A program made the position numbers and the translations under genes. Source: Escherichia phage ECP2301. Taken from it: a stretch of DNA of 64,000 nt. Below, one piece after another: positions 1 through 64,000 of the stretch. The notes beneath the pieces are model-generated. The model saw nothing but the letters and a program-made list of their open reading frames with translations. It had not been told where the DNA came from and did no database searches. Where the stretch lies: the sequence record OR880646.1; one strand, given 5' to 3'. How positions within the stretch are numbered: the stretch's first letter is position 1; each line of letters starts with the position of its first letter.

Positions 1-11
1 AATTTTCCTTA

Positions 12-2189
12 TTAGGCCGCAAGGGCCTTCATAGTTTTAGCGATTTGGGAAACTTCATCATCACTTAAAGAGTTGCGATAACCGATGAAGTCGGAAACAA
101 TACGGAATTTCTTGGTAAACTCAGCAACCATTTTATCACTATTTTTTGAAGCATTATTTGACAATACATCAAAAAGATTAGTTACTGTCCAGATGTCATG
201 ACCGATGGTACCTTTTCCACCGTTGAAATATATGCCCTGTAATGAACTAACCATATTACCAAGACGAGTATATTCTTCAGAAACTTTATCTACACTGAAG
301 TACTTCATCATAAAATCGAGTTCAGGATACTTGATAATTTTATCAATATATCGTTTAGCTGAACTTGAATAACCTACATACTTATCATAATCTACAGCAT
401 CAAAAGCATCTACATATAAATCACGCAGAGTTTCAAAAATACATTGGCACTGACCAAGTTCTTTTACCTTTTTCTGCAAAAGCGGACGAATAACATAAAA
501 TTCATTAATGCCAATAAGATTAGCCATACGAGTCAAAATACTCGTAGATGGATGACAAAGCGATGTAGTACCATCCATAGAGAAAATATCAGAACGATGC
601 ATATACGCTACATAACCAGTAATTTCATCTGCTTCTGATGTGAGCGTAAACAGTTCCTCTTTTTCCCAGCGCCCGTCTTTAATTTCAAACTTAAACGCAG
701 TAGCAGTTTTAGGACGAGGAGCTTTACTTTTAACTGCCTTCGGAATATAACTTTTAACTAAAGCTTCAATTTCTGACAAATAATGAATGTTAACTTCATC
801 ACTTTCAAACATTGCCATAATATCAGGGAGTAAATCAATCTGCGATTCTACTTCCGGATTAATAAACAGAAGACGCTCATTATGATGAATGTTCAAAGTG
901 TTGTTAAATTCTTTATCATCTAACGCATGCGCTAATCCACGGACAATATTAACACGATTTTTAATATTATCAATAACGATATTAATTTTTGTTGTATTAA
1001 TACCGAACAGACGATAACTTGATGCAATGGCTGAAGTTTCATGACTTTGCTTAATGCGTTTCAGTCGAGGGTCAAGATTTACTTCATACACAACTCCTGC
1101 ATTGCATAGTTTACTATCAGGTTCAAACATGCTTTGCATCTTCTTATATGACAGATTTTTAGTCGTAAATTTGACTGAATTACTAATCATATAATCTCGA
1201 GCAGAATATCCCATCTTCATCAATTCACGGTATGTATGACGAGGAGATGTAGATTCTTTAAATCGTTTTACATCTTCATTGAATGCCTTCTCACTAAGCT
1301 CTTTAACACGCTCAATAATATTTTTACGAGTACGATCATCTAGTGAAAGAGCTTCGCGTGATGGAGCAATATCAAGTGAACCCATTGGAAACTTAATGTA
1401 ATTCACTTCATTGCGGATGCTTAACCAGTTACGGTCTCTAATAACACCGTCAATAGGATAAACAATACCACCATAGATAGCGTACAATCCACCACGATCT
1501 GGCCAGTATCTTTCTGGATTTACACCGTAATAGTCATCAAAATCTGGAAAATAATCAATTTCGCGGTCAAGACCATTAATGATAGCCAAATCTTTGAATG
1601 GTCGCATGATATAAGAAACTTCATAAGCAAAGTTTCTAAAGTCTTTTTCTTCAACTGGAACTACGATTTCAATACCAGTTTTATCATCTGGACCCATTTC
1701 TTTTACGAATGTAGGTTTAATCTGCGGACCATCACCATCCATGTAAGCTACATAACCACGAATTTCGCCTTTATGATATGAAGTAATACTAAATGTATCA
1801 GTATAACTAAACGGAGATTTAGAACCTAAACCAAATCCGCCAATGAAATCGTTAGATTCAGCCTTAGATGAACTGAAGTATGAATTATACAACCCAGGAG
1901 AATTATCATCACCTTGAATATCAAAATCACTCATACCCGGACCAAAATCTCGGCAAACAAATCGCGGATCTAATCGTCCTGGAACTTGAATGATAAATTT
2001 TTCAGGATTTCCATTGAGAGCATGGGCATCAATCATGTTGGTAATCAATTCACGGACTACTGCGCGAATCTTGTTTGTATACAAATCAGATGACAGAATT
2101 TTAAATACTTTAGGAGATGCTGTGATGCTAAATGCTTTTGACTTAGAACCATTACCAAGAATTGTTTCTTTTTCAGTGGTGATAATCAT
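12..2189 (-). CDS. rIIA: rIIA membrane-associated protein (GHKL ATPase-like N-terminal region), 725 aa
   Basis: 725-aa ORF whose N-terminus ([20 protein letters not shown]...) and length match T4 rIIA as I recall it; ATG start with GAGGAA upstream. Confidence 0.93.
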
Positions 2190-2199
2190 AATTTCCTCA

Positions 2200-2403
2200 T
2201 TAATTCATATTGCGTTTAATAACTTCAGCAACTTCTAGTAGTTCATCTTTAGTTGCAGTGTCGGATTGAATTTTATCTCTAATATCCTTAAAGCGGTTTT
2301 TAAACTCTTCGGCTTCTCCCATATCGAAAAAGCGTTGAATGATTCTATATTCTCGATGAACTGCTTTATCAAAAAGTTCTAAATTTACTTTATATGATTT
2401 CAT
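2200..2403 (-). CDS. small hypothetical protein (T4 rIIA.1 position), 67 aa
   Basis: ATG-initiated ORF directly upstream of rIIA, preceded by an early promoter and SD. Confidence 0.55.
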
Positions 2404-2428
2404 TTCAATATCCTCATTTGCCCAATTA

Positions 2429-2458
2429 ATTATACCACATCCTTGTGGTAAAGTAAAC
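2429..2458 (-). promoter_or_regulatory. sigma70-type early promoter (-35 GTTTAC, 18-bp spacer, -10 TATAAT) upstream of rIIA.1/rIIA
   Basis: Minus strand reads GTTTACtttaccacaaggatgtggTATAAT, then SD and ATG. Confidence 0.6.
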
Positions 2459-4275
2459 TACTGGCTCATCCATTCTTTACGAAGGTCAGCATTATCTCCC
2501 ATGAGCATTTCAAAAAGCTCTTTCCAATTCTCAGGAAGTTTAACAACATCATATACTGGGTTTTGAATCATCTCACGATATTCAGATTTTTCCAAAGAGC
2601 CAAGTCCCTTAATATAACGGATGCTATGTTTAGGTAGAGCATCTTTGGCACTCTCATATTCAGCGACTGTATAAAACCATTCTTGTTTTTTACCGACCTG
2701 AGCGATGATTACAGGAGTTTTGACGAAACGAATTCTTCCTTGTTCAAACAGTTCTGGCCAATTACTAAAAAATCCGAGCAGAGAAGGATAAATGCTCCCT
2801 AGACCATCATGGTCAGCATCAGTCATAATAGCAATATTATGATAATTCAAGTTTTCAGCTTTTTCACCAAGAACTAATCCAGTGATTGCGCAAATGTCAA
2901 ACAGTTCTTTGTTTTTAAGCATATCGGCATATGACATACCCCAGCTATTAAGAACTTTACCACGCAATGGATAACCACCATGAAGTTCTTTATCACGAAC
3001 ATCAATAAGATATCCGATAGCAGAATCACCTTCAGTCAAGAAAAGAGTAGTATCAGCATCTTTACCACAAAGATTCGCTTTAATATGTTTATGAACCTTA
3101 GCTTTAGAAGCCTTTTTAGCTGCTTTAGTTTCTGCTGCCTTTTCTGCCGCCAATTTACGAGCCAAAGCAGCTTCAATAATTGGCATTAAAATTGCTTCAT
3201 TGTTTAAAATAGCGCGTGAAATCTTTTTAGCATCAAGCTGAATATGACTACGAATTTCACCAAATGGAGAAGTCAAACGCTCTTTAGTCTGAGAATCAAA
3301 TCGCATGTTTTTCATATCACGAACAAACATAACGATAGTCAAACATTCTTTAACCCGTGCTTTAGTTACATCAATTTTGAACTTACGTTTGATTTGTGGA
3401 ATAAGGTCTTCACAAATATCATCCATAACACAGTCAATGTGATGGCCACCATTCTTAGTATGAATGTTATTGACGTATGTTAATTGACGAAAACCATCCG
3501 GTGAACGACCAACCGCAATAGAACAATTTTCCTGTTCTTGAACGATAGCATGCTCATCATATTGGCGTGCATATTTCTTAAAATTACCCTGAACCTTTTT
3601 ACCATTAAAGGTAAATTGAATATCAGGATAAACTACTGCAAGTGTCTGGAGACGATCTAGTGTAATGTCAAGATAAACTTGAGATAGCTCATTAGTTTCA
3701 AATGACATAAAATCAGGAATGAAAGTAACACGAGTTCCTTTCCATTTTCCAGGAATAGTTTCCCATGATTTATTTTCCATGCCATTTGAACAACGAACTA
3801 CAATATTATTTTGACCATCGCCAGTTTCACCGACAAACATCACAGAAAAAATGTTAGTTAAACTAGAACCAACACCGTTCATACCGCCAGTGACGCGTTC
3901 TTTATCATCACCGAAGTTACCACCTGCTTTTGGAATAGTCCAGGCAGCAACAGGACCAGGAATTTCTTCACCAGTAGGTGTTTTAACCATCGCTTGTGGA
4001 ATACCACGACCGTTATCTTCAACTGTTACTTGATTGTTTTTAATAGTAACATTAATTTTATTCGCGAATTTAAACTTAGTACGAATACCTTCATCTACTG
4101 AGTTATCGATAATTTCATCAATAAGCTTAACAAGACCAGGTACATACTGAACACTTTCCCATTTACCAAACAGAAAGCGCTCATGCATTTCATTAGCAGA
4201 AGAGCCAATGTACATGCCGCTACGCTTTTTGATATGTTCAATATCGCTCAGAATTTTAATTTCATTCTTAATCAT
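2458..4275 (-). CDS. 39: DNA topoisomerase II large subunit, single uninterrupted ORF covering the T4 gene 39 and gene 60 regions, 605 aa
   Basis: GyrB-like ATPase motifs (MYIGS, EDNGRGIP); C-terminal part (AIMTDADHDGLGSIYPSLLGFFSNWPELF...KEWMSQ) is continuous with no gap; first track codon is GTG, ATG at 4275 has GAGGA upstream. Confidence 0.9.
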   Translation of the reverse strand: MIKNEIKILSDIEHIKKRSGMYIGSSANEMHERFLFGKWESVQYVPGLVKLIDEIIDNSVDEGIRTKFKFANKINVTIKNNQVTVEDNGRGIPQAMVKTPTGEEIPGPVAAWTIPKAGGNFGDDKERVTGGMNGVGSSLTNIFSVMFVGETGDGQNNIVVRCSNGMENKSWETIPGKWKGTRVTFIPDFMSFETNELSQVYLDITLDRLQTLAVVYPDIQFTFNGKKVQGNFKKYARQYDEHAIVQEQENCSIAVGRSPDGFRQLTYVNNIHTKNGGHHIDCVMDDICEDLIPQIKRKFKIDVTKARVKECLTIVMFVRDMKNMRFDSQTKERLTSPFGEIRSHIQLDAKKISRAILNNEAILMPIIEAALARKLAAEKAAETKAAKKASKAKVHKHIKANLCGKDADTTLFLTEGDSAIGYLIDVRDKELHGGYPLRGKVLNSWGMSYADMLKNKELFDICAITGLVLGEKAENLNYHNIAIMTDADHDGLGSIYPSLLGFFSNWPELFEQGRIRFVKTPVIIAQVGKKQEWFYTVAEYESAKDALPKHSIRYIKGLGSLEKSEYREMIQNPVYDVVKLPENWKELFEMLMGDNADLRKEWMSQ

Positions 4276-4344
4276 CACTTATCCTCGTTTGGTTTCGGGA
4301 ATATTATACTCCGGTAATCATAAAGCTAAAGGCCCGAAGGCCTT

Positions 4345-4605
4345 TTATTTAAAACGGATAGTCGAATCCTTGAAGAATAGACCAGAACATACGGTTCCTT
4401 CTACTTTCTGCCCGGTAGGTCCAATAGCACGAAATCCAGTATGTTGGAAATCATTTTCAGAGCAACCGAACCAGTTATATCCAGTGATTTCAATATTAGT
4501 AAAACCACTTGAAGACAAAACTTTGGTTGCATTATCAGCATCAGTACATCCTGCTAAAGACACTGCTAATACTAATGCTGCGATAGAACGATTAATATAT
4601 TTCAT
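4345..4605 (-). CDS. putative lipoprotein, 86 aa
   Basis: Signal peptide with lipobox (ALVLAVSLAGC); start moved to internal ATG. Confidence 0.5.
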   Translation of the reverse strand: MKYINRSIAALVLAVSLAGCTDADNATKVLSSSGFTNIEITGYNWFGCSENDFQHTGFRAIGPTGQKVEGTVCSGLFFKDSTIRFK

Positions 4606-4609
4606 AATT

Positions 4610-4984
4610 TCACTCAAATTTAATGGCTTGAAGAAGACTAATAATTCTCAAGCGACTTCTTTCATCTTTAACTGTAAAGGAAAGAGGGTCACCAGATTTC
4701 ATAGTAATAGTACATTCAAAATCAAAATCTTCTTCGTGGACTTCTTCGAATAGGTCAAATTCTTCATCATAAATTAGAACATTACTCTGAAAACTGTGAA
4801 GAATTTTTCCGTCATTTCCAGATGCTGTACTAATCATTGTAACATTATTACCTTTCATATCTTCAACGATAAATTCGCTTGTAGATATTACATTACTAAT
4901 AGAACCATTCCTATAAATAGCAGAAAATAGATATTTCTTTTCTTCACCTTCGCGAATACGATATTTCTTACCAATTTTAAACAT
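4610..4984 (-). CDS. hypothetical protein, 124 aa
   Basis: ORF in tight minus-strand array, ATG start. Confidence 0.45.
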   Translation of the reverse strand: MFKIGKKYRIREGEEKKYLFSAIYRNGSISNVISTSEFIVEDMKGNNVTMISTASGNDGKILHSFQSNVLIYDEEFDLFEEVHEEDFDFECTITMKSGDPLSFTVKDERSRLRIISLLQAIKFE

Positions 4985-4986
4985 AA

Positions 4987-5163
4987 TTACCCTTTAAGTA
5001 AGTCGTAAAAACCACCATTCACATGCTTAGGAGCGGAAACTAACCGAATAGCAATCCGATGACAATCAGGACATACATCATTTTCTCGTTCAGAAATTTT
5101 TTTGATTTTTTCGTATTCTTTTGCACAGTCTTTGGATTGACATTTATAATCATAAAGCGGCAT
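4987..5163 (-). CDS. small zinc-ribbon protein (FmdB-like CxxC...CPxC), 58 aa
   Basis: Translated by hand, below the track cutoff: MPLYDYKCQSKDCAKEYEKIKKISERENDVCPDCHRIAIRLVSAPKHVNGGFYDLLKG; fits exactly between neighbouring stop and start. Confidence 0.5.
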   Translation of the reverse strand: MPLYDYKCQSKDCAKEYEKIKKISERENDVCPDCHRIAIRLVSAPKHVNGGFYDLLKG

Positions 5164-5165
5164 AA

Positions 5166-5585
5166 TTATTCCTTAAAGTGTGCTTTCAACATCTGGTACA
5201 ATGACCATGCCTGTTCATTATTTTCAATAGTAACTTTCATGACTGGGAATTCTGTGAAATCTTCTATTTGTTCTTGCTCTTCCTGCTCTTGCTCTTCAGC
5301 TGCCTGATATGGATTTTCAACTTCATCAAAGAATTCAGCTTCGTTAGTAGAAAGCCAGATAAAGTTTTCATCAAGGATATCACCATGTTTTGCATATCCA
5401 ATTGTGCCAGTAAATGACATAATTTTAGTAGGACGACCAAGATGGTCAGCATCTAAAATTTTAAAAGGATGCATACCTAAACGGCGCGCATAGATTCCGT
5501 TATCAGTATGGTCTTTAATAAAATTTTCTTGAGCTTGTTTATTTTTAAATTGATACCATTTATTAACTTCAAATCTAATAGCCAT
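5166..5585 (-). CDS. hypothetical acidic protein with [10 protein letters not shown] repeat (T4 goF position?), 139 aa
   Basis: ORF, ATG start; position after gene 39 cluster. Confidence 0.45.
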
Positions 5586-5800
5586 TAATAAATTTCCTTC
5601 CAGTAAGTTGTGCCATCTTCAGTAATTTCACGGAATACACCGTAAATTGGTTGTTTATCGCCGACTTTCTCATACACATAAACCGAAGTCAAGTGAGTAA
5701 ACTTAACAGTATGTTCCTTTTGAACTACTACCAAATCTGGATCGAATAATACATCTTCAAATTCGTCATTAGTGCAGTTCTGAACAATTTTACGTTTCAT
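5585..5800 (-). CDS. hypothetical protein, 71 aa (size and position consistent with T4 cef)
   Basis: ORF, ATG start, overlaps downstream gene start by 1 nt. Confidence 0.4.
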
Positions 5801-5813
5801 TACAATTTCCTCA

Positions 5814-6083
5814 TTAATTGAACAGTGGAGCGATGCGTTTCAGAAGAGTAGCAGCACCTTTGGCAAATTTTACATCATGAAAAACAGTTTCTTCTTCCGT
5901 TACAACACGGACTTTAATGTTTTCACAATCCCAATTTTTACGAACAATCTTCAAAAGCTGCAGTAAATCTTTACATTCAGCAATATCGATAACACATCCA
6001 CGAGAATCTTCCATTATCGCACGATAACCATAAGCCATACCATAATCGTTGAAAGATTGTTCGATGATAATTAAGTTTTCCAT
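5814..6083 (-). CDS. hypothetical protein, 89 aa
   Basis: ORF; start moved to ATG with GGAGA SD; preceded by promoter-like repeat. Confidence 0.45.
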   Translation of the reverse strand: MENLIIIEQSFNDYGMAYGYRAIMEDSRGCVIDIAECKDLLQLLKIVRKNWDCENIKVRVVTEEETVFHDVKFAKGAATLLKRIAPLFN

Positions 6084-6190
6084 TTTATTCTCCAAGTTGT
6101 TTTCTGTATCAGTAGTTGATATTGATATAGTACCATAATCAACTACTGATGTATATAGTTTTATGAAAAAATTTTAAACTTTATGCAAAT

Positions 6191-6610
6191 TTATGCTAAA
6201 GCTGCTTCGCACCATTTTTTAATTTGGAATTCAGGAACTACCATGAACTGGCCTGCAAAAACAATATTGTAGAGCTTGACGCCATCTTCTACCCAACGGT
6301 CCGAAATAAAACCAGCGACTTGATTCGTTGTCCATGGAGTTCCATCTGTTGCCGCCGCAATTGTGAATTTATGGTCTTTTACAACTAAAACTGAAGAACA
6401 AAGTTTCCATTTAAATGCGCTTTCTTCTGGCTCAATGAATTGGCTTGAGACATAACCAATGTTACCATCAGCGTCACGAACTTTAACCTCGTTACGACCA
6501 AAAACTGGATCACTTACAGAAAGAACTTCAACCAGCTTTCCTGCAACTTTAGAACGAGAAGCAACAGATACATATACGTAATCACCAGTAGAGAGATTTA
6601 CAATATTCAT
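6191..6610 (-). CDS. hypothetical protein, motB-region paralog A, 139 aa
   Basis: Paralogous to the adjacent 158-aa ORF (shared SRSK(V/A)AG(K/R)LVEV and KLYNIVF motifs). Confidence 0.5.
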   Translation of the reverse strand: MNIVNLSTGDYVYVSVASRSKVAGKLVEVLSVSDPVFGRNEVKVRDADGNIGYVSSQFIEPEESAFKWKLCSSVLVVKDHKFTIAAATDGTPWTTNQVAGFISDRWVEDGVKLYNIVFAGQFMVVPEFQIKKWCEAALA

Positions 6611-6619
6611 AATAATTCC

Positions 6620-7096
6620 TTAAGCTTTACGAGGAGAAGCATAACGAGTGATTTCAGATTCTTCAACAACCCGGAAGTCACCTAAAAATACAATATTGTA
6701 TAGCTTTTTACCGTCTTCAATCCATTGGTCTGTAATGAAGCCACACATCCTATCAGTTTTACTTGGACCAGCGAAATCATCAATATAATCGAATTTTTCA
6801 GCAGTTACAAATTCAACGCCTTTGCACAACGGCCATTTAAATTGTGCATTAGGCTTAGTGGATTCAACTTCTTTAACAGAAGCAAAATGAGCGCTAACAC
6901 GAGTTTCCAGAAATTTAGGACTTACGTAAGCGTACTGAGTTTCAATTTTTCCAGAACTAGGAATGATTCGAACTTTAACTTCTTTAACACGACCAGTACC
7001 ATTAGTACGAAGTCCTACCACTTCAACTAGACGACCTGCAGCTTTAGAACGGGATTTATCAGATACACGAGCAATTTCACCAATATTAATAATCAT
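6620..7096 (-). CDS. hypothetical protein, motB-region paralog B, 158 aa (T4 motB position)
   Basis: Paralog of 6191..6610; ATG start; early promoter upstream. Confidence 0.5.
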   Translation of the reverse strand: MIINIGEIARVSDKSRSKAAGRLVEVVGLRTNGTGRVKEVKVRIIPSSGKIETQYAYVSPKFLETRVSAHFASVKEVESTKPNAQFKWPLCKGVEFVTAEKFDYIDDFAGPSKTDRMCGFITDQWIEDGKKLYNIVFLGDFRVVEESEITRYASPRKA

Positions 7097-7140
7097 AGTT
7101 ATCTCTCACTTGTTAAAAAGATTTTATACTCCACGGGACC

Positions 7141-7170
7141 ATTATACTCTGGTCCCAAGAGTTTGTAAAC
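7141..7170 (-). promoter_or_regulatory. early promoter upstream of the 6620..7096 ORF, -10 lies in the loop of an inverted repeat
   Basis: GTTTAC, 18 bp, TATAAT; GGGACC/GGTCCC inverted repeat flanks the -10. Confidence 0.5.
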
Positions 7171-7192
7171 TATTAATTCAAAATAGCTACTT

Positions 7193-7876
7193 TTATCGTT
7201 TTGTTGGAAGAGACAGAGGATCGCACTCTTCCTCTGACGGAGCATCTTCAAGACCCATAGCATACCGCAAAGCATACTTCATCATCAGGATGTCTTTCGC
7301 ACAGTCATGAATAGAATCATGTGCAACGAATCCATCTAAAGTTCCCTTTGGAAGAGGACATGTAGTCATATCACGAACAAGCAGAAGTGCTTCAATTCTG
7401 GTACGAATATCACGCTGATTCCAGAATTTACATGGTTCTAACTTAAATGTATCAAGCTCATTCTCGGAAACGCCGTTAAGACGTTGAATATCACGAATGA
7501 GATCAACTAAAATAGGAAAATCAAACGACATTCCACGGCACCAGCCCTGAGATTTCCAAGGATCGATATTATGCGCATTGATGTAATCATTAAATTTTGC
7601 AATACCATCGATAGTGCTTACATCTTCATCTGATGGCGCAATATTTTTTCGAGCTTCAGGAGATTGATTTTTCCACCATTCGATAGTGCTTTTAGTAAAA
7701 AGACGATGTCCTTTTTGGCTTTTTAAATCAAACTTGATTTTAATGCCGCGTGAAACTAATTCATCAAATGTTTCAACTACTTCTGGATTAGGGTCAAAGG
7801 CAATAACAGCCAAATCAATAACAGCTGCCTTTTCACCGCTTCCCATTGTTTCAAAATCTATAATAAAATCAAACAT
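7193..7876 (-). CDS. dexA: exonuclease A (DEDD-type 3'-5' exonuclease), 227 aa
   Basis: N-terminal DFET exonuclease motif; length 227 aa and position upstream of dda match T4 DexA. Confidence 0.8.
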   Translation of the reverse strand: MFDFIIDFETMGSGEKAAVIDLAVIAFDPNPEVVETFDELVSRGIKIKFDLKSQKGHRLFTKSTIEWWKNQSPEARKNIAPSDEDVSTIDGIAKFNDYINAHNIDPWKSQGWCRGMSFDFPILVDLIRDIQRLNGVSENELDTFKLEPCKFWNQRDIRTRIEALLLVRDMTTCPLPKGTLDGFVAHDSIHDCAKDILMMKYALRYAMGLEDAPSEEECDPLSLPTKR

Positions 7877-8118
7877 TAAATTTTCCTCGCTAAATCGCGA
7901 ATTTGACCTACAGTATAATCTTGGATATAAACTTTATTAATGGGCTCATCAATAAATTTTGCCATAGATTCAATATCTTTTTGTATTTCTTCAAGACTGT
8001 ATACTATCTTTAAAGCTTTTTCGCGAATAGTAACATTATCAGGTCCTGAATTTTCTTGGATGACAGCTTTAACATTTGTCATAAGAGATTTAAACTGCTG
8101 CAAACTTAATTCAATCAT
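7876..8118 (-). CDS. hypothetical protein, 80 aa
   Basis: ORF; track start is GTG, moved to internal ATG. Confidence 0.35.
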   Translation of the reverse strand: MIELSLQQFKSLMTNVKAVIQENSGPDNVTIREKALKIVYSLEEIQKDIESMAKFIDEPINKVYIQDYTVGQIRDLARKI

Positions 8119-8371
8119 TAATAACCGCCTTATAAAGATGGCTAATTTCACTTAAAACATAATCACCGATTGTAACAGTTTTCACTTCGCCGCAAAAGAA
8201 TTCTAACGCAATCAAATCTCGTTCAATTTCTTCCAATTGAAGCATTAACTTGCCTGATTCAATTTTCACGTTTTTGCGATTTTTACTATAAGCTATTTCA
8301 TAAATTTCGCTCACTTTATCTTGAAGCAGATAAAACTGGTCTTTAGTTATTTCCACGAATAGCTTCCTCAA
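8111..8371 (-). CDS. hypothetical protein, 86 aa
   Basis: ORF; first codon appears to be TTG, start uncertain. Confidence 0.3.
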   Translation of the reverse strand: MRKLFVEITKDQFYLLQDKVSEIYEIAYSKNRKNVKIESGKLMLQLEEIERDLIALEFFCGEVKTVTIGDYVLSEISHLYKAVIND

Positions 8372-8603
8372 ATTTAATCAGCAACTTACAGACACTTTCA
8401 TCTAATGTAATTACCGTATCTGTATTACTGTGATATGATTGTTTTTCAATTCGTTTAATTGCTAATATAGTATCACTTATAAGATTAAGCTTATAAAGGA
8501 GCTCAGCTCCTGTTACCATAACACTGAGGTTATCTTGCTTATCAGTGTGCTTCTTTATACCATCTATTAGACGATTTAAATATTTTGAATTGATGTTAAT
8601 CAT
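8343..8603 (-). CDS. hypothetical protein, 86 aa
   Basis: ORF, ATG start. Confidence 0.4.
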   Translation of the reverse strand: MININSKYLNRLIDGIKKHTDKQDNLSVMVTGAELLYKLNLISDTILAIKRIEKQSYHSNTDTVITLDESVCKLLIKFEEAIRGNN

Positions 8604-8609
8604 ATATCC

Positions 8610-9929
8610 TCACACATAAAACACATCATAACGACCACGAGTGACACCAACATAAAGAAGCTGCTGAGCCAATTCAGCATCTGCATAATGAATACAAGGC
8701 GTATAGATGAAAGCACGGTCTACAGACATGCCCTGAGCTTTGTGGAATGTTGATGCAGGAAGTGCTTTCACTTTACTAAACTGTGATTTAGCATCCCAAA
8801 AATCACTCCACGGAGCTTTTCCACCTTTATTCCAATTTTTATAAGTTTCTGCTGTTTTACCTAAAAATAAGTTAAACTTATACAGCTCTTCATCAGATGA
8901 AATTATTTTAATCTTTTCACGATAATATTCATCATCGCCGTAAGTTTCTACTGTTAAATCCCAATGACGAATTAGATATTCTCCAGGAACACCACGAGCT
9001 TTAACAAATGTTGATGTATACTCTGCTTCTATAATACGAACTAATTGTCCGTTATTAAAAATAATTTCTGACACAGGCTTTCCATCAATTTTATATGTTT
9101 TAATTAATGGTTCCTGCATTACAATAATTTCACCAACGATAAAATCTTTATCAGTTTCAAAAATCTTTTTGCGAATAATGCTATTTAACTTATCAACAGA
9201 TTTATTCGTAAATGCCATTACGCGATTTTCAAACAAATCGTCTAGTGATTTTACGATTGAAAAATAATTTACCATAAAATCGCGTAAAGCGGTATCACCA
9301 GTAAATCCACGTACTCCATGCCCGTCAACAACTTTATCATAAATCCACTTACCGTTGCGAACATCAGTAGCTACATCAATAATAGGAGCATTACTGCGTT
9401 TAACTTCAGTGAGTTCACACTGATAAAAATCTTTATGCGTAAAGAATGGACTAATATAAGCAGTGTTTTCTCCTGGGTCAACAGGTCTAATTTGCTTATT
9501 ATCGCCTATTCCAATTATAGTACACCACGGCGGGATAGTTGAAAGCAGAATTTTGAATAGCTTTCTATCATACATTGATACTTCGTCGCAGATTAATACT
9601 CTACATTTAGCTAAATCCGGTACTTCTTTTTGTTCAAAAAGAACGTTTTCTTCATATGTTACCGGGTTAATTTTGAGAATACTGTGAATAGTACTCGCTT
9701 CTTTCCCTGACAGTTTTGAAAGAATCTTTTTAGCTGCATGAGTAGGAGCTGCTAAAATAATGCCAGTTTCGCCCGTAGATATTAAAGCTTCAATGATGAA
9801 CTTAGTAAGAGTAGTCTTACCAGTACCAGCAGGTCCATTAATAGTTACATGATGTTTCTTTTCTTTAATAGCCCTCATAACGATGTTAAAGGCATTTTTC
9901 TGGCCTTCGGTCAAATCATCAAATGTCAT
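8610..9929 (-). CDS. dda: Dda DNA helicase (SF1B), 439 aa
   Basis: Walker A GPAGTGKT, Walker B CDEVSM; 439 aa as in T4 Dda. Confidence 0.92.
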   Translation of the reverse strand: MTFDDLTEGQKNAFNIVMRAIKEKKHHVTINGPAGTGKTTLTKFIIEALISTGETGIILAAPTHAAKKILSKLSGKEASTIHSILKINPVTYEENVLFEQKEVPDLAKCRVLICDEVSMYDRKLFKILLSTIPPWCTIIGIGDNKQIRPVDPGENTAYISPFFTHKDFYQCELTEVKRSNAPIIDVATDVRNGKWIYDKVVDGHGVRGFTGDTALRDFMVNYFSIVKSLDDLFENRVMAFTNKSVDKLNSIIRKKIFETDKDFIVGEIIVMQEPLIKTYKIDGKPVSEIIFNNGQLVRIIEAEYTSTFVKARGVPGEYLIRHWDLTVETYGDDEYYREKIKIISSDEELYKFNLFLGKTAETYKNWNKGGKAPWSDFWDAKSQFSKVKALPASTFHKAQGMSVDRAFIYTPCIHYADAELAQQLLYVGVTRGRYDVFYV

Positions 9930-10237
9930 CGTAAATTCCCTGCAATTGGTATACTAACAATACGCCCAGTATCTAAAATTCGCCGATATAATCTTTGTGT
10001 GTCTACATCAGGCTTAACATGTTTAACTTCTATTTTATTAAACCAAAACTTGCGTGGAGTCTCAACTAATCTCGGAATTCCCATACCCAAAGCTAGTCGA
10101 TACTGCTCTTTAAGAGTGGTAAATACTTTATCAGCAATCTCCCTTTCAAAAAATACAGCAGGGCGATGTTCATCAAGAGGAACAGGCACTGCAAATCCAT
10201 CTTTATCTCTGTACACTATCGCATATACATAAAACAT
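9926..10237 (-). CDS. hypothetical protein, 103 aa
   Basis: ORF, ATG start, 4-nt overlap with dda start. Confidence 0.45.
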   Translation of the reverse strand: MFYVYAIVYRDKDGFAVPVPLDEHRPAVFFEREIADKVFTTLKEQYRLALGMGIPRLVETPRKFWFNKIEVKHVKPDVDTQRLYRRILDTGRIVSIPIAGNLR

Positions 10238-10238
10238 A

Positions 10239-10985
10239 TTATCCTCGGATAAGTTTAAAAATTGAACAATTTAGCGGATATCCTCTTTTTAGTTTAAGTT
10301 TATCAATAAAAGACAAGTTTTGATACCGCTCTACACCTTGAATAATTTTATCACACATATCATATTGCATTTCTGCTTCTGACAACTTTTTCACAGTTTT
10401 CCAATCAGAGCCTTTAAGAAGAACGTTCAATTTAACAACTTCAGTTCCTTCTGCTATACGAGAACCATCAATACGAGCTTTGAGTGCTACAATCGTTAGC
10501 TTAATATCAGAAGTTTGTTTTGATTTAGAAAGCTGAGAAATGTGCTCAATTCGGTTTTCACGTTTTTTCTGTATAGCTTTAATTTGATTATAAGTCTTTT
10601 TGATTTTAGCCCATTTCTTTTCATCTAAATTTAGTTTATGAACTTTTTTCGCAGATGAACGACCAATTCGCAAAGCAAATAAATCACGCTTTTCAATCAA
10701 CTCTTCTAAAGTATAATCAGAACGAAATGTATTATACTTTTTCTTTACTGCAATAACATTCCCTTTAATGTATCCAACGTTATTATCAAAACGTTCTAAT
10801 GATAATTTCTCTCCTTCAATACGATTATCAAAAGGTTCTCCCGAGTAAGCGCAAACTTTCTGATCTAAAATGTTCTTAATGTAATTGAAGTCTAAGTTAA
10901 AATCTTTAGAACGTCTTTTAGCAGATGCCTGAGTATGCTCTAGACGACGTTTAATTTTACGAATTTGATTATTAGTCAGTTTCAT
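10239..10985 (-). CDS. srd: basic hypothetical protein, 248 aa (T4 srd position)
   Basis: Size and position between dda and the mod genes; assigned by synteny only. Confidence 0.45.
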   Translation of the reverse strand: MKLTNNQIRKIKRRLEHTQASAKRRSKDFNLDFNYIKNILDQKVCAYSGEPFDNRIEGEKLSLERFDNNVGYIKGNVIAVKKKYNTFRSDYTLEELIEKRDLFALRIGRSSAKKVHKLNLDEKKWAKIKKTYNQIKAIQKKRENRIEHISQLSKSKQTSDIKLTIVALKARIDGSRIAEGTEVVKLNVLLKGSDWKTVKKLSEAEMQYDMCDKIIQGVERYQNLSFIDKLKLKRGYPLNCSIFKLIRG

Positions 10986-11015
10986 ATTTTTCTCACGGAC
11001 GGGTTAACTACTTAT

Positions 11016-11045
11016 ACTATAACATTTTTACTTCAGCTTGTAAAC
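11016..11045 (-). promoter_or_regulatory. early promoter upstream of srd (-35 GTTTAC, -10 TATAGT)
   Basis: Motif spacing 18 bp. Confidence 0.45.
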
Positions 11046-11101
11046 AACTTTATGAAAAATGCTTTAAAACTTTCATGGTATAATGAATCTAAGTCCTTCC
11101 A

Positions 11102-11704
11102 TTATAGATTAAATCCTTCAAAATCAAGAGTATAGATAGTGTATGTTGAATACTTTTTATACTCATATCTATCCGCAATTCTAAATACACTTCCAGCTGG
11201 TATCATTACTTCTTGTTCATCTGAAACTAATTCCATATTACGATAACGATGGCTATCCGGAAATTTAAAACTCGGGCTATATTCTTTACAACGTAGAGCT
11301 TTTATAGCATACTCCTGGAAATTAAACACCATAGGAGCTTTGAATTCAAAAATAACTTGTGTGTTGTATTCTAATCCAGAAGCAAAATGTAGAGCTATAT
11401 TTTTATCATATGAAGCTGATACTACTTTATCAAATGTAATAATATCAATTCCTTGATTTAACACCTGCTTAGTCTCAACTGGAACACCTCTCCAAAGAGG
11501 TTTATCGTTTGGAACCAAACGAGATTTGATTATTTCATTTAACCAAGAATGATCGTCTGGCTTATTAGTAATACAATGAATTAAAAGTTCAATTTCGGAT
11601 AAATTAAATCCTTCAGAAAGTAATTCTTCACGAATAGAAGCACGCACAGATGCATCCATTGATTTGATTTTAAAATCTTTTAATTGCATTGCTGAATATT
11701 TCAT
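11102..11704 (-). CDS. modA: ADP-ribosyltransferase, 200 aa (ModA-like)
   Basis: Paralog of adjacent ORF; Ser-rich and E(Q)EVMIP motifs typical of ARTs; 200 aa as T4 ModA. Confidence 0.6.
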   Translation of the reverse strand: MKYSAMQLKDFKIKSMDASVRASIREELLSEGFNLSEIELLIHCITNKPDDHSWLNEIIKSRLVPNDKPLWRGVPVETKQVLNQGIDIITFDKVVSASYDKNIALHFASGLEYNTQVIFEFKAPMVFNFQEYAIKALRCKEYSPSFKFPDSHRYRNMELVSDEQEVMIPAGSVFRIADRYEYKKYSTYTIYTLDFEGFNL

Positions 11705-12336
11705 TCAACTACCTCAATATCATACACTTTAAATGTTCCAAATGAATCGTGTAATTTTTCTTTTGAAATAGAAGTTATTTTATACTTTCCAATTGGAATC
11801 ATCCATTCTTGTTCACGTACAATCATCATTAAGTTATCAGTACGTTCTGAATCTAATCCATCAGTATCTTCATATGTATACTTAAACTCAGTATTAGGAG
11901 AAGAAAGTATAATATCGCTGATATGGTCAGAATAATTAAAAGCTTTATCAGTTTTTAAGCGAAATATTATTTCAGTGGAATATTCAACATAAGAAAAACC
12001 ACATGCTGTGTGCAAACTAGTAGTAAATGAATCTACTCTGTTCGTTGAAAACACTTCTCCGACTTGTAAATCTTTAATGAGTTCTTTTGTCGATTTTGAT
12101 ATACCACGATATAGCTGATAAGGTGATTTAGTTAAATGCTTTTTAACGATTTTATTCAACTGCTGATGAAGAGCTTCATTCTTTTTGGCTTCCATACATT
12201 GCCAAAGAATTGACTGTTCAAAGTCAGTAAATTTTTCACAGACCTTTTTATACATATCATATTGAAAATCAACACTTTCAGCTTTTATAGATAACTGTTC
12301 AACATCTGCAAGATTAATAATCATGATAGCCTCCAT
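11701..12336 (-). CDS. modB: ADP-ribosyltransferase, 211 aa (ModB-like)
   Basis: Paralog of 11102..11704 (EQEWMIPIGKYKI vs EQEVMIPAGSVFRI). Confidence 0.55.
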   Translation of the reverse strand: MEAIMIINLADVEQLSIKAESVDFQYDMYKKVCEKFTDFEQSILWQCMEAKKNEALHQQLNKIVKKHLTKSPYQLYRGISKSTKELIKDLQVGEVFSTNRVDSFTTSLHTACGFSYVEYSTEIIFRLKTDKAFNYSDHISDIILSSPNTEFKYTYEDTDGLDSERTDNLMMIVREQEWMIPIGKYKITSISKEKLHDSFGTFKVYDIEVVE

Positions 12337-12391
12337 ATACTTCAGAAGCTATCATATCATCGTCAGAAAGGAAAGTAAACAACTTTTTGAA

Positions 12392-12574
12392 TTATTTTGC
12401 CCAGGGAGCCCAGGGCGGAGGGTCAAGATGGTATGAAGCTAGTTCTTCTAGAAGAGCATCTGGGGCTTCAATTCCATAATTCTGTAATACTATACGGTAC
12501 TCTTTCTTATAATCACTAGAATCATTCTGGATATTCGTAGAATGATTATCTTCTAACATCTCAAATAAATCCAT
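12392..12574 (-). CDS. hypothetical protein, 60 aa
   Basis: ORF, ATG start. Confidence 0.35.
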   Translation of the reverse strand: MDLFEMLEDNHSTNIQNDSSDYKKEYRIVLQNYGIEAPDALLEELASYHLDPPPWAPWAK

Positions 12575-12582
12575 ATTAATTC

Positions 12583-13053
12583 CTAGCGATAAAAACCAAA
12601 TTGACGATTAGCTTCAATAATCTTTCTTTCTTCTTCGGACATTCTCCAGCGTAGTCCAACATCAAAATGAGCCCAGACCATCTTAACAAATGCATTTATA
12701 TCTTTAATATCTTCAATAATGAATGTTTTACTTTTAGAAGGTTGACTAGCTAATTTAACTTTATCGTCTTCAAACAGGTCAAAAAGACCATATTCATGAG
12801 CTCTTTTATAGCCTTTAATAGTTAAAGCTTCAGAAGAAGAAAACGGTGAATCAGTATTCTGCAAAATATCTTCAGTATGCTTTATAATTAGAATAACATT
12901 TTCTGGATATTTTCTTTCTTTTATATCTTTAATTAAAATATCCGGATTTTCTGCTAAAGGAATAATTAATGAGCACTCTTTATCAAGTGTATTTACTGAT
13001 TTACCTTCTTTAGACATAAATTCTATTGAATAATGTTTTGCTACTTCAATCAT
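12583..13053 (-). CDS. hypothetical protein, 156 aa
   Basis: ORF, ATG start. Confidence 0.45.
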
Positions 13054-13206
13054 GTGATTTCCTTTTGCCTACTAATGGACCGTCAGGAATTTTGTTTTCC
13101 TGGATATATTTCTCATTTTCTTCCATCATTTTACTGCCAATTTTAAGAAGCAAATCCATTGCTTCATTTGCTTTAGCTTTAGCCTCTTCTAACGTTATAT
13201 CTTTGT

Positions 13207-13410
13207 TCACGATTTATCCCCATAGATGTCTCTCATTAATTTAAGCGCTGAGCGTTCTAATTTCTTTTCTTTCTCAGCACTAATCATTGATTTCATCCAT
13301 TCTTCTGATTCGTTCTGCATTTCTTTATTTGCCTGTTCAACCCAACCATCATCAATATACATTGAGTTTGGTCTACTGAACCATTCAAGCATTTTCTTCA
13401 GAACTTTCAT
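13207..13410 (-). CDS. hypothetical protein, 67 aa
   Basis: ORF, ATG start. Confidence 0.4.
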
Positions 13411-13870
13411 TTGTTTTACCTAAAACAATAGTAGGAGCATCGTCAAATTCATGAATTTTTAGCAAATTTGGATGTAAACTATTCCACACAGAAGAAATAA
13501 AGTATGATAAAGCATCTTCACTTACAATTATAAATTTATTTCCTTTATCTATTTTCCAACTATATACTGAGTCATACGAATAGAAAGATAAAGGATTATC
13601 ATTATATTGTTCTGCGCTAACATTAATGTATTCTGATTTAGTAAATGCTTCAATTGCTCTAAACGGAATATTTGGTACAGTTTCAATAATACCAATCTTT
13701 TTAAGTTTTATTTCAGCATCTTCTGGAACTGGCATTGAAACGAAATTTTCTACGAGATACATTGGGTCACAATAACCCTTATCAATCATTACCGCTACGG
13801 TAATTGGAACGTCTTTAGCAAACGACAAACTATTACTGCTAATATACATTTCAAACAAAATCGCTTCCAT
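13385..13870 (-). CDS. hypothetical protein, about 161 aa
   Basis: ORF; start moved to internal ATG. Confidence 0.4.
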
Positions 13871-13878
13871 AATTTTCC

Positions 13879-14217
13879 TCAATCACAAGATGTAGATGAA
13901 CAACTAGAATCACAAGAACTTCCACACGAATCGCCCGTCCACACATGAACAGGAACATTAGTATCATATGAATCAGAACTAGACTGTGTATTCTGCATAT
14001 TAGATGATGTAGGTGTTGACCAGCGCCAAGGATTTTTATAATATTCCTGGGCTTCTTCATAAGTCATAGTAACTGCTTCTACTGTTCCATCTCCCATATA
14101 AACATATTCAACTACAGTTAAAGGAAGGTAGTCATTTGAAATAGGAACTACACCTTCTCCGGGAGTTGTAGAGAAAAAATCCGTAAAGAAACTTTTAAAC
14201 CAATTAAAGATAAACAT
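13879..14217 (-). CDS. hypothetical protein with Ser/Cys-rich C-terminal tail, 112 aa
   Basis: ORF, ATG start; C-terminus [18 protein letters not shown]. Confidence 0.4.
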
Positions 14218-14423
14218 TACAAAAAGCCTCTTTTGAATTCAACTTGCTTCTCGCCATAATCATATCGAATCTCTGCATTAAATTCGACAGAACCATCTGC
14301 GTACATCATAAATGAATGCACAACAACTTCTGTAGACCATGGCTGTAGTTCATATTTCTTCATTACATGCCGTGAAATGATAATATCTAAATCTTCATTT
14401 GGTTTAATCCAGCGATTTAACAT
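14217..14423 (-). CDS. hypothetical protein, 68 aa
   Basis: ORF, ATG start with GAGGAGA SD; early promoter upstream. Confidence 0.45.
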   Translation of the reverse strand: MLNRWIKPNEDLDIIISRHVMKKYELQPWSTEVVVHSFMMYADGSVEFNAEIRYDYGEKQVEFKRGFL

Positions 14424-14449
14424 AGTGCTCTCCTCTATAAGATAATTCT

Positions 14450-14479
14450 ATTATACCATACTCATTTTGGAAAGTAAAC
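14450..14479 (-). promoter_or_regulatory. early promoter (GTTTAC / TATAAT) right after the soc terminator
   Basis: GTTTACtttccaaaatgagtatggTATAAT followed by GAGGAGA SD and ATG at 14423. Confidence 0.6.
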
Positions 14480-14488
14480 CGGTAAAAT

Positions 14489-14513
14489 GAAAAAAGGACT
14501 CCCGAAGGAGTCC
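14489..14513 (-). terminator. intrinsic terminator after soc (7-bp stem, UUCG loop, U6)
   Basis: GGACUCC-UUCG-GGAGUCC followed by UUUUUU on the minus strand. Confidence 0.65.
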
Positions 14514-14519
14514 TTGAAT

Positions 14520-14765
14520 TTATTCACCAGTTACTTTCCACAAATCTTCATTTGCAGTAATCCATTCAGTACGTTGATTTTCTTCATATACTGTAGAATA
14601 TGCTGCTTTTTCTGAAGGGAATGTCTGGTAATGAGCGCCAGAAATTTTGTGAACGTCAGAATAAAGAGGGAAAGCTACAGAAATTTCCTTTCCTTCAATT
14701 TTCTTATTTCCATCTAATTTTTGCTCAAATGTTTTAATATTAACATAACCGCGAGTACTAGCCAT
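14520..14765 (-). CDS. soc: small outer capsid protein Soc, 81 aa
   Basis: Sequence MASTRGYVNIKTFEQKLDGNKKIEGKEISVAFPLYSDVHKISGAHYQTF... matches T4 Soc as I recall it; late promoter upstream, terminator downstream. Confidence 0.92.
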   Translation of the reverse strand: MASTRGYVNIKTFEQKLDGNKKIEGKEISVAFPLYSDVHKISGAHYQTFPSEKAAYSTVYEENQRTEWITANEDLWKVTGE

Positions 14766-14781
14766 GTAATTCTCCTTTTAT

Positions 14782-14991
14782 TTAAATTACATGACTATTT
14801 ATAATAAATTCTTGCGGAACGTTAAAATACCCAATTTTAGTTAATATAACAACATCACCGTTAATAATTACCAGAGAATAATCGGCTGGAGCATTAAACT
14901 TCCAATGGGCTCTAATATTATATCCATCAGAACCAAATGCTCGACTAGCCGGTCTCCCGGCTTTTTGCCATGCATAAAAATCAAATTTCAT
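14782..14991 (-). CDS. hypothetical protein, 69 aa
   Basis: ORF between soc and gene 56. Confidence 0.4.
   Translation of the reverse strand: MKFDFYAWQKAGRPASRAFGSDGYNIRAHWKFNAPADYSLVIINGDVVILTKIGYFNVPQEFIINSHVI
14796..14803 (-). promoter_or_regulatory. late promoter TATAAATA upstream of soc
   Basis: Exact TATAAATA on minus strand about 30 nt upstream of soc ATG. Confidence 0.6.
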
Positions 14992-15188
14992 TTTGAATGC
15001 TCTACAATTAATTTTAAGGCTTCTTCATGCACCTTACCTAATTGTATATGTCCAGTTTTAATTGTGTAAGCTTTGTGGAGCTGATTAGATAAGAGCTCGT
15101 ATGTGAGCTCCTTGTCATAATTTTTAAATAGCTGGTCAATACGTTTCTTGCGGGCTTTCTTAAGCTGGCGTTTATTTAAACGAGCCAT
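14988..15188 (-). CDS. hypothetical basic protein, 66 aa
   Basis: ORF between soc and gene 56. Confidence 0.4.
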   Translation of the reverse strand: MARLNKRQLKKARKKRIDQLFKNYDKELTYELLSNQLHKAYTIKTGHIQLGKVHEEALKLIVEHSK

Positions 15189-15706
15189 TAATAACCTCGG
15201 TCTTGACGAGCGAAGTTTTCAGCATTTTTCAGATAATAAAGTTTAAAGATTTCTTCAGCTGACATTCCAAGAGCAATAAATTTATTCATGAAAAAGTGAA
15301 ATTGATCAATCAATTCAAATTTAATTTCAAGTTGATCTTCAGGAGATAAATCTTGAATTTTCTTGGATTGCATTTCAGAATAACGTTTCTTCCAAGGTTT
15401 CCATACAGCAGAAGCTTCTTTTTCGCCATTACTCATACCACCAAGAGAAGTATATAGCTCGCGAGTTTCGTCTGCGATATAATCGTCTTGGTTTCGCAGC
15501 CAAGCAAGAACTTCTCCTGCAGTTTCAAGTGAATCGGGATGACGATTTGTTTCTGGTTTATCATTAGCCAAACGAATCTGTAAATGCCGCTGCATATCAA
15601 GCATAACCTGCAGTGGGTCAATATTGTGCATAATATTCTCAGCATATGCACGATTTGCTTTATCAACACCTTCGATCAAATGAGCGCATTCATTAAAGTA
15701 AGCCAT
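15188..15706 (-). CDS. 56: dCTP pyrophosphatase (MazG-like), about 172 aa
   Basis: Track ORF is N-terminally extended; ATG at 15706 (MAYFNECAHLIEG...) has AAGGAAA SD and gives a T4 gp56-like length. Confidence 0.8.
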   Translation of the reverse strand: MAYFNECAHLIEGVDKANRAYAENIMHNIDPLQVMLDMQRHLQIRLANDKPETNRHPDSLETAGEVLAWLRNQDDYIADETRELYTSLGGMSNGEKEASAVWKPWKKRYSEMQSKKIQDLSPEDQLEIKFELIDQFHFFMNKFIALGMSAEEIFKLYYLKNAENFARQDRGY

Positions 15707-15777
15707 TATTTTTCCTTTCAATTCATGGGTTAGTAGATTAATTATACAATAAATATATAAAGCAATAAGGAGGATAT

Positions 15778-15978
15778 ATGGTACAAAAATTAATGGCACT
15801 TGTTAATGCCATAAAAGGTAATAAAAAACGTATAGCTTTTACTATTTCTGCTATGGTAGGAATTTTACTCTGGAATTTTGTTTTATCACCAATTGCTATT
15901 GCTCATGGTGTTAATATTCCAGTAATTACTCTTGATACATTCGTAGATTTAGCATTTGCTTTAGTTGGGTTAATTTAA
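15778..15978 (+). CDS. small hydrophobic protein, 66 aa (plus strand)
   Basis: ATG preceded by strong SD (AAGGAGGATAT); two predicted TM helices; sits in the gp56-gp61 intergenic interval. Confidence 0.4.
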   Translation: MVQKLMALVNAIKGNKKRIAFTISAMVGILLWNFVLSPIAIAHGVNIPVITLDTFVDLAFALVGLI

Positions 15979-17003
15979 ATCTTAGCATATTTAGATAGCC
16001 GCATTTTAGCCATCAACCCTTGGGCAATATTATTTTTCATATATTCCATAATTTGTTTAGGGGTTGCACCTTCCTTTCTAATCATATCATTAACATCTTT
16101 TGATTTCCAGGGAGATTTGTCCCAAAACATAACCCTTTCTCCTGCATCAACTAATTTAGTCATTCGTTTAATAGTGTCAGGGTGACGAGGTTCATTATCT
16201 AAAACCCACACACGTCTATCTTTAAATGGAACAATTTCTAGGTCTAATTGACCGCCCGTAATAGCTATACCATTTTCAATAAAAAGTGAATCTATAGGTC
16301 CTTCTAGAACATATACATCGCCATCTTTGACTCGTTCAACTCCATAGATTTTTGTTGCCTCAGGATAAGCTTTGATAGTGATATATTTTTGAGGAGCATC
16401 TTTCTTTAATGCACGTCCTTGAAAAGACTCAGCTTTTCCATTAGCATTATAAATTGGAATAACAAGACGAGGCTCAGGTATTTCCTTTTTATATGTTCCT
16501 GGCGCTATACTATTAACTAATTTAGGCCATTCGGTTGTAAACCAAAGATATTTCCATTTATCCTTTGGAATACAACGAGCTTTTACATATTTTATAATTG
16601 GATGGTCTTCCGCCAGTTTATCTAATCTAATGCATGACGGAAGAGATTTAATTATTTTCTTCTCAGGTTGTTTAGGAAGTTCTTTAGGTTTTTCTACTGG
16701 ACGACTTTTACCTTTTTCTTTTCTTATTTCAAAGATATACTCACGATATAAATCAGGTTCAAACTCCTTTAAATATATTCCGATTGGTGCATGATAGTTG
16801 CAGTTATAACAATGAATATTTCCTTCATTATTATCGCCATAATACCATCCACGGGCTTTATTTTGATCGGTTTTTGAATCTCCACAAACAGGGCATCTAA
16901 ACCGCAATTTAAAAGTTGAACTATTATTTACTTGTGTGAATTTAGGTAAATGAGCTAATGCACGGTATGCAAACTCATTATCAATCCAAGGTATTGATGA
17001 CAT
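15975..17003 (-). CDS. 61: DNA primase (zinc-binding domain plus TOPRIM), 342 aa
   Basis: CPVCGD...HCYNC zinc-ribbon; 342 aa as T4 gp61; ATG start. Confidence 0.92.
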   Translation of the reverse strand: MSSIPWIDNEFAYRALAHLPKFTQVNNSSTFKLRFRCPVCGDSKTDQNKARGWYYGDNNEGNIHCYNCNYHAPIGIYLKEFEPDLYREYIFEIRKEKGKSRPVEKPKELPKQPEKKIIKSLPSCIRLDKLAEDHPIIKYVKARCIPKDKWKYLWFTTEWPKLVNSIAPGTYKKEIPEPRLVIPIYNANGKAESFQGRALKKDAPQKYITIKAYPEATKIYGVERVKDGDVYVLEGPIDSLFIENGIAITGGQLDLEIVPFKDRRVWVLDNEPRHPDTIKRMTKLVDAGERVMFWDKSPWKSKDVNDMIRKEGATPKQIMEYMKNNIAQGLMAKMRLSKYAKI

Positions 17004-17005
17004 TT

Positions 17006-17170
17006 TTACTCTTCTTTTTCTTTAGATTCCTCTTTTTTCTTTTTAGGAATCTGTTCAGGACCTTTATTTACTACAGCGCCTGACGTTGTTCCAGTGGAGA
17101 TATTTTCAGGATTACCACCTGAATCTCCAGCTACCATATCTTCTTTGATAAATTCTTTATATGTTTTCAT
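17006..17170 (-). CDS. small protein with capsid-targeting-like N-terminus (MKTYKEFIKE), 54 aa
   Basis: Hand-translated, below track cutoff; fills the gap exactly between the 17172..17798 stop and the gp61 start. Confidence 0.35.
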   Translation of the reverse strand: MKTYKEFIKEDMVAGDSGGNPENISTGTTSGAVVNKGPEQIPKKKKEESKEKEE

Positions 17171-17171
17171 A

Positions 17172-17798
17172 TTAACCTCTATTCATAAAAGCATTAAAAA
17201 TTTGGTCATCAATAGAAACATCTACTTTAGACTGTTTTTCTGATGGTAATTCATATCCACATATTACAATTTTGTGATCAATATCAAAATACACAGAAGC
17301 AATATGATTAATGATGTTTTCAGTAAAGTCTAAATCAACATCAATATCTTTTTGACCACAGCCCAAAGGATAAATAATGCGAGTAATTCGATTATCTTTA
17401 ACAAAGATTCCACCGACATACTCTGTGCTGCGTTTAAAGTCTACACGCCGACGAAATGAAAAATATTCAGGCTCTTTATGAGCTCGGCTCATAGGACACA
17501 ACGAGTAACTAGAATAAGAGATGTCAAATCCTACGCCTTCAATATGAGCCAAAGTATCATGATTAAACCAGTTATAATCGTACGCCAAATCCATTAGATT
17601 ATAATATGTAAAAGGCACCGGATTAACGTCATTAGTCACAAGCATGTAATTAGCAACTGCTATAATTTCATTGTTTTTAACGAATACAAACCGTGATTGA
17701 TGCGAATGACCTGGACCTGCGTTTTCACGATTAATGATATAACACTGGGCACCTTTATATTTGTATGTATCTTTGCACTTGTGCATTTGATAGAGCAT
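17172..17798 (-). CDS. hypothetical protein, 208 aa
   Basis: ORF, ATG start. Confidence 0.5.
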   Translation of the reverse strand: MLYQMHKCKDTYKYKGAQCYIINRENAGPGHSHQSRFVFVKNNEIIAVANYMLVTNDVNPVPFTYYNLMDLAYDYNWFNHDTLAHIEGVGFDISYSSYSLCPMSRAHKEPEYFSFRRRVDFKRSTEYVGGIFVKDNRITRIIYPLGCGQKDIDVDLDFTENIINHIASVYFDIDHKIVICGYELPSEKQSKVDVSIDDQIFNAFMNRG

Positions 17799-18091
17799 TA
17801 TTCACCTACAACTTCAGCAATGATATTTTTATTATTAAAGTTTTTATCGCAATACAGAACATAATTATACTGCATTACACCGCCAGACTTAAGTTGTTTT
17901 TGTACCTCAGCTTTCATTTCAGGACGATCACGCTCAACGATATTCATAATATCCGCTTCAATTTGAGTTTCAACCTCAGTCTGATCTGCAGTCATAGACC
18001 ATTCACACAAATCTTTGTCATAACCCGCCATAGCAGGCTGAGCAGTACAAGAAGCCAAAGCAAAAATTGCAGCAAAAACAAATTTTTTCAT
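17798..18091 (-). CDS. sp: periplasmic protein Spackle, 97 aa
   Basis: Signal peptide MKKFVFAAIFALASCTAQPAMA; 97 aa and position in the 61-41 interval as T4 sp. Confidence 0.7.
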   Translation of the reverse strand: MKKFVFAAIFALASCTAQPAMAGYDKDLCEWSMTADQTEVETQIEADIMNIVERDRPEMKAEVQKQLKSGGVMQYNYVLYCDKNFNNKNIIAEVVGE

Positions 18092-18194
18092 GATAATCTC
18101 CTCAGTAGTTTATGTTTATAGTATCTCAATTTTCAACAAAAGTAAACACTAGTAGAAGCAAACAGACAAATTGCAATAATTGGTGATTTCAGTT

Positions 18195-18377
18195 TCATTC
18201 TTCTCCTCCTTCGTGTTGATGAACATATTCTTTTTCAAGTCTAGAGCACAAGTTTTCATATTCAACTAATAAAAATGAATCAAGTGCGTTATTTCTATGC
18301 TGACACCGTTCTTGTAAAGAATCCATCTCTGAACGTTGTTCTTGTGTTAATAATTGATAACCTGATACTTTAGACAT
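18195..18377 (-). CDS. hypothetical protein, 60 aa
   Basis: ORF, ATG start; early promoter upstream. Confidence 0.45.
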   Translation of the reverse strand: MSKVSGYQLLTQEQRSEMDSLQERCQHRNNALDSFLLVEYENLCSRLEKEYVHQHEGGEE

Positions 18378-18406
18378 TTTGTTCTCCGCGATTAGCTGAT
18401 AGAATT

Positions 18407-18436
18407 ACTATAACACAACTCTATCAGCTTGTAAAC
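18407..18436 (-). promoter_or_regulatory. early promoter (GTTTAC / TATAGT)
   Basis: 18-bp spacing; upstream of 18195..18377. Confidence 0.45.
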
Positions 18437-18438
18437 TA

Positions 18439-18720
18439 CTATTTTACTAGCATCAATAACTGTTTCTCTAACTTGGCGATTTTACGAAAGTATCTTTTGC
18501 ACTGACGAATCTGTCGCTTCGTAGGGCGCACAGCAAACTTAATAAATTCCACTCGACCAAATGGAGGGCTTTCTTCTGCCGGAATATCTAATACTAATTC
18601 CCACGTATCTGCAATAAGTGCTTTGAATTGAGTATTTTTCCTGACGTTATATGGAGTAGGTTTAAATAAAACAATATGCATATTATCCTCGGCAATCCAC
18701 TTCGCATACTTTCTTGTCAT
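18439..18720 (-). CDS. hypothetical basic protein, 93 aa
   Basis: ORF; start moved to second codon ATG. Confidence 0.45.
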   Translation of the reverse strand: MTRKYAKWIAEDNMHIVLFKPTPYNVRKNTQFKALIADTWELVLDIPAEESPPFGRVEFIKFAVRPTKRQIRQCKRYFRKIAKLEKQLLMLVK

Positions 18721-18865
18721 CAATGAAAGCTTTAACTAGTGCTTTATTAACTTCAGCATATTGATTAGTAGCCCATTGAACGTCATCTTTCATCATTGTG
18801 ATTTCTTTAGTAAACATGCTTTCGTTCTTAAACCACCCCATAAAAACTACCTTTACCAATTCCAT
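18683..18865 (-). CDS. dmd: Dmd (discriminator of mRNA degradation), 60 aa
   Basis: Sequence MELVKVVFMGWFKNESMFTKEITMMKDDVQW... matches T4 Dmd as I recall it. Confidence 0.8.
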   Translation of the reverse strand: MELVKVVFMGWFKNESMFTKEITMMKDDVQWATNQYAEVNKALVKAFIDDKKVCEVDCRG

Positions 18866-18894
18866 AAAAATCTCCTCATTTAACCAACAAGACT

Positions 18895-18924
18895 ACTATA
18901 CCATAGTCTTGTTGGCTTGTAAAC
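18895..18924 (-). promoter_or_regulatory. early promoter (GTTTAC / TATAGT) upstream of dmd
   Basis: 18-bp spacing; -35 overlaps gene 41 stop. Confidence 0.45.
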
Positions 18925-20351
18925 TAAAATTTTAATTCATTCGCTAAAGCATCTAACTGAGCTCGAGCGGATTCGTTTCTTTGATAGCGATTCTGTTCAG
19001 CCTGAATCTGCTGTGAACCTGCTACTTCGTTCACTTCAGTTGGAGTAGAATCTTGTTCAATTTCTACCCATTTCTGATTTCCTTTTTGAACACCCATTAA
19101 AAACTTATTCCATTTATTCTTATCACCATATCGTGATTTGATTTGCTTAATGAGTTGTTGTTCAGCAGCTGCTAACTCCTCGGTTTCAATGACCGCAAGC
19201 ATAAAATCGGCTGTTGCTGGAAGACCGGCAGATTCCGCAATATCGCTCATGTTAACATCAGAAGAATCCCAAGCTTGCTTACCAACCTGTGCTGCAGTCC
19301 AAAGAACGGTTTCGGTTTCAACAGCCAGAGCACGCAATTCCTCTGCGATAGCTTTAACAGTTGTGTAACTATTTTCTGAATAAACTCTGATGCGGCAAGA
19401 TTTACAAATACCTAGATAGTCAACAATAATGATTGTTGGAACAAAATTCTTCTTGAGCTTTAATTCATTTAAAAGCGACCGAAATGTATTAGCGTCTGCT
19501 CCACCAGTAGGATATTGCTTAACGATTAAACGACCGAGAGTAGATTTCTCACGCCATTTTTCCATTTTTCCTTTATACTCAGCGTAAGAAATATGTCCAT
19601 CATCAATGTCATCAAGAGAAACATCAAGCATATTAGCGTCAATACGCTTAGCACAAACTTCTTCTGCCATTTCCATGGAAATGTAAAGAACATTATGTCC
19701 GAGCTGCAAATAATCTGCTGCTAATGAACACAGACCTAATGACTTACCAACGTTAACACCAGCCATTAAAACATTCAGTGTTCCAGTTTCAGCTCCGCCT
19801 TTAGTAATTTTATTTAGAATTTTGAGTTTAAATGGAACCTTACGAGCTTTATTCATATAAGATAGCCAACGTGCTTCGTAGTCATCCATCCAATCATGAC
19901 CAACGTAACTATCAAATGAAATTGATAATGCTTGGCGCATGATGTCAGGAATAGCACCTACATCTGGCATTTTCTTATTTCGTTTTTCTGGAGGAAGCTC
20001 AGCATTAGTTTGAATTTCAATTATTTTAGATGTGGCGTTAAACATCGCCCTTTGCTGAACATATTTTTCTGTTTCTTTTACTAACCAGCTGTGGTCTTCT
20101 GGAGAATCGGCTAGTTTCGAAATAAGTGTTTTTACACCAGAATATTCTGTTTCAGTAAATGAACTATTTTCTAATGCAACATTTAACGCATTAATAGATG
20201 GAACGCTATGGTACTCATTAACATGAGATTTAATTAATTTGAATGTATTTTTAGCTGGACCACTTTCAAAATATTCTGAATCCATATATGGCCAAACTTT
20301 TGAAAAATAAGCTTGATCAAATATGAGATGAGAAAGAATAATTTCTACCAC
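18924..20351 (-). CDS. 41: replicative DNA helicase (DnaB-like), 475 aa
   Basis: Walker A GVNVGKS; 475 aa; N-terminus MVEIILSHLIF as T4 gp41; start codon is GTG. Confidence 0.93.
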   Translation of the reverse strand: MVEIILSHLIFDQAYFSKVWPYMDSEYFESGPAKNTFKLIKSHVNEYHSVPSINALNVALENSSFTETEYSGVKTLISKLADSPEDHSWLVKETEKYVQQRAMFNATSKIIEIQTNAELPPEKRNKKMPDVGAIPDIMRQALSISFDSYVGHDWMDDYEARWLSYMNKARKVPFKLKILNKITKGGAETGTLNVLMAGVNVGKSLGLCSLAADYLQLGHNVLYISMEMAEEVCAKRIDANMLDVSLDDIDDGHISYAEYKGKMEKWREKSTLGRLIVKQYPTGGADANTFRSLLNELKLKKNFVPTIIIVDYLGICKSCRIRVYSENSYTTVKAIAEELRALAVETETVLWTAAQVGKQAWDSSDVNMSDIAESAGLPATADFMLAVIETEELAAAEQQLIKQIKSRYGDKNKWNKFLMGVQKGNQKWVEIEQDSTPTEVNEVAGSQQIQAEQNRYQRNESARAQLDALANELKF

Positions 20352-20360
20352 ACTTACTCC

Positions 20361-20705
20361 TTAAAAGAATTTAAATTTTTTCTTTGACCTTTTATTAAAC
20401 GCATCTTGTAGTTGCATTGTAATACATTTTTCTACATGAGGAGCTAACTCAGCTTTTCTTTCTTGGTCAAGAACAGCAAAGTCCATTACGACTTTTCCAT
20501 CAACCCAATCTAATTTTGTCACATACACAATGTGTGTAGAACCGTCTTCTAGTTTAATGACAATCTCTTGGATAACATTTTCCATGGCAGATTTAATTAT
20601 CTTAAGAGATTCATTAAAAAGACGTTCTTTTCTTTCTTCTTCCCCCTCCGAAGAGGGGGATTCATCGATAATTTCTAGATCTAAATCTAAATCATCTTTA
20701 TTCAT
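20361..20705 (-). CDS. 40: hypothetical acidic protein, 114 aa (T4 gene 40 position)
   Basis: Track start is GTG; ATG at 20705 gives a plausible length; assigned by position between uvsX and 41. Confidence 0.45.
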   Translation of the reverse strand: MNKDDLDLDLEIIDESPSSEGEEERKERLFNESLKIIKSAMENVIQEIVIKLEDGSTHIVYVTKLDWVDGKVVMDFAVLDQERKAELAPHVEKCITMQLQDAFNKRSKKKFKFF

Positions 20706-21879
20706 TAAATTCTTCCATATCACTTAACTGATCTAGGTCAGTTTCTAAATCAGCTGCTGATTTACTTTTACTTTCTGGAGATTTAAATTTTTCAACCTTT
20801 GAGTTAATCAATTCATCAACTTCAGCTTCAACAATTTCATTACTATCAATAGCACCTAGCTGATAAGCGCGTTTAATAGCATCTCGGAATGGTTGATGTT
20901 TAAATAAAGGACCCCAGAATGTAGTGCAGTTGGTATCTTTTGCACGCCAAGATTTTTCTTCGCGAATCATCTCGCCGGTTTCTTCGTCAAGAAATTCACG
21001 AGCATACCAGCCATTTTTAGGTTTTACCACAAATCCTAATTCTAGAGCCATATCTAACAATCCAGAATAAGGATCGATGCCACCGTCAAATTTAACATCA
21101 ATAAAGAATTTACTTTTTTCTTTAACGGTACGAGATTTTTCTACATTTAGAACAAATTGATACCCCTGAAGATCAGAACCATCTTTAATCTGGCGCTTAC
21201 CGATAATGAATACAGTATCAGCCGAATACATTACGCCTGTACCACCTGTCATCACGGTTTTACTAAACATTTCAATTGTTTCAATTGTATGGTTAACCGC
21301 AACACACGGAATGTTTTTAATACTAAAATAAGGAGTAACAATACGGAATAATGACTTCAGTGATTTAGCACGAGTCATATCTGCCACAGATTTTTCATTC
21401 AAGGCATCTTCCGTTTCTTTCTTAGAAGCCATATTACCAATTGAGTCGATGAATACAATAACTTTTTCACCACGCTCAATAGCTTCAAGCTGATTCACCA
21501 TATCAATTTTCAGCTGTTCAACTGACTGGATTGGTGTATGAATTACTCGTTCCGGGTCAACTCCCATGGATCGCAAATAAGCTGGAGTAATACCAAATTC
21601 GCTATCATAAAATAGACATACCGCGTCAGGATATTTGTTCAAATACGCCGCAACCATAGTCAAAGACATATTTGATTTAAAGTGTTTAGAAGGACCTGCA
21701 AAAATGGTTAAACCAGACTGCATACCACCATCAATCGCACCAGAAATAGCAATATTAAGCATTGGGATTTTTGTACGGATTACATCCTTTTCATTAAAGA
21801 ATTTAGATGTAGTCAGTTCAGCAGTCATTTTAGAAGTGGAAGCTTTAATCAAACGGGATTTTAAATCTGCAATAGACAT
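20698..21879 (-). CDS. uvsX: UvsX recombinase (RecA-like), 393 aa
   Basis: Near-identical to T4 UvsX as I recall it along its length; Walker A GPSKHFKS. Confidence 0.95.
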   Translation of the reverse strand: MSIADLKSRLIKASTSKMTAELTTSKFFNEKDVIRTKIPMLNIAISGAIDGGMQSGLTIFAGPSKHFKSNMSLTMVAAYLNKYPDAVCLFYDSEFGITPAYLRSMGVDPERVIHTPIQSVEQLKIDMVNQLEAIERGEKVIVFIDSIGNMASKKETEDALNEKSVADMTRAKSLKSLFRIVTPYFSIKNIPCVAVNHTIETIEMFSKTVMTGGTGVMYSADTVFIIGKRQIKDGSDLQGYQFVLNVEKSRTVKEKSKFFIDVKFDGGIDPYSGLLDMALELGFVVKPKNGWYAREFLDEETGEMIREEKSWRAKDTNCTTFWGPLFKHQPFRDAIKRAYQLGAIDSNEIVEAEVDELINSKVEKFKSPESKSKSAADLETDLDQLSDMEEFNE

Positions 21880-21956
21880 TCATTTTTTCCATAGGCATCA
21901 TTATATTTTCCTCACTGGTTAAAGATAGAGTAATTATAACACAATAAATTTAGGCA

Positions 21957-22799
21957 TTAATCAACTGCTATTGGATGAATAGCATTAAACTTATGAAACG
22001 CTTCTGATTTTTCTTTGCGCGAAACACACATGCGAAGAACCTTTAATGGCTCGTCTTCTTCACCCAACGATTTTCTCTTTTCAATATTCGATGTTTTCCA
22101 GCGAGCTTGCTCTGGAAACTCTCTATTGATTTGCTCAAGAGCTCTATTATGTTTTGAATTACTACGAATTGAACTACATCCGCCAGGAGCTTGCGCTTTT
22201 CCGGATACAACCAGATATTTGAACAAGGCCAAATGCGGATAACCTTGATTAATTAAATTGAGAAATGCATACATATCTTCGCATAAATCAATTTTTCCAT
22301 ACCCAATTTGTTCTGTTGTAAGTTTTCCGAGGTCATACCAGGTATTCGTGAATCCATATGAATTTTCACGATAATTACCCCAAGATGAAGTAATTTTAAA
22401 AATTGGTAGACGAGCATGACCATGATAATACCCGCAATCCATGGCATCTTCAACGTATTGAATCAATTCATAGAACTGTTCACGAGTTAACTGATTAATT
22501 TTATCTACGCAGCGACGATCATCTTTCTTTCGCATTGAACTCATACGAATAGTAGTATCATCGTCAATCATCCAAATTCGTTGACCTGCATACATATCAG
22601 TAATTGCTTTGCGAGTGCCAGCAATTCCATTAACATCATCAGGAATAGTTATAATTTTGGCTCTAGACCCGTAAGCGTCATAATAAGCTTTTTCTTCGTG
22701 TTCACGTACTACAATATGAGGTTCATAATCAGTCGGAAACATATCAAGGGCAGAAACTGCCCCTACGCGTTGATAGCTTGGAATTACGAATTGAATCAT
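21957..22799 (-). CDS. putative HMC-DNA glucosyltransferase with DxD motif at the beta-gt locus, 280 aa
   Basis: IWMIDDDT (DxD); sits between uvsX and gene 42 where T4 has beta-gt (351 aa by my recollection); ATG overlaps gene 42 stop (ATGA). Confidence 0.5.
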   Translation of the reverse strand: MIQFVIPSYQRVGAVSALDMFPTDYEPHIVVREHEEKAYYDAYGSRAKIITIPDDVNGIAGTRKAITDMYAGQRIWMIDDDTTIRMSSMRKKDDRRCVDKINQLTREQFYELIQYVEDAMDCGYYHGHARLPIFKITSSWGNYRENSYGFTNTWYDLGKLTTEQIGYGKIDLCEDMYAFLNLINQGYPHLALFKYLVVSGKAQAPGGCSSIRSNSKHNRALEQINREFPEQARWKTSNIEKRKSLGEEDEPLKVLRMCVSRKEKSEAFHKFNAIHPIAVD

Positions 22800-23536
22800 T
22801 TCCACTCACCTTTATAGTCTTTTTTCACAATATGAGTTTCGCCAGTATTCCACCAATGATCAACCAAGTAAAAATGACGAGAATATACATGAAGACTTCC
22901 AACATTCCATATAATAGAACCTGCTTTATACTGACGAGTTGAATCGCCTGCATTCAAATCAGATACTAATTTATCTAATACGTATTTTTGCCATGCATAA
23001 TCATTACGGAATCCGAAGACCACGTCATTTGAACGCATGCTTACTACTGCATTGACTTTCTTATCACGAATCAGGTACTGTACTGTATTCGTACACATGA
23101 AATCTGACATACCATCTTTATTGTAGTCAAACTGCATGGATGGACGAGTATAAATCATGATACCGCGTCGAGAATCAGGATTTTGACCAAGTTCAGCTAA
23201 ACACATATCATACTGGGCATAGTTATCTTCTGACCAGATGGCCCAACCATAATTCGAGTTAATTTCGCCCTTAGAAGATGCTACCTGCTGCCAAATCTTT
23301 GGTGTTTCACCTGGAATATCTTTAACAAACAAACTTTTAGATTTATACCATTCAAGTTCACGCTGAATGTATTCATCATTAAGAGCGCCAAAAATAAAAG
23401 GTTCATCTGCTACAAATGATGCGCCAATAATTTCAATAGTTTTAACACCAGTTTTATCAACTACGAAATCTTTTTCTTTTAATGCAAGCCCCAAATGAAG
23501 ACGGATTTCTTCAACTGTCATAGAGTCACTAATCAT
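22796..23536 (-). CDS. 42: dCMP hydroxymethylase, 246 aa
   Basis: Thymidylate-synthase-like fold; 246 aa as T4 gp42. Confidence 0.9.
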   Translation of the reverse strand: MISDSMTVEEIRLHLGLALKEKDFVVDKTGVKTIEIIGASFVADEPFIFGALNDEYIQRELEWYKSKSLFVKDIPGETPKIWQQVASSKGEINSNYGWAIWSEDNYAQYDMCLAELGQNPDSRRGIMIYTRPSMQFDYNKDGMSDFMCTNTVQYLIRDKKVNAVVSMRSNDVVFGFRNDYAWQKYVLDKLVSDLNAGDSTRQYKAGSIIWNVGSLHVYSRHFYLVDHWWNTGETHIVKKDYKGEWK

Positions 23537-23689
23537 TTAAACCTCAATTGATACATTCATATTTAACTTGTAACAGTAATAAACCCCAACCTATAATAAG
23601 TGTCGGAATCATACAAGGAACCGTTACGCTATAGTATATACTTATTATAATCATCAAGATTAAAAGCAATACTGTTAAAATTTTGCTTT

Positions 23690-23941
23690 TCATTCCTTCT
23701 CTCTGATGATAATTACTTGATTTTGCTGTGCAGATTTTTTAGTTTCGCCCGCAATTGACCAAATAAAGGTAATAAACCAACCAATAATTGACCAATTAAA
23801 CAGTAAAGATGTGAAAAAGATTCCTACTGTCGATTTTGACCCACGCATCAAGGCGATGAACCATGGAAGCATGTATATAATAATAGCCAACACGCCTGAA
23901 ACTAAAACCATAAAAATTGAACCTGCTACTAAAGTTTCCAT
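23690..23941 (-). CDS. imm: superinfection immunity membrane protein, 83 aa
   Basis: 83-aa two-TM protein at the T4 imm position. Confidence 0.75.
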   Translation of the reverse strand: METLVAGSIFMVLVSGVLAIIIYMLPWFIALMRGSKSTVGIFFTSLLFNWSIIGWFITFIWSIAGETKKSAQQNQVIIIREKE

Positions 23942-23948
23942 CTTTTCC

Positions 23949-24329
23949 TCACTTAGTCAAATTTTTTACGCATGAATTATAAGAATTCACTACATACTCC
24001 ATCGGAGCATTTTTACCAGTACGCCATTGGTAATTATTAGCCCAATTTGCCCAAAGTTCAGCGCAGTAGTTTTCAATTTTTTCTTCGCGTGTAATTACAT
24101 CCGAATTACGATATGCTTGAGCAGATTCATCTGGACGAATAGCTTCGTCAAAATTCGCCTGCATTTGTTCTACTGTCTGTTTTGGAGCTTCTTTATAACA
24201 CTTGACGTTAGGATTATAAAATTTGCTTGAACAGTTTACAATTTTTCCTACATCAGATTGATTTACTACCGGTCCTTGAGCTACACAACCAGTAAGACCC
24301 AACGCAATAACCAAAATAGCGATTTTCAT
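23949..24329 (-). CDS. putative lipoprotein, 126 aa
   Basis: Signal peptide with lipobox (LGLTGC). Confidence 0.5.
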   Translation of the reverse strand: MKIAILVIALGLTGCVAQGPVVNQSDVGKIVNCSSKFYNPNVKCYKEAPKQTVEQMQANFDEAIRPDESAQAYRNSDVITREEKIENYCAELWANWANNYQWRTGKNAPMEYVVNSYNSCVKNLTK

Positions 24330-24341
24330 AATAATTTCCTC

Positions 24342-24593
24342 TTAAAACTTAACAAATAATTTTAAAGCATCTTCAGTTTTAATTCCTTTTCTTACACCCA
24401 TAACAGAAATTGGCTGTGACTGAAATTTTCCTTTGCCATTATAAATTTCTAATCCAGTCACCATTCCATTTTGTTCTATAATACCATAAGTATTACCTTC
24501 ATTTTCGAATTCTTTAACTTTAAAGAGTTTATTAGCTTTTTCTGCATTAACAACTTTTAAATTTTGAATAAAATTAGTTTGAATGTTTTTCAT
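24342..24593 (-). CDS. hypothetical protein, 83 aa
   Basis: Track ORF extended through the promoter; ATG at 24593 has GGAGGA SD and the repeated early-promoter cassette upstream. Confidence 0.5.
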   Translation of the reverse strand: MKNIQTNFIQNLKVVNAEKANKLFKVKEFENEGNTYGIIEQNGMVTGLEIYNGKGKFQSQPISVMGVRKGIKTEDALKLFVKF

Positions 24594-24621
24594 TTTGTGT
24601 TCCTCCGTAGTTGATAGTTGT

Positions 24622-24651
24622 ATAGTACCATGGAAGAACAGGGATGTAAAC
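24622..24651 (-). promoter_or_regulatory. early promoter within repeated promoter/leader cassette (GTTTAC / TACTAT)
   Basis: 21-mer GTTGATAGTTGTATAGTACCA repeated at about 24610, 49620 and 51059. Confidence 0.5.
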
Positions 24652-24733
24652 AGTTTTGTGAAAAAATTTTTAATGAATTTACAGGACCTAGAATCATCTA
24701 TTTTTCCTAAGTATAGATTTATATTACTTGTAT

Positions 24734-24756
24734 GAAAAAGGGACCCGGAGGTCCCT
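24734..24756 (-). terminator. intrinsic terminator-like hairpin after gene 43
   Basis: GGGACC/GGTCCC stem with 4-nt loop followed by U5. Confidence 0.5.
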
Positions 24757-24768
24757 AGATTTATTCTA

Positions 24769-27465
24769 TCAGCCAAACAGGAAGTCTAACGAAGCTTTTT
24801 CCTCATAGTCCATACCTGCCGATTCACACATACCCGCAAGCGGTTTAACAAACGATTTTTGGAACAAAGTTGAGTAGTCAATCCAAGACAGTACGTCAGA
24901 ACGAATTTCTTTTGGAAGTTCTGTGCCTGATGGCCAAGCAATGCACTTGTCACCAAATGGATTTCCTTCACGCAATGGAAGAACCATTACCTTATTTCCA
25001 TCCAAAATTGGAGCTACACCTAAACCGCTAACAGCTCGACGATAAGTTAGCACACCACGAATATGGAACGGACATTTAAATCCTGGCCAACCTTTATCAT
25101 CATATTTCGCTATATCGTTCGCAGTTTTTACTTCAGCAATAACTTTATAGTCAAGTTGACGATATTCTTTCTCAAAGTTCTTGTAGTATTCTTGGACGGA
25201 CTCTTCGCCTTCCTGAAGAATACGACGAATACTTTCTTCGAGAGCTTCTTGTACTGCTTTTGGTGTTGAGCTCTGCTGAGTTTCCATACCCATGATTTTT
25301 AGATGTGGTTCGGCAAATCGCTTATCTTCCATATCATAAACGTTCAGAGCATAACGCTTTTTCGCTTTCCAAAATCCACCAACGCCCTTTGAACCAAGCG
25401 GAGGGCAAGAAATAGCTTCACGGTCCATATGCATCAGATGCTCGCGGTTATTCATATAATCACATAACTCACGATATGCAACATCAATCATAGGTTCCAT
25501 CTTTTTCTTACCAAACTGATTCATGAATTCAACTAAATCATTTTGTTCTTTAAAGCGATCAAGACCTACTTTTTCAATAACTTTATCTACACAAACATAT
25601 ACCGAATCAGTATCACCTGCTGCGATGAAATCTTCACCATTAGTTCCACACACTTTATTTAGATATTCATTAATTTTGCGAGCAATCCACTGAATACCGA
25701 CTTGACCGAAAATTGTGATAGCAGTAGCATTTCGCAAATCATAGTAGCGGAAATGAATATTACCAAGAGCACCATAAAGACTGTTAATAAGAATTTTACG
25801 GTTCAGCTGATTTGTGTTAGCAAGTGTAGCTGCTTTTTCGCATTCTTCAATCAGACTATTGAGAACAGATTCGGTGTAATTCGATAATTCGTTTAAGAAA
25901 TCATCACTGAACTTAACATATCGTTCAACTTCTGGTTTAGTTGAGCAAGACCCTGCACCTTTCATAATAATCTTTTTAATAGCTTCGGCATTCATTTCTT
26001 CCGCGAACATTTTCTTTTTCCAATCTTTACGCTGGAAAAATACTTTAGCGATTTCCTTTGGAATGATACCTTCTTGGTGCTTATCATACATCCATCCATT
26101 CGGAGAGCAAGAATATTCATCACTTGGCTTAGGAGCTGTTCCTGCGATATATTCATGAATTGGATGAACTTTAAACTGCCCACGAATAGTCTCAGGACTA
26201 ATGTTAACCTGACGAATAATGCTAGGATACAGAGACGTCAAGTCAAAACTCATAATGTATCGACGAGCAATCGGTTTAGGTTCAAATACAAATGCACCTG
26301 GAAAACTCTGTTTAACATGCGAACCTTGTTGAGGAATAACCTTATGTTCACCTTTCAGTGAGTTAAAAATAATAGCATCCCAAGTTTTAATAGGGCTCAT
26401 TACACCAGAAAAAGGCATTTTAGCGTAATAAGACATACTTAAAACTAGATCGATAAACCCACGAATTTTATCAATTGCTTGAACTGATTCTACGTCAATG
26501 ATGTTATAACTAATGTATCGTTGATGATTAGTCTCACGAAGTTTATTAATAGGACCATCGTACGGCAATTTACCTTTTTTGGTTTCATGTTGAGCAACTG
26601 ATTCCAAAGAGAACGATGGCAAATTAGTAAATGCGAATTTCTTGTACAAATCTAAATAATCAAGAATAGATACGCCATCAATAGAATAAATTTCTTTGCT
26701 ACCGTACATATTTTGAATTAGTTTAGATTTTACTCGACCGATTGGAGAGAAGCGTTTCATACTGCGTTCACCGAGAACCATTTTAACACGATTCATGATA
26801 TACGGAACGTCAAATCCCTCAATATTCCAACCGGTAAAAATAGCAGGTCGTTTCTGTTCCCAGAGATTAATATATTCCATGAGCATATCACGCTCATTAT
26901 CAAATGGCATATAAATTACTCGGTCAAGAATTTCTTGAGGAACTTCATCACCACCTTCACAGTCAAGCTTAGCAGCTAACTTTGCATCCCATTTTGATAC
27001 TGAACCGTACATTGAATTCAACAAATCAAAGACGTAAAAACGATCGTCAATTGAATCATAATGAGTGATAGCATCAATTTCATATTCTGCTTTCATTGGG
27101 TCAGGAAATTTATCACCAGTAACCTCAATGTCACAGTTAGCTACACGAACAAATTTTCGGTCATAAACAATTTCTGAACCATATGTATCACTGATATAAG
27201 CGAGTTTAAAATCGTTCATACCGAGAGCTTCGAGACCGATGTCTTCCATTCGTTTCATCCAATCTCGTGCATCTTTCATTGATGGAAATTTTTGAGGAGC
27301 ACAATTTTTACCATAAATGTCTTTGTATTTTGACTCTTCCTTACAATGCCTAAACATAGTCGGAAGATATTCTACTTCACGAGTACGTTCCTTTCCATTT
27401 TCATCAATATAGCGCTCAACAATGTTATTTCCGACTGTTTCGATAGAGATATAAAATTCTTTCAT
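24769..27465 (-). CDS. 43: DNA polymerase (family B) with 3'-5' exonuclease, 898 aa
   Basis: 898 aa; family-B motifs; operator hairpin upstream. Confidence 0.96.
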   Translation of the reverse strand: MKEFYISIETVGNNIVERYIDENGKERTREVEYLPTMFRHCKEESKYKDIYGKNCAPQKFPSMKDARDWMKRMEDIGLEALGMNDFKLAYISDTYGSEIVYDRKFVRVANCDIEVTGDKFPDPMKAEYEIDAITHYDSIDDRFYVFDLLNSMYGSVSKWDAKLAAKLDCEGGDEVPQEILDRVIYMPFDNERDMLMEYINLWEQKRPAIFTGWNIEGFDVPYIMNRVKMVLGERSMKRFSPIGRVKSKLIQNMYGSKEIYSIDGVSILDYLDLYKKFAFTNLPSFSLESVAQHETKKGKLPYDGPINKLRETNHQRYISYNIIDVESVQAIDKIRGFIDLVLSMSYYAKMPFSGVMSPIKTWDAIIFNSLKGEHKVIPQQGSHVKQSFPGAFVFEPKPIARRYIMSFDLTSLYPSIIRQVNISPETIRGQFKVHPIHEYIAGTAPKPSDEYSCSPNGWMYDKHQEGIIPKEIAKVFFQRKDWKKKMFAEEMNAEAIKKIIMKGAGSCSTKPEVERYVKFSDDFLNELSNYTESVLNSLIEECEKAATLANTNQLNRKILINSLYGALGNIHFRYYDLRNATAITIFGQVGIQWIARKINEYLNKVCGTNGEDFIAAGDTDSVYVCVDKVIEKVGLDRFKEQNDLVEFMNQFGKKKMEPMIDVAYRELCDYMNNREHLMHMDREAISCPPLGSKGVGGFWKAKKRYALNVYDMEDKRFAEPHLKIMGMETQQSSTPKAVQEALEESIRRILQEGEESVQEYYKNFEKEYRQLDYKVIAEVKTANDIAKYDDKGWPGFKCPFHIRGVLTYRRAVSGLGVAPILDGNKVMVLPLREGNPFGDKCIAWPSGTELPKEIRSDVLSWIDYSTLFQKSFVKPLAGMCESAGMDYEEKASLDFLFG

Positions 27466-27483
27466 AGATATTCCTTAGTTTAT

Positions 27484-27501
27484 AGCCCGAGTTATTAGGC
27501 T
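27484..27501 (-). promoter_or_regulatory. gene 43 translational operator hairpin (5-bp stem, loop AAUAACUC)
   Basis: Minus strand AGCCU-AAUAACUC-GGGCU just upstream of the gene 43 SD; loop matches the T4 gp43 operator as I recall it. Confidence 0.65.
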
Positions 27502-27521
27502 CTTGATATATTATACTCCAA

Positions 27522-27545
27522 ATAAGGGGCCGAAGCCCCTTTGCT
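27522..27545 (-). terminator. UUCG-tetraloop hairpin between the small ORF and the gene 43 operator
   Basis: AAGGGGC-UUCG-GCCCCUU; weak U tract. Confidence 0.4.
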
Positions 27546-27782
27546 TTAAATTTCTATTGTACGACGCGATATAACGGACTTACCATCTTTATTTGTGGTT
27601 TTGATAATCGCCTGAAATGCGAGCTGGTGCGGGTAAACTAATCGTTGGAATTCTTTTTGGAATTCTATTTGTTTATCTTCCGGGAGGTCAAAAACCAGTT
27701 GGGTAGAAGACAAACCATATGTTTGTTTTAGATTTTCGAATATTAGAAAAGCTTCGGTAAACTGAATCTCTGATTGTGTCAT
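27546..27782 (-). CDS. hypothetical protein between regA and gene 43, 78 aa
   Basis: ORF with ATG and AAGG SD 10 nt after regA stop; ends at a UUCG hairpin. Confidence 0.35.
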   Translation of the reverse strand: MTQSEIQFTEAFLIFENLKQTYGLSSTQLVFDLPEDKQIEFQKEFQRLVYPHQLAFQAIIKTTNKDGKSVISRRTIEI

Positions 27783-27792
27783 ATAATTTGCC

Positions 27793-28161
27793 TTAATTAC
27801 CAATCGTATATTTAGGAACGAGTTTCCATTCATGTTTTTGTTTAAAAGAAATAACTCGGAAGTTATTAGTTAAATCTTTCATAAAAGTTCTTTGACCAGG
27901 AACGATTTCAATCAATCCCCAATCTTCTAATAGCCATGCAATCGAATCACGACGAACTTCATCTTCTTCTGTCATTTCAACCTGACGGCCATCCATACGA
28001 AGCATTTCTTTAAAATGGACGATATAGTATAGTCCTTTTTTCTGAAGAATGTGGCAGGACTGATACAGAACTTTATCTTTATTATTAGCAATTCCCATAC
28101 GAGTCAAAGTTTCTTTTACTTTCAGAAAATCTTCAGGTTTTTTAAGAGTAATTTCAATCAT
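27793..28161 (-). CDS. regA: translational repressor RegA, 122 aa
   Basis: 122 aa; position between 62 and 43. Confidence 0.9.
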   Translation of the reverse strand: MIEITLKKPEDFLKVKETLTRMGIANNKDKVLYQSCHILQKKGLYYIVHFKEMLRMDGRQVEMTEEDEVRRDSIAWLLEDWGLIEIVPGQRTFMKDLTNNFRVISFKQKHEWKLVPKYTIGN

Positions 28162-28162
28162 T

Positions 28163-28726
28163 TTACCATTCCAATGCTAGTTTTTTGAGTTGTTTCTGTT
28201 CTTTTACGTTCTTAGTCACTTCTTTTAAAAAATCATCCGTGACTAAACCTTTTAGTTCTTTTAATACTAAAGGAAGTTTTCCATTTTTAGTAAGAATTGA
28301 TTTATAGTTAATTGCATCATTTGTATTAACTTGATACCGCTTAGCAAGTAACTTAATAATCAATACTTCAGTAGAATCTTCGACCAGTTTTGCCCATTTA
28401 CCATATCTTTTACCACGAGGAACAGCAGCCATCAGATAATTAAAATGGGCTTCATCGCTTAAACCTGATCCAATTAAATTCATAGCATATACAGCTGGCA
28501 TGCATTCAGGAAATTGTGATAATGCATTCTCAACCATGTATTTTGAATAATCTTTTTGAGCAATAGAGCATTTAGTTTTATTATTAATAGCTCCAATTAT
28601 TTCAAAAAATTCATTTTCAGCTTTTTCCTTAAAAGAATCAGCAGCAGATTGGACAGCTGTCCAATCTTTTGAATACCAAGCAACTTGATGCTCGTTTAAT
28701 TGAATATCATCTTCAAATAAGCTCAT
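28163..28726 (-). CDS. 62: clamp loader small subunit, 187 aa
   Basis: 187 aa; position between gene 44 and regA. Confidence 0.85.
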
Positions 28727-28727
28727 A

Positions 28728-29687
28728 TCACTTCCACTGCATTTCGCATGCTAATTGAATGAAAAGATATGCTAAATGTAATTCAGTATTAGCCGCAATT
28801 CCATGATATTGGTTATTTTCACCAACAATTTCATACATACGAATAATACTTTGTGGAGTTACGCGTGTATAGATTTCTTCGGCAAGTTTACCTACGAACC
28901 ACGAATAATCAGCTGCATATTTTGGTGCTAAAGCTCTGAGCTGTTTAACATCTTTATTTTTGAGAGACTCAAGAACATCATCAATAGCACCACGATCGTT
29001 AGTAACCAGTGATAAAATACCAGCATCCAAAACACCTTTAGATGAATAACTATCGAGCTCACCAATAGTTTTACGAAAATCAGGAAAATTCTTTTTAACC
29101 AAAGCTGCTACAACTTTCATATCAGCTATAGCAATTCCTTCATGCTTGCAGATTTCAGTCAATCGACGAATCATCTGCTTCATCATTTCAATTTTATCTT
29201 CATCAGTCGGTTGACCGAATGTAATAACTCGGCAGCGTGACTGAAGCGGTTTAATAATACCATCAATATTGTTAGCAGTAATAATAATACTACAGTTTGA
29301 ACTATAAGCTTCCATAAAGGAACGAAGATGTCGCTGAGACTCTGCTAACCCTGAACGGTCAAATTCATCAATAACGATTACTTTTTGACGACCATCAAAT
29401 GAAGCTGCACTAGCAAAATTAGTCAAAGGACCACGAACGAAATCAATTTTACAATCTGACCCATTCACAAACATCATATCAGCATTTACATCATGACACA
29501 ATGCTTTTGCTACAGTTGTTTTACCTGTTCCTGGAGAAGGAGAATGAAGAATAATATGTGGAATTTTACCTTTACTTGTAATAGATTTAAAGGTTTCTTT
29601 ATCAAAGGCGGGAAGAATACATTCATCGATAGTAGATGGACGATATTTCTGTTCAAGAATGTGTTCTTTTTCATTTACAGTAATCAT
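28728..29687 (-). CDS. 44: clamp loader large subunit (AAA+), 319 aa
   Basis: Walker A GTGKTT; track start is TTG, ATG at 29687 (MITVNEKEH...) gives 319 aa. Confidence 0.9.
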
Positions 29688-29717
29688 AATTTCCTCATTC
29701 AAGTTTTAGTGTAAATT

Positions 29718-29735
29718 TAAGGGCCGAAGCCCTTT
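29718..29735 (-). other. UUCG-tetraloop stem-loop between gene 45 and gene 44
   Basis: GGGC-UUCG-GCCC in the 45-44 intergenic space. Confidence 0.4.
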
Positions 29736-29736
29736 A

Positions 29737-30423
29737 TTAAAAATCGTGGGTAGAATCAGCTTCAAGAGCTACTACATAATTCGCATGTTCACCTTCAAAT
29801 TTAGCAGCACCTTGTTTACCTTTTGCCCAAAGCAGAAGTTTATAATTTCCTGGTTGCATTTTCATATTTGCCATATTGATAATGAAATTAAATGTATTTT
29901 CACCATCATAATCACCAAGAGTCAAAGAATATTTAACACGGGTCAAAGCAGAATCTTCTACTTTATTAAAACCGTTAATTACGATTTTACCTTCTTTTAC
30001 TGTGATAGCAATTGTATCAATCTGCAGACCGCGAGATACACGCAACAGCTGCTGAAGGTCTTCAGCTTTAATTTCAGTAACAACAGATGCTACCGGGAAT
30101 GGAATTGGTTTATTAGGAGCAACTACTGTACTCGGATCAGCTGCTGGCCAAAAAATTGTTGAACGAGCATCAGCAATTTTAATATTTCCATCTTCTGACT
30201 GGGAAATTTCTGCATCGTCATTAACTAGGGACAGAATACCGAGAAAACCGTTCAAATCGTAAATTGCTACATCAAAATCAATAGTGTCAGAAATATTTGC
30301 TTCCGCATAAGTTGTACCATTAACTGCGCGAGTCATAATAAATTGACCAGATTTAAGCATAATGCCAGAGTTAATAGTAGCGAAATTTTTAAGCAGAGCA
30401 GTAGTATCTTTAGACAGTTTCAT
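29737..30423 (-). CDS. 45: sliding clamp, 228 aa
   Basis: 228 aa; position upstream of 44/62. Confidence 0.9.
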   Translation of the reverse strand: MKLSKDTTALLKNFATINSGIMLKSGQFIMTRAVNGTTYAEANISDTIDFDVAIYDLNGFLGILSLVNDDAEISQSEDGNIKIADARSTIFWPAADPSTVVAPNKPIPFPVASVVTEIKAEDLQQLLRVSRGLQIDTIAITVKEGKIVINGFNKVEDSALTRVKYSLTLGDYDGENTFNFIINMANMKMQPGNYKLLLWAKGKQGAAKFEGEHANYVVALEADSTHDF

Positions 30424-30478
30424 GTAATTTCCTTCAATTCAAATGAGATTTAATTTTATAACTAATTTAATAAAGCAA

Positions 30479-30868
30479 TTAACGATTAAAATCAGCAGCA
30501 ATTGTTTCCGCAACAATTTGAGCAGCGACAATTAGGCGTTCATCTGCATTACCACAATAATCATCTTCAAGGCGTTCACCACATGAAGTCATAATAAATT
30601 TAGCACCAGCATTTAAAGATTCTGTCGTATGTTTGCGCATTAGTTCAATCCATTTATTACTTACTTCACGATCGATAGCTTCATAATACGCATGACGAGC
30701 AGGTGCAGATTTAATTTTGTTCTGAATAACTTCCATTGCGTTATCAGAAAGAGACAAAACCCATGCTCGACGAATTTTATTTTGGTTTTGTGGATTTGAT
30801 TCAGAACGCACGTGTTTTGGCTGAATATCTTTTACATCAACAGTATAATTCACAGTAATTTTAGTCAT
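30479..30868 (-). CDS. rpbA: RNA polymerase binding protein RpbA-like, 129 aa
   Basis: Size and position between gene 45 and gene 46; assigned by synteny. Confidence 0.55.
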
Positions 30869-30877
30869 AATACACCT

Positions 30878-31066
30878 TTAGTCATAATAATCAGTAACAG
30901 TCCAAGCTTCATTTCTGTTGGACATTATTTTCGTATATTCTGCTTTAAATGCATTCTTAAGCATAGATTCAGTAACTATATGCTCTTCATTAGAAAAATT
31001 ATTTCTCAGAATATATCGTTTTATTTCAGGAATAGTTAATAGATGCTGTCCAGTTGAATATTCCAT
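30878..31066 (-). CDS. hypothetical protein, 62 aa
   Basis: ORF with GGAGGA SD; middle-promoter-like motif upstream. Confidence 0.5.
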   Translation of the reverse strand: MEYSTGQHLLTIPEIKRYILRNNFSNEEHIVTESMLKNAFKAEYTKIMSNRNEAWTVTDYYD

Positions 31067-31083
31067 GTTTTTCCTCCATAGAG

Positions 31084-31107
31084 ATTATACTCTAATAAAT
31101 TAAAGCA
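31084..31107 (-). promoter_or_regulatory. candidate MotA-dependent middle promoter (MotA box TGCTTTA about 11 bp upstream of -10 TATAAT)
   Basis: Minus strand TGCTTTA...TATAAT immediately upstream of the GGAGGA SD of the 30878..31066 ORF. Confidence 0.45.
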
Positions 31108-31121
31108 TAATCTCTTATAAA

Positions 31122-32804
31122 TTAAACCATTACAGTAAATCGACCAACTTTCTTCATTTGAAGATGCTGACCATATTCTTGCGGGTCATGGTCTTTATGT
31201 GAAATTATAAAAACATTAGTATTTTTCATTGAATTTATAATATTAGCTACACCTTTAATACCTTCGGCATCAAATGACCCATCAAACACTTCATCAAGAA
31301 TTAATGTACTAATACTAACACCAGATACGATAGAAGCAATATCACGCCAAGTAAATAAAAGAGCAATATCGATTCGTGCTTTTTCACCTTCACTAAATGA
31401 AGCATAACTAAAATCTTCACGACCGCGGGATTTAATTGTCTCATTAAATTCTTCATCTAATGTAAACACATAATCCGCTTCCATTATTTTAAGATAATGG
31501 TTAATCTGCTTATTAAATAATGGAATGTACTTTTTAATAATAGCACCTTTAATACCAGAATCTTTGAGCATATCAGTCAAAATTCCTCTGTGGTATTTTT
31601 CCATTACTAAATTAGTTTTTGTCTTAACAATTTTATCAAGTTCTTCTTGAAGCAGTGCTATTTCATCAGCATGGTCAATAAACTCGGATGATGCTTTTTC
31701 TATAGCCGCTTTAACTTTTTTAGCTTTATCTACCGTCGTGATTAGAGATTGCTTTTTATTGCGAATATCATTTGCCAACGTCTGTTGGGTTTTAATATTA
31801 TCTCGGTATTCATCAACGAGAACTTTTAAATTATCACGATGTGTTGAAAGCTGTTCAAAAGAATGCGTGCATTCAGAAACTTTATCTTTAATTTTAGAAA
31901 CAACTTTATCGCCGGAACTTAATTGTGACAAACAGGCTGGACATAATCCACCTTCGTGATACATATTAATGACTTTATTATACGAGTCAATTTTTGATTT
32001 AATTAAAAATGCTTCTTGACCGATTTTATTAAATGCATCAGTCGGGTCTTCATCCAAAACAATATTAACTAATCTTTCATTAGCTTCTTCTATTTCCGAT
32101 TTTAACGTTCTAGCTTCTTTTGCCAAATCATCATACATATTCTGCAGACGAGTAAGGTTATCACCAGTTAATTTTTTCTGGCGTTCAACGTTATCATTAT
32201 ATATTTTAATTTGTTGGATAATACTATCTTTTTTAACATCAAGCACTTGGTTTTGTGAATTTAATTCACGTATTAGTGCTTTATTAAGCTTATCCATTTC
32301 AGCTAATGTTCCTACCTCGAGCAGGTCTTCCACAAGCTTTCTTCGTGCAGGGGTCGACAAACCCATGAAAGGGGTATACCCTGCTGTACCAAGGACAACA
32401 ATCTGCTTGAAACTGGCATATGACATTCCGATAAGCTGTTCAAATTCTGCTTGGAAATCTTTACTGCTGGCAGATTCATTAAGACGTGTACCGTTAACGG
32501 TGATTTCGAAAACGTTTGGTTTTTGTCCTCTTTTGATATAGTACTTTTTCTCATCATATTCCATCCACAATTCAACTAAAAGTTCTTTCTTATTCGTGCT
32601 GTTTATTAATTGACCTTTCTTTACATCACGGAATGGCTTGCCAAAAAGCCCAAATGTGATGGCTTCTAACATAGTAGACTTACCACCGCCATTTCGTCCA
32701 GTAATAAGAGTTTTTTGAACCTTATCTAGTTGAATGTCAATAGGATTTCCACCTACTGACATTATATTTTGATACCTAACTCGGTTTAGTTTAAAATTCT
32801 TCAC
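31122..32804 (-). CDS. 46: recombination endonuclease subunit (Rad50/SbcC-like ATPase), 560 aa
   Basis: Walker A GRNGGGKST, central coiled coil with CPAC zinc hook, C-terminal signature; 560 aa. Confidence 0.92.
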   Translation of the reverse strand: MKNFKLNRVRYQNIMSVGGNPIDIQLDKVQKTLITGRNGGGKSTMLEAITFGLFGKPFRDVKKGQLINSTNKKELLVELWMEYDEKKYYIKRGQKPNVFEITVNGTRLNESASSKDFQAEFEQLIGMSYASFKQIVVLGTAGYTPFMGLSTPARRKLVEDLLEVGTLAEMDKLNKALIRELNSQNQVLDVKKDSIIQQIKIYNDNVERQKKLTGDNLTRLQNMYDDLAKEARTLKSEIEEANERLVNIVLDEDPTDAFNKIGQEAFLIKSKIDSYNKVINMYHEGGLCPACLSQLSSGDKVVSKIKDKVSECTHSFEQLSTHRDNLKVLVDEYRDNIKTQQTLANDIRNKKQSLITTVDKAKKVKAAIEKASSEFIDHADEIALLQEELDKIVKTKTNLVMEKYHRGILTDMLKDSGIKGAIIKKYIPLFNKQINHYLKIMEADYVFTLDEEFNETIKSRGREDFSYASFSEGEKARIDIALLFTWRDIASIVSGVSISTLILDEVFDGSFDAEGIKGVANIINSMKNTNVFIISHKDHDPQEYGQHLQMKKVGRFTVMV

Positions 32805-33064
32805 AAAAGATTCCTTTTAATGTATCTTTTAGACCATTCTATCATATCATCATAATCTAAAAAGTATTCATCAAATTCAGCCATGCAAACAACGCCTTGT
32901 GCTGCTTTTGATGTGATATAAATTATTCCAACATATCTAGAATCTTCTTCGGTGTAATCAATATTTGCTACGAATTCATCGTTAATGTCAAATGTCGAAA
33001 ACTTCACAGTATGCATCCTTAATACAAGATACAGCCATATCTTGTAATGATTTAGGTGTATCAT
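32801..33064 (-). CDS. hypothetical protein, 87 aa
   Basis: ORF; overlaps next ORF, start uncertain. Confidence 0.4.
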   Translation of the reverse strand: MIHLNHYKIWLYLVLRMHTVKFSTFDINDEFVANIDYTEEDSRYVGIIYITSKAAQGVVCMAEFDEYFLDYDDMIEWSKRYIKRNLL

Positions 33065-33251
33065 TATCTAAAATGTTGAAGTTAAAAGATACAGCCCAGT
33101 CAGTGCAGACCGTAACCTTTTTAATACAATTATCTTCAACCTCTAGCGGTTCAAACCAATATTCAATAATTTCTTTATGCCCAATATCATCTTTTACTTC
33201 GCATTCAAAATGCTGACTCATCATAACATTTTTAAATTCATCAAAAGTCAT
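32988..33251 (-). CDS. hypothetical protein, 87 aa
   Basis: ORF, ATG start overlapping gene 47 stop. Confidence 0.4.
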   Translation of the reverse strand: MTFDEFKNVMMSQHFECEVKDDIGHKEIIEYWFEPLEVEDNCIKKVTVCTDWAVSFNFNILDNDTPKSLQDMAVSCIKDAYCEVFDI

Positions 33252-34267
33252 TGTGTTGCCTCTACATATAACTGATTTGCATATTGAATAAGTGCTTCGC
33301 GGTCAGAATCAGTGATGTCTGGAATTGCATTAATGTATTCTTCCATCAACGTCTGAAGAGATTGAACTTCAACTTCTTCACTATCATCTGACTCGACAGA
33401 GTTATCAATCTTTGACACAACTCGTAATGAATGCACAACTTTTTCTAGTTCAGATTCGAACTTCGTTAGATTTTTGTCTACTTCAGTTACTATAACACGT
33501 ACTGATAGATTTGTAAAATCTTTATAGTCAATTTTTCCCTTAAATGGATATTGAATTCGACGATGCCAGGTGGTGTTGTTTGGAATAAATTCCATTCGTT
33601 CTGTTTCTGTATCAAACATCCAGAACCCACGAGGGTCATTCTCGTCACCTGCAGTTAGTGTCCATGGTGTCCCAATATATCTGACGTTAGCAGCCTCAGA
33701 GATAGTATGGAAGTGACCAGACCACACCTCTTTATAAGTCTTAAGGAAATCAGGTTCAAGACCGTGAGATTTCATTCCTTTATAAAAATAAAATCCATTC
33801 AGTTCCCAGTGACCAACACAAAAAGAAGCAGATGAAGTTTTAATGTGTTCAAGAATTTCACCAGTATTTTCTTCACACATCCAAGGAATTAAATCAATCA
33901 AACATCCGTCAAAATCTACTGTAGTAGGCTTATCATATACTTTAACATTAGGATATTTAGCCAAAAGTTCAGTAGAAGCATTTGGAGTTAAAGTATTTTT
34001 AAAGTGCATATCATGGTTTCCTACAACAGTATGTAGGGTAATACCAGCATCATCAAGCATTTGAACTATTTCACGAGCGAACTCCATAGTTTTATGCGTG
34101 ATTGCTTTTCGCACATCAAAAATATCGCCGTATTGAATCCATACAGTAATTCCATTTTTCTTAGAATATTCTATTGCTTGTTTAATTCCATCCAACTGAA
34201 TAGATTGAACCCACTCATCATCGGCTTTAACACCTAAATGCCAATCACCTAAATTTAAAATTTTCAT
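33248..34267 (-). CDS. 47: recombination endonuclease subunit (Mre11/SbcD-like phosphoesterase), 339 aa
   Basis: Calcineurin-like motifs (GDWH, GNHD, GHxH); 339 aa. Confidence 0.92.
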   Translation of the reverse strand: MKILNLGDWHLGVKADDEWVQSIQLDGIKQAIEYSKKNGITVWIQYGDIFDVRKAITHKTMEFAREIVQMLDDAGITLHTVVGNHDMHFKNTLTPNASTELLAKYPNVKVYDKPTTVDFDGCLIDLIPWMCEENTGEILEHIKTSSASFCVGHWELNGFYFYKGMKSHGLEPDFLKTYKEVWSGHFHTISEAANVRYIGTPWTLTAGDENDPRGFWMFDTETERMEFIPNNTTWHRRIQYPFKGKIDYKDFTNLSVRVIVTEVDKNLTKFESELEKVVHSLRVVSKIDNSVESDDSEEVEVQSLQTLMEEYINAIPDITDSDREALIQYANQLYVEATQ

Positions 34268-34443
34268 ATATCAAGAACCGTCATTGAAATGCAAAATAAA
34301 ATTATTGAAATAAATCCGTCCGGAGTGCTAAAGAACCCAATCCAACATGCTCTGGTGAACAGATAAAACGCTAGAAAAAGTATCACATATCCAAGAAATA
34401 TCATTATATCAAACTCCGTATAAAGCTAAAGGGCCGAAGCCCT

Positions 34444-35646
34444 TTATTTTGTAATAATGTCAAACTGTTCTTTAAAGCAGAAGCTTGAATCTTGATGCTG
34501 ATACAAAAATTCATAAGCTTTTTCGCGTTCACGGTCATAAAGAGTTCGGTCAGATGACAGTTCTTTAATACGCTCAAATGTTGATTCCATGTCATTTTCA
34601 TCAAACCAAACGATACCGCTATCATGAGAAATTAACGGAGTATTATCAACGCGGAATTTTAAATTTTCGCCAGTAGATTTCCAAAATACTGGAATTGTTC
34701 CGCATGCACCAAGCTCGAGATGAGTATATTCTAAAGAACGTTGTAGATATTTTTTGTCCAACTTACTCAGCTGATAACCAAATCCAGATTTACTCATGCG
34801 TTCAAGCATTTCGCTATTTACATAACGGTCAAGAATTTGCGTTGGCAAATTAGGAGCAATTTTAATTTGGTCTACTTGATGAAGACGATAATACTCGTAT
34901 GGAATTCCTTTTTCTTTAATAGGAATGAACGCTGGAGAACGTTCCAGACCTTCCATAATAGTACTTAGTCCTGCAGGTTTAAGATGTTTTTCGTGAAAAT
35001 CAAACATCTGATAAAAACCTTTCCATGTAGTCGTACGACCAATCCAACGGTTGACATTCATGTTAATTTCAGAAACATCTTTCCAGTAGTTTGATCGAAC
35101 CTTCGCAATATCCATAGGAGGCTGAAAGTTGTATACAGTCGGTGCTTCTTCAATATCATCAAACAGAGAAACCGTTTCTGGATACCATTCTTTCATCAAA
35201 ACTTTATTAAAATCGCCATTATCAGAATGACTAAAAATAACATCAGCTCGACGAACAGTTTCTTCTAATCCCAAATTTCGGCGTAAAGAAAGAGAAGAAT
35301 GGTCATGTTGATAAACTACAACACGAACTGAAGGTTTAATGTTATCAATAATTTTTTTATAGTTATTAATAGTGTCTTCTTCGACTGAAGTAGCAGGAAC
35401 TGAATTGATAATTAGAATATCACAATCATTTACCAGCTTAAGTGTTTTATCGTATTCTTTTGCCAATAAAACCGGAATTGAAAATGATTTATAATCATGC
35501 GCGCAATTACGAGTAAATGATTTATCTTTAGCATAAACCAAAATTACTTCATGACCATTTTTAATAAACCAATCACGCTGCTCGAGAGAAAATTTAGTTA
35601 CACCGCAACCTTCAAGACCTCGAGCCATAAAAATGCATACTTTCAT
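34444..35646 (-). CDS. a-gt: DNA alpha-glucosyltransferase, 400 aa
   Basis: 400 aa; position between gene 47 and gene 55 region. Confidence 0.88.
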   Translation of the reverse strand: MKVCIFMARGLEGCGVTKFSLEQRDWFIKNGHEVILVYAKDKSFTRNCAHDYKSFSIPVLLAKEYDKTLKLVNDCDILIINSVPATSVEEDTINNYKKIIDNIKPSVRVVVYQHDHSSLSLRRNLGLEETVRRADVIFSHSDNGDFNKVLMKEWYPETVSLFDDIEEAPTVYNFQPPMDIAKVRSNYWKDVSEINMNVNRWIGRTTTWKGFYQMFDFHEKHLKPAGLSTIMEGLERSPAFIPIKEKGIPYEYYRLHQVDQIKIAPNLPTQILDRYVNSEMLERMSKSGFGYQLSKLDKKYLQRSLEYTHLELGACGTIPVFWKSTGENLKFRVDNTPLISHDSGIVWFDENDMESTFERIKELSSDRTLYDREREKAYEFLYQHQDSSFCFKEQFDIITK

Positions 35647-35889
35647 TTAATATCCTCATTGTTTTGGTTTATTTTACCAAAAATTTATAAAGCAATATAG
35701 GAGCCGAAGCTCCTATCCGCATAATACACCATACAGAGGCTCATTAGAGCTTCTAAATTTTATACGCTTATATGTTATAGTTCCTTCTGCTTTAGCTTTA
35801 TCATGAGACGCTTTAAAGCGTCTCATCATTTCTACTTTAGAGGAACGAATTTTATTATAATCTATTTCAGAAGTCTGGGTGTTCATCTT

Positions 35890-36093
35890 TCACAGCTGCC
35901 ACCATTTTTTGACTTGATAAGAATCAACCCACACTTTCATATTAGGGTCTGCTCTTACAATAGGAGGATTAACTTCTTTAATTGAACTATCATGGTATTC
36001 TTTTTCAGAAATTTTCACACAAAGATGACCATTCAAAGATTCAGTAAATCCTGCATTAATTTTAAGACGCTTGAATTTTACGTGTGTAAGCAT
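35890..36093 (-). CDS. hypothetical protein, 67 aa
   Basis: ORF; start moved to ATG. Confidence 0.35.
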   Translation of the reverse strand: MLTHVKFKRLKINAGFTESLNGHLCVKISEKEYHDSSIKEVNPPIVRADPNMKVWVDSYQVKKWWQL

Positions 36094-36379
36094 CAATCAT
36101 ATCCTCAATCTGCGATCTAGTAGTCTTCCAAAGAATACTAATGAGTTCATCGTTATATGGCTGTTTTAGAATATCCCGACTTTTCTTGATAGCATATTCG
36201 TATTGAGCAAAATTATTGTTTTCAGCTGCAATCTGAGCGTGCTTATAAAGACGGTTCAGTTCGCGTTTGTTTTTAGACAATAACTTATTTGCTTTTCTTT
36301 CTGCTTCAAGACGGTTCTTTTCTTCAATAGAAGAAATAAGCTTTTCCACTTCATCATTAATTTCGGGTTTATCAGTCAT
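36062..36379 (-). CDS. hypothetical coiled-coil protein, 105 aa
   Basis: ORF, ATG start. Confidence 0.45.
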   Translation of the reverse strand: MTDKPEINDEVEKLISSIEEKNRLEAERKANKLLSKNKRELNRLYKHAQIAAENNNFAQYEYAIKKSRDILKQPYNDELISILWKTTRSQIEDMIDAYTRKIQAS

Positions 36380-36380
36380 A

Positions 36381-36599
36381 TTATTTCTCTAATATAAAAT
36401 AAAAATCATCATCTGTTAAATGATACCGATAGTTTAATTCTACACCATTAGATTTAAAAGCGGTATCATACGGATTTTCTGGATCAATATCAATGTCAAG
36501 AGCTAAAACTTCCCTGAGATACATTTTAAGTAAATAGGGAATAGCTTCAACTTCAGGTATTTCTTCCAAGAATCCGGAGAGGTTAATCGTTAGCCTCAT
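36381..36599 (-). CDS. hypothetical protein, 72 aa
   Basis: ORF, ATG start. Confidence 0.45.
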
Positions 36600-37140
36600 A
36601 TAAAAAATCCAAACTAGGAGAATCGTCTACAACACTTTTCTTTTCAGCCCCCGGTGTTCTATAGGTTGATTCTTCGTAATGCGTCATTTTATCGTAGATG
36701 TCTTGAATAAAAGTTTCATCTACTAACGCAACCATATCGTCGTCACGACTGTCATAGACATTGTGAACGAAGTAACTGTATTTCTTTGCAACTTCCTTAC
36801 GTTCTTTTTTAATACGTTGGACGAATGCATTAAAACAAGCTTGAGTTATATATGCATGTGGGTTTTTATATTTCGTTTCATCAAAATTATGAAGCCCCTT
36901 AATAGAAGCTTCTATACCATCTGCAATCATTTCTTGTTTCCAGGATTGGGTGTATCCTGAAAAGTTGAAACGTTTAGATAAGCCTTCTGCAATAAGCATA
37001 ATGGCCAATCCGATAGTATCATTCTGACGAACTACTTTATTTGGGTCTTTATTATTTGCTAATTCTGTTTTCCAATCAATAATAGCTTGTAAAAGCTCTT
37101 TATTGTTTACGTAATTATATTTAGGCTTAGTTTCTGACAT
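36583..37140 (-). CDS. 55: late-transcription sigma factor, 185 aa
   Basis: Track start is GTG; ATG at 37140 ([10 protein letters not shown]...) gives 185 aa. Confidence 0.88.
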
Positions 37141-37218
37141 TTTCACCTCTTAGCTCAATTCATAGATCTATTATATCATAATATTTGAAGATCTATCTTA
37201 AAGCATAGAGGATATCAG

Positions 37219-37488
37219 TTATCTAAGTAAGCAGTATGCTTGGAACACTTTTTCCATCATCTTTTTAAATTCATGAATATCTATATAATGACTAGTTAAA
37301 TCAGCATGATATAAAAAGTCTAAAAACTTTTCATGTGTGCTAGCATATTCACTTTCATTTAATTCAGAAACATGGCTTTCCCAATATCCAACACCAGTCT
37401 TATTTGGGAAAAATGAAATTTTCATGTATTGATCAACATAGAAAATGCCATAATTTTCAATAGTAATAGAAATATTAATAAATTTCAT
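37219..37488 (-). CDS. hypothetical protein, 89 aa
   Basis: ORF, ATG start. Confidence 0.4.
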   Translation of the reverse strand: MKFINISITIENYGIFYVDQYMKISFFPNKTGVGYWESHVSELNESEYASTHEKFLDFLYHADLTSHYIDIHEFKKMMEKVFQAYCLLR

Positions 37489-37706
37489 ACATTCATCAAC
37501 TTAGCCGCTTCAAGAGCTGCATCTAGTGAATCAAACTGGTCAACGTATTCAATCAATTCGCCATAATTAGCGTATAACCACCATTGGCTAAATTCATACT
37601 CAAGGATGAATCCATTTCCTTCAATTTGAGTTAAACCAATGCCGTTTGTATTTACTTCATATCCGGCAAGACGCAAATCGTTAATAAGAGCTTCGTTCAT
37701 ATTCAT
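37485..37706 (-). CDS. hypothetical protein, 73 aa
   Basis: ORF, ATG start. Confidence 0.4.
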   Translation of the reverse strand: MNMNEALINDLRLAGYEVNTNGIGLTQIEGNGFILEYEFSQWWLYANYGELIEYVDQFDSLDAALEAAKLMNV

Positions 37707-38029
37707 ACCTTAGCAATTTTCAGGTCAGCAAATTTTTTCTTGCGTTGATTTTTCATACGACGAATAGTTTTATCGGAAATTTCATGCTTTTGATAAGCTT
37801 TAGATTCTACACCAAAAGCTTTAACATCAAATTCTGACAAGATATATTGAACCAACAATTCACGAACAGTATTGCGTCCAATCTTCTGATCATTCTGTTT
37901 CATCGTCTGATGAAGCTCTTTTTCCCATTTATCCAAAATTTGAGGAGTTACAATATCGCCTTTTTCTAGCAAAGAAACTACTTTATCATATGCATAAGAA
38001 TTGATGGCGTTTTTAATTTGAATAGTCAT
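37703..38029 (-). CDS. hypothetical basic protein, 108 aa
   Basis: ORF, ATG start. Confidence 0.45.
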   Translation of the reverse strand: MTIQIKNAINSYAYDKVVSLLEKGDIVTPQILDKWEKELHQTMKQNDQKIGRNTVRELLVQYILSEFDVKAFGVESKAYQKHEISDKTIRRMKNQRKKKFADLKIAKV

Positions 38030-38061
38030 ACATTATCCTCAATTGCGTTAAAATTTTATTA

Positions 38062-38081
38062 TCCAAAAAGGGCCGAAGCCC
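38062..38081 (-). terminator. intrinsic terminator-like hairpin (GGGC-UUCG-GCCC, U5)
   Basis: Abuts stop codon of 38082..38282. Confidence 0.5.
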
Positions 38082-38282
38082 TTAGCTAAACTGTTTGGCA
38101 CCCTTCCAGCCTTCGTACATCATTGCGGCTGATATTAATATTGCTCCTGCGCATTTTGAATATTTGTGATTCCAAAACCAGTTTAGAAAAACTTCGTCAT
38201 CAATACCCTGGGCTATCATATTTTCAAAGAACTGGCGACGAGCTTCAGCAATTCGTTGCGATAATTTAGATTCAGGATTCAT
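38082..38282 (-). CDS. hypothetical protein, 66 aa
   Basis: ORF; terminator hairpin abuts stop. Confidence 0.4.
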   Translation of the reverse strand: MNPESKLSQRIAEARRQFFENMIAQGIDDEVFLNWFWNHKYSKCAGAILISAAMMYEGWKGAKQFS

Positions 38283-38414
38283 TTAAATTTTCCAATTACC
38301 ATTTTCATCAATAAATTTAATCCAGTCATTTACTGACCACTTGGTCGTATCGCCTTTTGGAGCAACATTTAAAGTATATAATCCCTGTTTAAAAAGCATG
38401 CGTTTGATATTCAT
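38283..38414 (-). CDS. hypothetical small protein, 43 aa
   Basis: ATG with GAGGAAAA SD; track ORF extended upstream. Confidence 0.3.
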   Translation of the reverse strand: MNIKRMLFKQGLYTLNVAPKGDTTKWSVNDWIKFIDENGNWKI

Positions 38415-38421
38415 ATTTTCC

Positions 38422-38715
38422 TCAGCTATAACGATAACACTCGTTTGATTTGCGCTTAGCAACTCGTTGAGAAGTATTATAATCAAAATCATCATCAATG
38501 TAAACTGATTTTTTCAACTTTCTTACTTCACCGCGTAATTGGCGATTTAGCTCATCTTTAACTTCTGAATCAATGCCTTTCATTCTACGCCATTTATCAG
38601 AGCGAAAAATGTTTTCAACCATATCTTTATGACTTACACCATCAGGAGCTTTACGCTTTCCGAAATAGTCATAATCACGAACTTTTAAGTCTTTACGACG
38701 ATACGTTTTACCCAT
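38422..38715 (-). CDS. hypothetical basic protein, 97 aa
   Basis: Start moved to internal ATG. Confidence 0.4.
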   Translation of the reverse strand: MGKTYRRKDLKVRDYDYFGKRKAPDGVSHKDMVENIFRSDKWRRMKGIDSEVKDELNRQLRGEVRKLKKSVYIDDDFDYNTSQRVAKRKSNECYRYS

Positions 38716-38884
38716 GGAGTTTAATTTCCTTAGCAACTGAACTAAATACGGCACGATCACAAATCATCTGTTTATTCCATTTAAGTACAGTATAATGAAC
38801 ATCTAGATCATCTACTGCTGTAACAATAACAATATGTCCATTAACACGATAATACTGATCCCTTTTAATCTCTTTATCAACCAT
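38708..38884 (-). CDS. hypothetical protein, 58 aa
   Basis: Hand-translated, below track cutoff; GAGGA SD; stop overlaps next start. Confidence 0.35.
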   Translation of the reverse strand: MVDKEIKRDQYYRVNGHIVIVTAVDDLDVHYTVLKWNKQMICDRAVFSSVAKEIKLHG

Positions 38885-39042
38885 ATCAAATCCTCAAAGG
38901 CAATTCATATGTTAATAATACCACAGTTTGAACTTCTTGTAAACAACTTTGTGAAAATTATTTTAGGGAACGATAAGAAGGGAACGATAGCTTAGAATGG
39001 TAATATACAGAATGTGAGAAAGAAAGGCCCAGAGGGCCCGTC

Positions 39043-39351
39043 TTAATCTTCTATGATATCTCTATCATATCCAAGTGAAATGAGAGTTTCTTTGAAGTGT
39101 TTAATGTTCTTTTGTCTAGAATCATTGATGAAAATGACTGGATAACGAATGTTAAGAGATGTGAATCCAGCGCGTTTAGCAAGAGATACAATCAGTGGAC
39201 GATCATACTCAATCTTACCATTATTTGTAAGAACTTTATAGAAAGTAAAAGGAGCATTGAGCTCCTTTAGAAGTTTTGTAACTGATTGACATCCAGGACA
39301 ACGACCTACTTCATCTGGAATTCCATAGACTTCAATCTTGTTTTGTTTCAC
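39043..39351 (-). CDS. nrdH: glutaredoxin-like protein NrdH (CPGC active site), 102 aa
   Basis: CPGC motif, thioredoxin-fold length, adjacent to nrdG/nrdD. Confidence 0.7.
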   Translation of the reverse strand: MKQNKIEVYGIPDEVGRCPGCQSVTKLLKELNAPFTFYKVLTNNGKIEYDRPLIVSLAKRAGFTSLNIRYPVIFINDSRQKNIKHFKETLISLGYDRDIIED

Positions 39352-39353
39352 AA

Positions 39354-39566
39354 CTATTCCTTACTAAGAGCAGCATTCAGCTTATTAGTAATTTTATCCA
39401 GACGCTCATTGAACTCGCTAGAAGACAGTCCTTTTTCTGGAGAAATCAAACTAATCACGAAAAATATAGCAATAAAAGGAATAAGAAAAATAGCTCCAAC
39501 TGCCATAAACAAAAAGAATGTTACAGTTGTAAGAAAATCAGCTAAACCTTTGCGAAATTTATACAT
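39354..39566 (-). CDS. small membrane protein, 70 aa
   Basis: Single hydrophobic helix; ATG start. Confidence 0.4.
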   Translation of the reverse strand: MYKFRKGLADFLTTVTFFLFMAVGAIFLIPFIAIFFVISLISPEKGLSSSEFNERLDKITNKLNAALSKE

Positions 39567-39681
39567 ATTTTACCCTTAATTGATTAACCAAGCATTGATA
39601 AGCACTAAACTATATTGCGAATAAAATTCTGGACCAAAATGAAAAATCATATCATTTATAGTGTCCATAATATAATTCAAT

Positions 39682-40152
39682 TTAATCATGTTTCCACACC
39701 CCATCGGTATTTGACCAAAGTCGCTGATTATCTGATCCTCGCCATAGCTTTTTGGTCGGAAGATTTTTCTCATACTTCCCATCAATAATAACATCAACAT
39801 ATTTAAGCATTTCTAGTTGTTTAATATCTTCAAATTTATATCCTGTCCACAACCAAATGCTTTTATTGGGATAAAGATTTTTTACTGTTTGAACAATGCA
39901 ATGAACAACATCTCTATTATCAGGATAGAGGGGGTCTCCCCCAGTTATAGTTAATCCTTCTATATAATCATTATTCAAACATTCAATTAATTGTTCCAGT
40001 GTTTCACCAGTGAATGGAACGCCATTTCTAGCGTTCCATGTTGATTTATTATAACACCCTTCGCATTTATGCAAACAACCTGTAACGAAAAGAACGACCC
40101 TGCATCCAGGGCCATTCACAAAATCGCAAGGATAAAATCTATCATAATTCAT
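39682..40152 (-). CDS. nrdG: anaerobic ribonucleotide reductase activating protein (radical SAM), 156 aa
   Basis: CxxxCxxC cluster (CLHKCEGC); 156 aa; overlaps nrdD stop. Confidence 0.9.
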   Translation of the reverse strand: MNYDRFYPCDFVNGPGCRVVLFVTGCLHKCEGCYNKSTWNARNGVPFTGETLEQLIECLNNDYIEGLTITGGDPLYPDNRDVVHCIVQTVKNLYPNKSIWLWTGYKFEDIKQLEMLKYVDVIIDGKYEKNLPTKKLWRGSDNQRLWSNTDGVWKHD

Positions 40153-41966
40153 TGGTGTTTAACCCTATGCATGATTTCTTTATTTTTGCCAAGATTAAAT
40201 CCACGTTCGTTCGGATTTCCCAAATAACCACAAGTTCTTCTTATTGTGTTCATCTTTTTAGGATCAGTTTCTCCACAAATAGAACAAACAAACCCGTTTT
40301 CAGTAGGAGTCATTTCATGGGTACTTCCACACGTAAAACATTTATCTACTGGCATATTAACGCCAAAATAATCTAAATGTTGTGCAGCATAATCCCATAC
40401 AGCCTCAAGACCCTTTAGGTTATTTTTCATATCAGGAAGTTCAACATAAGAAATGTGACCACCTGTCGCAATGAAATGATATGGTGCTTCGCGAGAAATC
40501 TTTTCAAACGGTGTGATATTTTCTTCTACTGAAACGTGGAAACTATTAGTGTACCAGCCTTTATCAGTAACATCTTTTACACTTCCATATTTTTCAGTAT
40601 CAAGTTTACAGAAGCGATAGCACAGGTTTTCAGCAGGAGTAGAATACAAGCTAAAAGCAAAACCGGTTCTTTCAGTCCACTGCTTAAGACGAGCATTCAT
40701 TTTAGTTAAAATTTCCTGTCCAATATCACGACCGACAAGAATATTCAATTCGTGAATACCAATGTATCCTAGGGACACTGAACTTCTACCGTTTTTAAAT
40801 AACTCAATTATGTCGTCATCGGGTTTAAGACGAACCCCGAATGCACCTTCTTGGTAAAGAATAGGAGCAACAGTCGCTTTAACTCCTTTTAAGGAACTAA
40901 TTCTACACATCAAAGCTTCAAAACACAAATCCATTCGTTCATTGAACAATTCGGCAAATTTCTGTTCATTGAATTGTGTTCCAATATAAGAATCTAACGC
41001 AATACGAGGAAGATTCAGTGTTACAACGCCAAGATTATTACGTCCATCAAGAATTTCATTACCAGTCGAATCTTTCCATACGCTTAAGAAACTACGGCAA
41101 CCCATTGGAGAAACAGGAATAGATGAACCGGTGATAGCTTTATTGTTCTTAGCTGAAATAATATCAGGATACATTCTTTTGCTTGCACACTCTAGAGCAA
41201 GCTGCTTAATATCATAGTTCGGATCGTCTTTATAAAGATTAACACCTTCTTCAACGAACATAACAAGCTTAGGGAAAATAGGAGTTATCCCATCGCGACC
41301 AAGGCCTTTAATGCGATTTTTCAGAATTGCTTTCTGAATCATTCGTTCAGTCCAGTCAGTTCCCGTACCAAATGTAATTGTTACAAAAGGCGTTTGTCCG
41401 TTTGAACTAAAGAGAGTATTTACTTCATATTCATAAGCTTGGAATGCGTCGTATACATCTTTTTCTGTTTTAGATTGGGCATAATTCAACGCATCAGCGA
41501 TTTGCCATTTTTCTGCATCCTCAATATGTTTTGCATAGGTGCGTTTAACATAAGGAGAAAGTACTTTATCTACATTCGCAAAAGTCGTTCCGCCATATTG
41601 ATGGGAAGCAACCTGTGCAGTAATTTGTGCCATAATTGCAGTAGCAACGCCGATTGATTTAGGAGTTTCAATCTGTGCATTACCGAGCTTAAATCCGTTT
41701 TCAAGCATTCCTTTTAAATCTACTAAACAGCAATTAGTAAATGGAAGAGCAGGGGAATAATCAATATCATGGAAATGGATAATTCCGCTTTCATGCGCTT
41801 TCATAATAAAAGACGGGACCATATTTTTGGCAATGTGTTTAGACACAATACCAGCCATAAGGTCCCGTTGAGTTGGAAAAACACGAGAATCTTTATTAGC
41901 ATTCTCGTTCAAAAGGTCTTTATTAGTTTTATGAATCAATCCTTCAATTTCTTTTTCAATTGTCAT
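40149..41966 (-). CDS. nrdD: anaerobic ribonucleoside-triphosphate reductase, uninterrupted, 605 aa
   Basis: 605-aa ORF with C-terminal zinc-ribbon and glycyl-radical region (RTCGYLG); single continuous frame. Confidence 0.94.
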   Translation of the reverse strand: MTIEKEIEGLIHKTNKDLLNENANKDSRVFPTQRDLMAGIVSKHIAKNMVPSFIMKAHESGIIHFHDIDYSPALPFTNCCLVDLKGMLENGFKLGNAQIETPKSIGVATAIMAQITAQVASHQYGGTTFANVDKVLSPYVKRTYAKHIEDAEKWQIADALNYAQSKTEKDVYDAFQAYEYEVNTLFSSNGQTPFVTITFGTGTDWTERMIQKAILKNRIKGLGRDGITPIFPKLVMFVEEGVNLYKDDPNYDIKQLALECASKRMYPDIISAKNNKAITGSSIPVSPMGCRSFLSVWKDSTGNEILDGRNNLGVVTLNLPRIALDSYIGTQFNEQKFAELFNERMDLCFEALMCRISSLKGVKATVAPILYQEGAFGVRLKPDDDIIELFKNGRSSVSLGYIGIHELNILVGRDIGQEILTKMNARLKQWTERTGFAFSLYSTPAENLCYRFCKLDTEKYGSVKDVTDKGWYTNSFHVSVEENITPFEKISREAPYHFIATGGHISYVELPDMKNNLKGLEAVWDYAAQHLDYFGVNMPVDKCFTCGSTHEMTPTENGFVCSICGETDPKKMNTIRRTCGYLGNPNERGFNLGKNKEIMHRVKHQ

Positions 41967-42436
41967 TTTAAACTCTTTCTAAGCTGCTTCTTAAATGAAG
42001 CTATTAATTGTGTTTTAGTGTCAGATTCATTATATTCAAATCCTCTTTGAAGCATCTCAGCCATCATTTCCTCTTTTCCTAAACGAGAAAATTCCTTTGA
42101 TTTATCTCCAACGAAGTTAGGGTGAATATTATTTTGGGTGTAATCGGATTTTAAATAAGTAAGTAAATTTTCTAACCATTCAAGATAATCAACGCCTTGT
42201 CCCTTTAAGCCAGAACGATTAAATTTGTGCTTCATTTGACCTTCCGCTGCATTGCAAAGATTACAGAGCAATCCACGCACCTTTCCTGCTTTTGGTCCAT
42301 TTAATTCATGGTCATGGTCAAGGTGATTAGCTTGAACATCAGGATTTAATTCTCGTTGGCAAATTAAGCATTTACCGTTTTGTGCATCATAAAATTTCTG
42401 TTTTTCTTCTTTATATAATTTGCCAGTCAATAACAT
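41963..42436 (-). CDS. 49: endonuclease VII (Holliday junction resolvase), 157 aa
   Basis: 157 aa with CxxC zinc site (CLIC...CNLC) as T4 gp49. Confidence 0.9.
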   Translation of the reverse strand: MLLTGKLYKEEKQKFYDAQNGKCLICQRELNPDVQANHLDHDHELNGPKAGKVRGLLCNLCNAAEGQMKHKFNRSGLKGQGVDYLEWLENLLTYLKSDYTQNNIHPNFVGDKSKEFSRLGKEEMMAEMLQRGFEYNESDTKTQLIASFKKQLRKSLK

Positions 42437-42485
42437 AATAAAACCCTTACCTTAAATAGATAAGGGTATTTATTATTTTCAAGTA

Positions 42486-42950
42486 TTAAAACGCTCGGTC
42501 AGAAAAAGAAATTTGAGTTTCAAGCCATTCAATGTATTCTGCCGCAGCTTGCATCAAATTTCCTTCATAACCATCGTTATTTTCTTGTGCAGCTAATTTA
42601 GCTAATGCATATGAAATGCGTTCACCTTGAAAAGCGGCTTTAGGTTTATGAATAACTTGATCAACTCGTTCTACGACCTCTTCAATTTCGCCATTTTCTA
42701 CTGATTCAGTATTCCACAAGCACCAATACGTAATTGGCTTATCGTAGATGTTAATAACCTTTCCGCCAGAAAGTTCAATTTCAATAATTCCAGTATCAGG
42801 TTCTATATCATCTTCGCATTCTTTTGCAAGTTCACGAACTTTAAAGACAGTACCTGCACTAAGTTCCGGCCAATAATTACACAGCCCTTTATCAGCACGA
42901 TTAATTCTAAACCACTTATCTACTGTAATCATGTCCCATCTCCATATCAA
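42486..42950 (-). CDS. hypothetical protein, 154 aa
   Basis: ORF, ATG start. Confidence 0.45.
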   Translation of the reverse strand: MIWRWDMITVDKWFRINRADKGLCNYWPELSAGTVFKVRELAKECEDDIEPDTGIIEIELSGGKVINIYDKPITYWCLWNTESVENGEIEEVVERVDQVIHKPKAAFQGERISYALAKLAAQENNDGYEGNLMQAAAEYIEWLETQISFSDRAF

Positions 42951-43055
42951 TTAAGTCATTTATCGTTGGTTCATTATATACTGTTTCTTCATCAGTGTAA
43001 ACCGGTTCTTCCGGCTCTGGCTCTACTGTTTCCCATCTAGCCGCCCACCAAGGTT

Positions 43056-43376
43056 TTATAGCGTAATCCATTCTCGTATTGTCTGAGTTACTACACGTTC
43101 ACGGGGCTCGACTAGTTCAACAGTCGGAACTGCATAATACCAGTCAGAATGGTAAGAACCTGAGCGAGATTCATTTACAGACACATGAACGTTATGTTTT
43201 GGACTAAAATAAACACACTGACGATATTGGCATTTACCATCTTGCACCCAGTCTTCTATTTCGATAGGTTTAAGATAATCCGAAAAATCGAAATCATAAT
43301 TTTCTGAAAATGCATCATGGTCTTCGATGATTTCGCTCAGAACTGCATCAACATCTAATTTATTTTCAATAGTCAT
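43056..43376 (-). CDS. hypothetical protein, 106 aa
   Basis: ORF, ATG start. Confidence 0.4.
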   Translation of the reverse strand: MTIENKLDVDAVLSEIIEDHDAFSENYDFDFSDYLKPIEIEDWVQDGKCQYRQCVYFSPKHNVHVSVNESRSGSYHSDWYYAVPTVELVEPRERVVTQTIREWITL

Positions 43377-43386
43377 TTGTCACCAA

Positions 43387-43596
43387 TTAATTTCGCAATT
43401 TATTAAGTTCTTCGTAATCAATCCAGGATTCTAGTCCTGATGGCAAATCAGATTCAATTTCCCAAAGAAGCTCTTCAATTTTCTGAAGACGATCTAATTC
43501 TTCAGCTGGAATAGTAACCATTGACGGAGTTCTTGATACGCTAATATCGTAAATCATATTTACCCCAGTTTGACCATACAATCGCCATATTTCCAT
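43387..43596 (-). CDS. hypothetical protein, 69 aa
   Basis: ORF. Confidence 0.35.
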   Translation of the reverse strand: MEIWRLYGQTGVNMIYDISVSRTPSMVTIPAEELDRLQKIEELLWEIESDLPSGLESWIDYEELNKLRN

Positions 43597-43775
43597 TTAG
43601 AAATAGACTTTTCACCATTAGAATAATAAACTTCAAGTTTAGCACGGTTATTTTTAATTTGAATAACTTTGGCTGTCATCAAAGTTCCATAACCATAGTA
43701 AACTGCGACTTCATCACCTACATATACCGCGCTTCCGCGGTAGTCATGGATATAATCAGTCCCTTCGAGCATCAT
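43560..43775 (-). CDS. hypothetical protein, 71 aa
   Basis: ORF. Confidence 0.35.
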   Translation of the reverse strand: MMLEGTDYIHDYRGSAVYVGDEVAVYYGYGTLMTAKVIQIKNNRAKLEVYYSNGEKSISKWKYGDCMVKLG

Positions 43776-44035
43776 TTAAAGTATTCCCGCAATTGGTCAA
43801 ATCCACCAATATGACTTCCATCAGGAGCAAATACTTGTGGCATCGTCAAACCAATTTGAGTATCACGACCTAGTTTCGTCAGAAGCTCAGCGATTTTCTC
43901 ATCATCAAAAACACCTTTTTCCGGCATAATGTTGATAAATTCAAATGGCTGTTTCTTTACAGTCAAAAGACGTTTTGCATTATCGCAATACACGCATTTA
44001 TGGATGTTGCTATCATAACCATATACTTTAAACAT
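43772..44035 (-). CDS. nrdC: thioredoxin/glutaredoxin NrdC (CVYC active site), 87 aa
   Basis: CVYC motif; 87 aa as T4 NrdC. Confidence 0.88.
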   Translation of the reverse strand: MFKVYGYDSNIHKCVYCDNAKRLLTVKKQPFEFINIMPEKGVFDDEKIAELLTKLGRDTQIGLTMPQVFAPDGSHIGGFDQLREYFK

Positions 44036-44036
44036 A

Positions 44037-44279
44037 TTATTCCTTAATTCCTAGTACTTGTTTAAAAGTCTCATCGTAATCAAGACTTTGGCCAGTTTGT
44101 TCTTTATGTTTGTATATAATATCACTTACTTCTGATAGCATATTTTTATATGAACGGGTTATAGCAGATTTAAGCACGCTGTATCTATCAGGAAATTTAC
44201 CATGTTCATTATAATACGCTATTGCTAATTCACGGACTGCTTTTTCAGCAGTCTCCATATATTCTTTACGCTTGGTCAT
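44037..44279 (-). CDS. hypothetical protein, 80 aa
   Basis: Start moved to internal ATG, removing overlap with upstream ORF. Confidence 0.4.
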
Positions 44280-44280
44280 T

Positions 44281-44649
44281 TTAATCCAAAATATTATTAG
44301 GCATTGGTTGAACACTCGCAAGTTCTTTAAAGAACTCAGTAGAGTCAGGTAATTTAACCATTTCCGGAGCATGCTTGCTAAATTTGTGTTTACAATGACG
44401 GCATTTATATTCAAGTTCCGGTTTACGCCAGTTAATCAATTGAACCTGTTCAGTACCGCATTCAGGACAATTAGGAACGTTTTTAGAAGCCCTTTCGCGA
44501 CGTTCAACCATAGCCATAATAGCATCCCAGGCTGGAGGTTTAAAATCTAAATCGTCAGTAACTAACAGTCCTTTATCAAACCCAGCGCATGGAGTCCATT
44601 CAGGAAAATCTGAAGCTTCGGCAATATCTTCTAATAGACGCTTTTTCAT
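44281..44649 (-). CDS. zinc-ribbon protein (CPECG...CRHC), 122 aa
   Basis: Four-Cys motif; ATG start. Confidence 0.45.
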
Positions 44650-45575
44650 TTCAATACCTCAATAGCATTACGTAAACCATTTGCTTTTGCATTAAGAGCT
44701 TTTAACAATTTGGTGTGTTCGGCAATCTGGGCTTCAACTTCAATCAAACGAGCATTGAGATATTCACGTTCTTCGCTCAAGTTATCAATCTTTTCTACTT
44801 TAGGCTCTTTTACAACTGTCTTATATGTATTAGGGTTCTTCAGTTTAATTAGAATACGTGAACTGTATAACATTGAACCATTATCTTCGATTTCGTCATA
44901 CATTTCTACTACGTCCATGATTTTTAACATCATGCGGAGTTTATAAGACAACGAACGAATAGTTTTGTTGTGCTTATTAATTTCTTTAGAGTTCATGGTG
45001 CCAAGATTACGTGAGTAATAATAAGGAACCTGGATATTAATTAACACTGATGAACCACCTGGCTTGTGTGTTACTTCATCAGCAATAACCCAATCCTTAA
45101 CATGAACTGTATTTGTACGGTCATCACCAGCAGTAAATAGTTTGCGAGCATGCTTAAAAAGCATATTCACTTGGTCATTGAATTGACAAGCAAATTTATC
45201 AGCAAATTTAGTTTCAGGAATGGTAGATAACCAATCAGCCAAGTGGGTCTTTTTAACATCGTTAACAATAGTAAATTCAACCAAATCGGTTATAGATGTT
45301 GCAGATTTAATGAAGCTCGGCTTCATAAAGTTTTTAATGTTATCGCGAGCTACAGTAGAAGATAACATACGAGAACGTTTAAACCATTCAAGCAAATTGC
45401 CCAATGAATGAGAATAGGCGTTTTGAGTATCTTTACAGATATGATTTTCCTGGCCAACATATTGAAGGAAATCACGAAGAATATTATTGATTACTGCTCT
45501 GTGTCCGATCTGATAATTACGGTGTTTAGTAATAAGACTGTCAAAATAATCAATATAATGTTTACGAGTTTTCAT
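44646..45575 (-). CDS. hypothetical protein with C-terminal coiled coil, paralog family member 1, 309 aa
   Basis: One of four consecutive ORFs with similar size and C-terminal heptad-repeat tail. Confidence 0.5.
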   Translation of the reverse strand: MKTRKHYIDYFDSLITKHRNYQIGHRAVINNILRDFLQYVGQENHICKDTQNAYSHSLGNLLEWFKRSRMLSSTVARDNIKNFMKPSFIKSATSITDLVEFTIVNDVKKTHLADWLSTIPETKFADKFACQFNDQVNMLFKHARKLFTAGDDRTNTVHVKDWVIADEVTHKPGGSSVLINIQVPYYYSRNLGTMNSKEINKHNKTIRSLSYKLRMMLKIMDVVEMYDEIEDNGSMLYSSRILIKLKNPNTYKTVVKEPKVEKIDNLSEEREYLNARLIEVEAQIAEHTKLLKALNAKANGLRNAIEVLK

Positions 45576-45627
45576 GTTCTTCTCACTTGGTTAATGATTT
45601 ATACTCCGAGCCATCCTTGGCTTTAAA

Positions 45628-46629
45628 TTACTTAATTAACTGTAAAGCTTGTTCAAGACGATCCAGGCGATTAACAGATTCTTCCCAAATCCTTTTAGCC
45701 TGCTCATATTCTTTCTGCGCTTTATTAGAAATTTCTAGAACTTCTTTATAAGCTTTTTCTAGTGCAATAACTTCTGGACGAATTTCTACCGGTTCAGGTG
45801 AATCGTCAAGACATTCCATTAGTTCCTCAAGGGTAGTTTCTTCTTTAGGAGTATTCACAATTTCTTCACATTTTTGTTGGTAAATTTCTTTATCAGTCGG
45901 TGAGTACGCACATTTCACTTCACGAAGGCTAATTATAATTTTATATCCTTCCCAACCACACATATTTTTGAAAGGATATGTATGAATACTTTTTACAGTT
46001 TCCATACAGCCCAAAGCCGCCTCTAATTGATAAGTTATAGTGCTAGCAATTGAGAAAAATTTATTAATATTCTTTTGGTTAGCGTTTGGTGTAAAAAATC
46101 CATAATTCACAAAAATAGCTACTTTATTTTTATCAAGCTCATATTCTTTTACGATAATCATATCAGAAGCCAAAGGATGAATTTGACGATAATCGCCATA
46201 ACATAATTTAGAAGCGGATTTTAGAAGTTGCTTCTTGAAAAGTCTGAAATTACTAATCCAACGACGAGTAAAAATATTCTCAGGGTCTTCTTTATTATTA
46301 AGATGATAAGAATTAACATCACCGAACCAATTATATCCTACTACATCTTTAGTTCGTTTAATTTCTTTCCCAAATTTACTAAGAATATCTCTGTTGACTA
46401 AGTATGAAAGAAGACGAGAACCTTTAAAGGTTTCCTTAATATCATCTTTATATTCGCAACTAGAAATTTTATGAACTTCATGAATAAATTTGCCGGAAGA
46501 AACAATACTTGCATCAGTATTGTTGAGCCACTGATTGATAATAGAAAGAACACTATTCTGACTAGACATAGATTTAACTTTATCATCAATAACGCTATTG
46601 AATGATTTGATATATTCGTTACGAGTCAT
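45628..46629 (-). CDS. hypothetical protein with C-terminal coiled coil, paralog family member 2, about 333 aa
   Basis: Start moved to ATG downstream of the early promoter, GGAGA SD. Confidence 0.5.
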   Translation of the reverse strand: MTRNEYIKSFNSVIDDKVKSMSSQNSVLSIINQWLNNTDASIVSSGKFIHEVHKISSCEYKDDIKETFKGSRLLSYLVNRDILSKFGKEIKRTKDVVGYNWFGDVNSYHLNNKEDPENIFTRRWISNFRLFKKQLLKSASKLCYGDYRQIHPLASDMIIVKEYELDKNKVAIFVNYGFFTPNANQKNINKFFSIASTITYQLEAALGCMETVKSIHTYPFKNMCGWEGYKIIISLREVKCAYSPTDKEIYQQKCEEIVNTPKEETTLEELMECLDDSPEPVEIRPEVIALEKAYKEVLEISNKAQKEYEQAKRIWEESVNRLDRLEQALQLIK

Positions 46630-46657
46630 ATTAATCTCCTCAGTAGAAAGTAAGAAC

Positions 46658-46687
46658 ATTATACCACATCCTTGTGGCGAAGTAAAC
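46658..46687 (-). promoter_or_regulatory. early promoter, near-identical copy of the rIIA.1 promoter
   Basis: CATTATACCACATCCTTGTGGCGAAGTAAACTAG vs AATTATACCACATCCTTGTGGTAAAGTAAACTA at 2427..2460. Confidence 0.6.
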
Positions 46688-47706
46688 TAGTTTAGTGCAT
46701 TTAGTGCATTGTTCAGTTTAGAACGTTGCTTCGTGAGATTTTTGACTTTTTCTTGAGCTTTTTCTAGCATCTTTTCAGCTTCTAACACTTCATTAGTTGC
46801 TTTAACGAGTTCATCATCTACTGCCTTGATAGACTTCTCAATCGCATCCGCGTGCCATTTTTCAACAGGTTTAAGACTCGGATTTTCAACAGGAAGAAAA
46901 TTCACTTTATTGAATTTCCATGCATCCTTATTACCTGAACTATACATCCAAAATTTAGGATCGTTTGATGAGTAATTGGATAAATTTAAAATATCTTGCA
47001 CTTCCTGCTTTTTCTCTTGCGGGATTTCGTCCTTTCTCAAAAAATCGTATTTAAATGAAACGATCATATCAAGTTCATATGTTGTTGTGTCTAATTTAAA
47101 TCGCTCAAAACGAGGTAAAATCTTAGACTGAACAGCGGCAACAACATCCATATACTTAAATGCTTCTGTCAACTGCGATTTAAGGCATTCGCAAATTGAA
47201 AGAGAATTTTTTGTATTAGGTTTAAAGCTAATTCGTGCAGTTCTGTTATTTTCTTTTAATGGTCTTACTTCCATCTGAAGAGTATAACCATCAAATTTCA
47301 GGTTCTTTAAGTTAATGTCAGAACCTTTTAATCGACTAGCCGTCGACAAAATTTGCTTTAATTGCTTACGGAATAGAGCAATAAATCTCCATTCAATACG
47401 ATAATGATTTGGATTGAAAAATCCAGATGATAAATCGACCTTACTCTGACCAACGCCTTGAACAAATAGAGGATTTTTATAATCAATAGTTTTACAGAAA
47501 TCGGTGAGTTGCTCACGAGCAGTCATTTGTGTAATATACCCCGCTTTACTAAAATGACGTAACCATTCACTGCTATTCATATATTTAAAGTGAATATCAC
47601 GATTAACTTTATCAGGGTCTAAATTATTTTGGCACAAAAATGTCATAACATCACGAGTATAGCTGGCATTACGAACCATATCTTCAATTTGAGAACGAGT
47701 TTTCAT
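46687..47706 (-). CDS. hypothetical protein with C-terminal coiled coil, paralog family member 3, 339 aa
   Basis: ORF, ATG start. Confidence 0.5.
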   Translation of the reverse strand: MKTRSQIEDMVRNASYTRDVMTFLCQNNLDPDKVNRDIHFKYMNSSEWLRHFSKAGYITQMTAREQLTDFCKTIDYKNPLFVQGVGQSKVDLSSGFFNPNHYRIEWRFIALFRKQLKQILSTASRLKGSDINLKNLKFDGYTLQMEVRPLKENNRTARISFKPNTKNSLSICECLKSQLTEAFKYMDVVAAVQSKILPRFERFKLDTTTYELDMIVSFKYDFLRKDEIPQEKKQEVQDILNLSNYSSNDPKFWMYSSGNKDAWKFNKVNFLPVENPSLKPVEKWHADAIEKSIKAVDDELVKATNEVLEAEKMLEKAQEKVKNLTKQRSKLNNALNALN

Positions 47707-47714
47707 GGTGTTCC

Positions 47715-48605
47715 TTAAGATTTAAGTAAATCGACAATTTTAATTAACTTTTCACGCTCAGATTTAGCTTTACTACTCAGTCCAGATAGTCTGAAAATTT
47801 CATCATCATATTGTTGAATAGAAATATTCAGCTCTTCAATCTGTTTATTAAAATAATCAATTTGTTCAGAATGTTTTTCGTTACTACGAACTGGTACAGG
47901 TTTCGTAGGCAATGTAGTTGAACTGGATTCATCCGGGCGATAAATTAAAATACAACTTGAACCAATAGGGCATTTTGCACCAGATGAATATTCTAATGTT
48001 CCAGCTTCTTTTAAAACTTCAAAAGCTAAACAGAGATGATGCCCCATATTGACATAATCTGTAGAGCGAGCTCTGATATAATAATCATCGCCACGAATAC
48101 TAAATTTAAAGCATTTAAGGTCTTCTGTATTATTGGTCTTAAAAATCATTTGTTTATCTAGACCTTTAGCTAATCGAGCGCCTAATGCTAATAATCGTCT
48201 TTGATTTTCCCACAAATCCGCAATCATTTGATCGAATGATAATTTTGGCATCAGTCGACCGTAAAGGTCATATCCTTTATTATAATTACGAAGGATTTCA
48301 CTCGCATTAATACGAGATAATGCTCCAATTTTATTAAGGGCTTTCATAATGCGATTAGATAAACTCATTCCAGATCCGTTTGTTCGCTGCAAATGTTTTT
48401 CTAATCCAAATCCAATATCAACTTTAAACTTATCTAAAATTTCTGCATGAACATCTCTGTCGATAACATTCAAATCCAAAGTTGAGTTAAATCTATGAAA
48501 AAATTTATCTGGCTCTGCACTGCGAAATACAGTCCATTCATTCATCATTTTTTTATTAACTAAAGATTTAATTACTGCATTGACATTATTAATTACTACT
48601 GACAT
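47715..48605 (-). CDS. hypothetical protein with C-terminal coiled coil, paralog family member 4, about 296 aa
   Basis: Track start is TTG; moved to ATG with GAGGAAAA SD. Confidence 0.5.
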   Translation of the reverse strand: MSVVINNVNAVIKSLVNKKMMNEWTVFRSAEPDKFFHRFNSTLDLNVIDRDVHAEILDKFKVDIGFGLEKHLQRTNGSGMSLSNRIMKALNKIGALSRINASEILRNYNKGYDLYGRLMPKLSFDQMIADLWENQRRLLALGARLAKGLDKQMIFKTNNTEDLKCFKFSIRGDDYYIRARSTDYVNMGHHLCLAFEVLKEAGTLEYSSGAKCPIGSSCILIYRPDESSSTTLPTKPVPVRSNEKHSEQIDYFNKQIEELNISIQQYDDEIFRLSGLSSKAKSEREKLIKIVDLLKS

Positions 48606-48612
48606 ATTTTCC

Positions 48613-49020
48613 TCACTCAATTTCAATTTTACTAAATATACAGAATAAGATGGAACAGACTATATAAGCACCACACACAGATTGAACTAATACCATTCCA
48701 AAGAACCAAACAATATTATCAAACAATGTCTGTTTTACGTCGAAAGGACGTAAACTTACAGTAATATTATCACCTTTTTCTATTGAAGAATACATCTCTG
48801 GGGAAATATATTCACTAAATCTATAACCGTCTTTGAGTTCATATACGGCAATAAACGATAAACTAGACCCTTTTCCTTGTGTTCCTGTAATGGTATTAAC
48901 TACAGTAACATCATAATCTTTATAATGCATATAATCATTAATTGCGTAATAACCATATGCAACTACTACACATAAACAACATATCAATAAATTCAATCTT
49001 TTAATTATCAACTGTTTCAT
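48613..49020 (-). CDS. membrane protein, 135 aa
   Basis: Two hydrophobic segments; ATG start. Confidence 0.45.
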   Translation of the reverse strand: MKQLIIKRLNLLICCLCVVVAYGYYAINDYMHYKDYDVTVVNTITGTQGKGSSLSFIAVYELKDGYRFSEYISPEMYSSIEKGDNITVSLRPFDVKQTLFDNIVWFFGMVLVQSVCGAYIVCSILFCIFSKIEIE

Positions 49021-49075
49021 AATAATCTCAATTAAAAGGGCTTAGAACCATTATACCATCCTTGGTATAAAGCGG

Positions 49076-49603
49076 TTATGCGAGTACCGTCTTTAACCGT
49101 TCTTCAAACTTCCGAAGAGTATTTTGGCGTTCAGCTCTTTGCTTTTTGTAAGTTTCAATACGCTCTGAAATGAGAGTGTATCGTTCATTTACTGATTCTT
49201 TCATAAAATCAGGAATTTCACGAGAAGCTTTAATCTCGTCAAATTTATCAATAACAGCTTGCTCTTCAGCAATTAAGTTATCATACATTAAAATATCTTT
49301 CTTGATGAACTCAATATCTTCTTGAGTTACACGAGATAATTTAGATGCTTTATCCTTTTTGTACTGTTCATTAGTATCACGAGACCAGTGTAATGTACGA
49401 TTTTTATTCGTATTCTTGTAAATTTCTACAATACCGATCTCATCAATAATAACGATCCAATTCCAACGGGATTTGTAAATTTGTCCTCCATCAACAGTGA
49501 TTTCACCTCCGATTGAGATGTCATTAAAGAACTTGCTTTGTGCTTCAGATTTAAATTTACCATCGTTGTAATTTACCAAGTTGAAAATATCTTTAGCGTT
49601 CAT
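49076..49603 (-). CDS. hypothetical protein, 175 aa
   Basis: ATG with GGAGGA SD and repeated early-promoter cassette upstream. Confidence 0.5.
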   Translation of the reverse strand: MNAKDIFNLVNYNDGKFKSEAQSKFFNDISIGGEITVDGGQIYKSRWNWIVIIDEIGIVEIYKNTNKNRTLHWSRDTNEQYKKDKASKLSRVTQEDIEFIKKDILMYDNLIAEEQAVIDKFDEIKASREIPDFMKESVNERYTLISERIETYKKQRAERQNTLRKFEERLKTVLA

Positions 49604-49631
49604 TTTGTGTTCCTCCGTAGTTGATAGTTGT

Positions 49632-49661
49632 ATAGTACCACAGAGGAACAGTCTTGTAAAC
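49632..49661 (-). promoter_or_regulatory. early promoter within repeated cassette (GTTTAC / TACTAT)
   Basis: Same 40-nt -10/leader/SD block as upstream of 24593. Confidence 0.5.
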
Positions 49662-49663
49662 CA

Positions 49664-49978
49664 CTAAAAGAAACTTCTTTCACAATTTTTTCCACTGAAC
49701 CAGGCGCTCACTGCTTTCTTGGTCTCAGGAGCAGTGTTATCCATAAACCATTCAAAGGCAGCCTTTTTGTGATTCTGGAGGGCTTCTCGGGCTTTAATCT
49801 GCTCACGGTCTATTAACACTAACATATGAGCCTTTCTTGTCACCATGGGCTTCTTATGATTTTTTGAATACTCCCAGTCATTTGTCCATCGCATTGTCGT
49901 TGCGAACTGAAATACTGCTTCTTTAATTTTAGTTTCGTAAATTTCACGAGCCTTTGAGTATAACATCATTACCTCCAT
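49664..49978 (-). CDS. hypothetical protein, 104 aa
   Basis: ORF, ATG start. Confidence 0.45.
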   Translation of the reverse strand: MEVMMLYSKAREIYETKIKEAVFQFATTMRWTNDWEYSKNHKKPMVTRKAHMLVLIDREQIKAREALQNHKKAAFEWFMDNTAPETKKAVSAWFSGKNCERSFF

Positions 49979-50067
49979 TCACCAGTTTAATTCTAGTCAT
50001 CTTTTTAATGGCAGTCCATATAATCTATTTCTGAACTGCCTTTTTGTTATAGAAGTCCTCTTATGAA

Positions 50068-51036
50068 TTATTTCAGAAGAGTAACCTCAGCGATTTCTTC
50101 CCAACCGTTTTTGTCGGTCATAATAAAGTCAGCAAGATAAAGAGCAGTACGCAGTGAAACATTGCGTAAACGATTAACATTAACTTTCATCCATGATAAT
50201 GCTTTATAAGTTTCTTCATCAGAAAGACCGCGCTTTTGCATCATGTCAGTTGAAAGAATAACATCTTCAACTCTGACCATAATTTCTTCATTAGTGTGAA
50301 CACCCAGATCTAAATAAACCGAGCGGGACACTAATGCTTGTAAATGTGGAGCAAGTTTAGTACCACGGTCTAATTCGCGGTCAATGTCAACGTTTGTGAT
50401 AAAAACAATCGTTCCTTTAAATTCAAACTCACGCTCAATGCCTTTTTCTTCTAAGTAAGAAGACGCAGTGCTCCAGCAGACTTTACGGGTCTCTCCAGTG
50501 TCCAGAGCGGCTTTTAGAAGATTAAGAATGTCCATATCAGAGAAAACATCCACATCATCAATCAAAAGGACAGAATTCTCTTCACGATTATTCCAAAGCT
50601 GCTCATAAAGACCAATACCAGAGATTTTACCATTAATGCTTTTATATTCAATGTATCCAATATCATTTGCTTTATTTAAAGCTTTATCTAAAGAATACGT
50701 TTTACCAATACCTGCTGCGCCAGAGATAATCAATGAACGAATATTTCCATTAATAATACCATTCGTCATCATTCCCATAACATTAAATCTTTTATTAATG
50801 CGGGTTTTCATATCTTCATATGATTCTTTAACTTCTTCAACTTTTACACCATCATATGAAATATCTGATTTGTAAACCCAAACACCGCGACGCTTACCGT
50901 CAATTTCAACAAAAACTTTACCATCTCCTTGTGCATCTACCGGAGCATTATCTGGGAACCATTCGCCTAAGAGTTCAAAAGTTCCAGAGATTTCTTTACC
51001 GAAGTAGATACCCTTATTGATAGTTACAGTTTTCAT
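50068..51036 (-). CDS. P-loop NTPase (Walker A GAAGIGKT, Walker B LLIDDVD), 322 aa
   Basis: Track ORF extended through promoter; ATG at 51036 with GGAGA SD. Confidence 0.55.
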   Translation of the reverse strand: MKTVTINKGIYFGKEISGTFELLGEWFPDNAPVDAQGDGKVFVEIDGKRRGVWVYKSDISYDGVKVEEVKESYEDMKTRINKRFNVMGMMTNGIINGNIRSLIISGAAGIGKTYSLDKALNKANDIGYIEYKSINGKISGIGLYEQLWNNREENSVLLIDDVDVFSDMDILNLLKAALDTGETRKVCWSTASSYLEEKGIEREFEFKGTIVFITNVDIDRELDRGTKLAPHLQALVSRSVYLDLGVHTNEEIMVRVEDVILSTDMMQKRGLSDEETYKALSWMKVNVNRLRNVSLRTALYLADFIMTDKNGWEEIAEVTLLK

Positions 51037-51070
51037 TTTATTCTCCAAATCCGTATCAGTTGATAGTTGT

Positions 51071-51100
51071 ATAGTACCATAAAGCTTTATGCTTGTAAAC
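51071..51100 (-). promoter_or_regulatory. early promoter within repeated cassette (GTTTAC / TACTAT) with A/T-rich UP-like tract
   Basis: Third copy of the 21-mer; aaaaattttttcacaaaac upstream of -35. Confidence 0.5.
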
Positions 51101-51123
51101 CGTTTTGTGAAAAAATTTTTGAA

Positions 51124-51150
51124 ATAAAAAAGGGAGCCCGAAGGCTCCCT
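51124..51150 (-). terminator. intrinsic terminator (7-bp stem, UUCG loop, U6) followed by an early promoter
   Basis: GGGAGCC-UUCG-GGCUCCC then U tract. Confidence 0.6.
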
Positions 51151-51151
51151 A

Positions 51152-52165
51152 TCATTTATAATAACTTCGATGGTTTTCAAGATAAACCCTCTCAAGGAAG
51201 TCATCCCAGAAACCCATGTCTACTTTTTGCTGCATACCGTTCTTAGAAGCTTCAATGGATGCTGCTTCTACTTGATCGACCACATCTTCCAAAAACTCTT
51301 GAACAGTTTTAAATGGATGTTTACCCAACTTCACGTCAAGAATAAATGGAGCGTCTTGAAGTGGATAGACTAAGTCACCAGTTTTGTAAATTTCCAATAG
51401 TTGGAGTCCACCACGGCAAGCATGACTCAGAGCTTTCCAGTCAATGCCCTCATTCGCTTCAGCCTTACGAGCACGTTCGCCGTATTCAGCATCAAGTTTA
51501 TTCAAAGACTGCTTAAGCTCAATAAGAGAAAGCGTTGTTTGATATTTACGACCCAGCACAGTGTAGAACGTTTGTGGACCTGTTTTCTCATGATTATGGA
51601 ATACCCATTCACAGAATTCGTTCTCTGGAAGACGATGCTTAATATCTTCAACTTTAGTTCGACGCTGCTTAATGGAACCGTCTTCTTGGTAATCAACCCA
51701 TTGCTCAGGGATTTGATTAACTACTTTCAATACATCACGTAATGCGGCCAAACGAGAACCCTTGACGCCGTATTTAGAAGCTTGCTTGCGAACATATCCT
51801 AAATAGGATTTCATGTTAGTCGTATAAAAACGAGAACGGTTGTCTTGAATAAACTTCCATACATCAGGCAAATCAGATTTAACTACCAGTTCAGGTGGAG
51901 TGTGGAGCATATCCAATGCTACAGTTTCACCATCTGCTGCTAATTTAAAGAAATACTTAAGACTGTATAGTTCATGGTCAATATCATCTTTAGTGTTTTT
52001 AGATGATGTGTTGTTAGTGTTTTTACTCATATGCTCTTTAACATTTCCTATAAGAATATCACGAGCAGGAGGAACAAAGATTTCTTTAAAATCTACATCA
52101 GATTCTGGAGTAGAAGTTCCATAAAGATGACTACCAAAATAGCTTTTCATTACTGTTTTCATCAT
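51152..52165 (-). CDS. predicted nucleotidyltransferase-fold protein (GS...DVD motif), 337 aa
   Basis: N-terminal FGSHLYGTSTPESDVDF resembles Pol-beta-superfamily NTase signature; terminator after stop. Confidence 0.45.
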   Translation of the reverse strand: MMKTVMKSYFGSHLYGTSTPESDVDFKEIFVPPARDILIGNVKEHMSKNTNNTSSKNTKDDIDHELYSLKYFFKLAADGETVALDMLHTPPELVVKSDLPDVWKFIQDNRSRFYTTNMKSYLGYVRKQASKYGVKGSRLAALRDVLKVVNQIPEQWVDYQEDGSIKQRRTKVEDIKHRLPENEFCEWVFHNHEKTGPQTFYTVLGRKYQTTLSLIELKQSLNKLDAEYGERARKAEANEGIDWKALSHACRGGLQLLEIYKTGDLVYPLQDAPFILDVKLGKHPFKTVQEFLEDVVDQVEAASIEASKNGMQQKVDMGFWDDFLERVYLENHRSYYK

Positions 52166-52623
52166 TCAGCCTTATATTCAATAACAGGACATACTTTAGC
52201 TTTACGCGCTTTTAAAAATTCGACGATAATAGATTTCTTGGGTTGAATAGGAGGTAAACCTTTATACGCCCTATCAATATTTTCTACATGTAAAGCATAA
52301 TCCTTTTTCCATTTATAATCTTTATATTTTTCATGCAGTTGTGCAGGAATAACAAATGAACCAATAATAAGTAAAACAAGCAAAATGGCAAGTATAAATG
52401 CTGATGGAATAAGAGTCCATAAACTACCAAAAATAAGCCATTTCTGTATGATTTCTGCGCAGATAATAGTTAGACCTGCGAGCATAGTACATCCGAATAA
52501 AGAAACGAAAAATGTAGGGATAACAATAGACCAAAAATACGCGCACAGTGTCTTAGGTCGTTTCCATTCGTCGTTAAACATTTTGAATAATTTATAATGC
52601 CAAGAGTTTTCATTAATAATCAT
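52162..52623 (-). CDS. membrane protein, 153 aa
   Basis: Multiple hydrophobic helices; ATG start. Confidence 0.45.
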   Translation of the reverse strand: MIINENSWHYKLFKMFNDEWKRPKTLCAYFWSIVIPTFFVSLFGCTMLAGLTIICAEIIQKWLIFGSLWTLIPSAFILAILLVLLIIGSFVIPAQLHEKYKDYKWKKDYALHVENIDRAYKGLPPIQPKKSIIVEFLKARKAKVCPVIEYKAE

Positions 52624-52625
52624 AA

Positions 52626-53147
52626 TTATCCTTTCATTGAAGGTGTAACAGTTGTTAAATACTTAATCATAGCTTCAGCTTCTGATTTTGATAATGAAAT
52701 TTCTCCATTGTTTTGACGAATAGAAATAAAATCCGGATGACGGTCACCACCAGCTTTTAAAATACACATATAAGTATCAGTTTCATCTTCAATATCTGAA
52801 ATAATTGAAGCAGTTCCACATGAATGTGGTTTTTGATAAATCAATGCAGCTTTTCTTCCACCGTTTGACTGTTCATAAACTTTTAACACATCAAACAAAT
52901 CGCTTCTTTTATCAATAGCTAAGATGTTGTTTTCATCTTCAATGTTAAATCCTTCGGATACTTCATAAAGTGTCACCCATAAATCGCCAATATCAATGAC
53001 AGCATTCACCTTTCCATGATTTTCAAGAGCATTACAAATTTTCTTAATTTCATCATAACTCATTTTAATAATATCATCTCCTTGAATAAGGAAGATGTCA
53101 TTTTTAAATTCAACACGAATTAAACCACTTCCACTTGAAATAAACAT
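52626..53147 (-). CDS. hypothetical protein, tandem paralog A, 173 aa
   Basis: Shares GFNIE and C-terminal (E/D)EA(I/E)A(L/M)(I/K)(K/T)YL..V.P.M motifs with next ORF. Confidence 0.45.
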   Translation of the reverse strand: MFISSGSGLIRVEFKNDIFLIQGDDIIKMSYDEIKKICNALENHGKVNAVIDIGDLWVTLYEVSEGFNIEDENNILAIDKRSDLFDVLKVYEQSNGGRKAALIYQKPHSCGTASIISDIEDETDTYMCILKAGGDRHPDFISIRQNNGEISLSKSEAEAMIKYLTTVTPSMKG

Positions 53148-53153
53148 ATTTCC

Positions 53154-53711
53154 TCACTTTGAAATCATAGTTGGAATGACAGAATCAAGATAAGTCTTTA
53201 GCGCAATAGCTTCGTCTTTGGTAAATGTGACAATATGCGATCGAAAATCATCAATTTGACGAATAGTTAAGACATCACCATCTTCATAGCATTTTGATAC
53301 GTTTAAAACAGTTTCATCATTCTGATTGCAAGCGTTAGTAATAATAGCATTGCAATTTTTGAGCCATTTTAAACTATGTTTTCTTTCATTAGAATAATAA
53401 AAATATTTAATCTTATCTATAAAACTATCCCAATGAATAACTGATAAACATATTGACTCGCTTTCAATATTAAATCCTGGGCATGAAGAATAAAAATGAA
53501 TTTTATGCTCATCATTAATGCTTACAATTTTATCAGTATAAGGATTTTCAATTTGGGTTAAATGAATGATTTCACTAGGCGTAAAATACATCATATCATC
53601 TTCTTGCGTCAAACGATACATATTATTTACTTTTTCTATAGCTAATTCACCAAAAAGTGAACTAACTTCTAATACTAATCGTTTCATATTGATTCTCTTC
53701 GACTCACTCAC
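53154..53711 (-). CDS. hypothetical protein, tandem paralog B, 185 aa
   Basis: Paralog of 52626..53147; first codon appears GTG, start may be the ATG at 53687. Confidence 0.4.
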   Translation of the reverse strand: MSESKRINMKRLVLEVSSLFGELAIEKVNNMYRLTQEDDMMYFTPSEIIHLTQIENPYTDKIVSINDEHKIHFYSSCPGFNIESESICLSVIHWDSFIDKIKYFYYSNERKHSLKWLKNCNAIITNACNQNDETVLNVSKCYEDGDVLTIRQIDDFRSHIVTFTKDEAIALKTYLDSVIPTMISK

Positions 53712-53878
53712 AATTACATACTCCTTTGAATAATATCAATAATGTTGTTCACCAGATTATAAGTAAACATTGGGTAATTATATTGAATCATCACATACAC
53801 AACAAACAAAACTTTCATTCTCTTCTCCTTGGCAGTTGACAAGATTACTATATCATAACCTTGCCAACTTGTAAACCA

Positions 53879-54052
53879 TTAAATGACGTTTTCAATAAAA
53901 TTCTGAAGCTTTGTGTGAGCATCAACCATGATTTTCATTTCTTCCTTTGCGAAAGCTGTACCTCTTTCTCGAGCAGAATACTCATAGTCAGAAACTGCAT
54001 TAGCATATTCTTCAATTAGCTTCATTAAAAACATCTGCTTTTCAGTTTTCAT
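53879..54052 (-). CDS. hypothetical protein, 57 aa
   Basis: Hand-translated (MKTEKQMFLMKLIEEYANAV...), below track cutoff; overlaps upstream stop. Confidence 0.3.
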   Translation of the reverse strand: MKTEKQMFLMKLIEEYANAVSDYEYSARERGTAFAKEEMKIMVDAHTKLQNFIENVI

Positions 54053-54236
54053 TATTCCACCTAATCATTTCAAGATATTGAACTAACTTAGCTTTGGATT
54101 TATCCAAATCCTTTTTAGCTGCTTCTATACCATCGTATGAGTATCCTTCACAATGCTCAACTGCCAATTGGTATGAATCTATTTCAATATCACGTGCTAA
54201 TTTAATGATTTTTTCAAACTGTTCACGTGTTAACAT
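54042..54236 (-). CDS. hypothetical protein, 64 aa
   Basis: ORF, ATG start. Confidence 0.4.
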   Translation of the reverse strand: MLTREQFEKIIKLARDIEIDSYQLAVEHCEGYSYDGIEAAKKDLDKSKAKLVQYLEMIRWNNEN

Positions 54237-54238
54237 AC

Positions 54239-54442
54239 TTAAACTCTCGTATTATGATCGATAATTTCATCAAGAAACATATCTAAAGCTTCTACAGCAT
54301 TATCAACTTTAGCTTCAAGTTCTTCGGCACCTTTATTTGCAATGCCTGACGAAAACCAAGCAAAGTCACTAAGTTCCTCATCTGCTTTGCGAATTAAAGC
54401 TACCAATTCTTTAATTTTATCTGCTTGTTCAATGCTAATCAT
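54239..54442 (-). CDS. hypothetical protein, 67 aa
   Basis: Start moved to ATG that overlaps upstream stop (TAATG). Confidence 0.4.
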   Translation of the reverse strand: MISIEQADKIKELVALIRKADEELSDFAWFSSGIANKGAEELEAKVDNAVEALDMFLDEIIDHNTRV

Positions 54443-54630
54443 TATTCCACCACATATGAAAGAGAAAATATTGCACACGCCATATGAGTTGCAGCTTCAT
54501 CACACATACTATAGCGTTTCTTAAGAAATTCTACGAGTTCTTCACTAGTAACTTCATCCATGTCAACGAAAAAATCACCATTAATGATGACGTAGATATT
54601 TCCTTCTTGATTGAGTGCTTCAATTTTCAT
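54442..54630 (-). CDS. hypothetical protein, 62 aa
   Basis: Start moved to ATG with AAGAGGAGA SD downstream of terminator and promoter. Confidence 0.4.
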
Positions 54631-54696
54631 GATGTTCTCCTCTTTATCCGATGGTTGTATAGTATCACAGCTCAAATGGAAAGTAAACCGGTAAAA

Positions 54697-54721
54697 TGAA
54701 AAAAGTCTCCCGAAGGAGACT
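54697..54721 (-). terminator. intrinsic terminator (6-bp stem, UUCG loop, U6) followed by a promoter
   Basis: GUCUCC-UUCG-GGAGAC then UUUUUU. Confidence 0.6.
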
Positions 54722-54725
54722 AATG

Positions 54726-55112
54726 TTATTCGAGGGAAAGAAGATATTTACTCTGGTAAAACATCCCAGTAATATCATCTATCGTGCTTTGAATGGCTGG
54801 AGGCATTTCTTTATAAATGCTGTTAGATTGGTCTAGTATGCGATCAATCATTTTAATTGTGTCGGTAGGAAGTTTACTGGCATCTGGAATAGAAGGCGTG
54901 TATTTTCTACCAGAATACCCCAAATATTGCTCACCAAATTTATCAATCAAATCTGGCAACTCAGAGAAAATAAAATCGTATGCTTTGTGTCTAGCATAAC
55001 TTTTAGTTTCAAAATGTGCAGAATGAAAATAAGCTTGTGCAGCCATTAATAAACCTAAGTATTCATCTGCCTTTGAAGGTTTTCCACTTTGTGAAAAGTC
55101 GCTGAATTTCAT
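54726..55112 (-). CDS. hypothetical protein, 128 aa
   Basis: ORF, ATG start; terminator after stop. Confidence 0.45.
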
Positions 55113-55402
55113 TCAGTCTCCAATTTAATGTTCATAATTCTAGCGTATGATTGTGCCATCTCCGCGCCTCGCTCTATACATTCAAAATCGGAAGAGCACG
55201 GGTCATTTTTATAAGTCGTTCGCATAAAACTATAGAACTGTTCAGATGATTCTACGCTTTTATTTTCAAAAAGCATATAAACGTGTCTAATACCAGATTC
55301 CATAAATTTATCAAAATGAGGATCGACATTCGCTTCAATCGGTGGAGATAAAGCAAACGCTAATCCTAGCATGGCAAATAGTGCCGTTGCTTTTAAGGCC
55401 AT
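55109..55402 (-). CDS. rI: lysis inhibition regulator RI (periplasmic antiholin), 97 aa
   Basis: 97 aa with N-terminal signal/anchor (MALKATALFAMLGLAFALSP); matches T4 RI as I recall it; next to tk. Confidence 0.78.
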   Translation of the reverse strand: MALKATALFAMLGLAFALSPPIEANVDPHFDKFMESGIRHVYMLFENKSVESSEQFYSFMRTTYKNDPCSSDFECIERGAEMAQSYARIMNIKLETE

Positions 55403-55414
55403 AAAGGCCTCCTA

Positions 55415-55627
55415 TCATTTTTGTCCTGTATTTACTTTATGCCGATGCACGGCCTTAACTTTATCAAGGTATTTTTCAAAATTTCGCAATCTAGTATAGT
55501 CTGCCGGAGATTGGTTGAGTGATACTTCTCGACGCAAAGCTGAAATGATATTTCCAACTTCCCTACGAATTTCATCTAATTGAAGAACAGTAAGATTGCG
55601 AAGTTGCTTTTCAGTTAATTGTAGCAT
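55415..55627 (-). CDS. hypothetical basic protein, 70 aa
   Basis: ORF, ATG start. Confidence 0.4.
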
Positions 55628-55669
55628 ATATACCCCTTTAGTTAGATAAACCTATTTATAACTTTTGCA

Positions 55670-56251
55670 CTAACCGAGCTTTTTAGTTAATTCATTCCAA
55701 TGTTTTCTACACAAAGAAACATAAATTTCATCACCAATACAGATTTGATTACCTTCTTTAACTGGTGTTCCATCTTCCATTAATCGAGCTGTCATAATAG
55801 CTTTTTTACCACAATGACAAACTGCTTTTAGTTCAATAAGTTTATCTGCAATCGCCAAAAGTTCTTTAGAACCTTCAAATAATTTTCCAGCGAAATCAGT
55901 CCTTAGCCCATAAGCCATAACAGGAACATTATATGTATCAACAATTCGGCTTAATTGATGCACCTGTTCAGTTTTTAAAAACTGGGCTTCATCTACAAAT
56001 ACACAATGAATATCTTTTTGTGCTTCAGCCCATTTATAGAACTCAAAAATATCCATATCATCCGTAATAATATTCGCTTCCTGTTTAATTCCAATGCGAG
56101 AAACGACTTCACAGACAGAATCGCGAGTATCAATAGCAGGCTTAAGAACTAATACACCCATTCCGCGTTCTTTATAATTATGCGCAGCAGTCAAAAGAGA
56201 AGCAGATTTTCCAGCATTCATTGCTGCATAAGTAAAAATTAAACTCGCCAT
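55670..56251 (-). CDS. tk: thymidine kinase, 193 aa
   Basis: P-loop AMNAGKS and CxxC...CxxH zinc site; 193 aa as T4 Tk. Confidence 0.92.
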   Translation of the reverse strand: MASLIFTYAAMNAGKSASLLTAAHNYKERGMGVLVLKPAIDTRDSVCEVVSRIGIKQEANIITDDMDIFEFYKWAEAQKDIHCVFVDEAQFLKTEQVHQLSRIVDTYNVPVMAYGLRTDFAGKLFEGSKELLAIADKLIELKAVCHCGKKAIMTARLMEDGTPVKEGNQICIGDEIYVSLCRKHWNELTKKLG

Positions 56252-56260
56252 ATCACCTTC

Positions 56261-56446
56261 TTAAAGCGTATTCACATAAGCTATTAATTCGTTTTCTTTC
56301 TTATCAAACCGATCAGCAAATTCTTCCTGTTGTTCGGGAGATAGCGGGCCGTATTCATCATAAAAGGTGTTTGCTTCTGTATGCTCATCTAGAAGTTCAT
56401 GGATAAGCTCAAACAATTTATCTTTTTGTTCTTTACTCAGACTCAT
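56261..56446 (-). CDS. hypothetical acidic protein, 61 aa
   Basis: ORF, ATG start. Confidence 0.4.
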   Translation of the reverse strand: MSLSKEQKDKLFELIHELLDEHTEANTFYDEYGPLSPEQQEEFADRFDKKENELIAYVNTL

Positions 56447-56612
56447 ATATTAATTTCCAGGAGTTTTAAAATAATTCGCTTTTGCTTAAATATTTCCATG
56501 GTTAAATGACCAGTATCTTTTTGACCGATTCCAATGGCAAAACCTTTATTGACAGCGAATTCAATTAAATTATCAAGCTCACGTAACACTTCATATTGTA
56601 ACTCAAAACTAT

Positions 56613-56825
56613 TCATTTTGGTTTACCTTCTTTAACGAAATCAGGATAAGGATAAAATCCTGAATAAAATCCTTCACCTTTATGATTGATGCATCCTTTA
56701 TTAGAACAATAGCACCAATAATCGAAATCACAAGCCATTTCATCATTACATAAAGCAAAAACAACCGGCCATTCACACTTTTCGCAGTGGGCATTTTTAA
56801 GAATACTAGTTTGGCTCATAACCAT
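56613..56825 (-). CDS. Cys-rich small protein, 70 aa
   Basis: Start moved to ATG; multiple Cys pairs suggest metal binding. Confidence 0.4.
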   Translation of the reverse strand: MVMSQTSILKNAHCEKCEWPVVFALCNDEMACDFDYWCYCSNKGCINHKGEGFYSGFYPYPDFVKEGKPK

Positions 56826-57028
56826 GTAACCTTTAAGCAATATTCTTCTACGTGCTGTTTACGACCTTTCTTATCTATAAAGGTATATTCAACGAATGTT
56901 CCAATATAGTCTTTATCTACATCATGCGGACTATTAATTGGACATTTAGTACGGCAAATGCGTTCCCATTGACGAATAATTTCCACTTTGTTTTTAGGAT
57001 CAAACGGATGCGGGTAATGTACTTTCAT
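56816..57028 (-). CDS. hypothetical protein, 70 aa
   Basis: ORF, ATG start. Confidence 0.4.
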   Translation of the reverse strand: MKVHYPHPFDPKNKVEIIRQWERICRTKCPINSPHDVDKDYIGTFVEYTFIDKKGRKQHVEEYCLKVTWL

Positions 57029-57479
57029 AATCCACCACTATTAAATCAATATCAGGAGTAAACATGTCGATTAATTTAGAAACCTTATCCCAATCGCCGC
57101 CAGCAATACCGCAACCTATGCGTGGAATGTAAATTACTGGTTTAAACAAAAGGGTTTCTGCCTGTAGATTTAATTCTATCATGCAGTTTACTAAAGCACC
57201 ATAATCAAGATTAGGACCCGGTTCATATTGCGTATACAGGTTATAGCATATACCAAATCCTGTAGGATTATGTTTAAAAACAATAGACATATCGCCTAAT
57301 TTATCACGAGAACCGTACTCGGTAGTGGTTTTATCTATTTCCAAAATTTTAGGATAGGCTCTTGCTAATTGACCTGCTACGCCAGAGCCCATTGTGTGGA
57401 AGCAATTACACCCGTGCGCAATAATATTACCTTGAAGAAATAGGGCGACAATATCGCCCTTGATATATTTTACAATCAT
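57000..57479 (-). CDS. macro-domain protein (ADP-ribose binding/hydrolase fold), 159 aa
   Basis: IAHGCNCFHTMGSGVAGQLARAYP and later GCGIAGGDW resemble macro-domain signature loops. Confidence 0.55.
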   Translation of the reverse strand: MIVKYIKGDIVALFLQGNIIAHGCNCFHTMGSGVAGQLARAYPKILEIDKTTTEYGSRDKLGDMSIVFKHNPTGFGICYNLYTQYEPGPNLDYGALVNCMIELNLQAETLLFKPVIYIPRIGCGIAGGDWDKVSKLIDMFTPDIDLIVVDYESTLPASV

Positions 57480-57817
57480 CTAGTACTCAATCCTCGATTA
57501 TAAGAATCTACTAAACGGTCAACCATTGAATGACAAGCGGCTTTATCTTTCTCCTCCGCAACTGAACATTCTAAGGTATTCCACTTTTTAGCATATCGTT
57601 TTAACAATGTATCATTTTTGTATCTGCTTGATTTATCTCTTTCTCCGTCTTTATATGCATATATTAATTTCTGCGCAAATTCAGCTTGGCATGCTTTATT
57701 TTTCCCACAATAATCCGCGGCAGTACGGTTTACATACTCTCTAATTTCAGTATATGATGTATCTGCTAACGCAGAAAATGAAATTAATCCTATACATAAA
57801 ACCAAAATTTTAGTCAT
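57476..57817 (-). CDS. secreted hypothetical protein, 113 aa
   Basis: N-terminal signal peptide MTKILVLCIGLISFSALA. Confidence 0.45.
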   Translation of the reverse strand: MTKILVLCIGLISFSALADTSYTEIREYVNRTAADYCGKNKACQAEFAQKLIYAYKDGERDKSSRYKNDTLLKRYAKKWNTLECSVAEEKDKAACHSMVDRLVDSYNRGLSTR

Positions 57818-58355
57818 TTACTATTTCCAAAAGTTTATTATTTTTAAGGTAATTAGCCTTTTCTAGGACTTCAGAAGCATATTTAGAACCTGCTTTAACA
57901 TTCCATCCCGAATTATAAGAGGATATTGCTTTTCTTATATCGCCCTTATGTATATTTAACCAATAAGAAAGTTCAATGTACGCCCAGGAAGCTGAATTGG
58001 ACCGTTTATTCAACATTCTTTTTATTTCAGCATCGGTCATATTATAACCAAGTTCCTTAACTCTTGCTCGCATGGTCGGCAAATAATTTTGGAACATTCC
58101 ATAGGCATGATGCTTTGGTTTAGATTTTAAATTAACTCCGGCAGAGCTTTCTTGCCATAAAATAGCAGCCATTATATGGCCCAATCCGCTCTTGTGGATA
58201 TTTTTGTGTGTTTTATATTTTCCATCCTTAGAAAATTGTTCCCCGAATTGATATGCGTAACGCATGTTATCGAGTTGGACATTACTGAAAGTATGCTCGG
58301 AGCTATGTGCCATCATTGAAATGGCCAATAGACCAGCGAGTAGTGCTTTTCTCAT
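57810..58355 (-). CDS. secreted lytic-transglycosylase-like protein (SLT-type), 181 aa
   Basis: Signal peptide; ILWQESSAG ... AYGMFQ resembles the SLT catalytic Glu and GLMQ motifs. Confidence 0.5.
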   Translation of the reverse strand: MRKALLAGLLAISMMAHSSEHTFSNVQLDNMRYAYQFGEQFSKDGKYKTHKNIHKSGLGHIMAAILWQESSAGVNLKSKPKHHAYGMFQNYLPTMRARVKELGYNMTDAEIKRMLNKRSNSASWAYIELSYWLNIHKGDIRKAISSYNSGWNVKAGSKYASEVLEKANYLKNNKLLEIVND

Positions 58356-58362
58356 GCTTACC

Positions 58363-58824
58363 TCATTGAGTTTTAATTACTGCTTTAGAAGCCTTTCCTG
58401 GTAAACGACGACTGTTGATAATTGCCATCCTACATTGAAGCGACGGGTCTTTGAATTTCGCATTAGGTTTACAAACTGTAAATCCAAGCCAAAGATTTCC
58501 ATCTGTGATTTCTAAACGTCCAGGGCGATATTCAACCCCATCAATAAAATCCTCGTCAATGTCAGGACGCGGAGGCATACTCAGGAATTCATTAACTTCT
58601 AAAACATGGTCTTTTATTTTGTGGAATAATTCAAAAACATATGTCTCATCAATCTCCCGTTGAATTGCACGATCAAGAAGATGCTGAGAATATTTTAGAT
58701 GAAACGATGAGACCCCTGCTGCTTTTGATGCCTCACGAATCTCATTGTTAATTTGACGAAACTCCGACTCAAAGTGACGACGAAGCTTATTTCGACGGAT
58801 AAAAACTTCTGTGTTGATAGTCAT
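58363..58824 (-). CDS. regB: endoribonuclease RegB, 153 aa
   Basis: Near-identical to T4 RegB as I recall it (MTINTEVFIRRNKLRRHFESEFRQINNEIREASKAAG...). Confidence 0.92.
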   Translation of the reverse strand: MTINTEVFIRRNKLRRHFESEFRQINNEIREASKAAGVSSFHLKYSQHLLDRAIQREIDETYVFELFHKIKDHVLEVNEFLSMPPRPDIDEDFIDGVEYRPGRLEITDGNLWLGFTVCKPNAKFKDPSLQCRMAIINSRRLPGKASKAVIKTQ

Positions 58825-58851
58825 GTTATTCTCCTCTTAACTGATAGAAAA

Positions 58852-58881
58852 ATTATACCACAGTCAAGAGGAAAAGTAAAC
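58852..58881 (-). promoter_or_regulatory. early promoter (GTTTAC / TATAAT) upstream of regB
   Basis: 18-bp spacing, followed by GAGGAGA SD. Confidence 0.55.
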
Positions 58882-58883
58882 AG

Positions 58884-59162
58884 TTATTCTTTAAATCTAA
58901 TCAATTTATTCATAGACTTTGAAACTTCTGCACGGACCTCATGTAGGTTTTTAAGCTGTTCAAGACGTTGCTCATAGTAAGCAATTTCATCTTCTTCTAG
59001 ACAGTCCTGTGAATCTTCTTTAAGATAACGTGCATAGTCCTGGAAAGCTTTACGGACTACTTCCTGGAAGTCATCAAGACTTTGAATTTTCTTAGGAGCA
59101 ACAGATACACGACGGTCTGCTGCATAATAATGAGTACCAAAACCTGATAGCAATTGTGCCAT
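58884..59162 (-). CDS. hypothetical protein, 92 aa
   Basis: Start moved to ATG overlapping upstream stop. Confidence 0.4.
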
Positions 59163-59458
59163 TAATATTTTTCCTCTGGTTGGAACACAGCACGACAAGC
59201 CCACATACTGGCTTCTTTGAGTTTCGTTTTAGCAATAGTTAACTGATCGAGGCTTTCAGCATAATTCTTCGCGAATTCACAGTCTTCACAATTATCCAGT
59301 GCTTCCCAAAATTCATCGTATAAAGCGTCAAAGATAAGTCCTAAACGAACTTCAGCATCTTTGATAGCATTCACTTTACCGATTTTCTCTTCAGTATGTG
59401 GCTTATAACCTTTAATATCTTCAATCATATTTGACTTCCTCACCAGTACATAAATCAT
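59162..59458 (-). CDS. hypothetical acidic protein, about 98 aa
   Basis: ORF; start uncertain (alternative ATG at 59428). Confidence 0.35.
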
Positions 59459-59642
59459 ATTCAACTAAACGAATAGGTTCATGAATGCCATATCCTTGAA
59501 CAGAAATTTCTGTCGTAGGATAAATTCCATCAATATCACCCATGGTCCACGCTTCATTAAATTGCTGTTCGCCTGAATTACTAAACCACTCGGCGAAAGC
59601 ATTTAACACATCTTTAGAACCTTCAATAATTATCTTTGCCAT
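59421..59642 (-). CDS. hypothetical protein, 73 aa
   Basis: ORF, ATG start. Confidence 0.4.
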   Translation of the reverse strand: MAKIIIEGSKDVLNAFAEWFSNSGEQQFNEAWTMGDIDGIYPTTEISVQGYGIHEPIRLVEYDLCTGEEVKYD

Positions 59643-60004
59643 TACAGACTCTCAGTAAAGGTACGAGCGATAACGTCGCGCTGCTGTTCCGGAGTCAGAG
59701 AGTTAAAGCGAACTGCATAACCGGATACACGGATGGTCAGCTGCGGATATTTTTCCGGATGCTTAACTGCATCTTCAAGAGTTTCACGACGCAGAACGTT
59801 TACGTTCAAGTGTTGACCACCTTCAATTTTAACTGTAGGCTGTGGTTCAATTTCAATTTCACGGGCATGCAAACCGTAGAAAATTTCTGGGTCTACAAAA
59901 GAGTCCTCTTTAAAGGTTTTAGAAACAATAATTCGTGCTTGAATACCATCTTCAAAATAAATAGTACCTTTATGTGTGCCTTCAAGAATTTGATATGCTT
60001 TCAT
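59642..60004 (-). CDS. autonomous glycyl radical cofactor (GrcA/YfiD-like), 120 aa
   Basis: C-terminal ...[60 protein letters not shown] matches E. coli GrcA and the PFL glycyl-radical motif RVSGY. Confidence 0.85.
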
Positions 60005-60010
60005 ATAACC

Positions 60011-60340
60011 TCAATTAGAAAATAAATTTATCCAAGACTGTTCTTTAATTAAAAATGGCTCAGAATCATATGCCATTAAACTTTGGGTGATTAGTCCTTT
60101 AAAAGGACCATCAATAAATTCCATGGTAAAATATGGAATTTTATTCATTAATCTTGCATTAGGAGCAGTACACAAAACTCTGCATCCTTTGAATACACCT
60201 TTTTGTAATTTGTATTGCTTATGATAAAATTCGCTCAAGACGTTGTTATTTGCCAAAATTTCAAAATGATTCACCAATTTATTTTTAATAGTTTTTGGCG
60301 AAAAATAAAGATATTCGAAAAGCTGTGTGTCTGTCATCAT
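60011..60340 (-). CDS. hypothetical protein, 109 aa
   Basis: Start moved to ATG overlapping upstream stop (ATGA). Confidence 0.4.
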   Translation of the reverse strand: MMTDTQLFEYLYFSPKTIKNKLVNHFEILANNNVLSEFYHKQYKLQKGVFKGCRVLCTAPNARLMNKIPYFTMEFIDGPFKGLITQSLMAYDSEPFLIKEQSWINLFSN

Positions 60341-60924
60341 TGCATTCCGATTACGAAAAACTGCGGACGAGTAATACCACCAATGCAACATTTAATATTA
60401 CAGCAGTAGTGTACAGTGTCAATATGGACGCTATAAATCTTATCCATATCAGGAGATTTAACAGGCTCATCGATTATATACAAAATCCGCGAAAGCGATA
60501 AACCTCTGAACTTGCTTCCTTTATTACCGATAAAACTACGGACAGAATCAGTAAATAAGCGGAATCGAATATCATCACTAGAATAACGAGAAAATTCTTT
60601 TTTAATGTGGCCTGCAGAAATTTTAGCGTAAGCTGAAGTATTAGAAAGAACAATAACTGTTCCACCATCATACAGCCAATTAGCAGCAAAGTTAGTCACA
60701 GCAGTTGATTTACCAGATTGACGTCCACCATCTAGTCGAAGTGTACAATATTGTTTAAGCAAGTCTTCAAATGGTGGGATATAATCGTTTTTACAAATTT
60801 CTTCTACTCTAGCATCAGAATGGTGTGTAAAAGCATTCATCAGGGATAGATAAGGGCCAGTTAAAAATGTTCTCATTTTATTATCTCTAAATTTGGGCCA
60901 TTCCATGGCGCATGAATTGTCCAT
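60337..60924 (-). CDS. small P-loop NTPase (Walker A GGRQSGKST, Walker B ILYIIDEP), 195 aa
   Basis: ORF with Walker motifs, next to the internal-protein gene. Confidence 0.45.
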   Translation of the reverse strand: MDNSCAMEWPKFRDNKMRTFLTGPYLSLMNAFTHHSDARVEEICKNDYIPPFEDLLKQYCTLRLDGGRQSGKSTAVTNFAANWLYDGGTVIVLSNTSAYAKISAGHIKKEFSRYSSDDIRFRLFTDSVRSFIGNKGSKFRGLSLSRILYIIDEPVKSPDMDKIYSVHIDTVHYCCNIKCCIGGITRPQFFVIGMQ

Positions 60925-61030
60925 TTTCTGTATTTACCCATTACCGCACTCAGGCTCGACCTTATTACAGGTTGGCGGGAATCCCTCATAGAATCATGAG
61001 GTCCAGCTTGTTCCCATATTTCTTATTTGC

Positions 61031-61504
61031 TTATTTGAATGATTTGACGTACTGAATAGAGCCTTTGCTATTCACGAAAGCGATTTTACCATTTTTGTTA
61101 TACATGGTAGCAGTACGCTGATAACCATAAGTTTGCTTACCAGATTGATAACCAACTAATGCAAAATTATCTTCACCCATTTTATTCTGCTTCGCGCGGA
61201 TACGTTCATGACCGTGCGCCATAAGAACCTTAGCATCGCCAGTTGAAATTGATCTACGAGTTTTTTCATCTTCAACTGTACTAACAAAGTCGTCAAATGA
61301 ATCAAATTTAGCATGAGATTTATTATACAGTTTTCCATCTACTGCATAATTATATCCCTGTACATCCATCTCAACTTCTGTACCATCATCCAATACAGCA
61401 GTGATTTTTTGACCTTTTTTAAATTTCAAAAGATCAGTAAAAGATTCAGCAATAATTTGAGAATTAATAGCTGCTTCAGTGATAAATTCTTGATATGTTT
61501 TCAT
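61031..61504 (-). CDS. phage internal protein with capsid targeting sequence (MKTYQEFITEA), 157 aa
   Basis: N-terminal 11 residues match the T4 IP capsid-targeting consensus MKTYQEFIAEA; length differs from T4 IPII/IPIII. Confidence 0.65.
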   Translation of the reverse strand: MKTYQEFITEAAINSQIIAESFTDLLKFKKGQKITAVLDDGTEVEMDVQGYNYAVDGKLYNKSHAKFDSFDDFVSTVEDEKTRRSISTGDAKVLMAHGHERIRAKQNKMGEDNFALVGYQSGKQTYGYQRTATMYNKNGKIAFVNSKGSIQYVKSFK

Positions 61505-61513
61505 GTGTTTCCT

Positions 61514-61930
61514 TTAAATGTAAATATTTTTACCGTAGTATTTATACCAGTGTGGCTTCATTAAAATTTTTTCATCGAGTCGTTGTTGACTCAATTTAAT
61601 AGCTGATTTGCATGGATTATAATCATTTTTCCATTCTGCTGGAATATCGCTGATGTCAGGAACTTCAGTATCTTTTATACTAAACCCACGTTTTAAGCAT
61701 TCCGTTATAATGTCTGATTGACGCTTTCGCAAAAATTCTAACTTATCATAAAAGAACGTAACATGACCAGAACCTAAAATAAACTCGGAAGATATTTTAA
61801 AATCTTTAACCCGTTTACCATTTGCAACATGTTTACGAACTATACCAAAAACACGCGGCAGTTCACGGTATTCTGCGATTAAATGTTGATCAGCAAGTTC
61901 AGATACTAAAGTCAAATTAATACGAGTCAT
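61514..61930 (-). CDS. denV: endonuclease V (pyrimidine dimer DNA glycosylase), 138 aa
   Basis: N-terminus [29 protein letters not shown] and 138 aa match T4 DenV as I recall it. Confidence 0.9.
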
Positions 61931-61955
61931 TTTATCCCTCCAAGTAACTGTGAAT

Positions 61956-61985
61956 ATATTATCACAATTCTAGGAGAAAGTAAAC
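61956..61985 (-). promoter_or_regulatory. early promoter-like element upstream of denV (GTTTAC, degenerate -10)
   Basis: GTTTAC 18 bp from TAATAT-like -10. Confidence 0.35.
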
Positions 61986-61989
61986 AACT

Positions 61990-62520
<531 letters not shown>

Positions 62521-62962
62521 TTAAAAGAGGCTGTTCATTATTCGGTAAAGTGAAGGGCCCATCACATATTGCCACTGAGTACGAGGAATAAGAGCAAAAG
62601 CATCCATCTCTGGAATCATAACGCCATCTTTATTTTCAAAATAAGACTCACAACGGCAATTTCTAAACATCTCATGCTCTACTGGAATCGTATAATAAAA
62701 TAACTGTAAGTCTTTATTACTAGAATATTTAAATACACCTAGGTCTTCTATAAGGTCTGGATTATAATTGCTAAAGCCAGTCTCTTCTAAGCATTCTCTT
62801 CGTGCTGCATCTAGTGCGCTTAAATCAGAACTTTCTACACGCCCCCTTTGGAATATCCCAGCGATGTGTCATCATTCCAGGCTTACGAGAACCAGTAACT
62901 CGTCCCATAAATAAATCTTTATCTTCTGTCATAAAGATAATACCAGCTGATAGTGTTTTCAT
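62521..62962 (-). pseudogene. nudE: NUDIX hydrolase gene interrupted by a +1 frameshift in a G5 run
   Basis: Frame 1 gives MKTLSAGIIFMTEDKDLFMGRVTGSRKPGMMTHRWDIPKG then stops after 45 codons; removing one G restores RVESSDLSALDAARRECLEETGF (Nudix box) and the rest of the protein to the stop at 62521. Confidence 0.7.
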
Positions 62963-63447
62963 TTTAATTTCCTGCATTCAGTGATAAAGTTATTTAAATT
63001 TTGAGTATATTTCTTTTCATCAAAAATCTTTTGCTGCCTACGTAACCGCCATGGCATTTCAATGAACACGCACCATATTCCTGATAGTACTGCTGCTGTA
63101 AAAATATTAACAAGTATAATTAAAAGAATCCAATCTTCCGTTCTGCCTACTGGACTTTCTCCAAAGAAGCAAAATACAAATGATGTCACAGGAAAACTAA
63201 TAATATACCACAGAATAACCTTCTTATCTGTGAACCAATCAGCGTTCGTTAACTTAGCACGACCATTTTGAATACACACGAATTTATCATCTGTTACAGT
63301 AGATGGCTTAACTGCTTGATATCCCATTCTAAACTCCCTAATTAATCGTTTCTTTGTATCTTCAGAACAGCCGCTCCAGTCAACTCTATCAACTGAAATG
63401 CCATCGTCCCCATCATCTAAATCATACCAGCGAGTTTTTAAAATCAT
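62959..63447 (-). CDS. membrane protein, 162 aa
   Basis: Hydrophobic helices; C-terminus ...FITECRKLK similar to next ORF; stop overlaps nudE start. Confidence 0.45.
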   Translation of the reverse strand: MILKTRWYDLDDGDDGISVDRVDWSGCSEDTKKRLIREFRMGYQAVKPSTVTDDKFVCIQNGRAKLTNADWFTDKKVILWYIISFPVTSFVFCFFGESPVGRTEDWILLIILVNIFTAAVLSGIWCVFIEMPWRLRRQQKIFDEKKYTQNLNNFITECRKLK

Positions 63448-63806
63448 TTAATTTTCCTACAATCACTCACAAACTCTTCCATTGATTCTTTTTCAATATA
63501 AGACATGTAGTTATTATATTCCTTTAATTGTATTTTGTAATCCTTTTTTCTTTGCCAATTTATTTTAAAATTATCATAATGAAAATATAACATGGTACCA
63601 AAGAATGAAAATAATGAAATCGCTATAGTATAATGAAGTTCACTCCAAACTTCTATTATATTTACTGTGCCGTCGATATTTAAAATAAGACAGTCAATTA
63701 ACAATCCAATAAGACTACCCGCAAGAGCTGCAGCCAACGCCACAGCAAAAATTAAAAATGACTCAGGAAGCGAATATTTGACTTTATTTAGTTTTGGCTT
63801 TTGCAT
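63444..63806 (-). CDS. membrane protein, 120 aa (paralog of 62959..63447)
   Basis: Two TM helices; C-terminus ...FVSDCRKIK. Confidence 0.45.
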   Translation of the reverse strand: MQKPKLNKVKYSLPESFLIFAVALAAALAGSLIGLLIDCLILNIDGTVNIIEVWSELHYTIAISLFSFFGTMLYFHYDNFKINWQRKKDYKIQLKEYNNYMSYIEKESMEEFVSDCRKIK

Positions 63807-64000
63807 CGTGATTCCTTAACAAATTTCATAATTTCATCAAATTCATACGCAGCAAGTTTAAGCTGGTGTTCCTTTTTAATCTTTTTACACTGTGCTTTCC
63901 AATCACGTACGCGTTTACGATAATGTCTTCCTTGATACCAGTATCCTACCCAATTTACGGGTACTAATAAAAGTGGAACTATTAATGGAAGAATTAGCAT
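63788..64000 (-). CDS. membrane protein, possibly truncated at window edge
   Basis: ORF reaches the last base of the window; N-terminus may lie outside. Confidence 0.3.
   Translation of the reverse strand: MLILPLIVPLLLVPVNWVGYWYQGRHYRKRVRDWKAQCKKIKKEHQLKLAAYEFDEIMKFVKESRCKSQN

Follow-up and report, generated by a model that had tools for sequence, protein, structure and literature searches.

The type II DNA topoisomerase of phage T4 relaxes DNA without supercoiling it; the enzyme is made as three subunits, and its synthesis requires translational bypassing. The enzymes of T2 and T6 consist of gp39 and gp52 only, and ATP-dependent DNA relaxation has been shown for T6 topoisomerase II (PMC11461880). 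The structure of T6 gp39 (Nat Commun 2024, PMC11461880; accession YP_010067157.1; PDB 8YLU, 8YO1, 8YO5, 8YO7, 8YOD, 8YON and 9IMJ) is the closest structural reference, with the metal site at E415, D486 and D488 and DNA contacts at D490, R438, K440 and K556 (PMC11461880).

Manning and Atkins contrasted 'parental' Topo2L genes with MobA-invaded relatives (bioRxiv 10.1101/2022.08.31.505936). In their description the MobA insert is about 1097-1106 nt long, the gene loses 55-75 nt on its insertion (64 nt in the HY01 example), and the removed stretch is replaced by a cassette-borne homologous region 67-81% identical to the parent, with the 5' breakpoint at residues 466-473 and the 3' end just past D490/G491, plus 9 nt in the T4 clade (bioRxiv 10.1101/2022.08.31.505936). 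Citing Bonocora et al. 2011, the same study states that MobA nicks T2 inside the replaced region, and it attributes the protection of invaded genomes to the gap and not to the recoding (bioRxiv 10.1101/2022.08.31.505936).

The DNA analysed here is a stretch of 64,000 nt from Escherichia phage ECP2301 (sequence record OR880646.1), referred to below as the window. It is Tequatrovirus DNA, about 95-97% identical to the nearest records over 25 kb, and no record of the collection was identical to it over the stretches compared. Its gene 39 is best read as an intact, never-invaded 'parental' allele of the T-even topoisomerase II large-subunit gene, a reading to which a probability of about 0.95 was assigned. 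The one-piece gene is an already known, common and structurally characterised arrangement.

The gene 39 reading frame and its relatives

In the six-frame ORF list the frame occupies 2458..4278 on the minus strand, with 606 aa counted from a GTG, and the ATG one codon further on, at 4275, gives a CDS of 605 codons plus stop (4275..2458; Table 1). This ATG is homologous to the annotated gene 39 starts of T4, T6, T2 and RB14, and it was favoured as the start because the Shine-Dalgarno sequence GAGGA stands 6 nt from it, whereas the GTG at 4278 is a mere 3 nt away. The first-pass annotation, which had described a 605-aa ORF at 2458-4275, was right in coordinates and length and left the minus strand of the gene unstated. 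The translation contains no internal stop and the DNA has roughly 36% G+C; chance does not account for a 605-codon frame of this composition whose product matches a structurally solved protein at 99.8% identity.

Table 1. Positions of gene 39, its parts and the signals upstream of it (window coordinates)
Feature	Position	Strand	Basis
Gene 39 ('60plus39'), DNA topoisomerase II large subunit: GHKL ATPase, transducer, TOPRIM, TOPRIM_C	2458..4275	minus	
ATPase and transducer half, about aa 1-385	3121..4275	minus	motifs, Pfam, PDB 9imj match
TOPRIM and C-terminal region, about aa 406-605, single chain	2461..3060	minus	residues, Pfam
64-nt 'parental' segment, CDS nt 1419-1482, codons 473-494	2794..2857	minus	blastn breakpoints, codon comparison
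Codons G491 (GGT) and L492 (CTA), adjacent	2800..2805	minus	codon comparison
Shine-Dalgarno GAGGA, 6 nt upstream of ATG 4275	4286-4282	minus	sequence read
Candidate promoter: GCTTTA (4326-4321), 12-nt spacer, TATAAT (4308-4303)	4326-4303	minus	sequence read
Hairpin GGCC-TTCG-GGCC followed by TTT, after gene 39.1	4342-4328	minus	sequence read

Three Pfam domains were found above their cut-offs, HATPase_c at aa 47-149 (38.4 bits), DNA_gyraseB at aa 250-384 (51.1 bits) and TOPRIM_C at aa 519-604, and a Toprim match at aa 410-492 stayed below threshold (17.5 bits against a cut-off of 23.1). The ATPase N-box (EIIDNSVDE, 54-62) and G-boxes are present, with DNGRGIP at 87-93 and GGMNGVG at 130-136, as is the QTK loop SQTKERL at aa 328-334. 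The TOPRIM metal site, E415 in TEGDSA and D486/D488 in DADHDG, is at the same positions as in T6, and the DNA-contact residues named for T6 (D490, R438, K440 and K556) are all present. Over the full length of aa 1-605 the protein was matched by PHROG 543, 'DNA topoisomerase II large subunit' (E 1.6e-295), and by the top PDB match, 8ylu_C (T6 gp39); the T6 ATPase domain (PDB 9imj) was matched over aa 1-380. The claim that the GyrB-like ATPase runs straight on is thus borne out by HATPase_c, DNA_gyraseB and TOPRIM_C, which lead from the ATPase/transducer half into the TOPRIM/C-terminal part.

Compared with T6 gp39 and RB14 '60plus39', the window protein is identical at 604 of 605 residues in each case, and compared with T2 gp39 at 603 of 605 (99.7-99.8% identity). 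The differing residues are Q526, which is H in T6, T173, which is D in T2, RB14 and T4, and F70, which is L in T2. The genes themselves differ by 40-68 nt over 1818 nt, mostly synonymously, and the 60 nt differences from T6 lead to one amino-acid change, which indicates strong purifying selection on gene 39. T6, T2 and RB14/ime09 share with the window the length of 605 aa, the start, the stop, the catalytic residues and the lack of a cassette, and in T6, T2 and RB14 the gene has the same map position (rIIA, rIIA.1, gene 39, 39.1). The arrangement had been described from the sequence as the uninterrupted one of T2/T6-like phages, which agrees with the 605-aa ORFs of T2 and T6 at the same place, 2 and 1 aa different respectively, and with the published account of these enzymes (PMC11461880).

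Beyond the phages, the protein was aligned continuously to human TOP2A/B over aa 10-603 (E about 1e-59) and to pneumococcal ParE over aa 6-603 (E about 4e-48). Since these alignments are unbroken, the one-piece form corresponds to the general type IIA layout and the T4 split is the exception. GyrB, ParE and the N-terminal half of eukaryotic Top2 carry the same ATPase-transducer-TOPRIM order in one chain; relative to these cellular B modules, phage gp39 is a compact viral version whose partner is the short GyrA-like gp52.

Prevalence was determined with a 184-nt query spanning the junction, searched against the phage record collection. The uninterrupted junction was present as one ungapped piece in 451 phage records, and 41 further records matched one flank of the query only. 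The T4 insert was found in 43 records, 41 of which covered 80% or more of it, and the one-flank count of 41 agrees with these 41-43 cassette records. Close relatives with the unsplit form outnumber those with the T4 form roughly tenfold. An earlier count of 521 uninterrupted records was dropped, as it had joined pieces up to about 1.8 kb apart and probably included T4-type records. The records of RB14 and ime09 annotate the unsplit gene as '60plus39'.

Comparison with T4 genes 39 and 60 and the MobA cassette

For the comparison with T4 (reference NC_000866), DNA was compared by blastn and proteins by blastp. The T4 genes 39/60 and the window gene encode the same enzyme between the same flanking genes, and two collinear blastn blocks were obtained, the first pairing window 4497-2858 with T4 5550-3911 (96.0%) and the second pairing window 2793-2301 with T4 2793-2301 (98.6%). 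Between them lie 64 nt in the window (2794-2857) and 1117 nt in T4 (2794-3910), the latter holding the 3' end of gene 39, a mobA pseudogene with ORF 60.1, the 5' part of gene 60 and the 50-nt bypass region; in T4T the corresponding length is 1106 nt and mobA is intact. In this alignment to T4 genes 39 and 60, which had been proposed as the check on the uninterrupted arrangement, the insertion is absent from the window and the frame is unbroken.

At the protein level, aa 1-473 correspond to T4 gp39 1-473 (465/473 identical, 98%) and aa 472-605 to T4 gp60 27-160 (128/134 identical, 96%), so that the region encoded by T4 gene 60 is fused in frame, as had been proposed; the peptide quoted in that proposal, AIMTDADHDGLGSIYPSLLGFF, is present in the window protein. 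The T4 cassette adds 43 aa to the C-terminus of gp39 and about 30 aa to the N-terminus of gp60. By blastp the window protein has no counterpart to the 43 extra C-terminal residues of T4 gp39 (FEEKEDGEWF...) and none to the first 26-30 residues of T4 gp60 (MKFVKIDSSS...). The cassette further carries the HNH endonuclease gene mobA, a recoded 16-codon copy within gp60 and the 50-nt gap after Gly46.

The take-off Gly46 and resume Leu47 of T4 correspond to G491-L492 of the window. T4 reads ...GAT GGA [TAG ... 50 nt ... GGA] TTA GGT TCT..., whereas the window reads ...GAT GGT CTA GGG AGC..., and the codon comparison revealed neither a stop nor a matched take-off/landing GGA pair at G491-L492. GGT and CTA being adjacent without a stop, the split and the 50-nt hop are absent, as the first-pass annotation had claimed; the further differences of T4, namely its two extensions and the exchange of 64 nt for a recoded copy, had gone unstated in it.

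The 5' break in the window follows CDS nt 1418 (codon 473). Against the recoded copy of T4, the window is identical at 35 of 48 nt (73%), then at 4 of 9 nt immediately after the gap, and at 327 of 333 nt beyond. Judged from these alignments, the breakpoints, the 64-nt segment and the 73% identity fit the published parental description exactly. Over CDS nt 1400-1478 the window is identical to T2. The one departure from T2 in this region is at nt 1479 (codon 493), a synonymous GGG against the GGA of T2, T6 and RB14, and this GGG sits just 3' of the gap position of T4. Because the nick-site region is identical to that of T2, the experimental substrate of MobA, gene 39 of ECP2301 is probably still sensitive to MobA and a homing target in mixed infection with a MobA+ phage.

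The cassette was also sought across all 64 kb. No MobA-like ORF was found in the 64 kb by tblastn with the intact T4T MobA (272 aa; best E 0.76), in keeping with the earlier observation that a mobA-like insertion is lacking. The 50-nt coding gap of T4 had no match on either strand of the whole 64 kb at up to 12 mismatches, and the two T4 extension peptides gave only chance-level tblastn matches over the same length. A relocated cassette elsewhere in the window was rejected, with MobA, the gap and the extension peptides all at chance level over the 64 kb. The T4-type MobA/bypass cassette is absent from the window.

A separate difference from the T4 reference concerns codons 326-328 (window 3292-3300), where MR-LIR-QTK of T4 NC_000866 stands against MR-FDS-QTK in the window, in T6 and in the resequenced T4T. 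At the DNA level this corresponds to a compensating -1/+1 pair in the T4 reference (CGATTGATTCGTCAA against CGATTTGATTCTCAA), adjoining the conserved QTK ATP-contact loop, and the LIR is probably an old sequencing error and not biology.

Neighbouring genes and the rest of the window

The context of gene 39 is conserved in this Tequatrovirus genome, the gene lying downstream of rIIA (12..2189) and rIIA.1 (2200..2403; Pfam T4_RIIA1) and beside a homologue of 39.1, the order with which a T-even map normally opens. On the other side, three minus-strand ORFs were found: the 39.1 ORF (4345-4617; 90 aa from a TTG start), which matches the 86-aa 39.1 of RB14 and compares with 65 aa in T4; an extra 124-aa ORF (4610-4984) with no Pfam match, 89% identical to RB14 'RB32ORF005c' and lacking in T4; and the 39.2 ORF (4987-5163), with 58 aa against 45 aa in T4. 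The GCTTTA-12 nt-TATAAT candidate has a geometry which we take to be that of a T4 MotA-dependent middle promoter (MotA-box consensus). A sigma-70 promoter and terminator scan around gene 39 listed neither this site nor the hairpin, and its results there were no better than those from shuffled sequence. Neither a homologue of gp52, the subunit with the catalytic tyrosine, nor a second GyrB-like copy was found within the 64-kb window; in T4, gene 52 is situated past rIIB (upstream of it) at the far end of the map, a position that falls outside the window.

The remaining region was compared by aligning the window with T4 1-75000 and by tblastn searches of the window with T4 proteins. There was no match in the window at E <= 1e-3 for segF, segA, mobB, mobC, I-TevII or mobD, and with mobA all seven T4 homing-endonuclease genes of the corresponding region are absent. 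The nrdD group I intron is precisely absent: where T4 has 1035 nt, the window has 2 nt. No Rfam family reached its gathering score anywhere in the window, which leaves neither a group I intron nor any other curated RNA. Example sites for these absences are window 41428/41431, 35637/35662 and 14803/15225. That gene 39 is uninvaded agrees with the general scarcity of homing endonucleases in this genome.

Several other regions also differ from T4. Two diverged MotB-family ORFs stand in tandem on the minus strand (6191-6610 and 6620-7096; 139 and 158 aa), with Pfam motB E-values of 6e-20 and 7e-44 and 37% and 48% identity to T4 MotB, respectively; they stand in for the motB, motB.1, motB.2 block of T4, and no homologue of motB.1 or motB.2 was detected. 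Between the gene 56 homologue and the stretch upstream of gene 61 the window has just 40 nt (15727-15766), as against 919 nt including dam in T4, and a Dam homologue was not found anywhere in the window at E <= 1e-3. With 69% aa identity to its T4 counterpart, the gene 56 homologue also shows an unusual degree of divergence.

In place of the T4 block of segA and beta-glucosyltransferase, 1941 nt long, the window has 946 nt, which encode a 282-aa TAGT-family glycosyltransferase (21957-22805, minus strand; Pfam PF20691, E 1.2e-9). No beta-gt homologue was found in the window and alpha-gt is present at 90% identity, and this combination of a TAGT glycosyltransferase and alpha-gt without beta-gt presumably resembles the T2/T6-type glucosylation gene set. 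At the place of T4 mobD, two ORFs unrelated to mobD were found (52162-53147, minus strand), one encoding a 173-aa y05I-like putative transcription factor (Pfam PF24449/PF24448) and the other a 153-aa protein with long hydrophobic stretches and no Pfam match.

The proposed never-invaded allele, its alternatives and its significance

In the proposed mechanism, the single frame would be translated conventionally from the ATG at 4275 into a 605-aa chain that comprises a GHKL ATPase, a transducer and the complete TOPRIM domain with its metal site (E415 ... D486-x-D488). Together with gp52 this chain would form an A2B2 ATP-dependent type IIA topoisomerase of the two-subunit type solved for T6, and its near-identity to T6 gp39 suggests that it is enzymatically active. 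With no MobA cassette of roughly 1.1 kb splitting TOPRIM as in T4, neither reassembly of a split TOPRIM from separate subunits nor ribosomal bypassing would be required, and in contrast to T4, ECP2301 should make two topoisomerase subunits.

It is conceivable that the continuous ORF is misleading, being a pseudogene, an assembly artefact or a frame with hidden recoding. This is hardly credible for a frame with no internal stop, 604/605 identity to T6 and intact catalytic motifs, in which the nucleotide differences from T6 bear the mark of strong purifying selection and whose junction recurs without a gap in 451 independent records. Nothing was found in support of a pseudogene or an artefact, and the alignments refute both.

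A different history could lead to the same gene, namely that the cassette was once present and was lost again ('hit and run'), whether it was deleted precisely or exchanged for an uninvaded allele by recombination. T-even phages recombine freely, the window is a mosaic at its level of identity to the nearest records, and clades that have lost the endonuclease and the gap are reported (bioRxiv 10.1101/2022.08.31.505936). The published cases of loss keep the cassette-encoded extensions, however, and neither extension is traceable in the window; the 64-nt segment is also of the parental type, matching T2 and not the recoded copy of T4. Conversion by a naive allele would produce just the state observed; even so, a secondary loss is considered very unlikely, and if true it would leave the present identity of gene 39 unchanged. 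Little weight is likewise given to the combined possibility that the gene reverted through conversion by a naive allele or that the codon-493 GGG is the signature of a naive allele naturally resistant to MobA. If true, each of these would have implications for cassette gain, loss and resistance in wild T-even populations.

The one-piece arrangement has a practical consequence for annotation: the joined CDS and bypass feature of T4 should not be transferred to the ECP2301 genome. Hundreds of Tequatrovirus genomes carry the unsplit gene under the annotation '60plus39' or 'DNA topoisomerase II large subunit'. Because ECP2301 appears to retain an intact MobA target and has none of the seven homing-endonuclease genes of T4 in the corresponding 64 kb, the phage would be a naive recipient and could serve in homing or marker-exclusion crosses.

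Follow-up and report, generated by a model that had tools for sequence, protein, structure and literature searches.

Organization of the interval between genes 56 and 61

The stretch of DNA analysed here, 64,000 nucleotides in length and referred to below as the window, belongs to a T4-like (Tequatrovirus) genome and begins at rIIA. Over the first 25 kb, identity to PP01, ime09, KFS-EC3, and other phages is approximately 97%, and the 400 bp around the interval between genes 56 and 61 are a 99.8% match to Ec_MI-02. The features of the interval and its two flanking genes are as follows, in window coordinates.

15188..15709, minus strand: gene 56 (dCTPase/dUTPase), 173 amino acids; matches phrog_173 (E = 2e-44) and can be aligned to T4 gp56 and the sequence upstream
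15710..15974: gap between genes 56 and 61, 265 bp
15741..15767, minus strand: predicted MotA-type middle promoter of gene 56, composed of TATTGCTTTA (15767..15758), an 11-nt spacer, and the extended -10 element TGTATAAT (15748..15741)
15747..15766, no strand: empty site of the dam cassette, 20 bp in place of the 899 bp of T4 (16826..17724)
15748..15755, plus strand: late-promoter-like core AATAAATA, gp55 type, with A at -13; 22 nt separate its end from the dam.1 ATG
15767..15773, plus strand: Shine-Dalgarno sequence AAGGAGG of dam.1, 4 nt before the ATG
15778..15978, plus strand: dam.1 ORF, 66 amino acids (PHROG 2024)
15783..15812, minus strand: terminator-like hairpin and T-run within the dam.1 coding sequence, downstream of gene 61; stem of 8 pairs, of which 3 are G-C
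15975..17003, minus strand: gene 61 (DNA primase); matches phrog_47 (E = 2e-106), with a primase annotation in all related records

A sequence-only reading of this DNA had described a spacing of about 270 bp between genes 56 and 61, together with a plus-strand ORF of 66 amino acids preceded by a strong Shine-Dalgarno sequence. Both descriptions agreed with our measurements, the gap being 265 bp and the ORF lying directly behind AAGGAGG. The name dam.1 is that of the T6 record, and the record for VR7 ties the same ORF to RB32 ORF030w. The ORF is convergent with gene 61, and the stops of the two genes overlap by 4 nt.

The only other ORF of at least 25 amino acids detected in the gap was a spurious extension of gene 56 from a GTG start. 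This extension, a 203-amino acid frame (15188..15799, minus strand) that would run over the promoter region into dam.1, was rejected because the T4 start disagrees with it. The real start of gene 56 is the T4-equivalent ATG at 15709, which has its own ribosome-binding site and yields the 173-amino acid protein.

Adjacent to gene 56, a pair of small ORFs (69 and 66 amino acids) occupies 14782..15188 (minus strand) of the window, where T4 (15606..16280) has the homing endonuclease gene segF between soc and 56. The two ORFs are also present in T6 (T6ORF029 and soc.2), and the position constitutes a second presence/absence site beside that of dam.

Absence of dam

In the T4 reference genome (NC_000866), gene 56 is located at 16270..16785, dam at 16846..17625, and gene 61 at 17935..18963. 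The sequence-only reading had placed T4 dam, with some uncertainty, near this region, and this placement was correct, with dam lying exactly between 56 and 61. Comparison of the T4 interval with the window by blastn yielded two blocks, with T4 16736..16825 corresponding to 15657..15746 and T4 17725..17999 to 15767..16039. The 899 bp of T4 that separate these blocks consist of dam, the sequence upstream of dam, and what is left of a gene for a protein of 186 amino acids.

The same reading had noticed no Dam-like ORF in the window and had proposed a tblastn search with T4 Dam. We performed this search on the window and, as a stand-in for the full genome, on the complete genome of Ec_MI-02 (OP856590.1), which is 97.4% identical to the window over 61.5 kb. 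No Dam homologue was found in the 64-kb window (best E = 1.5), in agreement with that reading, or anywhere in the complete Ec_MI-02 genome (best E = 1.0). The Dam catalytic motif (D/N/S)PP(Y/F/W) was also absent from all ORF segments of at least 120 amino acids in the window. As judged from its sequence, the window is a dam-less, T6-type allele of the 56–61 interval with no encoded Dam; beyond the 64 kb, the predicted absence of Dam rests on relatives and database counts. Given that the complete genome of Ec_MI-02 contains no Dam, we can fairly infer that the GATC sites of the phage would receive no phage-made N6-methyladenine, a difference in methylation from T4.

T4 also holds the dam.1 ORF, at 17738..17938, with 62 of the 66 amino acids identical and only conservative changes at the others. 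On this comparison, dam.1 is not a substitute for dam, because T4 has the same ORF beside dam, and for the same reason the ORF is independent of the short interval. T4 further resembles the window in the convergent overlap of dam.1 with gene 61 and in the middle promoter that lies upstream of gene 56, and differs from it by the additional 899 bp that contain dam and the remnant of a restriction-enzyme-like gene.

The corresponding region of T6 (MH550421.1, 15641..17456) is like the window in gene order, strands, lack of dam, promoter region (ACAATAAATATATAAAGCAATAAGGAGG), and overlapping stops. It differs in a few conservative substitutions and in the presence of TTG at the position of the dam.1 ATG (L019 3232..3432), with the T6 record annotating a protein of 61 amino acids that starts at Met6. 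The TTG is probably the true start of T6 dam.1, because Met6 is too far from the Shine-Dalgarno sequence and is not conserved in other lineages.

Alleles of the interval and origin of the dam-less state

The interval was contiguous, and so dam-less, in 322 of 505 matching phage records. T4-like Dam at an identity of at least 90% was present in 182 records, which covers essentially all of the 183 split intervals. The dam-less layout is an already known state and that of the majority, applying to about two thirds of sequenced relatives. A paper from 2026 describes a Dam-like gene as present in only some Tequatroviruses (PMC13390438), and a 2010 review of T4-family genomes does not mention dam.

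Three alleles of the interval were distinguished. The first, that of the window and T6, is empty. In the second, seen in the Tequatrovirus locus L014 and in phages Geo, EL, and BGP (PMC13390438), dam is accompanied by the gene for the 186-amino acid protein, which overlaps dam by ATGA (in L014, 1841..2401 on the minus strand for this gene and 1062..1841 for dam). The flanks (56, dam.1, and 61) and the insertion point of this allele are the same as those of the window, which lacks both of the two extra genes. Records with this allele number about 155. The third allele is that of T4, in which dam is followed by what remains, in frameshifted form, of the final 28 codons of the 186-amino acid gene (17628..17710), approximately 540 bp having been deleted.

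The gene for the 186-amino acid protein was found in 164 records, in 154 of these at an identity of at least 95%, and showed a weak, sub-threshold match to the DpnII restriction enzyme (E = 0.004). Most dam-bearing Tequatroviruses carry this gene (164 records, versus 182 with Dam). T4 dam looks like the orphan of a putative pair consisting of a methylase and a restriction-enzyme-like protein, because just the frameshifted 28-codon remnant of the second gene remains.

The order 56, small ORF, 61 without dam was also observed in Gaprivervirus VR7 and MN01, in Jiaodavirus Boboto, and in four divergent lineages from metagenomes, of which two probably belong to Mosigvirus. Because all the other lineages examined are without dam, the empty site is most likely ancestral, and dam would be an insertion within Tequatrovirus. 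We also considered that dam might have been lost recently by deletion from a T4-like ancestor. T4 itself demonstrates that deletions occur here, given the 28-codon remnant beside its dam, and TAATT-like repeats are present on both sides of the T4 cassette. The window, however, retains no remnant of dam or of the 186-amino acid gene, its junction is not what a simple deletion between the repeats of T4 would leave, and the empty layout is found in all other genera examined. Recent loss is thus an unlikely origin for the window allele, and we favor an ancestral empty site.

Conservation of dam.1

The dam.1 protein matched PHROG 2024 (E = 5.4e-31), with residues 2-66 aligned to positions 1-65 of the 65 positions of the profile. 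A tblastn search with dam.1 identified 703 phage records, 502 of them at an identity of at least 80%, and among the matches listed, dam.1 abuts the primase gene in every record with a named neighbor. Family members are located in Tequatrovirus, Gaprivervirus, Jiaodavirus, and divergent lineages, in all cases between 56 and 61, and the window copy likewise lies between these genes on the opposite strand and converges on 61. An exhaustive profile search with dam.1 among 1.84 billion representatives returned six clusters only; the family is therefore confined to the T4-like phage group, without distant annotated relatives.

Conservation of the small ORF was apparent not only in the number of records but also in the pattern of substitution. 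The dN/dS ratio of dam.1 was 0.06-0.29 overall and 0.12-0.29 within Tequatrovirus; between genera, synonymous sites were saturated (pS of 0.7-0.8), with pN of 0.23-0.39. Residues W32, N33, P38, G44, and P48 do not vary, and an acidic residue is always found at position 53. The window protein contains the conserved core WN(F/Y/L)xxxP...G...P followed approximately five positions later by an acidic residue, D53. A GGAG-type Shine-Dalgarno sequence precedes dam.1 in nine of nine lineages.

In spite of its presence in T4, the ORF is not annotated in the T4 records NC_000866 and AF158101 or in the 1984 record X01416, and it is called in an automated T4 record of the 2020s. A literature search on T4 and dam.1 yielded no transcript-start, ribosome-footprint, or peptide evidence, nor the name 'dam.1'.

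Gaprivervirus has a tandem paralog of dam.1 between dam.1 and gene 61 (1701..1901, plus strand, in MN01, L021; 1693..1900 in VR7, L020). The paralog retains the WN..P..G..P core; the VR7 copy is unannotated and its end is unlike that of the MN01 copy.

The coding sequence of dam.1 also contains, on the early strand, the terminator-like hairpin and T-run listed above. One such hairpin was found in the scanned 900 bp, compared with an expectation of 0.5. It is identical in T4 and is not kept in other lineages, and it could act as a terminator for some gene 61 transcripts. As the cause of dam.1 conservation, this hairpin was rejected, given that it is not kept outside Tequatrovirus. An Rfam scan of 15000..17200 gave no match.

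The hairpin bears on a broader alternative, namely that the small ORF is not a gene and that the stretch is maintained because it belongs to the oriA region or serves gene 61 as a terminator or 3' untranslated region, with the open frame being incidental. Such a reading would fit the presence within the ORF of the early-strand hairpin and T-run, the lack of a gene here in the T4 reference annotation and in the 1984 record, and the position of T4 oriA, which adjoins. It conflicts, however, with a frame that has stayed open behind a GGAG-type Shine-Dalgarno sequence in nine lineages despite saturated synonymous sites, as well as with the low dN/dS values, the invariant polar and proline residues of the protein, the loss of the hairpin outside Tequatrovirus, the lack of an Rfam match, and the tandem paralog in Gaprivervirus. 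We consider a noncoding origin of the pattern highly improbable. On its substitution pattern, the conservation of dam.1 cannot be explained by chance or by an untranslated region. By these sequence measures, dam.1 is a real protein-coding gene under purifying selection across several T4-like genera, T4 included.

Predicted promoters and late expression of dam.1

T4 middle promoters have the consensus wwwTGCTTtA separated by 12 ± 1 bp from TAtaaT (PMC2988021). The middle promoter predicted from sequence upstream of gene 56 conforms to the MotA-box consensus and is colinear with the T4 promoter of X01416, in which the mot-box is at 1487..1493 and the -10 element at 1508..1513. This colinearity identifies it as the ortholog of P(M)16.53 of T4, which lies upstream of gene 56/'69' and serves as the oriA primer promoter. 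A scan for sigma-70 promoters yielded no more matches than did shuffled sequences, and the middle promoter was identified from its MotA box.

On the plus strand, AATAAATA at 15748..15755 matches the T4 late promoter TATAAATA, which is centred near -10 and requires no -35 element, at seven of eight positions. The A at -13 is the commonest variant, occurring in 9 of 50 T4 late promoters listed (PMC2988020). In the T4 late region, inh and gene 15 are preceded by AATAAATA at similar spacing, and a dozen late genes have TATAAATA 15-36 nt upstream. The equivalent core upstream of T4 dam.1 is GATAAATA, with G rather than A at -13.

The ATAAATA core is depleted in the window by a factor of approximately 3.6, with 11 copies on both strands versus an expected 39.7 ± 6.4. 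Such a core is nevertheless situated 12-22 nt upstream of the dam.1 ATG in eight of nine lineages, even though the flanks do not align; the exception, lineage L006, has TATTAATA instead of an ATAAATA-type core. Among lineages, the core changes its place with respect to the opposite middle promoter. In the dam-less allele the promoters are interleaved: the middle-promoter spacer contains the late core, and the dam.1 Shine-Dalgarno sequence abuts the MotA box.

Only late T4 transcripts use the polarity of dam.1 (PMC2988020). The dam.1 homolog of Ec_MI-02 (EcMI02_0033, 16434..16634) is the sole plus-strand coding sequence among the first 144 of that genome (OP856590.1 1..75349). Because early and middle T4 transcription is all on the other strand, dam.1 should be expressible late only, and we infer that it is a late gene driven by the predicted gp55-type promoter. 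No plus-strand terminator was found in 15900..18200, and a late transcript should therefore run antisense into gene 61.

The full TATAAATA occurs six times in the window, compared with an expectation of 10.6. One exact copy, on the plus strand at 4912..4919, is inside the early region, where it could mark a further late start that runs clockwise, antisense to early genes.

The small genes repEA and repEB at T4 oriE are similar to dam.1 in that they are small ORFs opposite the surrounding genes and beside a replication origin. They differ in being located within a late gene and on the early strand, the reverse of the arrangement of dam.1, and show no sequence relation to it.

Predicted structure of the dam.1 protein

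A structure model of dam.1 obtained with AlphaFold from eight sequences had a mean pLDDT of 75, a moderate value, and comprised helices at residues 2-13, 16-42, and 52-62. Residues 2-13 are amphipathic and are followed by a basic cluster, KGNKKR, at 13-18. The hydrophobic core spans residues 19-42 or so, with the 19-residue Kyte-Doolittle mean peaking near 2.0 over residues 27-34. The long predicted transmembrane helix bears the conserved WN..P motif and is succeeded by an HG..P loop and a short COOH-terminal helix. The tail contains D53 and D57 and ends in ...AFALVGLI, with no charge after D57.

These properties suggest that dam.1 inserts into the inner membrane with a single long span and, by the positive-inside rule, with its basic NH2-terminus in the cytoplasm. 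The COOH-terminal helix could form a second span; because the tail of the Jiaodavirus protein is too short to cross the membrane, we favor a single span followed by a short tail in the periplasm or at the membrane interface.

Searches for relatives did not point to a function. No family in Pfam or NCBIfam matched dam.1 even at E ≤ 1. A PDB profile search suggested NqrE (E = 0.028), which was rejected as a generic transmembrane match. Foldseek comparison with viral models recovered family members and two 63-amino acid proteins of other T4-like phages (27-28% identical), none of them with a known function, and BLASTP gave no alignment of dam.1 with the Imm protein of the window at E ≤ 100.

Possible functions of dam.1

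Overall, it is quite probable that the anatomy of the interval is as described here and that dam.1 is a real, late, membrane-protein gene. What the protein does is a matter for more tentative proposals, and three were weighed: a function in the envelope exerted through a partner, direct action in lysis, and action as a toxin.

As the conserved polar and proline residues would suggest, dam.1 may have a late envelope function, such as in lysis timing, lysis inhibition, or superinfection exclusion, that is exerted through a specific membrane partner. We offer this role as a guess, possible but less likely to be right than wrong. The T4 proteins Imm (superinfection immunity) and RI (antiholin) are of a similar size class and also have hydrophobic helices, and they are plausible models for an envelope protein shorter than 100 amino acids that acts through a partner. 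Imm is an early product, and RI is produced early as well as late. Unlike these proteins, dam.1 would be made late only and has no sizeable periplasmic domain.

That dam.1 might be a holin or another direct lysis effector is suggested by its small size, its hydrophobicity, and its inferred late expression, as well as by the label 'Holin' that UniProt gives to one family member, from phage OE5505. This label looks automated, however, and no holin family in Pfam or NCBIfam matched. Holins have charged COOH-terminal tails, whereas the COOH-terminus of dam.1 is hydrophobic and uncharged. There is also no linkage to an endolysin, the neighbors being genes for a dCTPase and a primase, and the holin (156173..156829) and spanin (133743..134392) genes of Ec_MI-02 are far from dam.1 at 16434..16634. 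A direct lytic role is accordingly improbable in our estimation.

The arrangement of the locus, in which a small hydrophobic ORF is fully overlapped by the early unit 61 -> 56 and both converges on and overlaps gene 61, would be compatible with a membrane peptide resembling a type I toxin, whose mRNA would be silenced by abundant early read-through transcripts of gene 61 until the late period. Conservation at specific positions (W32, N33, P38, G44, and P48) is nevertheless rare in such toxins, no dedicated antisense RNA element was found with Rfam, and a postsegregational toxin has no obvious use to a lytic phage. We regard a toxin as slightly less probable even than a holin, and the envelope protein acting through a partner remains our preferred proposal.

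The arrangement of the promoters allows a sequence of events to be proposed. Without the dam cassette, the approximately 0.9-kb T4 insert between the dam.1 Shine-Dalgarno sequence and the MotA box of gene 56 is absent, and a compact divergent control region would result. During the middle period, RNA polymerase with MotA/AsiA would fire leftward into gene 56, from the promoter that in T4 also primes oriA; during the late period, RNA polymerase with gp55 would fire rightward from the overlapping AATAAATA core. The late transcript would give rise both to a small inner-membrane protein and to RNA antisense to gene 61. In its fullest form, the proposal is that dam.1, as the sole clockwise gene in an early arm of approximately 75 kb, encodes a late envelope protein and that its unterminated antisense transcript helps to switch off primase synthesis; we put this combination forward as a doubtful one, less probable than the envelope role taken by itself.

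Significance

For annotators, the phage is of the T6 type and belongs to the Dam-less majority of Tequatrovirus. The absence of Dam bears on the behavior of the DNA in restriction digests, on methylation calls from nanopore or SMRT sequencing, and on host defences that sense phage methyltransferases. A preprint describes activation of the retron Ec86 by a phage-encoded methyltransferase (PMC12871103). The interval also provides a modest lead: dam.1 is a conserved and selected gene, probably for a late membrane protein, that the T4 reference annotation leaves out and to which no function has been assigned.

Follow-up and report, generated by a model that had tools for sequence, protein, structure and literature searches.

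Genomic context and identity of gene 61.1

The analyzed window comprises 64,000 nucleotides of Escherichia phage ECP2301 (sequence record OR880646.1) and represents a T-even (Tequatrovirus) genome. Within this window, a short open reading frame (ORF) located directly upstream of the DNA primase gene was considered. The 1-kb region around this ORF is 99.0% identical to the corresponding region of Escherichia phage e11/2, and megablast matches were obtained in 539 phage records. On the minus strand, the genes 41, dmd, 61.4, sp and 61.2, the ORF in question and gene 61 are arranged in the same order as in T4. The ORF encodes the peptide MKTYKEFIKEDMVAGDSGGNPENISTGTTSGAVVNKGPEQIPKKKKEESKEKEE, and its features are summarized in Table 1. 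The statement of the earlier note that it fits exactly between its two neighbors is confirmed by both the coordinates and the translation: the TAA stop codon of the preceding 208-aa ORF (17174-17172) ends 1 nt before the ATG of the ORF, and the stop codon of the ORF itself (17008-17006) lies 2 nt before the primase ATG. Its last codons, directly 5' of the primase start, occupy the position expected for the ribosome-binding site of gene 61.

Table 1. Features of the gene 61.1 locus and of the internal-protein gene used for comparison (positions refer to the 64,000-nt window)
Feature	Position	Strand	Basis or remark
Gene 61 (DNA primase), directly downstream of 61.1	15975..17003	(-)	phrog_47, E=1.9e-106; annotation in relatives
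Gene 61.1 ORF	17006..17170	(-)	54 codons plus TAA stop, ATG start; ORF list and sequence
Lys/Glu-rich tail EQIPKKKKEESKEKEE, codons 39-54	17009..17056	(-)	Sequence
N-fist-like module DMVAGDSGGNPENISTGTTSGAVVNKGP, codons 11-38	17057..17140	(-)	BLASTP and profile matches to gp23
gp21-type motif I-K-E (hydrophobic-x-Glu), codons 8-10	17141..17149	(-)	Predicted cut E10/D11
Decapeptide MKTYKEFIKE resembling a capsid targeting sequence (CTS), codons 1-10	17141..17170	(-)	8/10 identical to canonical MKTYQEFIAE
Gene 61.2, encoding AdfA (anti-DarT factor A), directly upstream of 61.1	17172..17798	(-)	Pfam PF23813, E=3.2e-136, full length
Shine-Dalgarno sequence GAGG	17176..17179	(-)	5 nt 5' of the 61.1 ATG; sequence
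Candidate late-promoter motif TATGAATA	17180..17187	(-)	7/8 match to the consensus TATAAATA; upstream alignments, motif counts; candidate only
Internal-protein gene (comparator)	61031..61504	(-)	Canonical CTS MKTYQEFITE/A; TATAAATA at 61546

The ORF corresponds to T4 gene 61.1 (NC_000866, 18966-19130; NP_049649.1, 'gp61.1 hypothetical protein'). Its residues 1-54 match positions 1-54 of the 54 positions of the phrog_1823 profile, which represents the T4 gene 61.1 family (E=7e-34). The tblastn match to T4 gp61.1, covering residues 1-42, is 95% identical, and the full translations differ at two of 54 residues. Gene 61.1 is also annotated in the closest relative, e11/2. Since the ORF is T4 gene 61.1, the label 'unannotated' that it had previously been given is wrong, and the ORF is not confined to the source genome. 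Scans of the ORF and of its longer relatives (described below) against Pfam and NCBIfam did not reveal any family. In the searchable literature, gp61.1 was encountered in gene tables only, and no paper discussing the gene further was found. Gene 61.1 as such is known and annotated; its architecture, composed of a CTS and a segment resembling the N-fist of the major capsid protein, and its relationship to the longer relatives are described in none of the papers of the searchable literature.

Conservation and architecture of the gp61.1 family

The earlier note had named conservation of the ORF in close relatives as a check on its proposal. Gene 61.1 is present across the Straboviridae, and tblastn searches revealed a similar peptide encoded in 1,396 phage records, the hosts being Escherichia, Klebsiella, Acinetobacter, Aeromonas, Enterobacter, Yersinia and others. 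Comparison with diverged homologues resulted in dN/dS values of 0.08-0.26 at saturated synonymous sites. Gene 61.1 is a real gene under strong purifying selection.

Members of the family occur in two forms. Short forms of 51-63 aa were found in Tequatro-, Dhaka-, Gapriver-, Jiaoda- and Krischvirus members, in a Kosakonia/Enterobacter group, in Klebsiella Potts1-like phages and in one Aeromonas phage. Long forms of 150-166 aa (phrog_2086) are encoded by Karamvirus, RB43 (ORF029c), Ac42 (Ac42p058) and KVP40-type phages, with relatives in Salmonella, Yersinia, Serratia and Citrobacter phages. Both forms share the locus upstream of the primase gene and a common module, which is C-terminal in the long forms and comprises the [LIMV]-x-E motif, the MVAGD stretch, the GP element and a Lys/Arg-rich tail. 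The invariant core of the family reads [LIMV]-x-E-(D/E)-M-V-A-G-D-x-G-G...N-I-x-x-G-x-T-x-G...G-P. Its N-fist-like part (codons 11-38) is the best-conserved region. Conservation is lowest in the tail, which adjoins the primase start; the tail sequence is variable and always Lys/Arg-rich, and even a T6-type variant with a different tail is still Lys-rich.

Where gp61.1 of the T-even type has its 10-aa CTS, the long forms carry a helical N-domain of approx. 100 aa. Residues 8-53 of gp61.1 match positions 109-154 of the 156 positions of the phrog_2086 profile, and the 54-aa protein lacks the N-domain. AlphaFold modeling of a long form predicted the helical N-domain with moderate confidence (pLDDT 74-86 for aa 10-70), whereas the N-fist-like part remained below 50. 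For the short form, no stable fold was obtained (pTM 0.19), and gp61.1 is thus predicted to be a small disordered peptide. Structure searches with the long form using Foldseek returned uncharacterized homologues only from BFVD and nothing significant from the PDB. The N-domain itself belongs to a large, modular and uncharacterized family with 1,868 cluster representatives at E<=1e-3, some of which are fused to other domains. Distant N-domain relatives are encoded in replication/nucleotide-metabolism modules, among genes for ribonucleotide reductase (RNR), RNase H and exonuclease.

Gene 61.1 is located directly upstream of gene 61 and on the same strand in the source window, T4, e11/2, RB43, Ac42 and myPSH1140, and the gene table of KVP40/phi-pp2 lists the same order of 61.1 and primase. 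On a metagenomic T4-like contig, 61.1 precedes an unannotated 345-aa ORF, presumed to encode the primase, that follows a DnaB-type helicase gene. The spacing between 61.1 and the primase gene varies: RB43 has 150 nt between them, Ac42 and myPSH1140 have about 40 nt, and in Aeromonas phages and Krischvirus the two genes are separated by one or two ORFs. An RNA element in the 61.1 region was also considered. Searches of the region revealed no Rfam match, and its folding z-score of -2.6 is ordinary for coding DNA, and this reading was dropped.

N-terminal sequence resembling a capsid targeting sequence

The first residues of gp61.1 had been noted for their resemblance to the CTS of T4 internal proteins, and this observation was borne out by closer comparison. 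The canonical CTS, MKTYQEFIAE, alone loads foreign proteins into T4 heads, and the first 10 residues of the internal protein IPIII are enough for this function (PMC8442874, PMC9026906). According to IPIII mutagenesis, targeting depends mainly on residues 4 and 7 and processing on residues 8 and 10, with Asp at position 10 blocking processing (summarized in PMC9026906). The gp61.1 sequence keeps Y4 (F in T4), F7, I8 and E10, i.e., all four of these determinants. Moreover, five internal-protein-type ORFs of phage JS98 start with MKTYQEFITE, MKTYNEFIAE, MKTYKEFIAE, MKTYNEFLNE and MKTYQEFIKE, and MKTYKEFIKE is identical to natural variants of this kind at nine of ten positions. Because of these JS98 variants, every residue of the gp61.1 decapeptide is seen in a natural CTS.

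When the six frames of the entire 64-kb window were scanned with the pattern M[KR][TS][YF].[ED][FLIV][ILV].[ED], only the 61.1 ORF and the internal-protein ORF listed in Table 1 were returned. At the nucleotide level, the first 30 nt of 61.1 agree with those of this internal-protein gene at 27 positions, including every synonymous position, and the flanks of the shared stretch are at background level (12/40 and 8/30). The two genes look like carriers of a shared CTS cassette, and, judged from these comparisons, the CTS resemblance of gp61.1 is genuine.

Other members of the family deviate from this pattern. The JS98-type gp61.1 starts with MKSFKEVMNE, in which F7 is replaced by V, whereas the five internal-protein ORFs of the same genome keep MKTY.EF[IL].E. 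The N-termini of the Krischvirus and Potts1-type proteins are unrelated to the CTS, are shared with no other gene and occur once per contig. Since N-termini are drifted in the former and unrelated in the latter, CTS-mediated targeting is not a family-wide mechanism. Co-variation of the gp61.1 N-terminus with the CTS of internal proteins from the same genome was also considered and is ruled out by the drifted JS98 gp61.1 next to canonical JS98 internal proteins.

Candidate gp21 cleavage site

The decapeptide ends in a hydrophobic-x-Glu motif of the type cut by the prohead protease gp21. The earlier note had pointed to this I-x-E site, which is present and proved to be nearly universal: the motif occurs in 124 of 125 non-identical family members. 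In each of the 125, the MVAGD anchor is preceded by Glu at a distance of 0-3 residues. Position P3 is occupied by L (87 members), I (17), M (13), V (4), F (3) or C (1), i.e., by [LIMVF] in 124 cases, and 16 different residues were counted at P2. In some members, two-residue insertions restore the motif (KLNE, KLTE), and the long forms possess a second conserved site, [IL]-T-E-S, with an invariant Glu. Such a pattern, with a conserved hydrophobic position, an unconstrained one and an invariant Glu, would be expected of a gp21-type site that is being maintained. Regarding P1', an acidic residue (D or E) is present in 96 of the 125 members; the corresponding residue is A or S in the sequences of gp23, gp24 and internal proteins examined alongside. 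Cleavage after E10 is predicted to release a fragment of about 44 residues (DMVAGD...KEE) with a mass of 4.6 kDa and a pI of 5.03.

Homology to the major capsid protein gp23

The most informative feature of gp61.1, absent from the earlier note, is its homology to the major capsid protein gp23. Residues 2-38 of gp61.1 align with gp23 residues 57-93 without gaps, 16 of 37 residues being identical (43%; BLASTP, E=1e-8). Profile comparisons point to the same region: gp23 aa 59-101 match the gp61.1 family profile (E=4.2e-10), gp23 aa 39-101 match the long-form profile (E=4.5e-8), and a search of all PDB sequences with the long-form family profile returned T4 gp23 as the sole match (aa 50-101, E=9.7e-6). 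Moreover, tblastn with gp61.1 yields a match within gene 23 of Acinetobacter phage 133. The elements common to both proteins, i.e., the L-x-E site, GD.G, NI..G..SGA and GP, are collinear; the I-K-E motif of gp61.1 aligns with L-T-E65 of gp23 and the gp61.1 tail with the gp23 stretch ...AVMGMVRR. On the basis of these alignments and profile matches, homology of the gp61.1 family to gp23 aa ~50-101 is robust.

The homologous gp23 segment takes in the end of the propeptide, the site of cleavage at L-T-E65 and, beyond it, the N-fist. The latter is the N-terminus of mature gp23*, about 25 residues in length, which is disordered and interior in the prohead (PMC9958956), where the surrounding segment is cut by gp21 (PMC9958956, PMC9026906). 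After expansion, the N-fist lies on the outer surface, touches four neighboring subunits and helps to build the Soc sites, and gp24 is described with N-arms only (PMC9958956). The description of everything beyond the gp61.1 N-terminus as a short charged peptide therefore holds for the tail (residues 39-54) and does not hold for residues 11-38, which are the N-fist homologue.

The homology is confined to this N-terminal segment of 37-50 residues, and the Pfam family Gp23 (PF07068, HK97 fold) did not match gp61.1 even at E<=1. Because this family is unmatched, record labels such as 'major capsid protein' or 'major capsid domain-containing protein' are misnomers for gp61.1. A search for homologues of the gp23 N-terminus in a large protein database returned fragments only. 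Recent gene conversion from gene 23 is ruled out by an identity of 56/111 nt, third positions agreeing at the random level (11/37). Possible co-evolution of the N-fist-like module with the N-fist of the cognate gp23 was examined in six genomes: identity between the two was 0.403 within the same genome and 0.387 across genomes, with 8 of 720 permutations reaching the observed value; gp23 is nearly invariant in this comparison, and the signal originates mainly from RB43, whose gp23 resembles the gp61.1 consensus more. The same-genome excess may be no more than ancestral similarity.

Upstream promoter motifs and expression

In T4 as well as in the source window, TATGAATA is present upstream of 61.1 in place of a perfect late-promoter consensus. 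Of 21 loci, nine carry a perfect TATAAATA, situated 21-29 nt 5' of the 61.1 start codon at the same position as the imperfect motif of the window. These loci fall into four sequence groups, namely JS98-, VR25-, Kosakonia-305/CIP9- and Klebsiella Potts1-like. The perfect motif stands behind two different upstream genes and is essentially the sole copy in the respective 5-kb loci, the background amounting to approx. 0.13 per kb.

In T4 RNA-seq data, 61.1 is classified as 'early RNA', a class that also contains ipI, ipII, ipIII, gene 40 and hoc (PMC9697503 supplement). Since these genes share the class, early transcription of 61.1 is no argument against a role in the head. The gp61.1 protein was undetected in the time-resolved whole-cell proteome of T4 (PMC9697503 supplement). 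It yields only about two MS-friendly tryptic peptides. A tryptic peptide of gp61.1 is EDMVAGDSGGNPENISIGTTSGAVVNK, and the semi-tryptic peptide expected with the predicted cleavage is DMVAGDSGGNPENISIGTTSGAVVNK.

Proposed role of gp61.1 and alternative explanations

Based on sequence interpretation, it is tentatively proposed that gp61.1 is a small, prohead-targeted head-assembly substrate processed by gp21, which appears to be the most likely of the explanations considered. Gene 61.1 would represent a free-standing copy of the gp23 segment comprising cleavage site and N-fist, preceded in T-even-type phages by the CTS of internal proteins. By means of the CTS, gp61.1 would enter the scaffolding core of the prohead during its assembly; in long-form phages, the helical N-domain or the gp23-like segment itself could act as targeting element. 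Subsequently, gp21 would cut after I-K-E10 in the same way as it cuts gp23 after L-T-E65, and the released fragment might be kept as a minor peptide inside the head or leak out like scaffold fragments. Targeting, cleavage, presence in the virion and any role after injection, as the earlier note had envisaged for an injected peptide, are what we infer from these features.

Several observations are at odds with a function in the head. The CTS is drifted in JS98-type members and missing in other genera. The residue following the predicted cut is mostly acidic, and the fragment is acidic as well, whereas internal proteins are described as 'highly basic'; with a mass of 4.6 kDa, the fragment might also escape from the head. 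Furthermore, 61.1 is part of the replication cluster, with a fixed place next to the primase gene, and T4 and the source window are devoid of a perfect late promoter at this site. The late promoters found in other lineages could equally serve the downstream primase gene. Finally, there is the missing detection of gp61.1 in the T4 proteome.

An alternative that we regard as unlikely is that gp61.1 acts in the cytoplasm as a mimic of the gp23 N-terminus, i.e., as a decoy, competitor or regulator for the GroEL/gp31 route, for free gp21 (as pseudo-substrate or buffer) or for a host capsid sensor. Such a mimic would be in accordance with the robust gp23 homology. The gp23 N-terminus is reported to direct fusion proteins to GroEL (PMC3012670, refs 12-14 therein), and host defences sense Gp23, CmdTAC doing so via its SecB-like chaperone (PMC11618068). 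Moreover, the T4-type neighbors AdfA, spackle and Dmd are encoded by counter-defence or host-interaction genes, the acidic P1' could make gp61.1 a poor substrate or an inhibitor of gp21, and 61.1 RNA appears early, ahead of the bulk of gp23. However, we know of no specific partner of gp23 residues 57-93, and the Gol/Lit determinant, gp23 residues 93-122, lies downstream of the segment shared with gp61.1. A decoy binding CmdC would be expected to trigger CmdTAC rather than to block it. A defence decoy acting via CmdTAC or Lit was considered and down-weighted. In addition, 61.1 occupies one fixed locus across very different hosts, unlike accessory counter-defence genes, and a cytoplasmic mimic leaves both the CTS cassette and the late promoters unexplained.

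The location of 61.1 could also reflect a role within the replication module, either in primase expression, by translational coupling or by providing the ribosome-binding site of gene 61, or in cooperation with the primase-helicase, the capsid-like sequence being historical baggage. This explanation, which is judged to be distinctly unlikely, builds on the place of 61.1 directly upstream of gene 61 in T4, e11/2, RB43, Ac42, myPSH1140 and presumably the metagenomic contig, on the overlap of its last codons with the expected ribosome-binding site 2 nt from the primase ATG in the window, and on the long-form N-domain relatives among RNR, RNase H and exonuclease genes. It is weakened because only the T4 type has the tight 61.1-61 junction and because selection acts on the peptide and is strongest on the capsid-like core, the primase-side tail being least conserved; head genes such as gene 40 are also located in this cluster. 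As for a functionless leftover from a partial duplication of gene 23 that stayed open by chance, the small size of gp61.1, the lack of a known phenotype and the missing proteomic detection would fit. This idea is extremely improbable and is effectively refuted by the selection analysis, with its low dN/dS values at saturated synonymous divergence. The ORF is, moreover, kept across genera and hosts with the motif Glu in 125 of 125 members, and it has a Shine-Dalgarno sequence of its own, to which four lineages add a late promoter.

Two further possibilities assign the N-fist-like core a direct function at the shell. In a speculative version, to which only a low probability is given, gp61.1 would be a stand-alone, diffusible 'N-fist' that regulates or completes shell maturation, either by filling empty sites at gp24 vertices or the portal or by titrating gp21 or the scaffold and thereby timing gp23 cleavage and expansion; the CTS and the helical N-domain would be interchangeable delivery modules. 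Docking of a free N-fist to the capsid shell, in unfilled sites beside gp24 pentamers or the portal, or its modulation of expansion or Soc binding, is considered very unlikely. Docking would be compatible with the contacts of the N-fist to four subunits and to the Soc sites, with the N-arms-only description of gp24 (PMC9958956) and with the strong conservation of the core. On the other hand, it is purely inferential, the peptide would end up on the wrong side of the shell if cleavage takes place within the prohead, and identity to the real N-fist amounts to only ~40%. Published T4 head maps are not known to contain unassigned density.

Comparison with known head proteins

T4 head assembly is among the best-studied morphogenetic pathways, and the CTS serves as an engineering tool for loading foreign proteins. 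If the head model holds, gp61.1 would be an atypical CTS-bearing, gp21-processed head protein. With IPI, IPII, IPIII and other CTS-bearing head proteins it has in common the decapeptide MKTY.EFI.E ending in hydrophobic-x-Glu, the codons used for it in the internal-protein gene of the source genome and the early-RNA class of ipI-III. Internal proteins are described as 'highly basic' (PMC8442874). In contrast, the predicted gp61.1 cargo comprises 44 residues, is acidic (pI 5.0) and is itself a fragment of a capsid protein. Further differences are that 61.1 resides in the replication cluster and not in the hypervariable internal-protein loci, that a perfect late promoter is missing in the window, and that the CTS is drifted or absent in other genera.

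In comparison with gp23, collinearity extends over gp61.1 aa 2-38 and gp23 aa 57-93, and in the long forms over gp23 aa ~50-101, whereas the HK97-fold body is missing in gp61.1. The internal peptides II and VII of the T4 head arise when gp21 cleaves core proteins, and they stay behind in the heads; for a small acidic product of gp21 that is kept in the head, they would be the nearest precedent. Unlike gp61.1, which is encoded by a separate gene and is unreported in heads, they derive from abundant scaffold-core proteins of the head-gene cluster.

Should the head model be correct, the inventory of the prohead would gain a component, and a CTS cassette would have been captured outside the hypervariable internal-protein loci. 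Moreover, a function would be assigned to a gene conserved at one locus in T4-like phages of many hosts, and the N-terminus of a capsid protein would have proved to be duplicable into an independent gene. Should it fail, a cytoplasmic mimic of the capsid protein's N-terminus, made before the capsid protein itself, would bear on chaperonin delivery or on capsid-sensing defences. In either case, the database labels naming the 54-aa ORF a major capsid protein should not be propagated.

The C-Terminal Tail of Gene 61.1 and Its Genomic Neighbourhood

Among the homologs of gp61.1, the T6-type variant (P0002) comprises 62 aa and terminates in KKKKRNLKKKKSKNVINTLD. Deletion of a single A from the A-run of gene 61.1 in the window sequence would yield exactly this ending, and in the T6-type frame the 61.1 ORF runs into the start of the primase gene 61, with which it overlaps. 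Since the tail is Lys-rich in either frame, that of the window and that of the T6 type, its composition rather than its sequence is suggested to be of importance.

Further upstream of the genes encoding AdfA and spackle, dmd was identified within the same T4-type neighbourhood, which is characterized by many genes for counter-defence and host interaction. Moreover, gene 61 shares the 4 nt at its 3' end with the hydrophobic 66-aa ORF, whose counterpart in the closest relative, e11/2, is e112_035, annotated as 'hypothetical protein'.

Features of the window noted during the analysis of gene 61.1
Feature	Position	Strand	Remarks
66-aa ORF	15778-15978	(+)	hydrophobic, membrane-like; strand opposite to gene 61
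A-run	17033-17038		codons 45-46 of gene 61.1
gp61.2 (AdfA, anti-DarT factor)	17172-17798	(-)	208 aa; Pfam PF23813, E=3e-136; upstream of 61.1
spackle	17798-18091		upstream of 61.1
Internal-protein-type ORF	61031-61504	(-)	157 aa; canonical capsid targeting sequence (CTS), MKTYQEFITE|A
denV	61514-61930		
Late-promoter motif	61546		TATAAATA
Lysozyme e	61990-62484		

Relation to Capsid and Internal Proteins

The N-terminal segments (N-fists) of mature gp23, the major capsid protein, are nearly invariant in T4, JS98, Ac42 and KPV15. The gp61.1 consensus is nearer to the N-fists encoded by gene 23 of RB43 (L038:40371-41945) and of phage 133 (L002:1336-2901), featuring IAG, NIASG and GAITN, than to those of the former four phages. 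The N-fists of RB43 and phage 133 may have retained the form that this segment had when it was duplicated.

In long-form gp61.1, the helical N-domain represents a modular phage family of very large size, with 1,868 cluster representatives (P0116-P0264; loci L032, L034, L036), whose genes neighbour those for RNR, RNase H and DUF7207. Besides an architecture in which the N-fist/Lys tail is the sole partner, fusions to a small beta domain ('...GVPIYEAxH..TGxxIYVT..DI') and to a beta domain plus a basic C-domain ('FxVPxxxFRRFxxGRxKYxRWK') were observed.

The internal-protein-type ORF, used solely as comparator for gene 61.1, adjoins denV and lysozyme e, and its late-promoter motif is located within denV. 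In JS98, the denV-e-tRNA region (L044, 56-82 kb) harbours five or more ORFs that begin with a CTS-type sequence. The annotation lists two of them as internal head or virion proteins and two as hypothetical only (orf114, orf135), while the fifth was not assigned to any annotated feature. Furthermore, gene 24, encoding the capsid vertex protein, is present in JS98 in two tandem copies (L052:3205-5769).

Follow-up and report, generated by a model that had tools for sequence, protein, structure and literature searches.

The interval between uvsX and gene 42 is where phage T4 carries the gene for its DNA beta-glucosyltransferase (beta-gt), and the locus in Escherichia phage ECP2301 raises the question of which glucosyltransferase occupies that position here and what sugar pattern it would place on the hmC of the phage DNA. 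A stretch of 64,000 nucleotides from sequence record OR880646.1, referred to below as the window, was analysed. With a probability of roughly 0.93, the open reading frame at 21957..22799 (minus strand) encodes the DNA beta-glucosyl-HMC-alpha-glucosyltransferase of the T2/T6 type, which would make gentiobiosyl-hmC in the pathway proposed below. The analysis shows what the gene is, its fold, how well its motifs are conserved, which partner genes accompany it and that the window lacks a beta-gt; activity and DNA composition are taken from the literature on orthologues.

The reading frame (ggt, also ba-gt or TAGT) is intact and specifies 280 amino acids, running from an ATG at 22799-22797 to a TAA stop codon at 21959-21957. 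The initial annotation had placed a 280-residue protein between uvsX and gene 42, and both the frame and the flanking genes were confirmed; the 351-residue beta-gt that it gave for T4 is indeed found at the syntenic position, where T4 also carries segA. A GTG at 22805, given as the start in a mechanically produced list of open reading frames, would yield a protein of 282 amino acids. This start was dropped in favour of the ATG, which is the annotated start in all annotated relatives; the annotated coding sequences of T2, Shfl2, ESh26, Geo and QOTSP each begin with ATG and measure 843 nt. A Shine-Dalgarno-like run, GGTGAG, ends 6 nt upstream of the transferase ATG. As described earlier, the two genes overlap, here in an ATGA at 22796..22799 (minus strand) in which the TGA of gene 42 lies at 22798-22796, and this arrangement may couple translation of gene 42 and the transferase. 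Scans of 21700-24000 returned sigma-70 promoters (13 against 10.3 in shuffled sequences) and terminators (1 against 0.9) at the level of the shuffles. A GC-rich 9-bp hairpin (GGGGCAG ttt CTGCCC; 22745-22765, minus strand) lies within transferase codons 12-18 and is invariant in the window, T2 and T6, the chance expectation for the region being 0.9 sites.

Over its 280 amino acids the encoded protein shares 99% identity with the enzyme of T2 and 98% with that of T6, and it matches PHROG 842 with an E-value of 5.6e-89. The score of residues 3-207 against Pfam family PF20691 (TET-associated glycosyltransferase, TAGT) is 38.8 bits, the curated gathering cut-off being 27.5 bits, and the match spans positions 2-205 of the 205-position model; the same domain was found in nearly all of 51 database relatives. 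These results bear out the suggestion, made from the sequence alone, that this could be the T2/T6 beta-glucosyl-HMC-alpha-glucosyltransferase (EC 2.4.1.28). Searching with the gene by megablast identified 478 phage records carrying it at 90% identity or more, all of T4-like phages of Escherichia, Shigella, Yersinia, Salmonella and Citrobacter and many of them annotated as beta-glucosyl-HMC-alpha-glucosyltransferase. The locus has the same layout in T2, T6, Shfl2, Geo and QOTSP; in T2 and T6 the enzyme (280 amino acids in T2) shares with that of the window its slot between uvsX and gene 42, the ATGA overlap and the partner genes. For the T2/T6 enzyme (ggt, ba-gt, g-gt), PMC11946311 cites Winkler and Rueger (1993). 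The transferase has the IPSYxR, TR and DDD motifs common to the TAGT family but, as a member of the Tequatrovirus subgroup, extends beyond the PF20691 model by a C-terminal segment of about 70 residues (208-280). More distant members of the family lie in different genomic surroundings, and their acceptors may differ as well (PMC13216743).

A sequence search of the PDB with the transferase returned a best E-value of 0.76, a spurious match, and the fold was therefore assigned from a predicted structure. An AlphaFold model built from the single sequence reached a pLDDT of just 39.5 and was replaced by one based on an alignment of 48 sequences, gathered in two rounds and reaching down to about 15% identity, for which the pLDDT was 93 and the pTM 0.90. 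In this model the fold is GT-A rather than GT-B, which answers a question raised by the initial annotation. Structure comparison of the model returned WrtF (14.0), B4GALNT1 (13.8), GnT-I (13.6), RmlT (13.3), cellulose synthase (13.0), TarP (12.8) and TarS (12.3). Cellular inverting enzymes of the GT2-type GT-A fold (TarP, TarS, cellulose and hyaluronan synthases, GnT-I) share 8-16% identity with the transferase. Unlike them, the phage protein has neither membrane nor processivity domains, and it would act on a sugar carried on double-stranded DNA. Work published in 2026 arrived at the same GT-A result by modelling the T6 protein with AF3 and placed the TAGTs beside family GT2, whereas the alpha-GT and beta-GT of T4 both have the GT-B fold (PMC13216743).

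Across the 48 aligned sequences R11, R63 and D79-D81 are invariant and I6, P7, R32, Y39, T62 and R212 nearly so; the window transferase keeps all of the family-invariant residues. The DxD motif IWMIDDDT pointed out previously was located at residues 75-82, its only match in the window, and the codons of D79-D80-D81 occupy 22557..22565 (minus strand). In the model, the DDD follows directly on strand beta4 (74-78), the canonical location of a DxD motif. R11, encoded by CGC at 22767..22769 (minus strand), belongs to the IPSYxR motif after strand beta1, and E174-D175 stand at the N-terminus of helix 174-184. Roles for these residues were assigned from the general picture of inverting GT-A enzymes. 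On this basis, D79-D81 would hold the metal and the diphosphate of the UDP-sugar, the nucleotide sugar would be bound by the IPSYxR (R11) and TR (R63) motifs, and catalysis would probably rely on D175 or E174 as the base. The modelled enzyme most probably depends on a metal and works by inversion, an inverting mechanism being in keeping with a beta-linked product formed from UDP-alpha-glucose.

The genes for the remainder of the proposed pathway are present in the window. Gene 42 (22796..23536, minus strand) was assigned as dCMP hydroxymethylase from its match to PF00303 of the thymidylate-synthase family (58 bits), its synteny with T4 and the annotation of relatives; uvsX (20698..21879, minus strand), the downstream neighbour of the transferase gene, matches PF21134 and PF00154. 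The alpha-glucosyltransferase gene, a-gt (34444..35646, minus strand), codes for 400 amino acids that match PF11440 at 776 bits. Its product is 99% identical to those of T2 and QOTSP and 90-91% identical to those of T4, T6 and Geo. The a-gt is thus of the T2/QOTSP type, and both glucosyltransferase genes assort independently among these phages in a mosaic fashion. No beta-gt was found within the 64-kb window, the best tblastn match with T4 beta-gt having an E-value of 2.4; a beta-gt elsewhere in the genome would be unusual, because alpha-GT and beta-GT occur together in just 6 of 753 genomes (PMC13216743). The pair formed by alpha-gt and a transferase for the second glucose is the usual state in Tequatrovirus, and T4 is the exception.

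In the proposed pathway, the product of gene 42 would make hm-dCMP, hmC would be incorporated into DNA, and alpha-gt would add an alpha-linked glucose to the hmC in DNA. The transferase would then add a second glucose from UDP-glucose, beta-1,6-linked to the first, to give alpha-gentiobiosyl-hmC. Deletion of the orthologous gene in T6, which abolishes gentiobiosyl-hmC, has been described in two studies (PMC11078745, PMC13160076). T6 lacking ba-gt contained alpha-glucosyl-hmC only, and its sensitivity to the Brig1 glycosylase rose (PMC11078745); in T6 lacking g-gt the DNA became a substrate of the BapA glucosidase, unlike that of the wild type (PMC13160076). In ten Tequatrovirus phages carrying both alpha-GT and TAGT, LC-MS detected 5hmdC, alpha-glucosyl-mdC and alpha-gentiobiosyl-mdC, and no beta-glucosyl-mdC (PMC13390438). 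By analogy, the DNA of the present phage should lack beta-monoglucosyl-hmC and contain unmodified hmC mixed with alpha-glucosyl-hmC and gentiobiosyl-hmC.

The proportions of that mixture are a separate matter. The DNA of T2 is reported to contain about 70% alpha-glucosyl and about 5% gentiobiosyl residues, as against about 3% and about 72% in T6 (PMC11078745, PMC13160076). The presence of ggt alone does not fix the gentiobiosyl fraction, since T2 reaches only this 5% with a transferase and an a-gt that are each 99% identical to those of the window. Phages from Durham form two groups, with ratios of hmC to glucosyl to gentiobiosyl residues of approximately 1:2:2 and 1:0:2 (PMC13390438). Geo, whose TAGT and a-gt are 98% and 90% identical to those of the window, belongs to the 1:2:2 group; for T6 (AP018814) the corresponding identities are 98% and 91%. 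QOTSP, with 99% identity for either enzyme, belongs to the group in which about two-thirds of the residues are gentiobiosylated and there is little alpha-glucosyl-hmC (PMC13390438). We predict with moderate confidence that the present phage has T6/QOTSP-like DNA dominated by gentiobiosyl-hmC, because R11 and all other invariant residues are kept and each of the two transferases shares 99% identity with its QOTSP counterpart.

The same enzyme could instead be weakly active in vivo and leave mostly alpha-monoglucosyl-hmC with a few percent of gentiobiosyl-hmC, as in T2. The near-identity of the two a-gt products and the composition of T2 DNA are consistent with such an outcome, as is the small number of residues, four in all, by which the transferase differs from that of T2 (R11H, K92R, I101V and P251S, from window to T2). 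One of the four, however, is the family-invariant R11: the three T2 records (AP018813, L002:4283-5125; MH751506, L012:2286-3128; LC348380, L013:2295-3137) all have His there, as opposed to Arg in T6, Geo, QOTSP, Shfl2 and the window. QOTSP, moreover, combines an a-gt of the T2 type with an R11 transferase and is rich in gentiobiosyl-hmC by LC-MS. A T2-like composition is in our judgement unlikely, though far from negligible. In a scan of IMG/VR contigs, a small sample, Arg was found at residue 11 in five matches and His in none. Between the window gene and that of T2, 38 codons are changed synonymously and 4 nonsynonymously, which indicates purifying selection on the transferase gene.

The two T6 records carry apparent lesions of their own, and the T2 and T6 reference alleles look impaired beside that of the window. 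From window to T6 AP018814 (L003:4135-4974) the changes are Y40N, D55G, loss of D79, K92R, I101V and R106H, the missing residue, one of the three Asp of the invariant DDD, having been lost through a 3-nt deletion in frame. In T6 MH550421 (L005:4138-4980) the DDD is kept, and a CAG-to-TAG change creates an amber at codon 10, the annotated coding sequence beginning at M20; apart from the deletion and the amber the two copies are identical. The window allele agrees with the family consensus at both R11 and the DDD, from which T2 departs at R11 and T6 AP018814 at the DDD. These comparisons allow a tentative reading, against which the odds lie somewhat: the window ggt would be an undamaged copy of a gene that is damaged in the classical laboratory phages, and R11H would underlie the approximately 5% of gentiobiosyl residues in T2 as opposed to about 70% in T6-like phages, a difference that has long lacked an explanation. 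If the reading of R11H is true, the present phage would be T6-like despite its T2-like alpha-gt, and the two independent lesions in T6 stocks would suggest that passage in the laboratory has more than once relaxed selection on the gene or acted against it.

A further alternative is that the protein functionally replaces the beta-gt of T4 and attaches a single beta-glucose directly to bare hmC. It occupies the slot of T4 beta-gt (PF09198) between uvsX and gene 42, and the two enzymes share the donor UDP-glucose (from the literature), the beta anomeric outcome and a general role in DNA hypermodification against host nucleases. Some TAGT homologues are found in phages with neither alpha-GT nor beta-GT (PMC13216743), so that the family may include enzymes acting on the base itself. 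The sequences are nevertheless unrelated: the best BLASTP match between T4 beta-gt and the transferase had an E-value of 3.4 over 8 residues, and the PF09198 profile gave no match to the protein at E-values up to 1. Homology to T4 beta-gt, tried as a candidate, was ruled out by BLASTP together with tblastn, and the lack of T4 similarity beside the 98-99% identity to the T2/T6 enzymes matches the distinction drawn in the initial annotation. The proteins also differ in length and fold (351 amino acids and GT-B for T4 beta-gt, PMC13216743; 280 amino acids and GT-A in the model here). The acceptor of T4 beta-gt is bare hmC, whereas that of the T2/T6-type transferase is alpha-glucosyl-hmC, which the high identity to T2 and T6 leads one to expect here. 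Phages with the gene pair, furthermore, show no beta-glucosyl-hmdC and leave about one third of their hmC unglucosylated (PMC13390438), and replacement of beta-gt is very improbable. Slighter still is the chance that the gene is decaying or has lost its activity: the apparent lesions of laboratory reference phages (T2 R11H, the T6 amber and the T6 loss of Asp) suggest that it may be dispensable in culture, but the window frame is intact with every invariant residue kept, and changes from T2 are predominantly synonymous.

For a transferase of the T2/T6 type, the gene, its position, fold, partners and product have all been described before, and papers published in 2024-2026 cover the genetics, the fold and the nucleosides. 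Which host defences a T-even phage can evade depends on the sugars that its hmC carries; such defences include Brig1-type glycosylases, restriction of the GmrSD/BrxU type, the BapA/Brig3 pair and CRISPR. Possession of the alpha-gt and TAGT pair predicts DNA rich in gentiobiosyl-hmC, without beta-glucosyl-hmC and with about a quarter to a third of bare hmC. This prediction is useful for considerations of host range and phage therapy; it adds nothing new to the biology itself, because the pair is the norm in Tequatrovirus. The point on which the comparison of alleles touches is what sets the differing gentiobiosyl levels of T2 and T6-like phages.

Several features of the neighbourhood were observed in addition. 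The stop codon of the transferase gene is separated from the start of uvsX by 77 nt (21880-21956). The homing endonuclease gene segA, which in T4 lies between beta-gt and uvsX, is absent from the window, as it is from T2 and T6. Directly after the transferase stop (21933-21956, minus strand) there is a TGCCTAA followed after 11 nt by TATAAT, a putative middle promoter of the T4 type (MotA box and -10 element) in a position from which it may drive uvsX. The window also has no dam between gene 56 (dCTPase) and gene 61 (primase) at 15707-15974, where T4 and Geo carry one; the gap contains only a 66-amino acid open reading frame on the plus strand (15778-15978). Durham phages without dam have the highest gentiobiosyl fraction, its absence probably being a marker of lineage and not a cause. 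Between imm and gene 42, in a gap without annotation in the reference records, an open reading frame for a strongly hydrophobic product of 49 amino acids (23544-23693, minus strand) begins with an ATG that overlaps the imm stop codon, and is intact with 96% nucleotide conservation in T4, T2 and T6.

Follow-up and report, generated by a model that had tools for sequence, protein, structure and literature searches.

A divergent allele of the macrodomain gene tk.4 (adfM) in a Tequatrovirus

The window, by which we mean the whole 64,000-nucleotide stretch of Escherichia phage ECP2301 (OR880646.1) that was analysed, is from a Tequatrovirus. Over the 3.9 kb that surround the open reading frame (ORF) of interest it shares 98.6% identity with Shigella phage ESh16, and at least 80% of this segment is covered in 469 phage records. 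Genes on the minus strand run in the order regB, vs.1, vs, the ORF, tk.3, three small ORFs, tk and rI.1, which matches the order in T4 (regB-vs.1-vs-tk.4-tk.3...tk) and makes the ORF the positional ortholog of tk.4. A preliminary description of this DNA had reported a 159-aa ORF here, and we find it on the minus strand with an ATG start (Table 1); its product is 58% identical to T4 Tk.4 over 155 aa (E=1e-70). With the same place and full-length similarity, the ORF is an ortholog of T4 tk.4 (adfM). The flanking proteins are 99% (Tk), 93% (Tk.3), 97% (Vs), 99.4% (Vs.1) and 99.3% (RegB) identical to their T4 counterparts.

Table 1 Features of the tk.4 locus and of related loci in the window
Feature	Position	Strand	Remarks
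tk.4 / adfM ortholog	57000..57479	minus	ATG start, 159 aa, stand-alone macro-domain protein, 17.5 kDa, pI 5.0
vs (valyl-tRNA synthetase modifier), upstream of tk.4	57476..57817	minus	PHROG 1256, E=5e-40; 97% to T4 Vs
tk.3 (DUF7202), downstream of tk.4	56816..57028	minus	Pfam DUF7202, E=1.2e-37; 93% to T4 Tk.3
First active-site loop, codons 22-35, HGCNCFHTMGSGVA	57375..57416	minus	Family-invariant H22, G23, N25, C26, G33, A35
Gln84 codon	57228..57230	minus	Invariant; at the catalytic-Lys position of TARG1 (K84) and DarG (K80); within NLYTQY
Phosphate-binding loop, codons 119-130, PRIGCGIAGGDW	57090..57125	minus	G122, G124 invariant; A126 at TARG1 Asp125
Patch strongly divergent from T4	57000..57330	minus	C-terminal two thirds of tk.4; flanks 95-100% identical
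T4 gp61.2 homolog (AdfA, anti-DarTG1 factor family)	17175-17798	minus	96.6% to T4; PHROG 3781
ModA/ModB ORFs	11102..11704 and 11701..12336	minus	PHROG 832 'RNA polymerase ADP-ribosylase'; 97.5%/95.2% to T4 ModA/ModB

The TGA stop of vs and the ATG of tk.4 overlap (ATGA), an arrangement that suggests co-transcription and translational coupling of the two genes, and the last 29 nt of tk.4 are overlapped by tk.3; both overlaps fit a single polycistronic mRNA. Upstream of regB, at 58880-58852, lies the most promoter-like site on the minus strand, a consensus match only, and judging from the sequence regB, vs.1, vs and tk.4 appear to share a transcript. Within codons 7-13 of tk.4, at 57442-57460 (minus sense) and ~16 nt 3' of the vs stop, the GC-rich sequence AGGGCGATATTGTCGCCCT forms a perfect 8-bp hairpin, which is identical in T4 and was flagged as terminator-like in our scan. 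In its 81-nt context this hairpin showed no significant extra stability compared with shuffled sequence (z=-1.37), and it could be either an attenuator of read-through from vs into tk.4 or mere coding sequence.

The surrounding genes also hold some features of their own. Between tk and tk.3, at 56261-56840 (minus), the three small ORFs of 61, 57 and 75 aa make this segment unlike that of T4; they correspond to PHROGs 653, 3452 and 2306, to which PHROG assigns no function, and only the first (61 aa) resembles T4 Tk.2, at 54% identity, while the 75-aa ORF is Cys-rich with C-x2-C motifs. Over the part of the tk-tk.3 segment that was compared with T4 (56700-56830), nucleotide identity is 33-43%. 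The Vs.1 homolog (57810-58355, minus), which T4 RefSeq calls a hypothetical protein only, carries an N-terminal signal-peptide-like segment and a weak match to SLT lytic transglycosylases (23.4 bits against a threshold of 21.3).

The ORF product matches the Pfam Macro profile (PF01661) with E=5.8e-8 and 33.1 bits (gathering cut-off 22) over profile positions 2-117 of 118, and PHROG 335 with E=1.6e-71. Its translation bears out both motifs on which the macro-domain call of the preliminary description had been based, HGCNCFHTMGSGVA at residues 22-35 and PRIGCGIAGGDW at residues 119-130, Gly-rich loops of the type expected to contact a diphosphate. Structure prediction, which had been proposed there as a check, was carried out with AlphaFold2: from the ORF sequence alone the model was unusable (pLDDT 33.9), and prediction was repeated with a 75-member family alignment that reaches down to 38% identity, yielding a model with a pLDDT of 93.7 and a pTM of 0.89. 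The predicted structure is a three-layer alpha/beta/alpha macro fold, and a non-macro fold is excluded by this model together with the Foldseek matches. The macro-domain call is thus right, with a Pfam match far beyond chance and a predicted fold that agrees. By structure and sequence the nearest proteins are TARG1, DarG, SCO6735/Bt_1257 and Poa1p, placing the ORF product in the ALC1/TARG1-like class, nearer to these proteins than to MacroD, PARG or viral macrodomains.

A tblastn search with the ORF protein found homologs of this macrodomain family in 2777 phage records, many of them from Pseudomonas, Vibrio, Acinetobacter and Aeromonas phages. In T4 RefSeq, tk.4 is labelled 'phosphatase; contains A1pp phosphatase motif'. 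It is a well-known macro gene of T4-like phages, and the observation made from the sequence is real but mostly explained already, by the macro/A1pp annotation in the T4 genome record and by the anti-DarTG2 role reported for the T4 ortholog in 2025. What goes beyond annotation is that the allele in the window is divergent and that the family has an invariant Gln at the Lys site without the SCO6735 loop; remaining interest attaches to this Gln-type active site, to the allele dimorphism and to the biochemistry of the family.

Across the 75-sequence alignment, H22, G23, N25, C26, G33, A35, D49, N80, Y82, Q84, P119, G122, G124 and W130 are invariant. All three profile alignments (hhalign, hmmsearch and hmmalign) place Q84 opposite K84 of TARG1 and the Gln of Bt_1257, and profile alignment places A126 opposite TARG1 Asp125, so that the Lys84/Asp125 dyad of human TARG1 (OARD1/C6orf130) is Gln84/Ala126 in the window protein. 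A six-sequence MAFFT alignment, in which the strand before Q84 was shifted in register for Bt_1257, TARG1 and gp104 of phage PhiKZ, was dropped because the three profile-based alignments agree among themselves. TARG1 otherwise shares the macro fold and the PRIGCG motif with the window protein (profile E=2.4e-17) and has no gap in the post-catalytic loop; in the window protein this loop, directly after Gln84, reads YEPGPN, contains no Lys, equals TARG1 in length and leaves a six-residue gap against Bt_1257.

The residue set points to SCO6735 of Streptomyces coelicolor and Bacteroides Bt_1257, which are Gln-type members of the ALC1/TARG1-like class. SCO6735 is 54% identical to Bt_1257, lacks the catalytic residues of TARG1 and DarG, and has Gln85 at the Lys position; its Q85A mutant loses all activity and its N27S mutant nearly all (PMC9411070). 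The phage family has the same Gln/Asn/His/GxG set: Q84, N25, H22, G122 and G124 align with Bt_1257, H22 and N25 falling on residues of the same numbers, which have been taken as equivalents of His24 and Asn27 of SCO6735 (PMC9411070). Since SCO6735 was not directly alignable here, the mapping of Q84 to Gln85 is transitive, through TARG1, Bt_1257 and the published structure-based alignment, from which the equivalence to Gln85, Asn27, His24 and Gly126/128 is taken (PMC9411070). When the C-terminal 99 residues were aligned with the PDB, DarG and SCO6735 were either absent from the best five alignments or aligned over PRIGCG only. On DNA, SCO6735 removes thymidine-linked ADP-ribose more rapidly than either DarG or TARG1 does; it also confers protection against DarT, and DNA binding has been credited to its mobile loop (PMC9411070). 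In SCO6735 and Bt_1257 this loop is 5-6 residues longer and carries DNA-binding lysines (Lys89, Lys93/94), whereas the phage family is without it. Moreover, SCO6735 and Bt_1257 are strongly electropositive and bacterial chromosomal, in contrast to the acidic (pI 5.0), phage-encoded window protein.

The window protein also differs from DarG. DarG of T. aquaticus and M. tuberculosis has a catalytic Lys (Lys80 in T. aquaticus) where the window protein has Gln84, and the 159-aa window protein has no C-terminal DarT-binding domain as in the two-domain DarG. PADLOC gave DarG as the sole match, with 27.7 bits and E=4.5e-7 over positions 3-144 of 329, and the best NCBIfam match, antitoxin_DarG, reaches 27.8 bits, below a cut-off of 250 that is set for the full two-domain protein. 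In the window, tk.4 is flanked by vs and tk.3, and neither darT nor any other ADP-ribosyltransferase (ART) gene lies beside it. Lacking the Lys, a second domain and a darT next to its gene, and scoring below the NCBIfam threshold, the window protein is not a member of DarG. In Pelagimonas phthalicica, the only bacterium in which a homolog was examined, the gene (40% identity) is stand-alone and chromosomal with no neighbouring darT; this would fit an origin of the phage proteins in stand-alone macrodomains of bacteria and not in a DarG antitoxin, although a single case proves nothing.

A phage protein that does resemble DarG is gp104 of PhiKZ, a phage DarG copy that was independently named 'AdfM' and was shown in vitro to free an oligonucleotide of the ADP-ribose installed by DarT2 (2026 Cell Reports, PMC13309987). 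It is Lys-type with a DarG-like FPTK motif; its Lys is off by 1-2 residues in the profile alignments and is read as the DarG Lys by family membership. N25 of the window protein aligns with N23 of gp104 (hmmalign), for which an N23A construct is listed, mutation of the conserved catalytic-site Asn lowering activity (PMC13309987). Scores against the PADLOC DarG model are 27.7 bits for the window protein, 36 for T4 Tk.4 and 132.9 for gp104, and this difference, together with the difference in the catalytic residue, assigns the two 'AdfM' proteins to separate subgroups within one fold class. The name therefore spans two enzyme types, Lys/DarG-like in PhiKZ gp104 and Gln/SCO6735-like in T4 Tk.4, and transferring annotations from one to the other would obscure a mechanistic difference.

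T4 Tk.4, or AdfM (anti-DarT factor Macrodomain), is likewise encoded between tk.3 and vs, is 155 aa long against 159 here, and shares the invariant H22, N25, Q84, G122 and G124. Its role was preceded by the finding that T4 without adfA and adfN is still DarTG2-resistant (PMC11825919), which predicted a further factor. In November 2025, a HIDEN-SEQ preprint reported a T4 transposon library grown on a DarTG2 host, in which only tk.4 reached significance; a clean tk.4 deletion sensitised T4 to DarTG2, the gene was renamed adfM, and the authors proposed that it 'seems likely' that AdfM removes ADP-ribose from DNA (bioRxiv 10.1101/2025.11.20.689424). The suggestion of the preliminary description that a phage macrodomain could act on marks made by host defence systems is hence backed by published genetics of the T4 ortholog (bioRxiv 10.1101/2025.11.20.689424). 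These genetics on DarTG2 resistance concern the T4 allele and not the window allele, and in the literature searched we found no work on the biochemistry of Tk.4-family proteins.

We consider it probable, at about 0.7, that tk.4 in the window is made before replication and that its product hydrolyses DarT2-attached thymidine-ADP-ribose on single-stranded phage DNA through an SCO6735-like mechanism with a Gln-positioned water. In this model, replicating phage DNA is attacked by the host toxin DarT2, which ADP-ribosylates thymidine at N3 within single-stranded TNTC motifs. The macro protein, made before phage DNA replication begins, would hold the ADP-ribose in the cleft between its HGCNC...GSG and GCGIAGG loops and hydrolyse the base-ribose bond, restoring replicable DNA. 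Gln84, kept in place by Asn25, would position the distal ribose while a backbone-held water acts, a chemistry like that of SCO6735 and not Lys-based as in DarG and TARG1. The model is favoured by the position and similarity shared with T4 tk.4, the DarTG2 genetics of T4, the invariant active-site residues, the precedent of SCO6735, and DarG being the sole PADLOC and best NCBIfam match. Thymidine-ADP-ribose in DNA as the substrate, like the catalytic details, is what we infer from these comparisons, and the window allele, at 58% identity, presumably acts as the T4 allele does. Because the T4 allele differs at 42% of residues, including the phosphate-binding loop, equal specificity of the window allele is an assumption. 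Two features of the protein count against the model: an acidic pI (5.0) is seldom seen in enzymes binding single-stranded DNA, and both the DarG Lys and the lysine loop of SCO6735 are absent.

The differences from T4 Tk.4 lie mostly in the C-terminal two thirds of the protein, and the window allele has four extra C-terminal residues. Sliding nucleotide identity to T4 is 98-100% in vs, 75-87% in the first 150 nt of tk.4 and 95-97% in tk.3; over the C-terminal two thirds of tk.4, in 60-column steps, it is mostly 40-62%, with one step at 73%. Megablast matches of T4-type alleles to the window are confined, within tk.4, to its first 150 nt, consistent with this drop. At the phosphate-binding loop, where T4 has PRIGAGIGKGNW, the window allele carries the family consensus GCGIAGG in place of the GAGIGKG of T4; the T4 allele departs from this consensus, which makes the experimentally tested allele the atypical one. 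Both classes of allele occur commonly, the window-type allele being found in 312 phage records at a protein identity of at least 90% and the T4-type allele in 224 records at the same level, with 159 more at 80-90%. The window allele is thus the family-consensus form and, at 90% or above, the one with more records.

Such divergence could mean that the window allele has another or broader nucleic-acid specificity, directed at other DarT2 variants or at N3-uracil ADP-ribose in RNA, or that it neutralises the toxin partly by binding, readings that we regard as improbable. The divergence is sharply local, with Tk.4 at 58% between flanking proteins at 93-99%, and the phosphate-binding loop is not alike in the two alleles. 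Additionally, uracil-ADP-ribose in RNA is also cleaved by SCO6735, TARG1 and DarG (PMC13036486), and SCO6735 retains its in vitro inhibition of DarT even when catalytically dead (PMC9411070). Against an altered specificity, both alleles keep all family-invariant residues, and mosaic allele replacement is frequent in accessory genes of T4-like phages and need not imply a new specificity.

It is similarly improbable that the protein mainly processes small ADP-ribose derivatives, with the DarTG2 phenotype as a side activity. Candidate substrates would be ADP-ribose-1''-phosphate (the legacy 'A1pp phosphatase' assignment), O-acetyl-ADP-ribose, and ADP-ribose-based immune signals or toxins (Thoeris etc.). 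Comparative genomics has argued, as a general prediction, that small ADP-ribose derivatives, and not macromolecular adducts, are what most phage macrodomains act on (PMC9503650). Also in favour is the similarity to yeast Poa1p, an ADP-ribose-1''-phosphate phosphatase, which is the best Foldseek match, matches strongly in its N-terminal sequence, the His included, and is the source of the legacy 'phosphatase' and 'Poa1p-like' annotations. Identity to Poa1p is, however, just 22-25%, and the C-terminal half matches weakly. In the phmmer alignment, from which this residue mapping was read, H22 falls on His23 and T29 on Ser30 of Poa1p, both mutated in Poa1p structures; H22 is also present in TARG1 and Bt_1257, so that the His does not discriminate between these families.

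The least tenable alternative, which we consider very unlikely, is that the macrodomain erases or reads the marks that Alt, ModA and ModB leave on RNA polymerase, S1, EF-Tu and other host proteins, rendering them reversible or timed. The preliminary description had raised this idea, placing tk.4 in the same early region as two ARTs resembling ModA and ModB. Its coordinates for these genes proved exact; Pfam gave no match to either ORF, and they are identified by PHROG 832 and by their 95-97% identity to T4. The 'same early region' was loosely put, since both loci are present in the window but lie ~45 kb apart and not in one operon. In support of an action on the phage's own marks, ModA and ModB are both encoded in the window, all three genes belong in T4 to the block expressed before DNA replication, and SCO6735 has some activity on Glu/Asp protein ADP-ribosylation (PMC9411070). 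With the genes 45 kb apart, tk.4 shares no common operon with those for ModA and ModB. The target of ModA is Arg265 in the alpha subunit of RNA polymerase; the T4 ARTs, which are of the cholera-toxin family, are taken to be arginine-specific in general. Arg linkages are reversed by DraG/ARH-type enzymes, and MacroD-/TARG1-like macrodomains cleave Asp/Glu esters and O-acetyl-ADP-ribose (PMC8120803). Phage distribution differs as well, with the macrodomain family in 2777 phage records as against 1010 with a ModB homolog, the latter nearly all from enterobacterial hosts. Furthermore, insertions in T4 tk.4 were depleted solely when DarTG2 was present (bioRxiv 10.1101/2025.11.20.689424). Linkage chemistry, distance, phage distribution and the DarTG2-only phenotype in the screen thus all speak against the macrodomain acting on ModA/ModB marks.

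With the gp61.2 homolog and tk.4, the window has two separate anti-DarT loci besides ModA/ModB. Taking AdfM and AdfA, both in the window, with AdfN, elsewhere in T4, T-even phages appear to invest heavily against DNA ADP-ribosylation.

A more far-reaching idea, unlikely in our view though somewhat less so than the substrate alternatives above, is that an arms race split tk.4 into two sharply different classes within near-identical Tequatrovirus genomes. Each class would have its own target, either different DarT2 variants or N3-uracil ADP-ribose in RNA as against thymidine ADP-ribose in DNA, and the phage family would be a third type of base-ADP-ribose hydrolase, with a Gln and without a DNA-clamping loop. 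Both classes occur among the phages AugustSocin (MZ501052.1), which has a window-type tk.4 with 93.8% nucleotide identity, and KarlGJung (MZ501089.1), which has a T4-type tk.4. These two, which we take to be E. coli K-12 phages of the BASEL collection, form a ready pair for comparing allele-specific protection against DarTG2.
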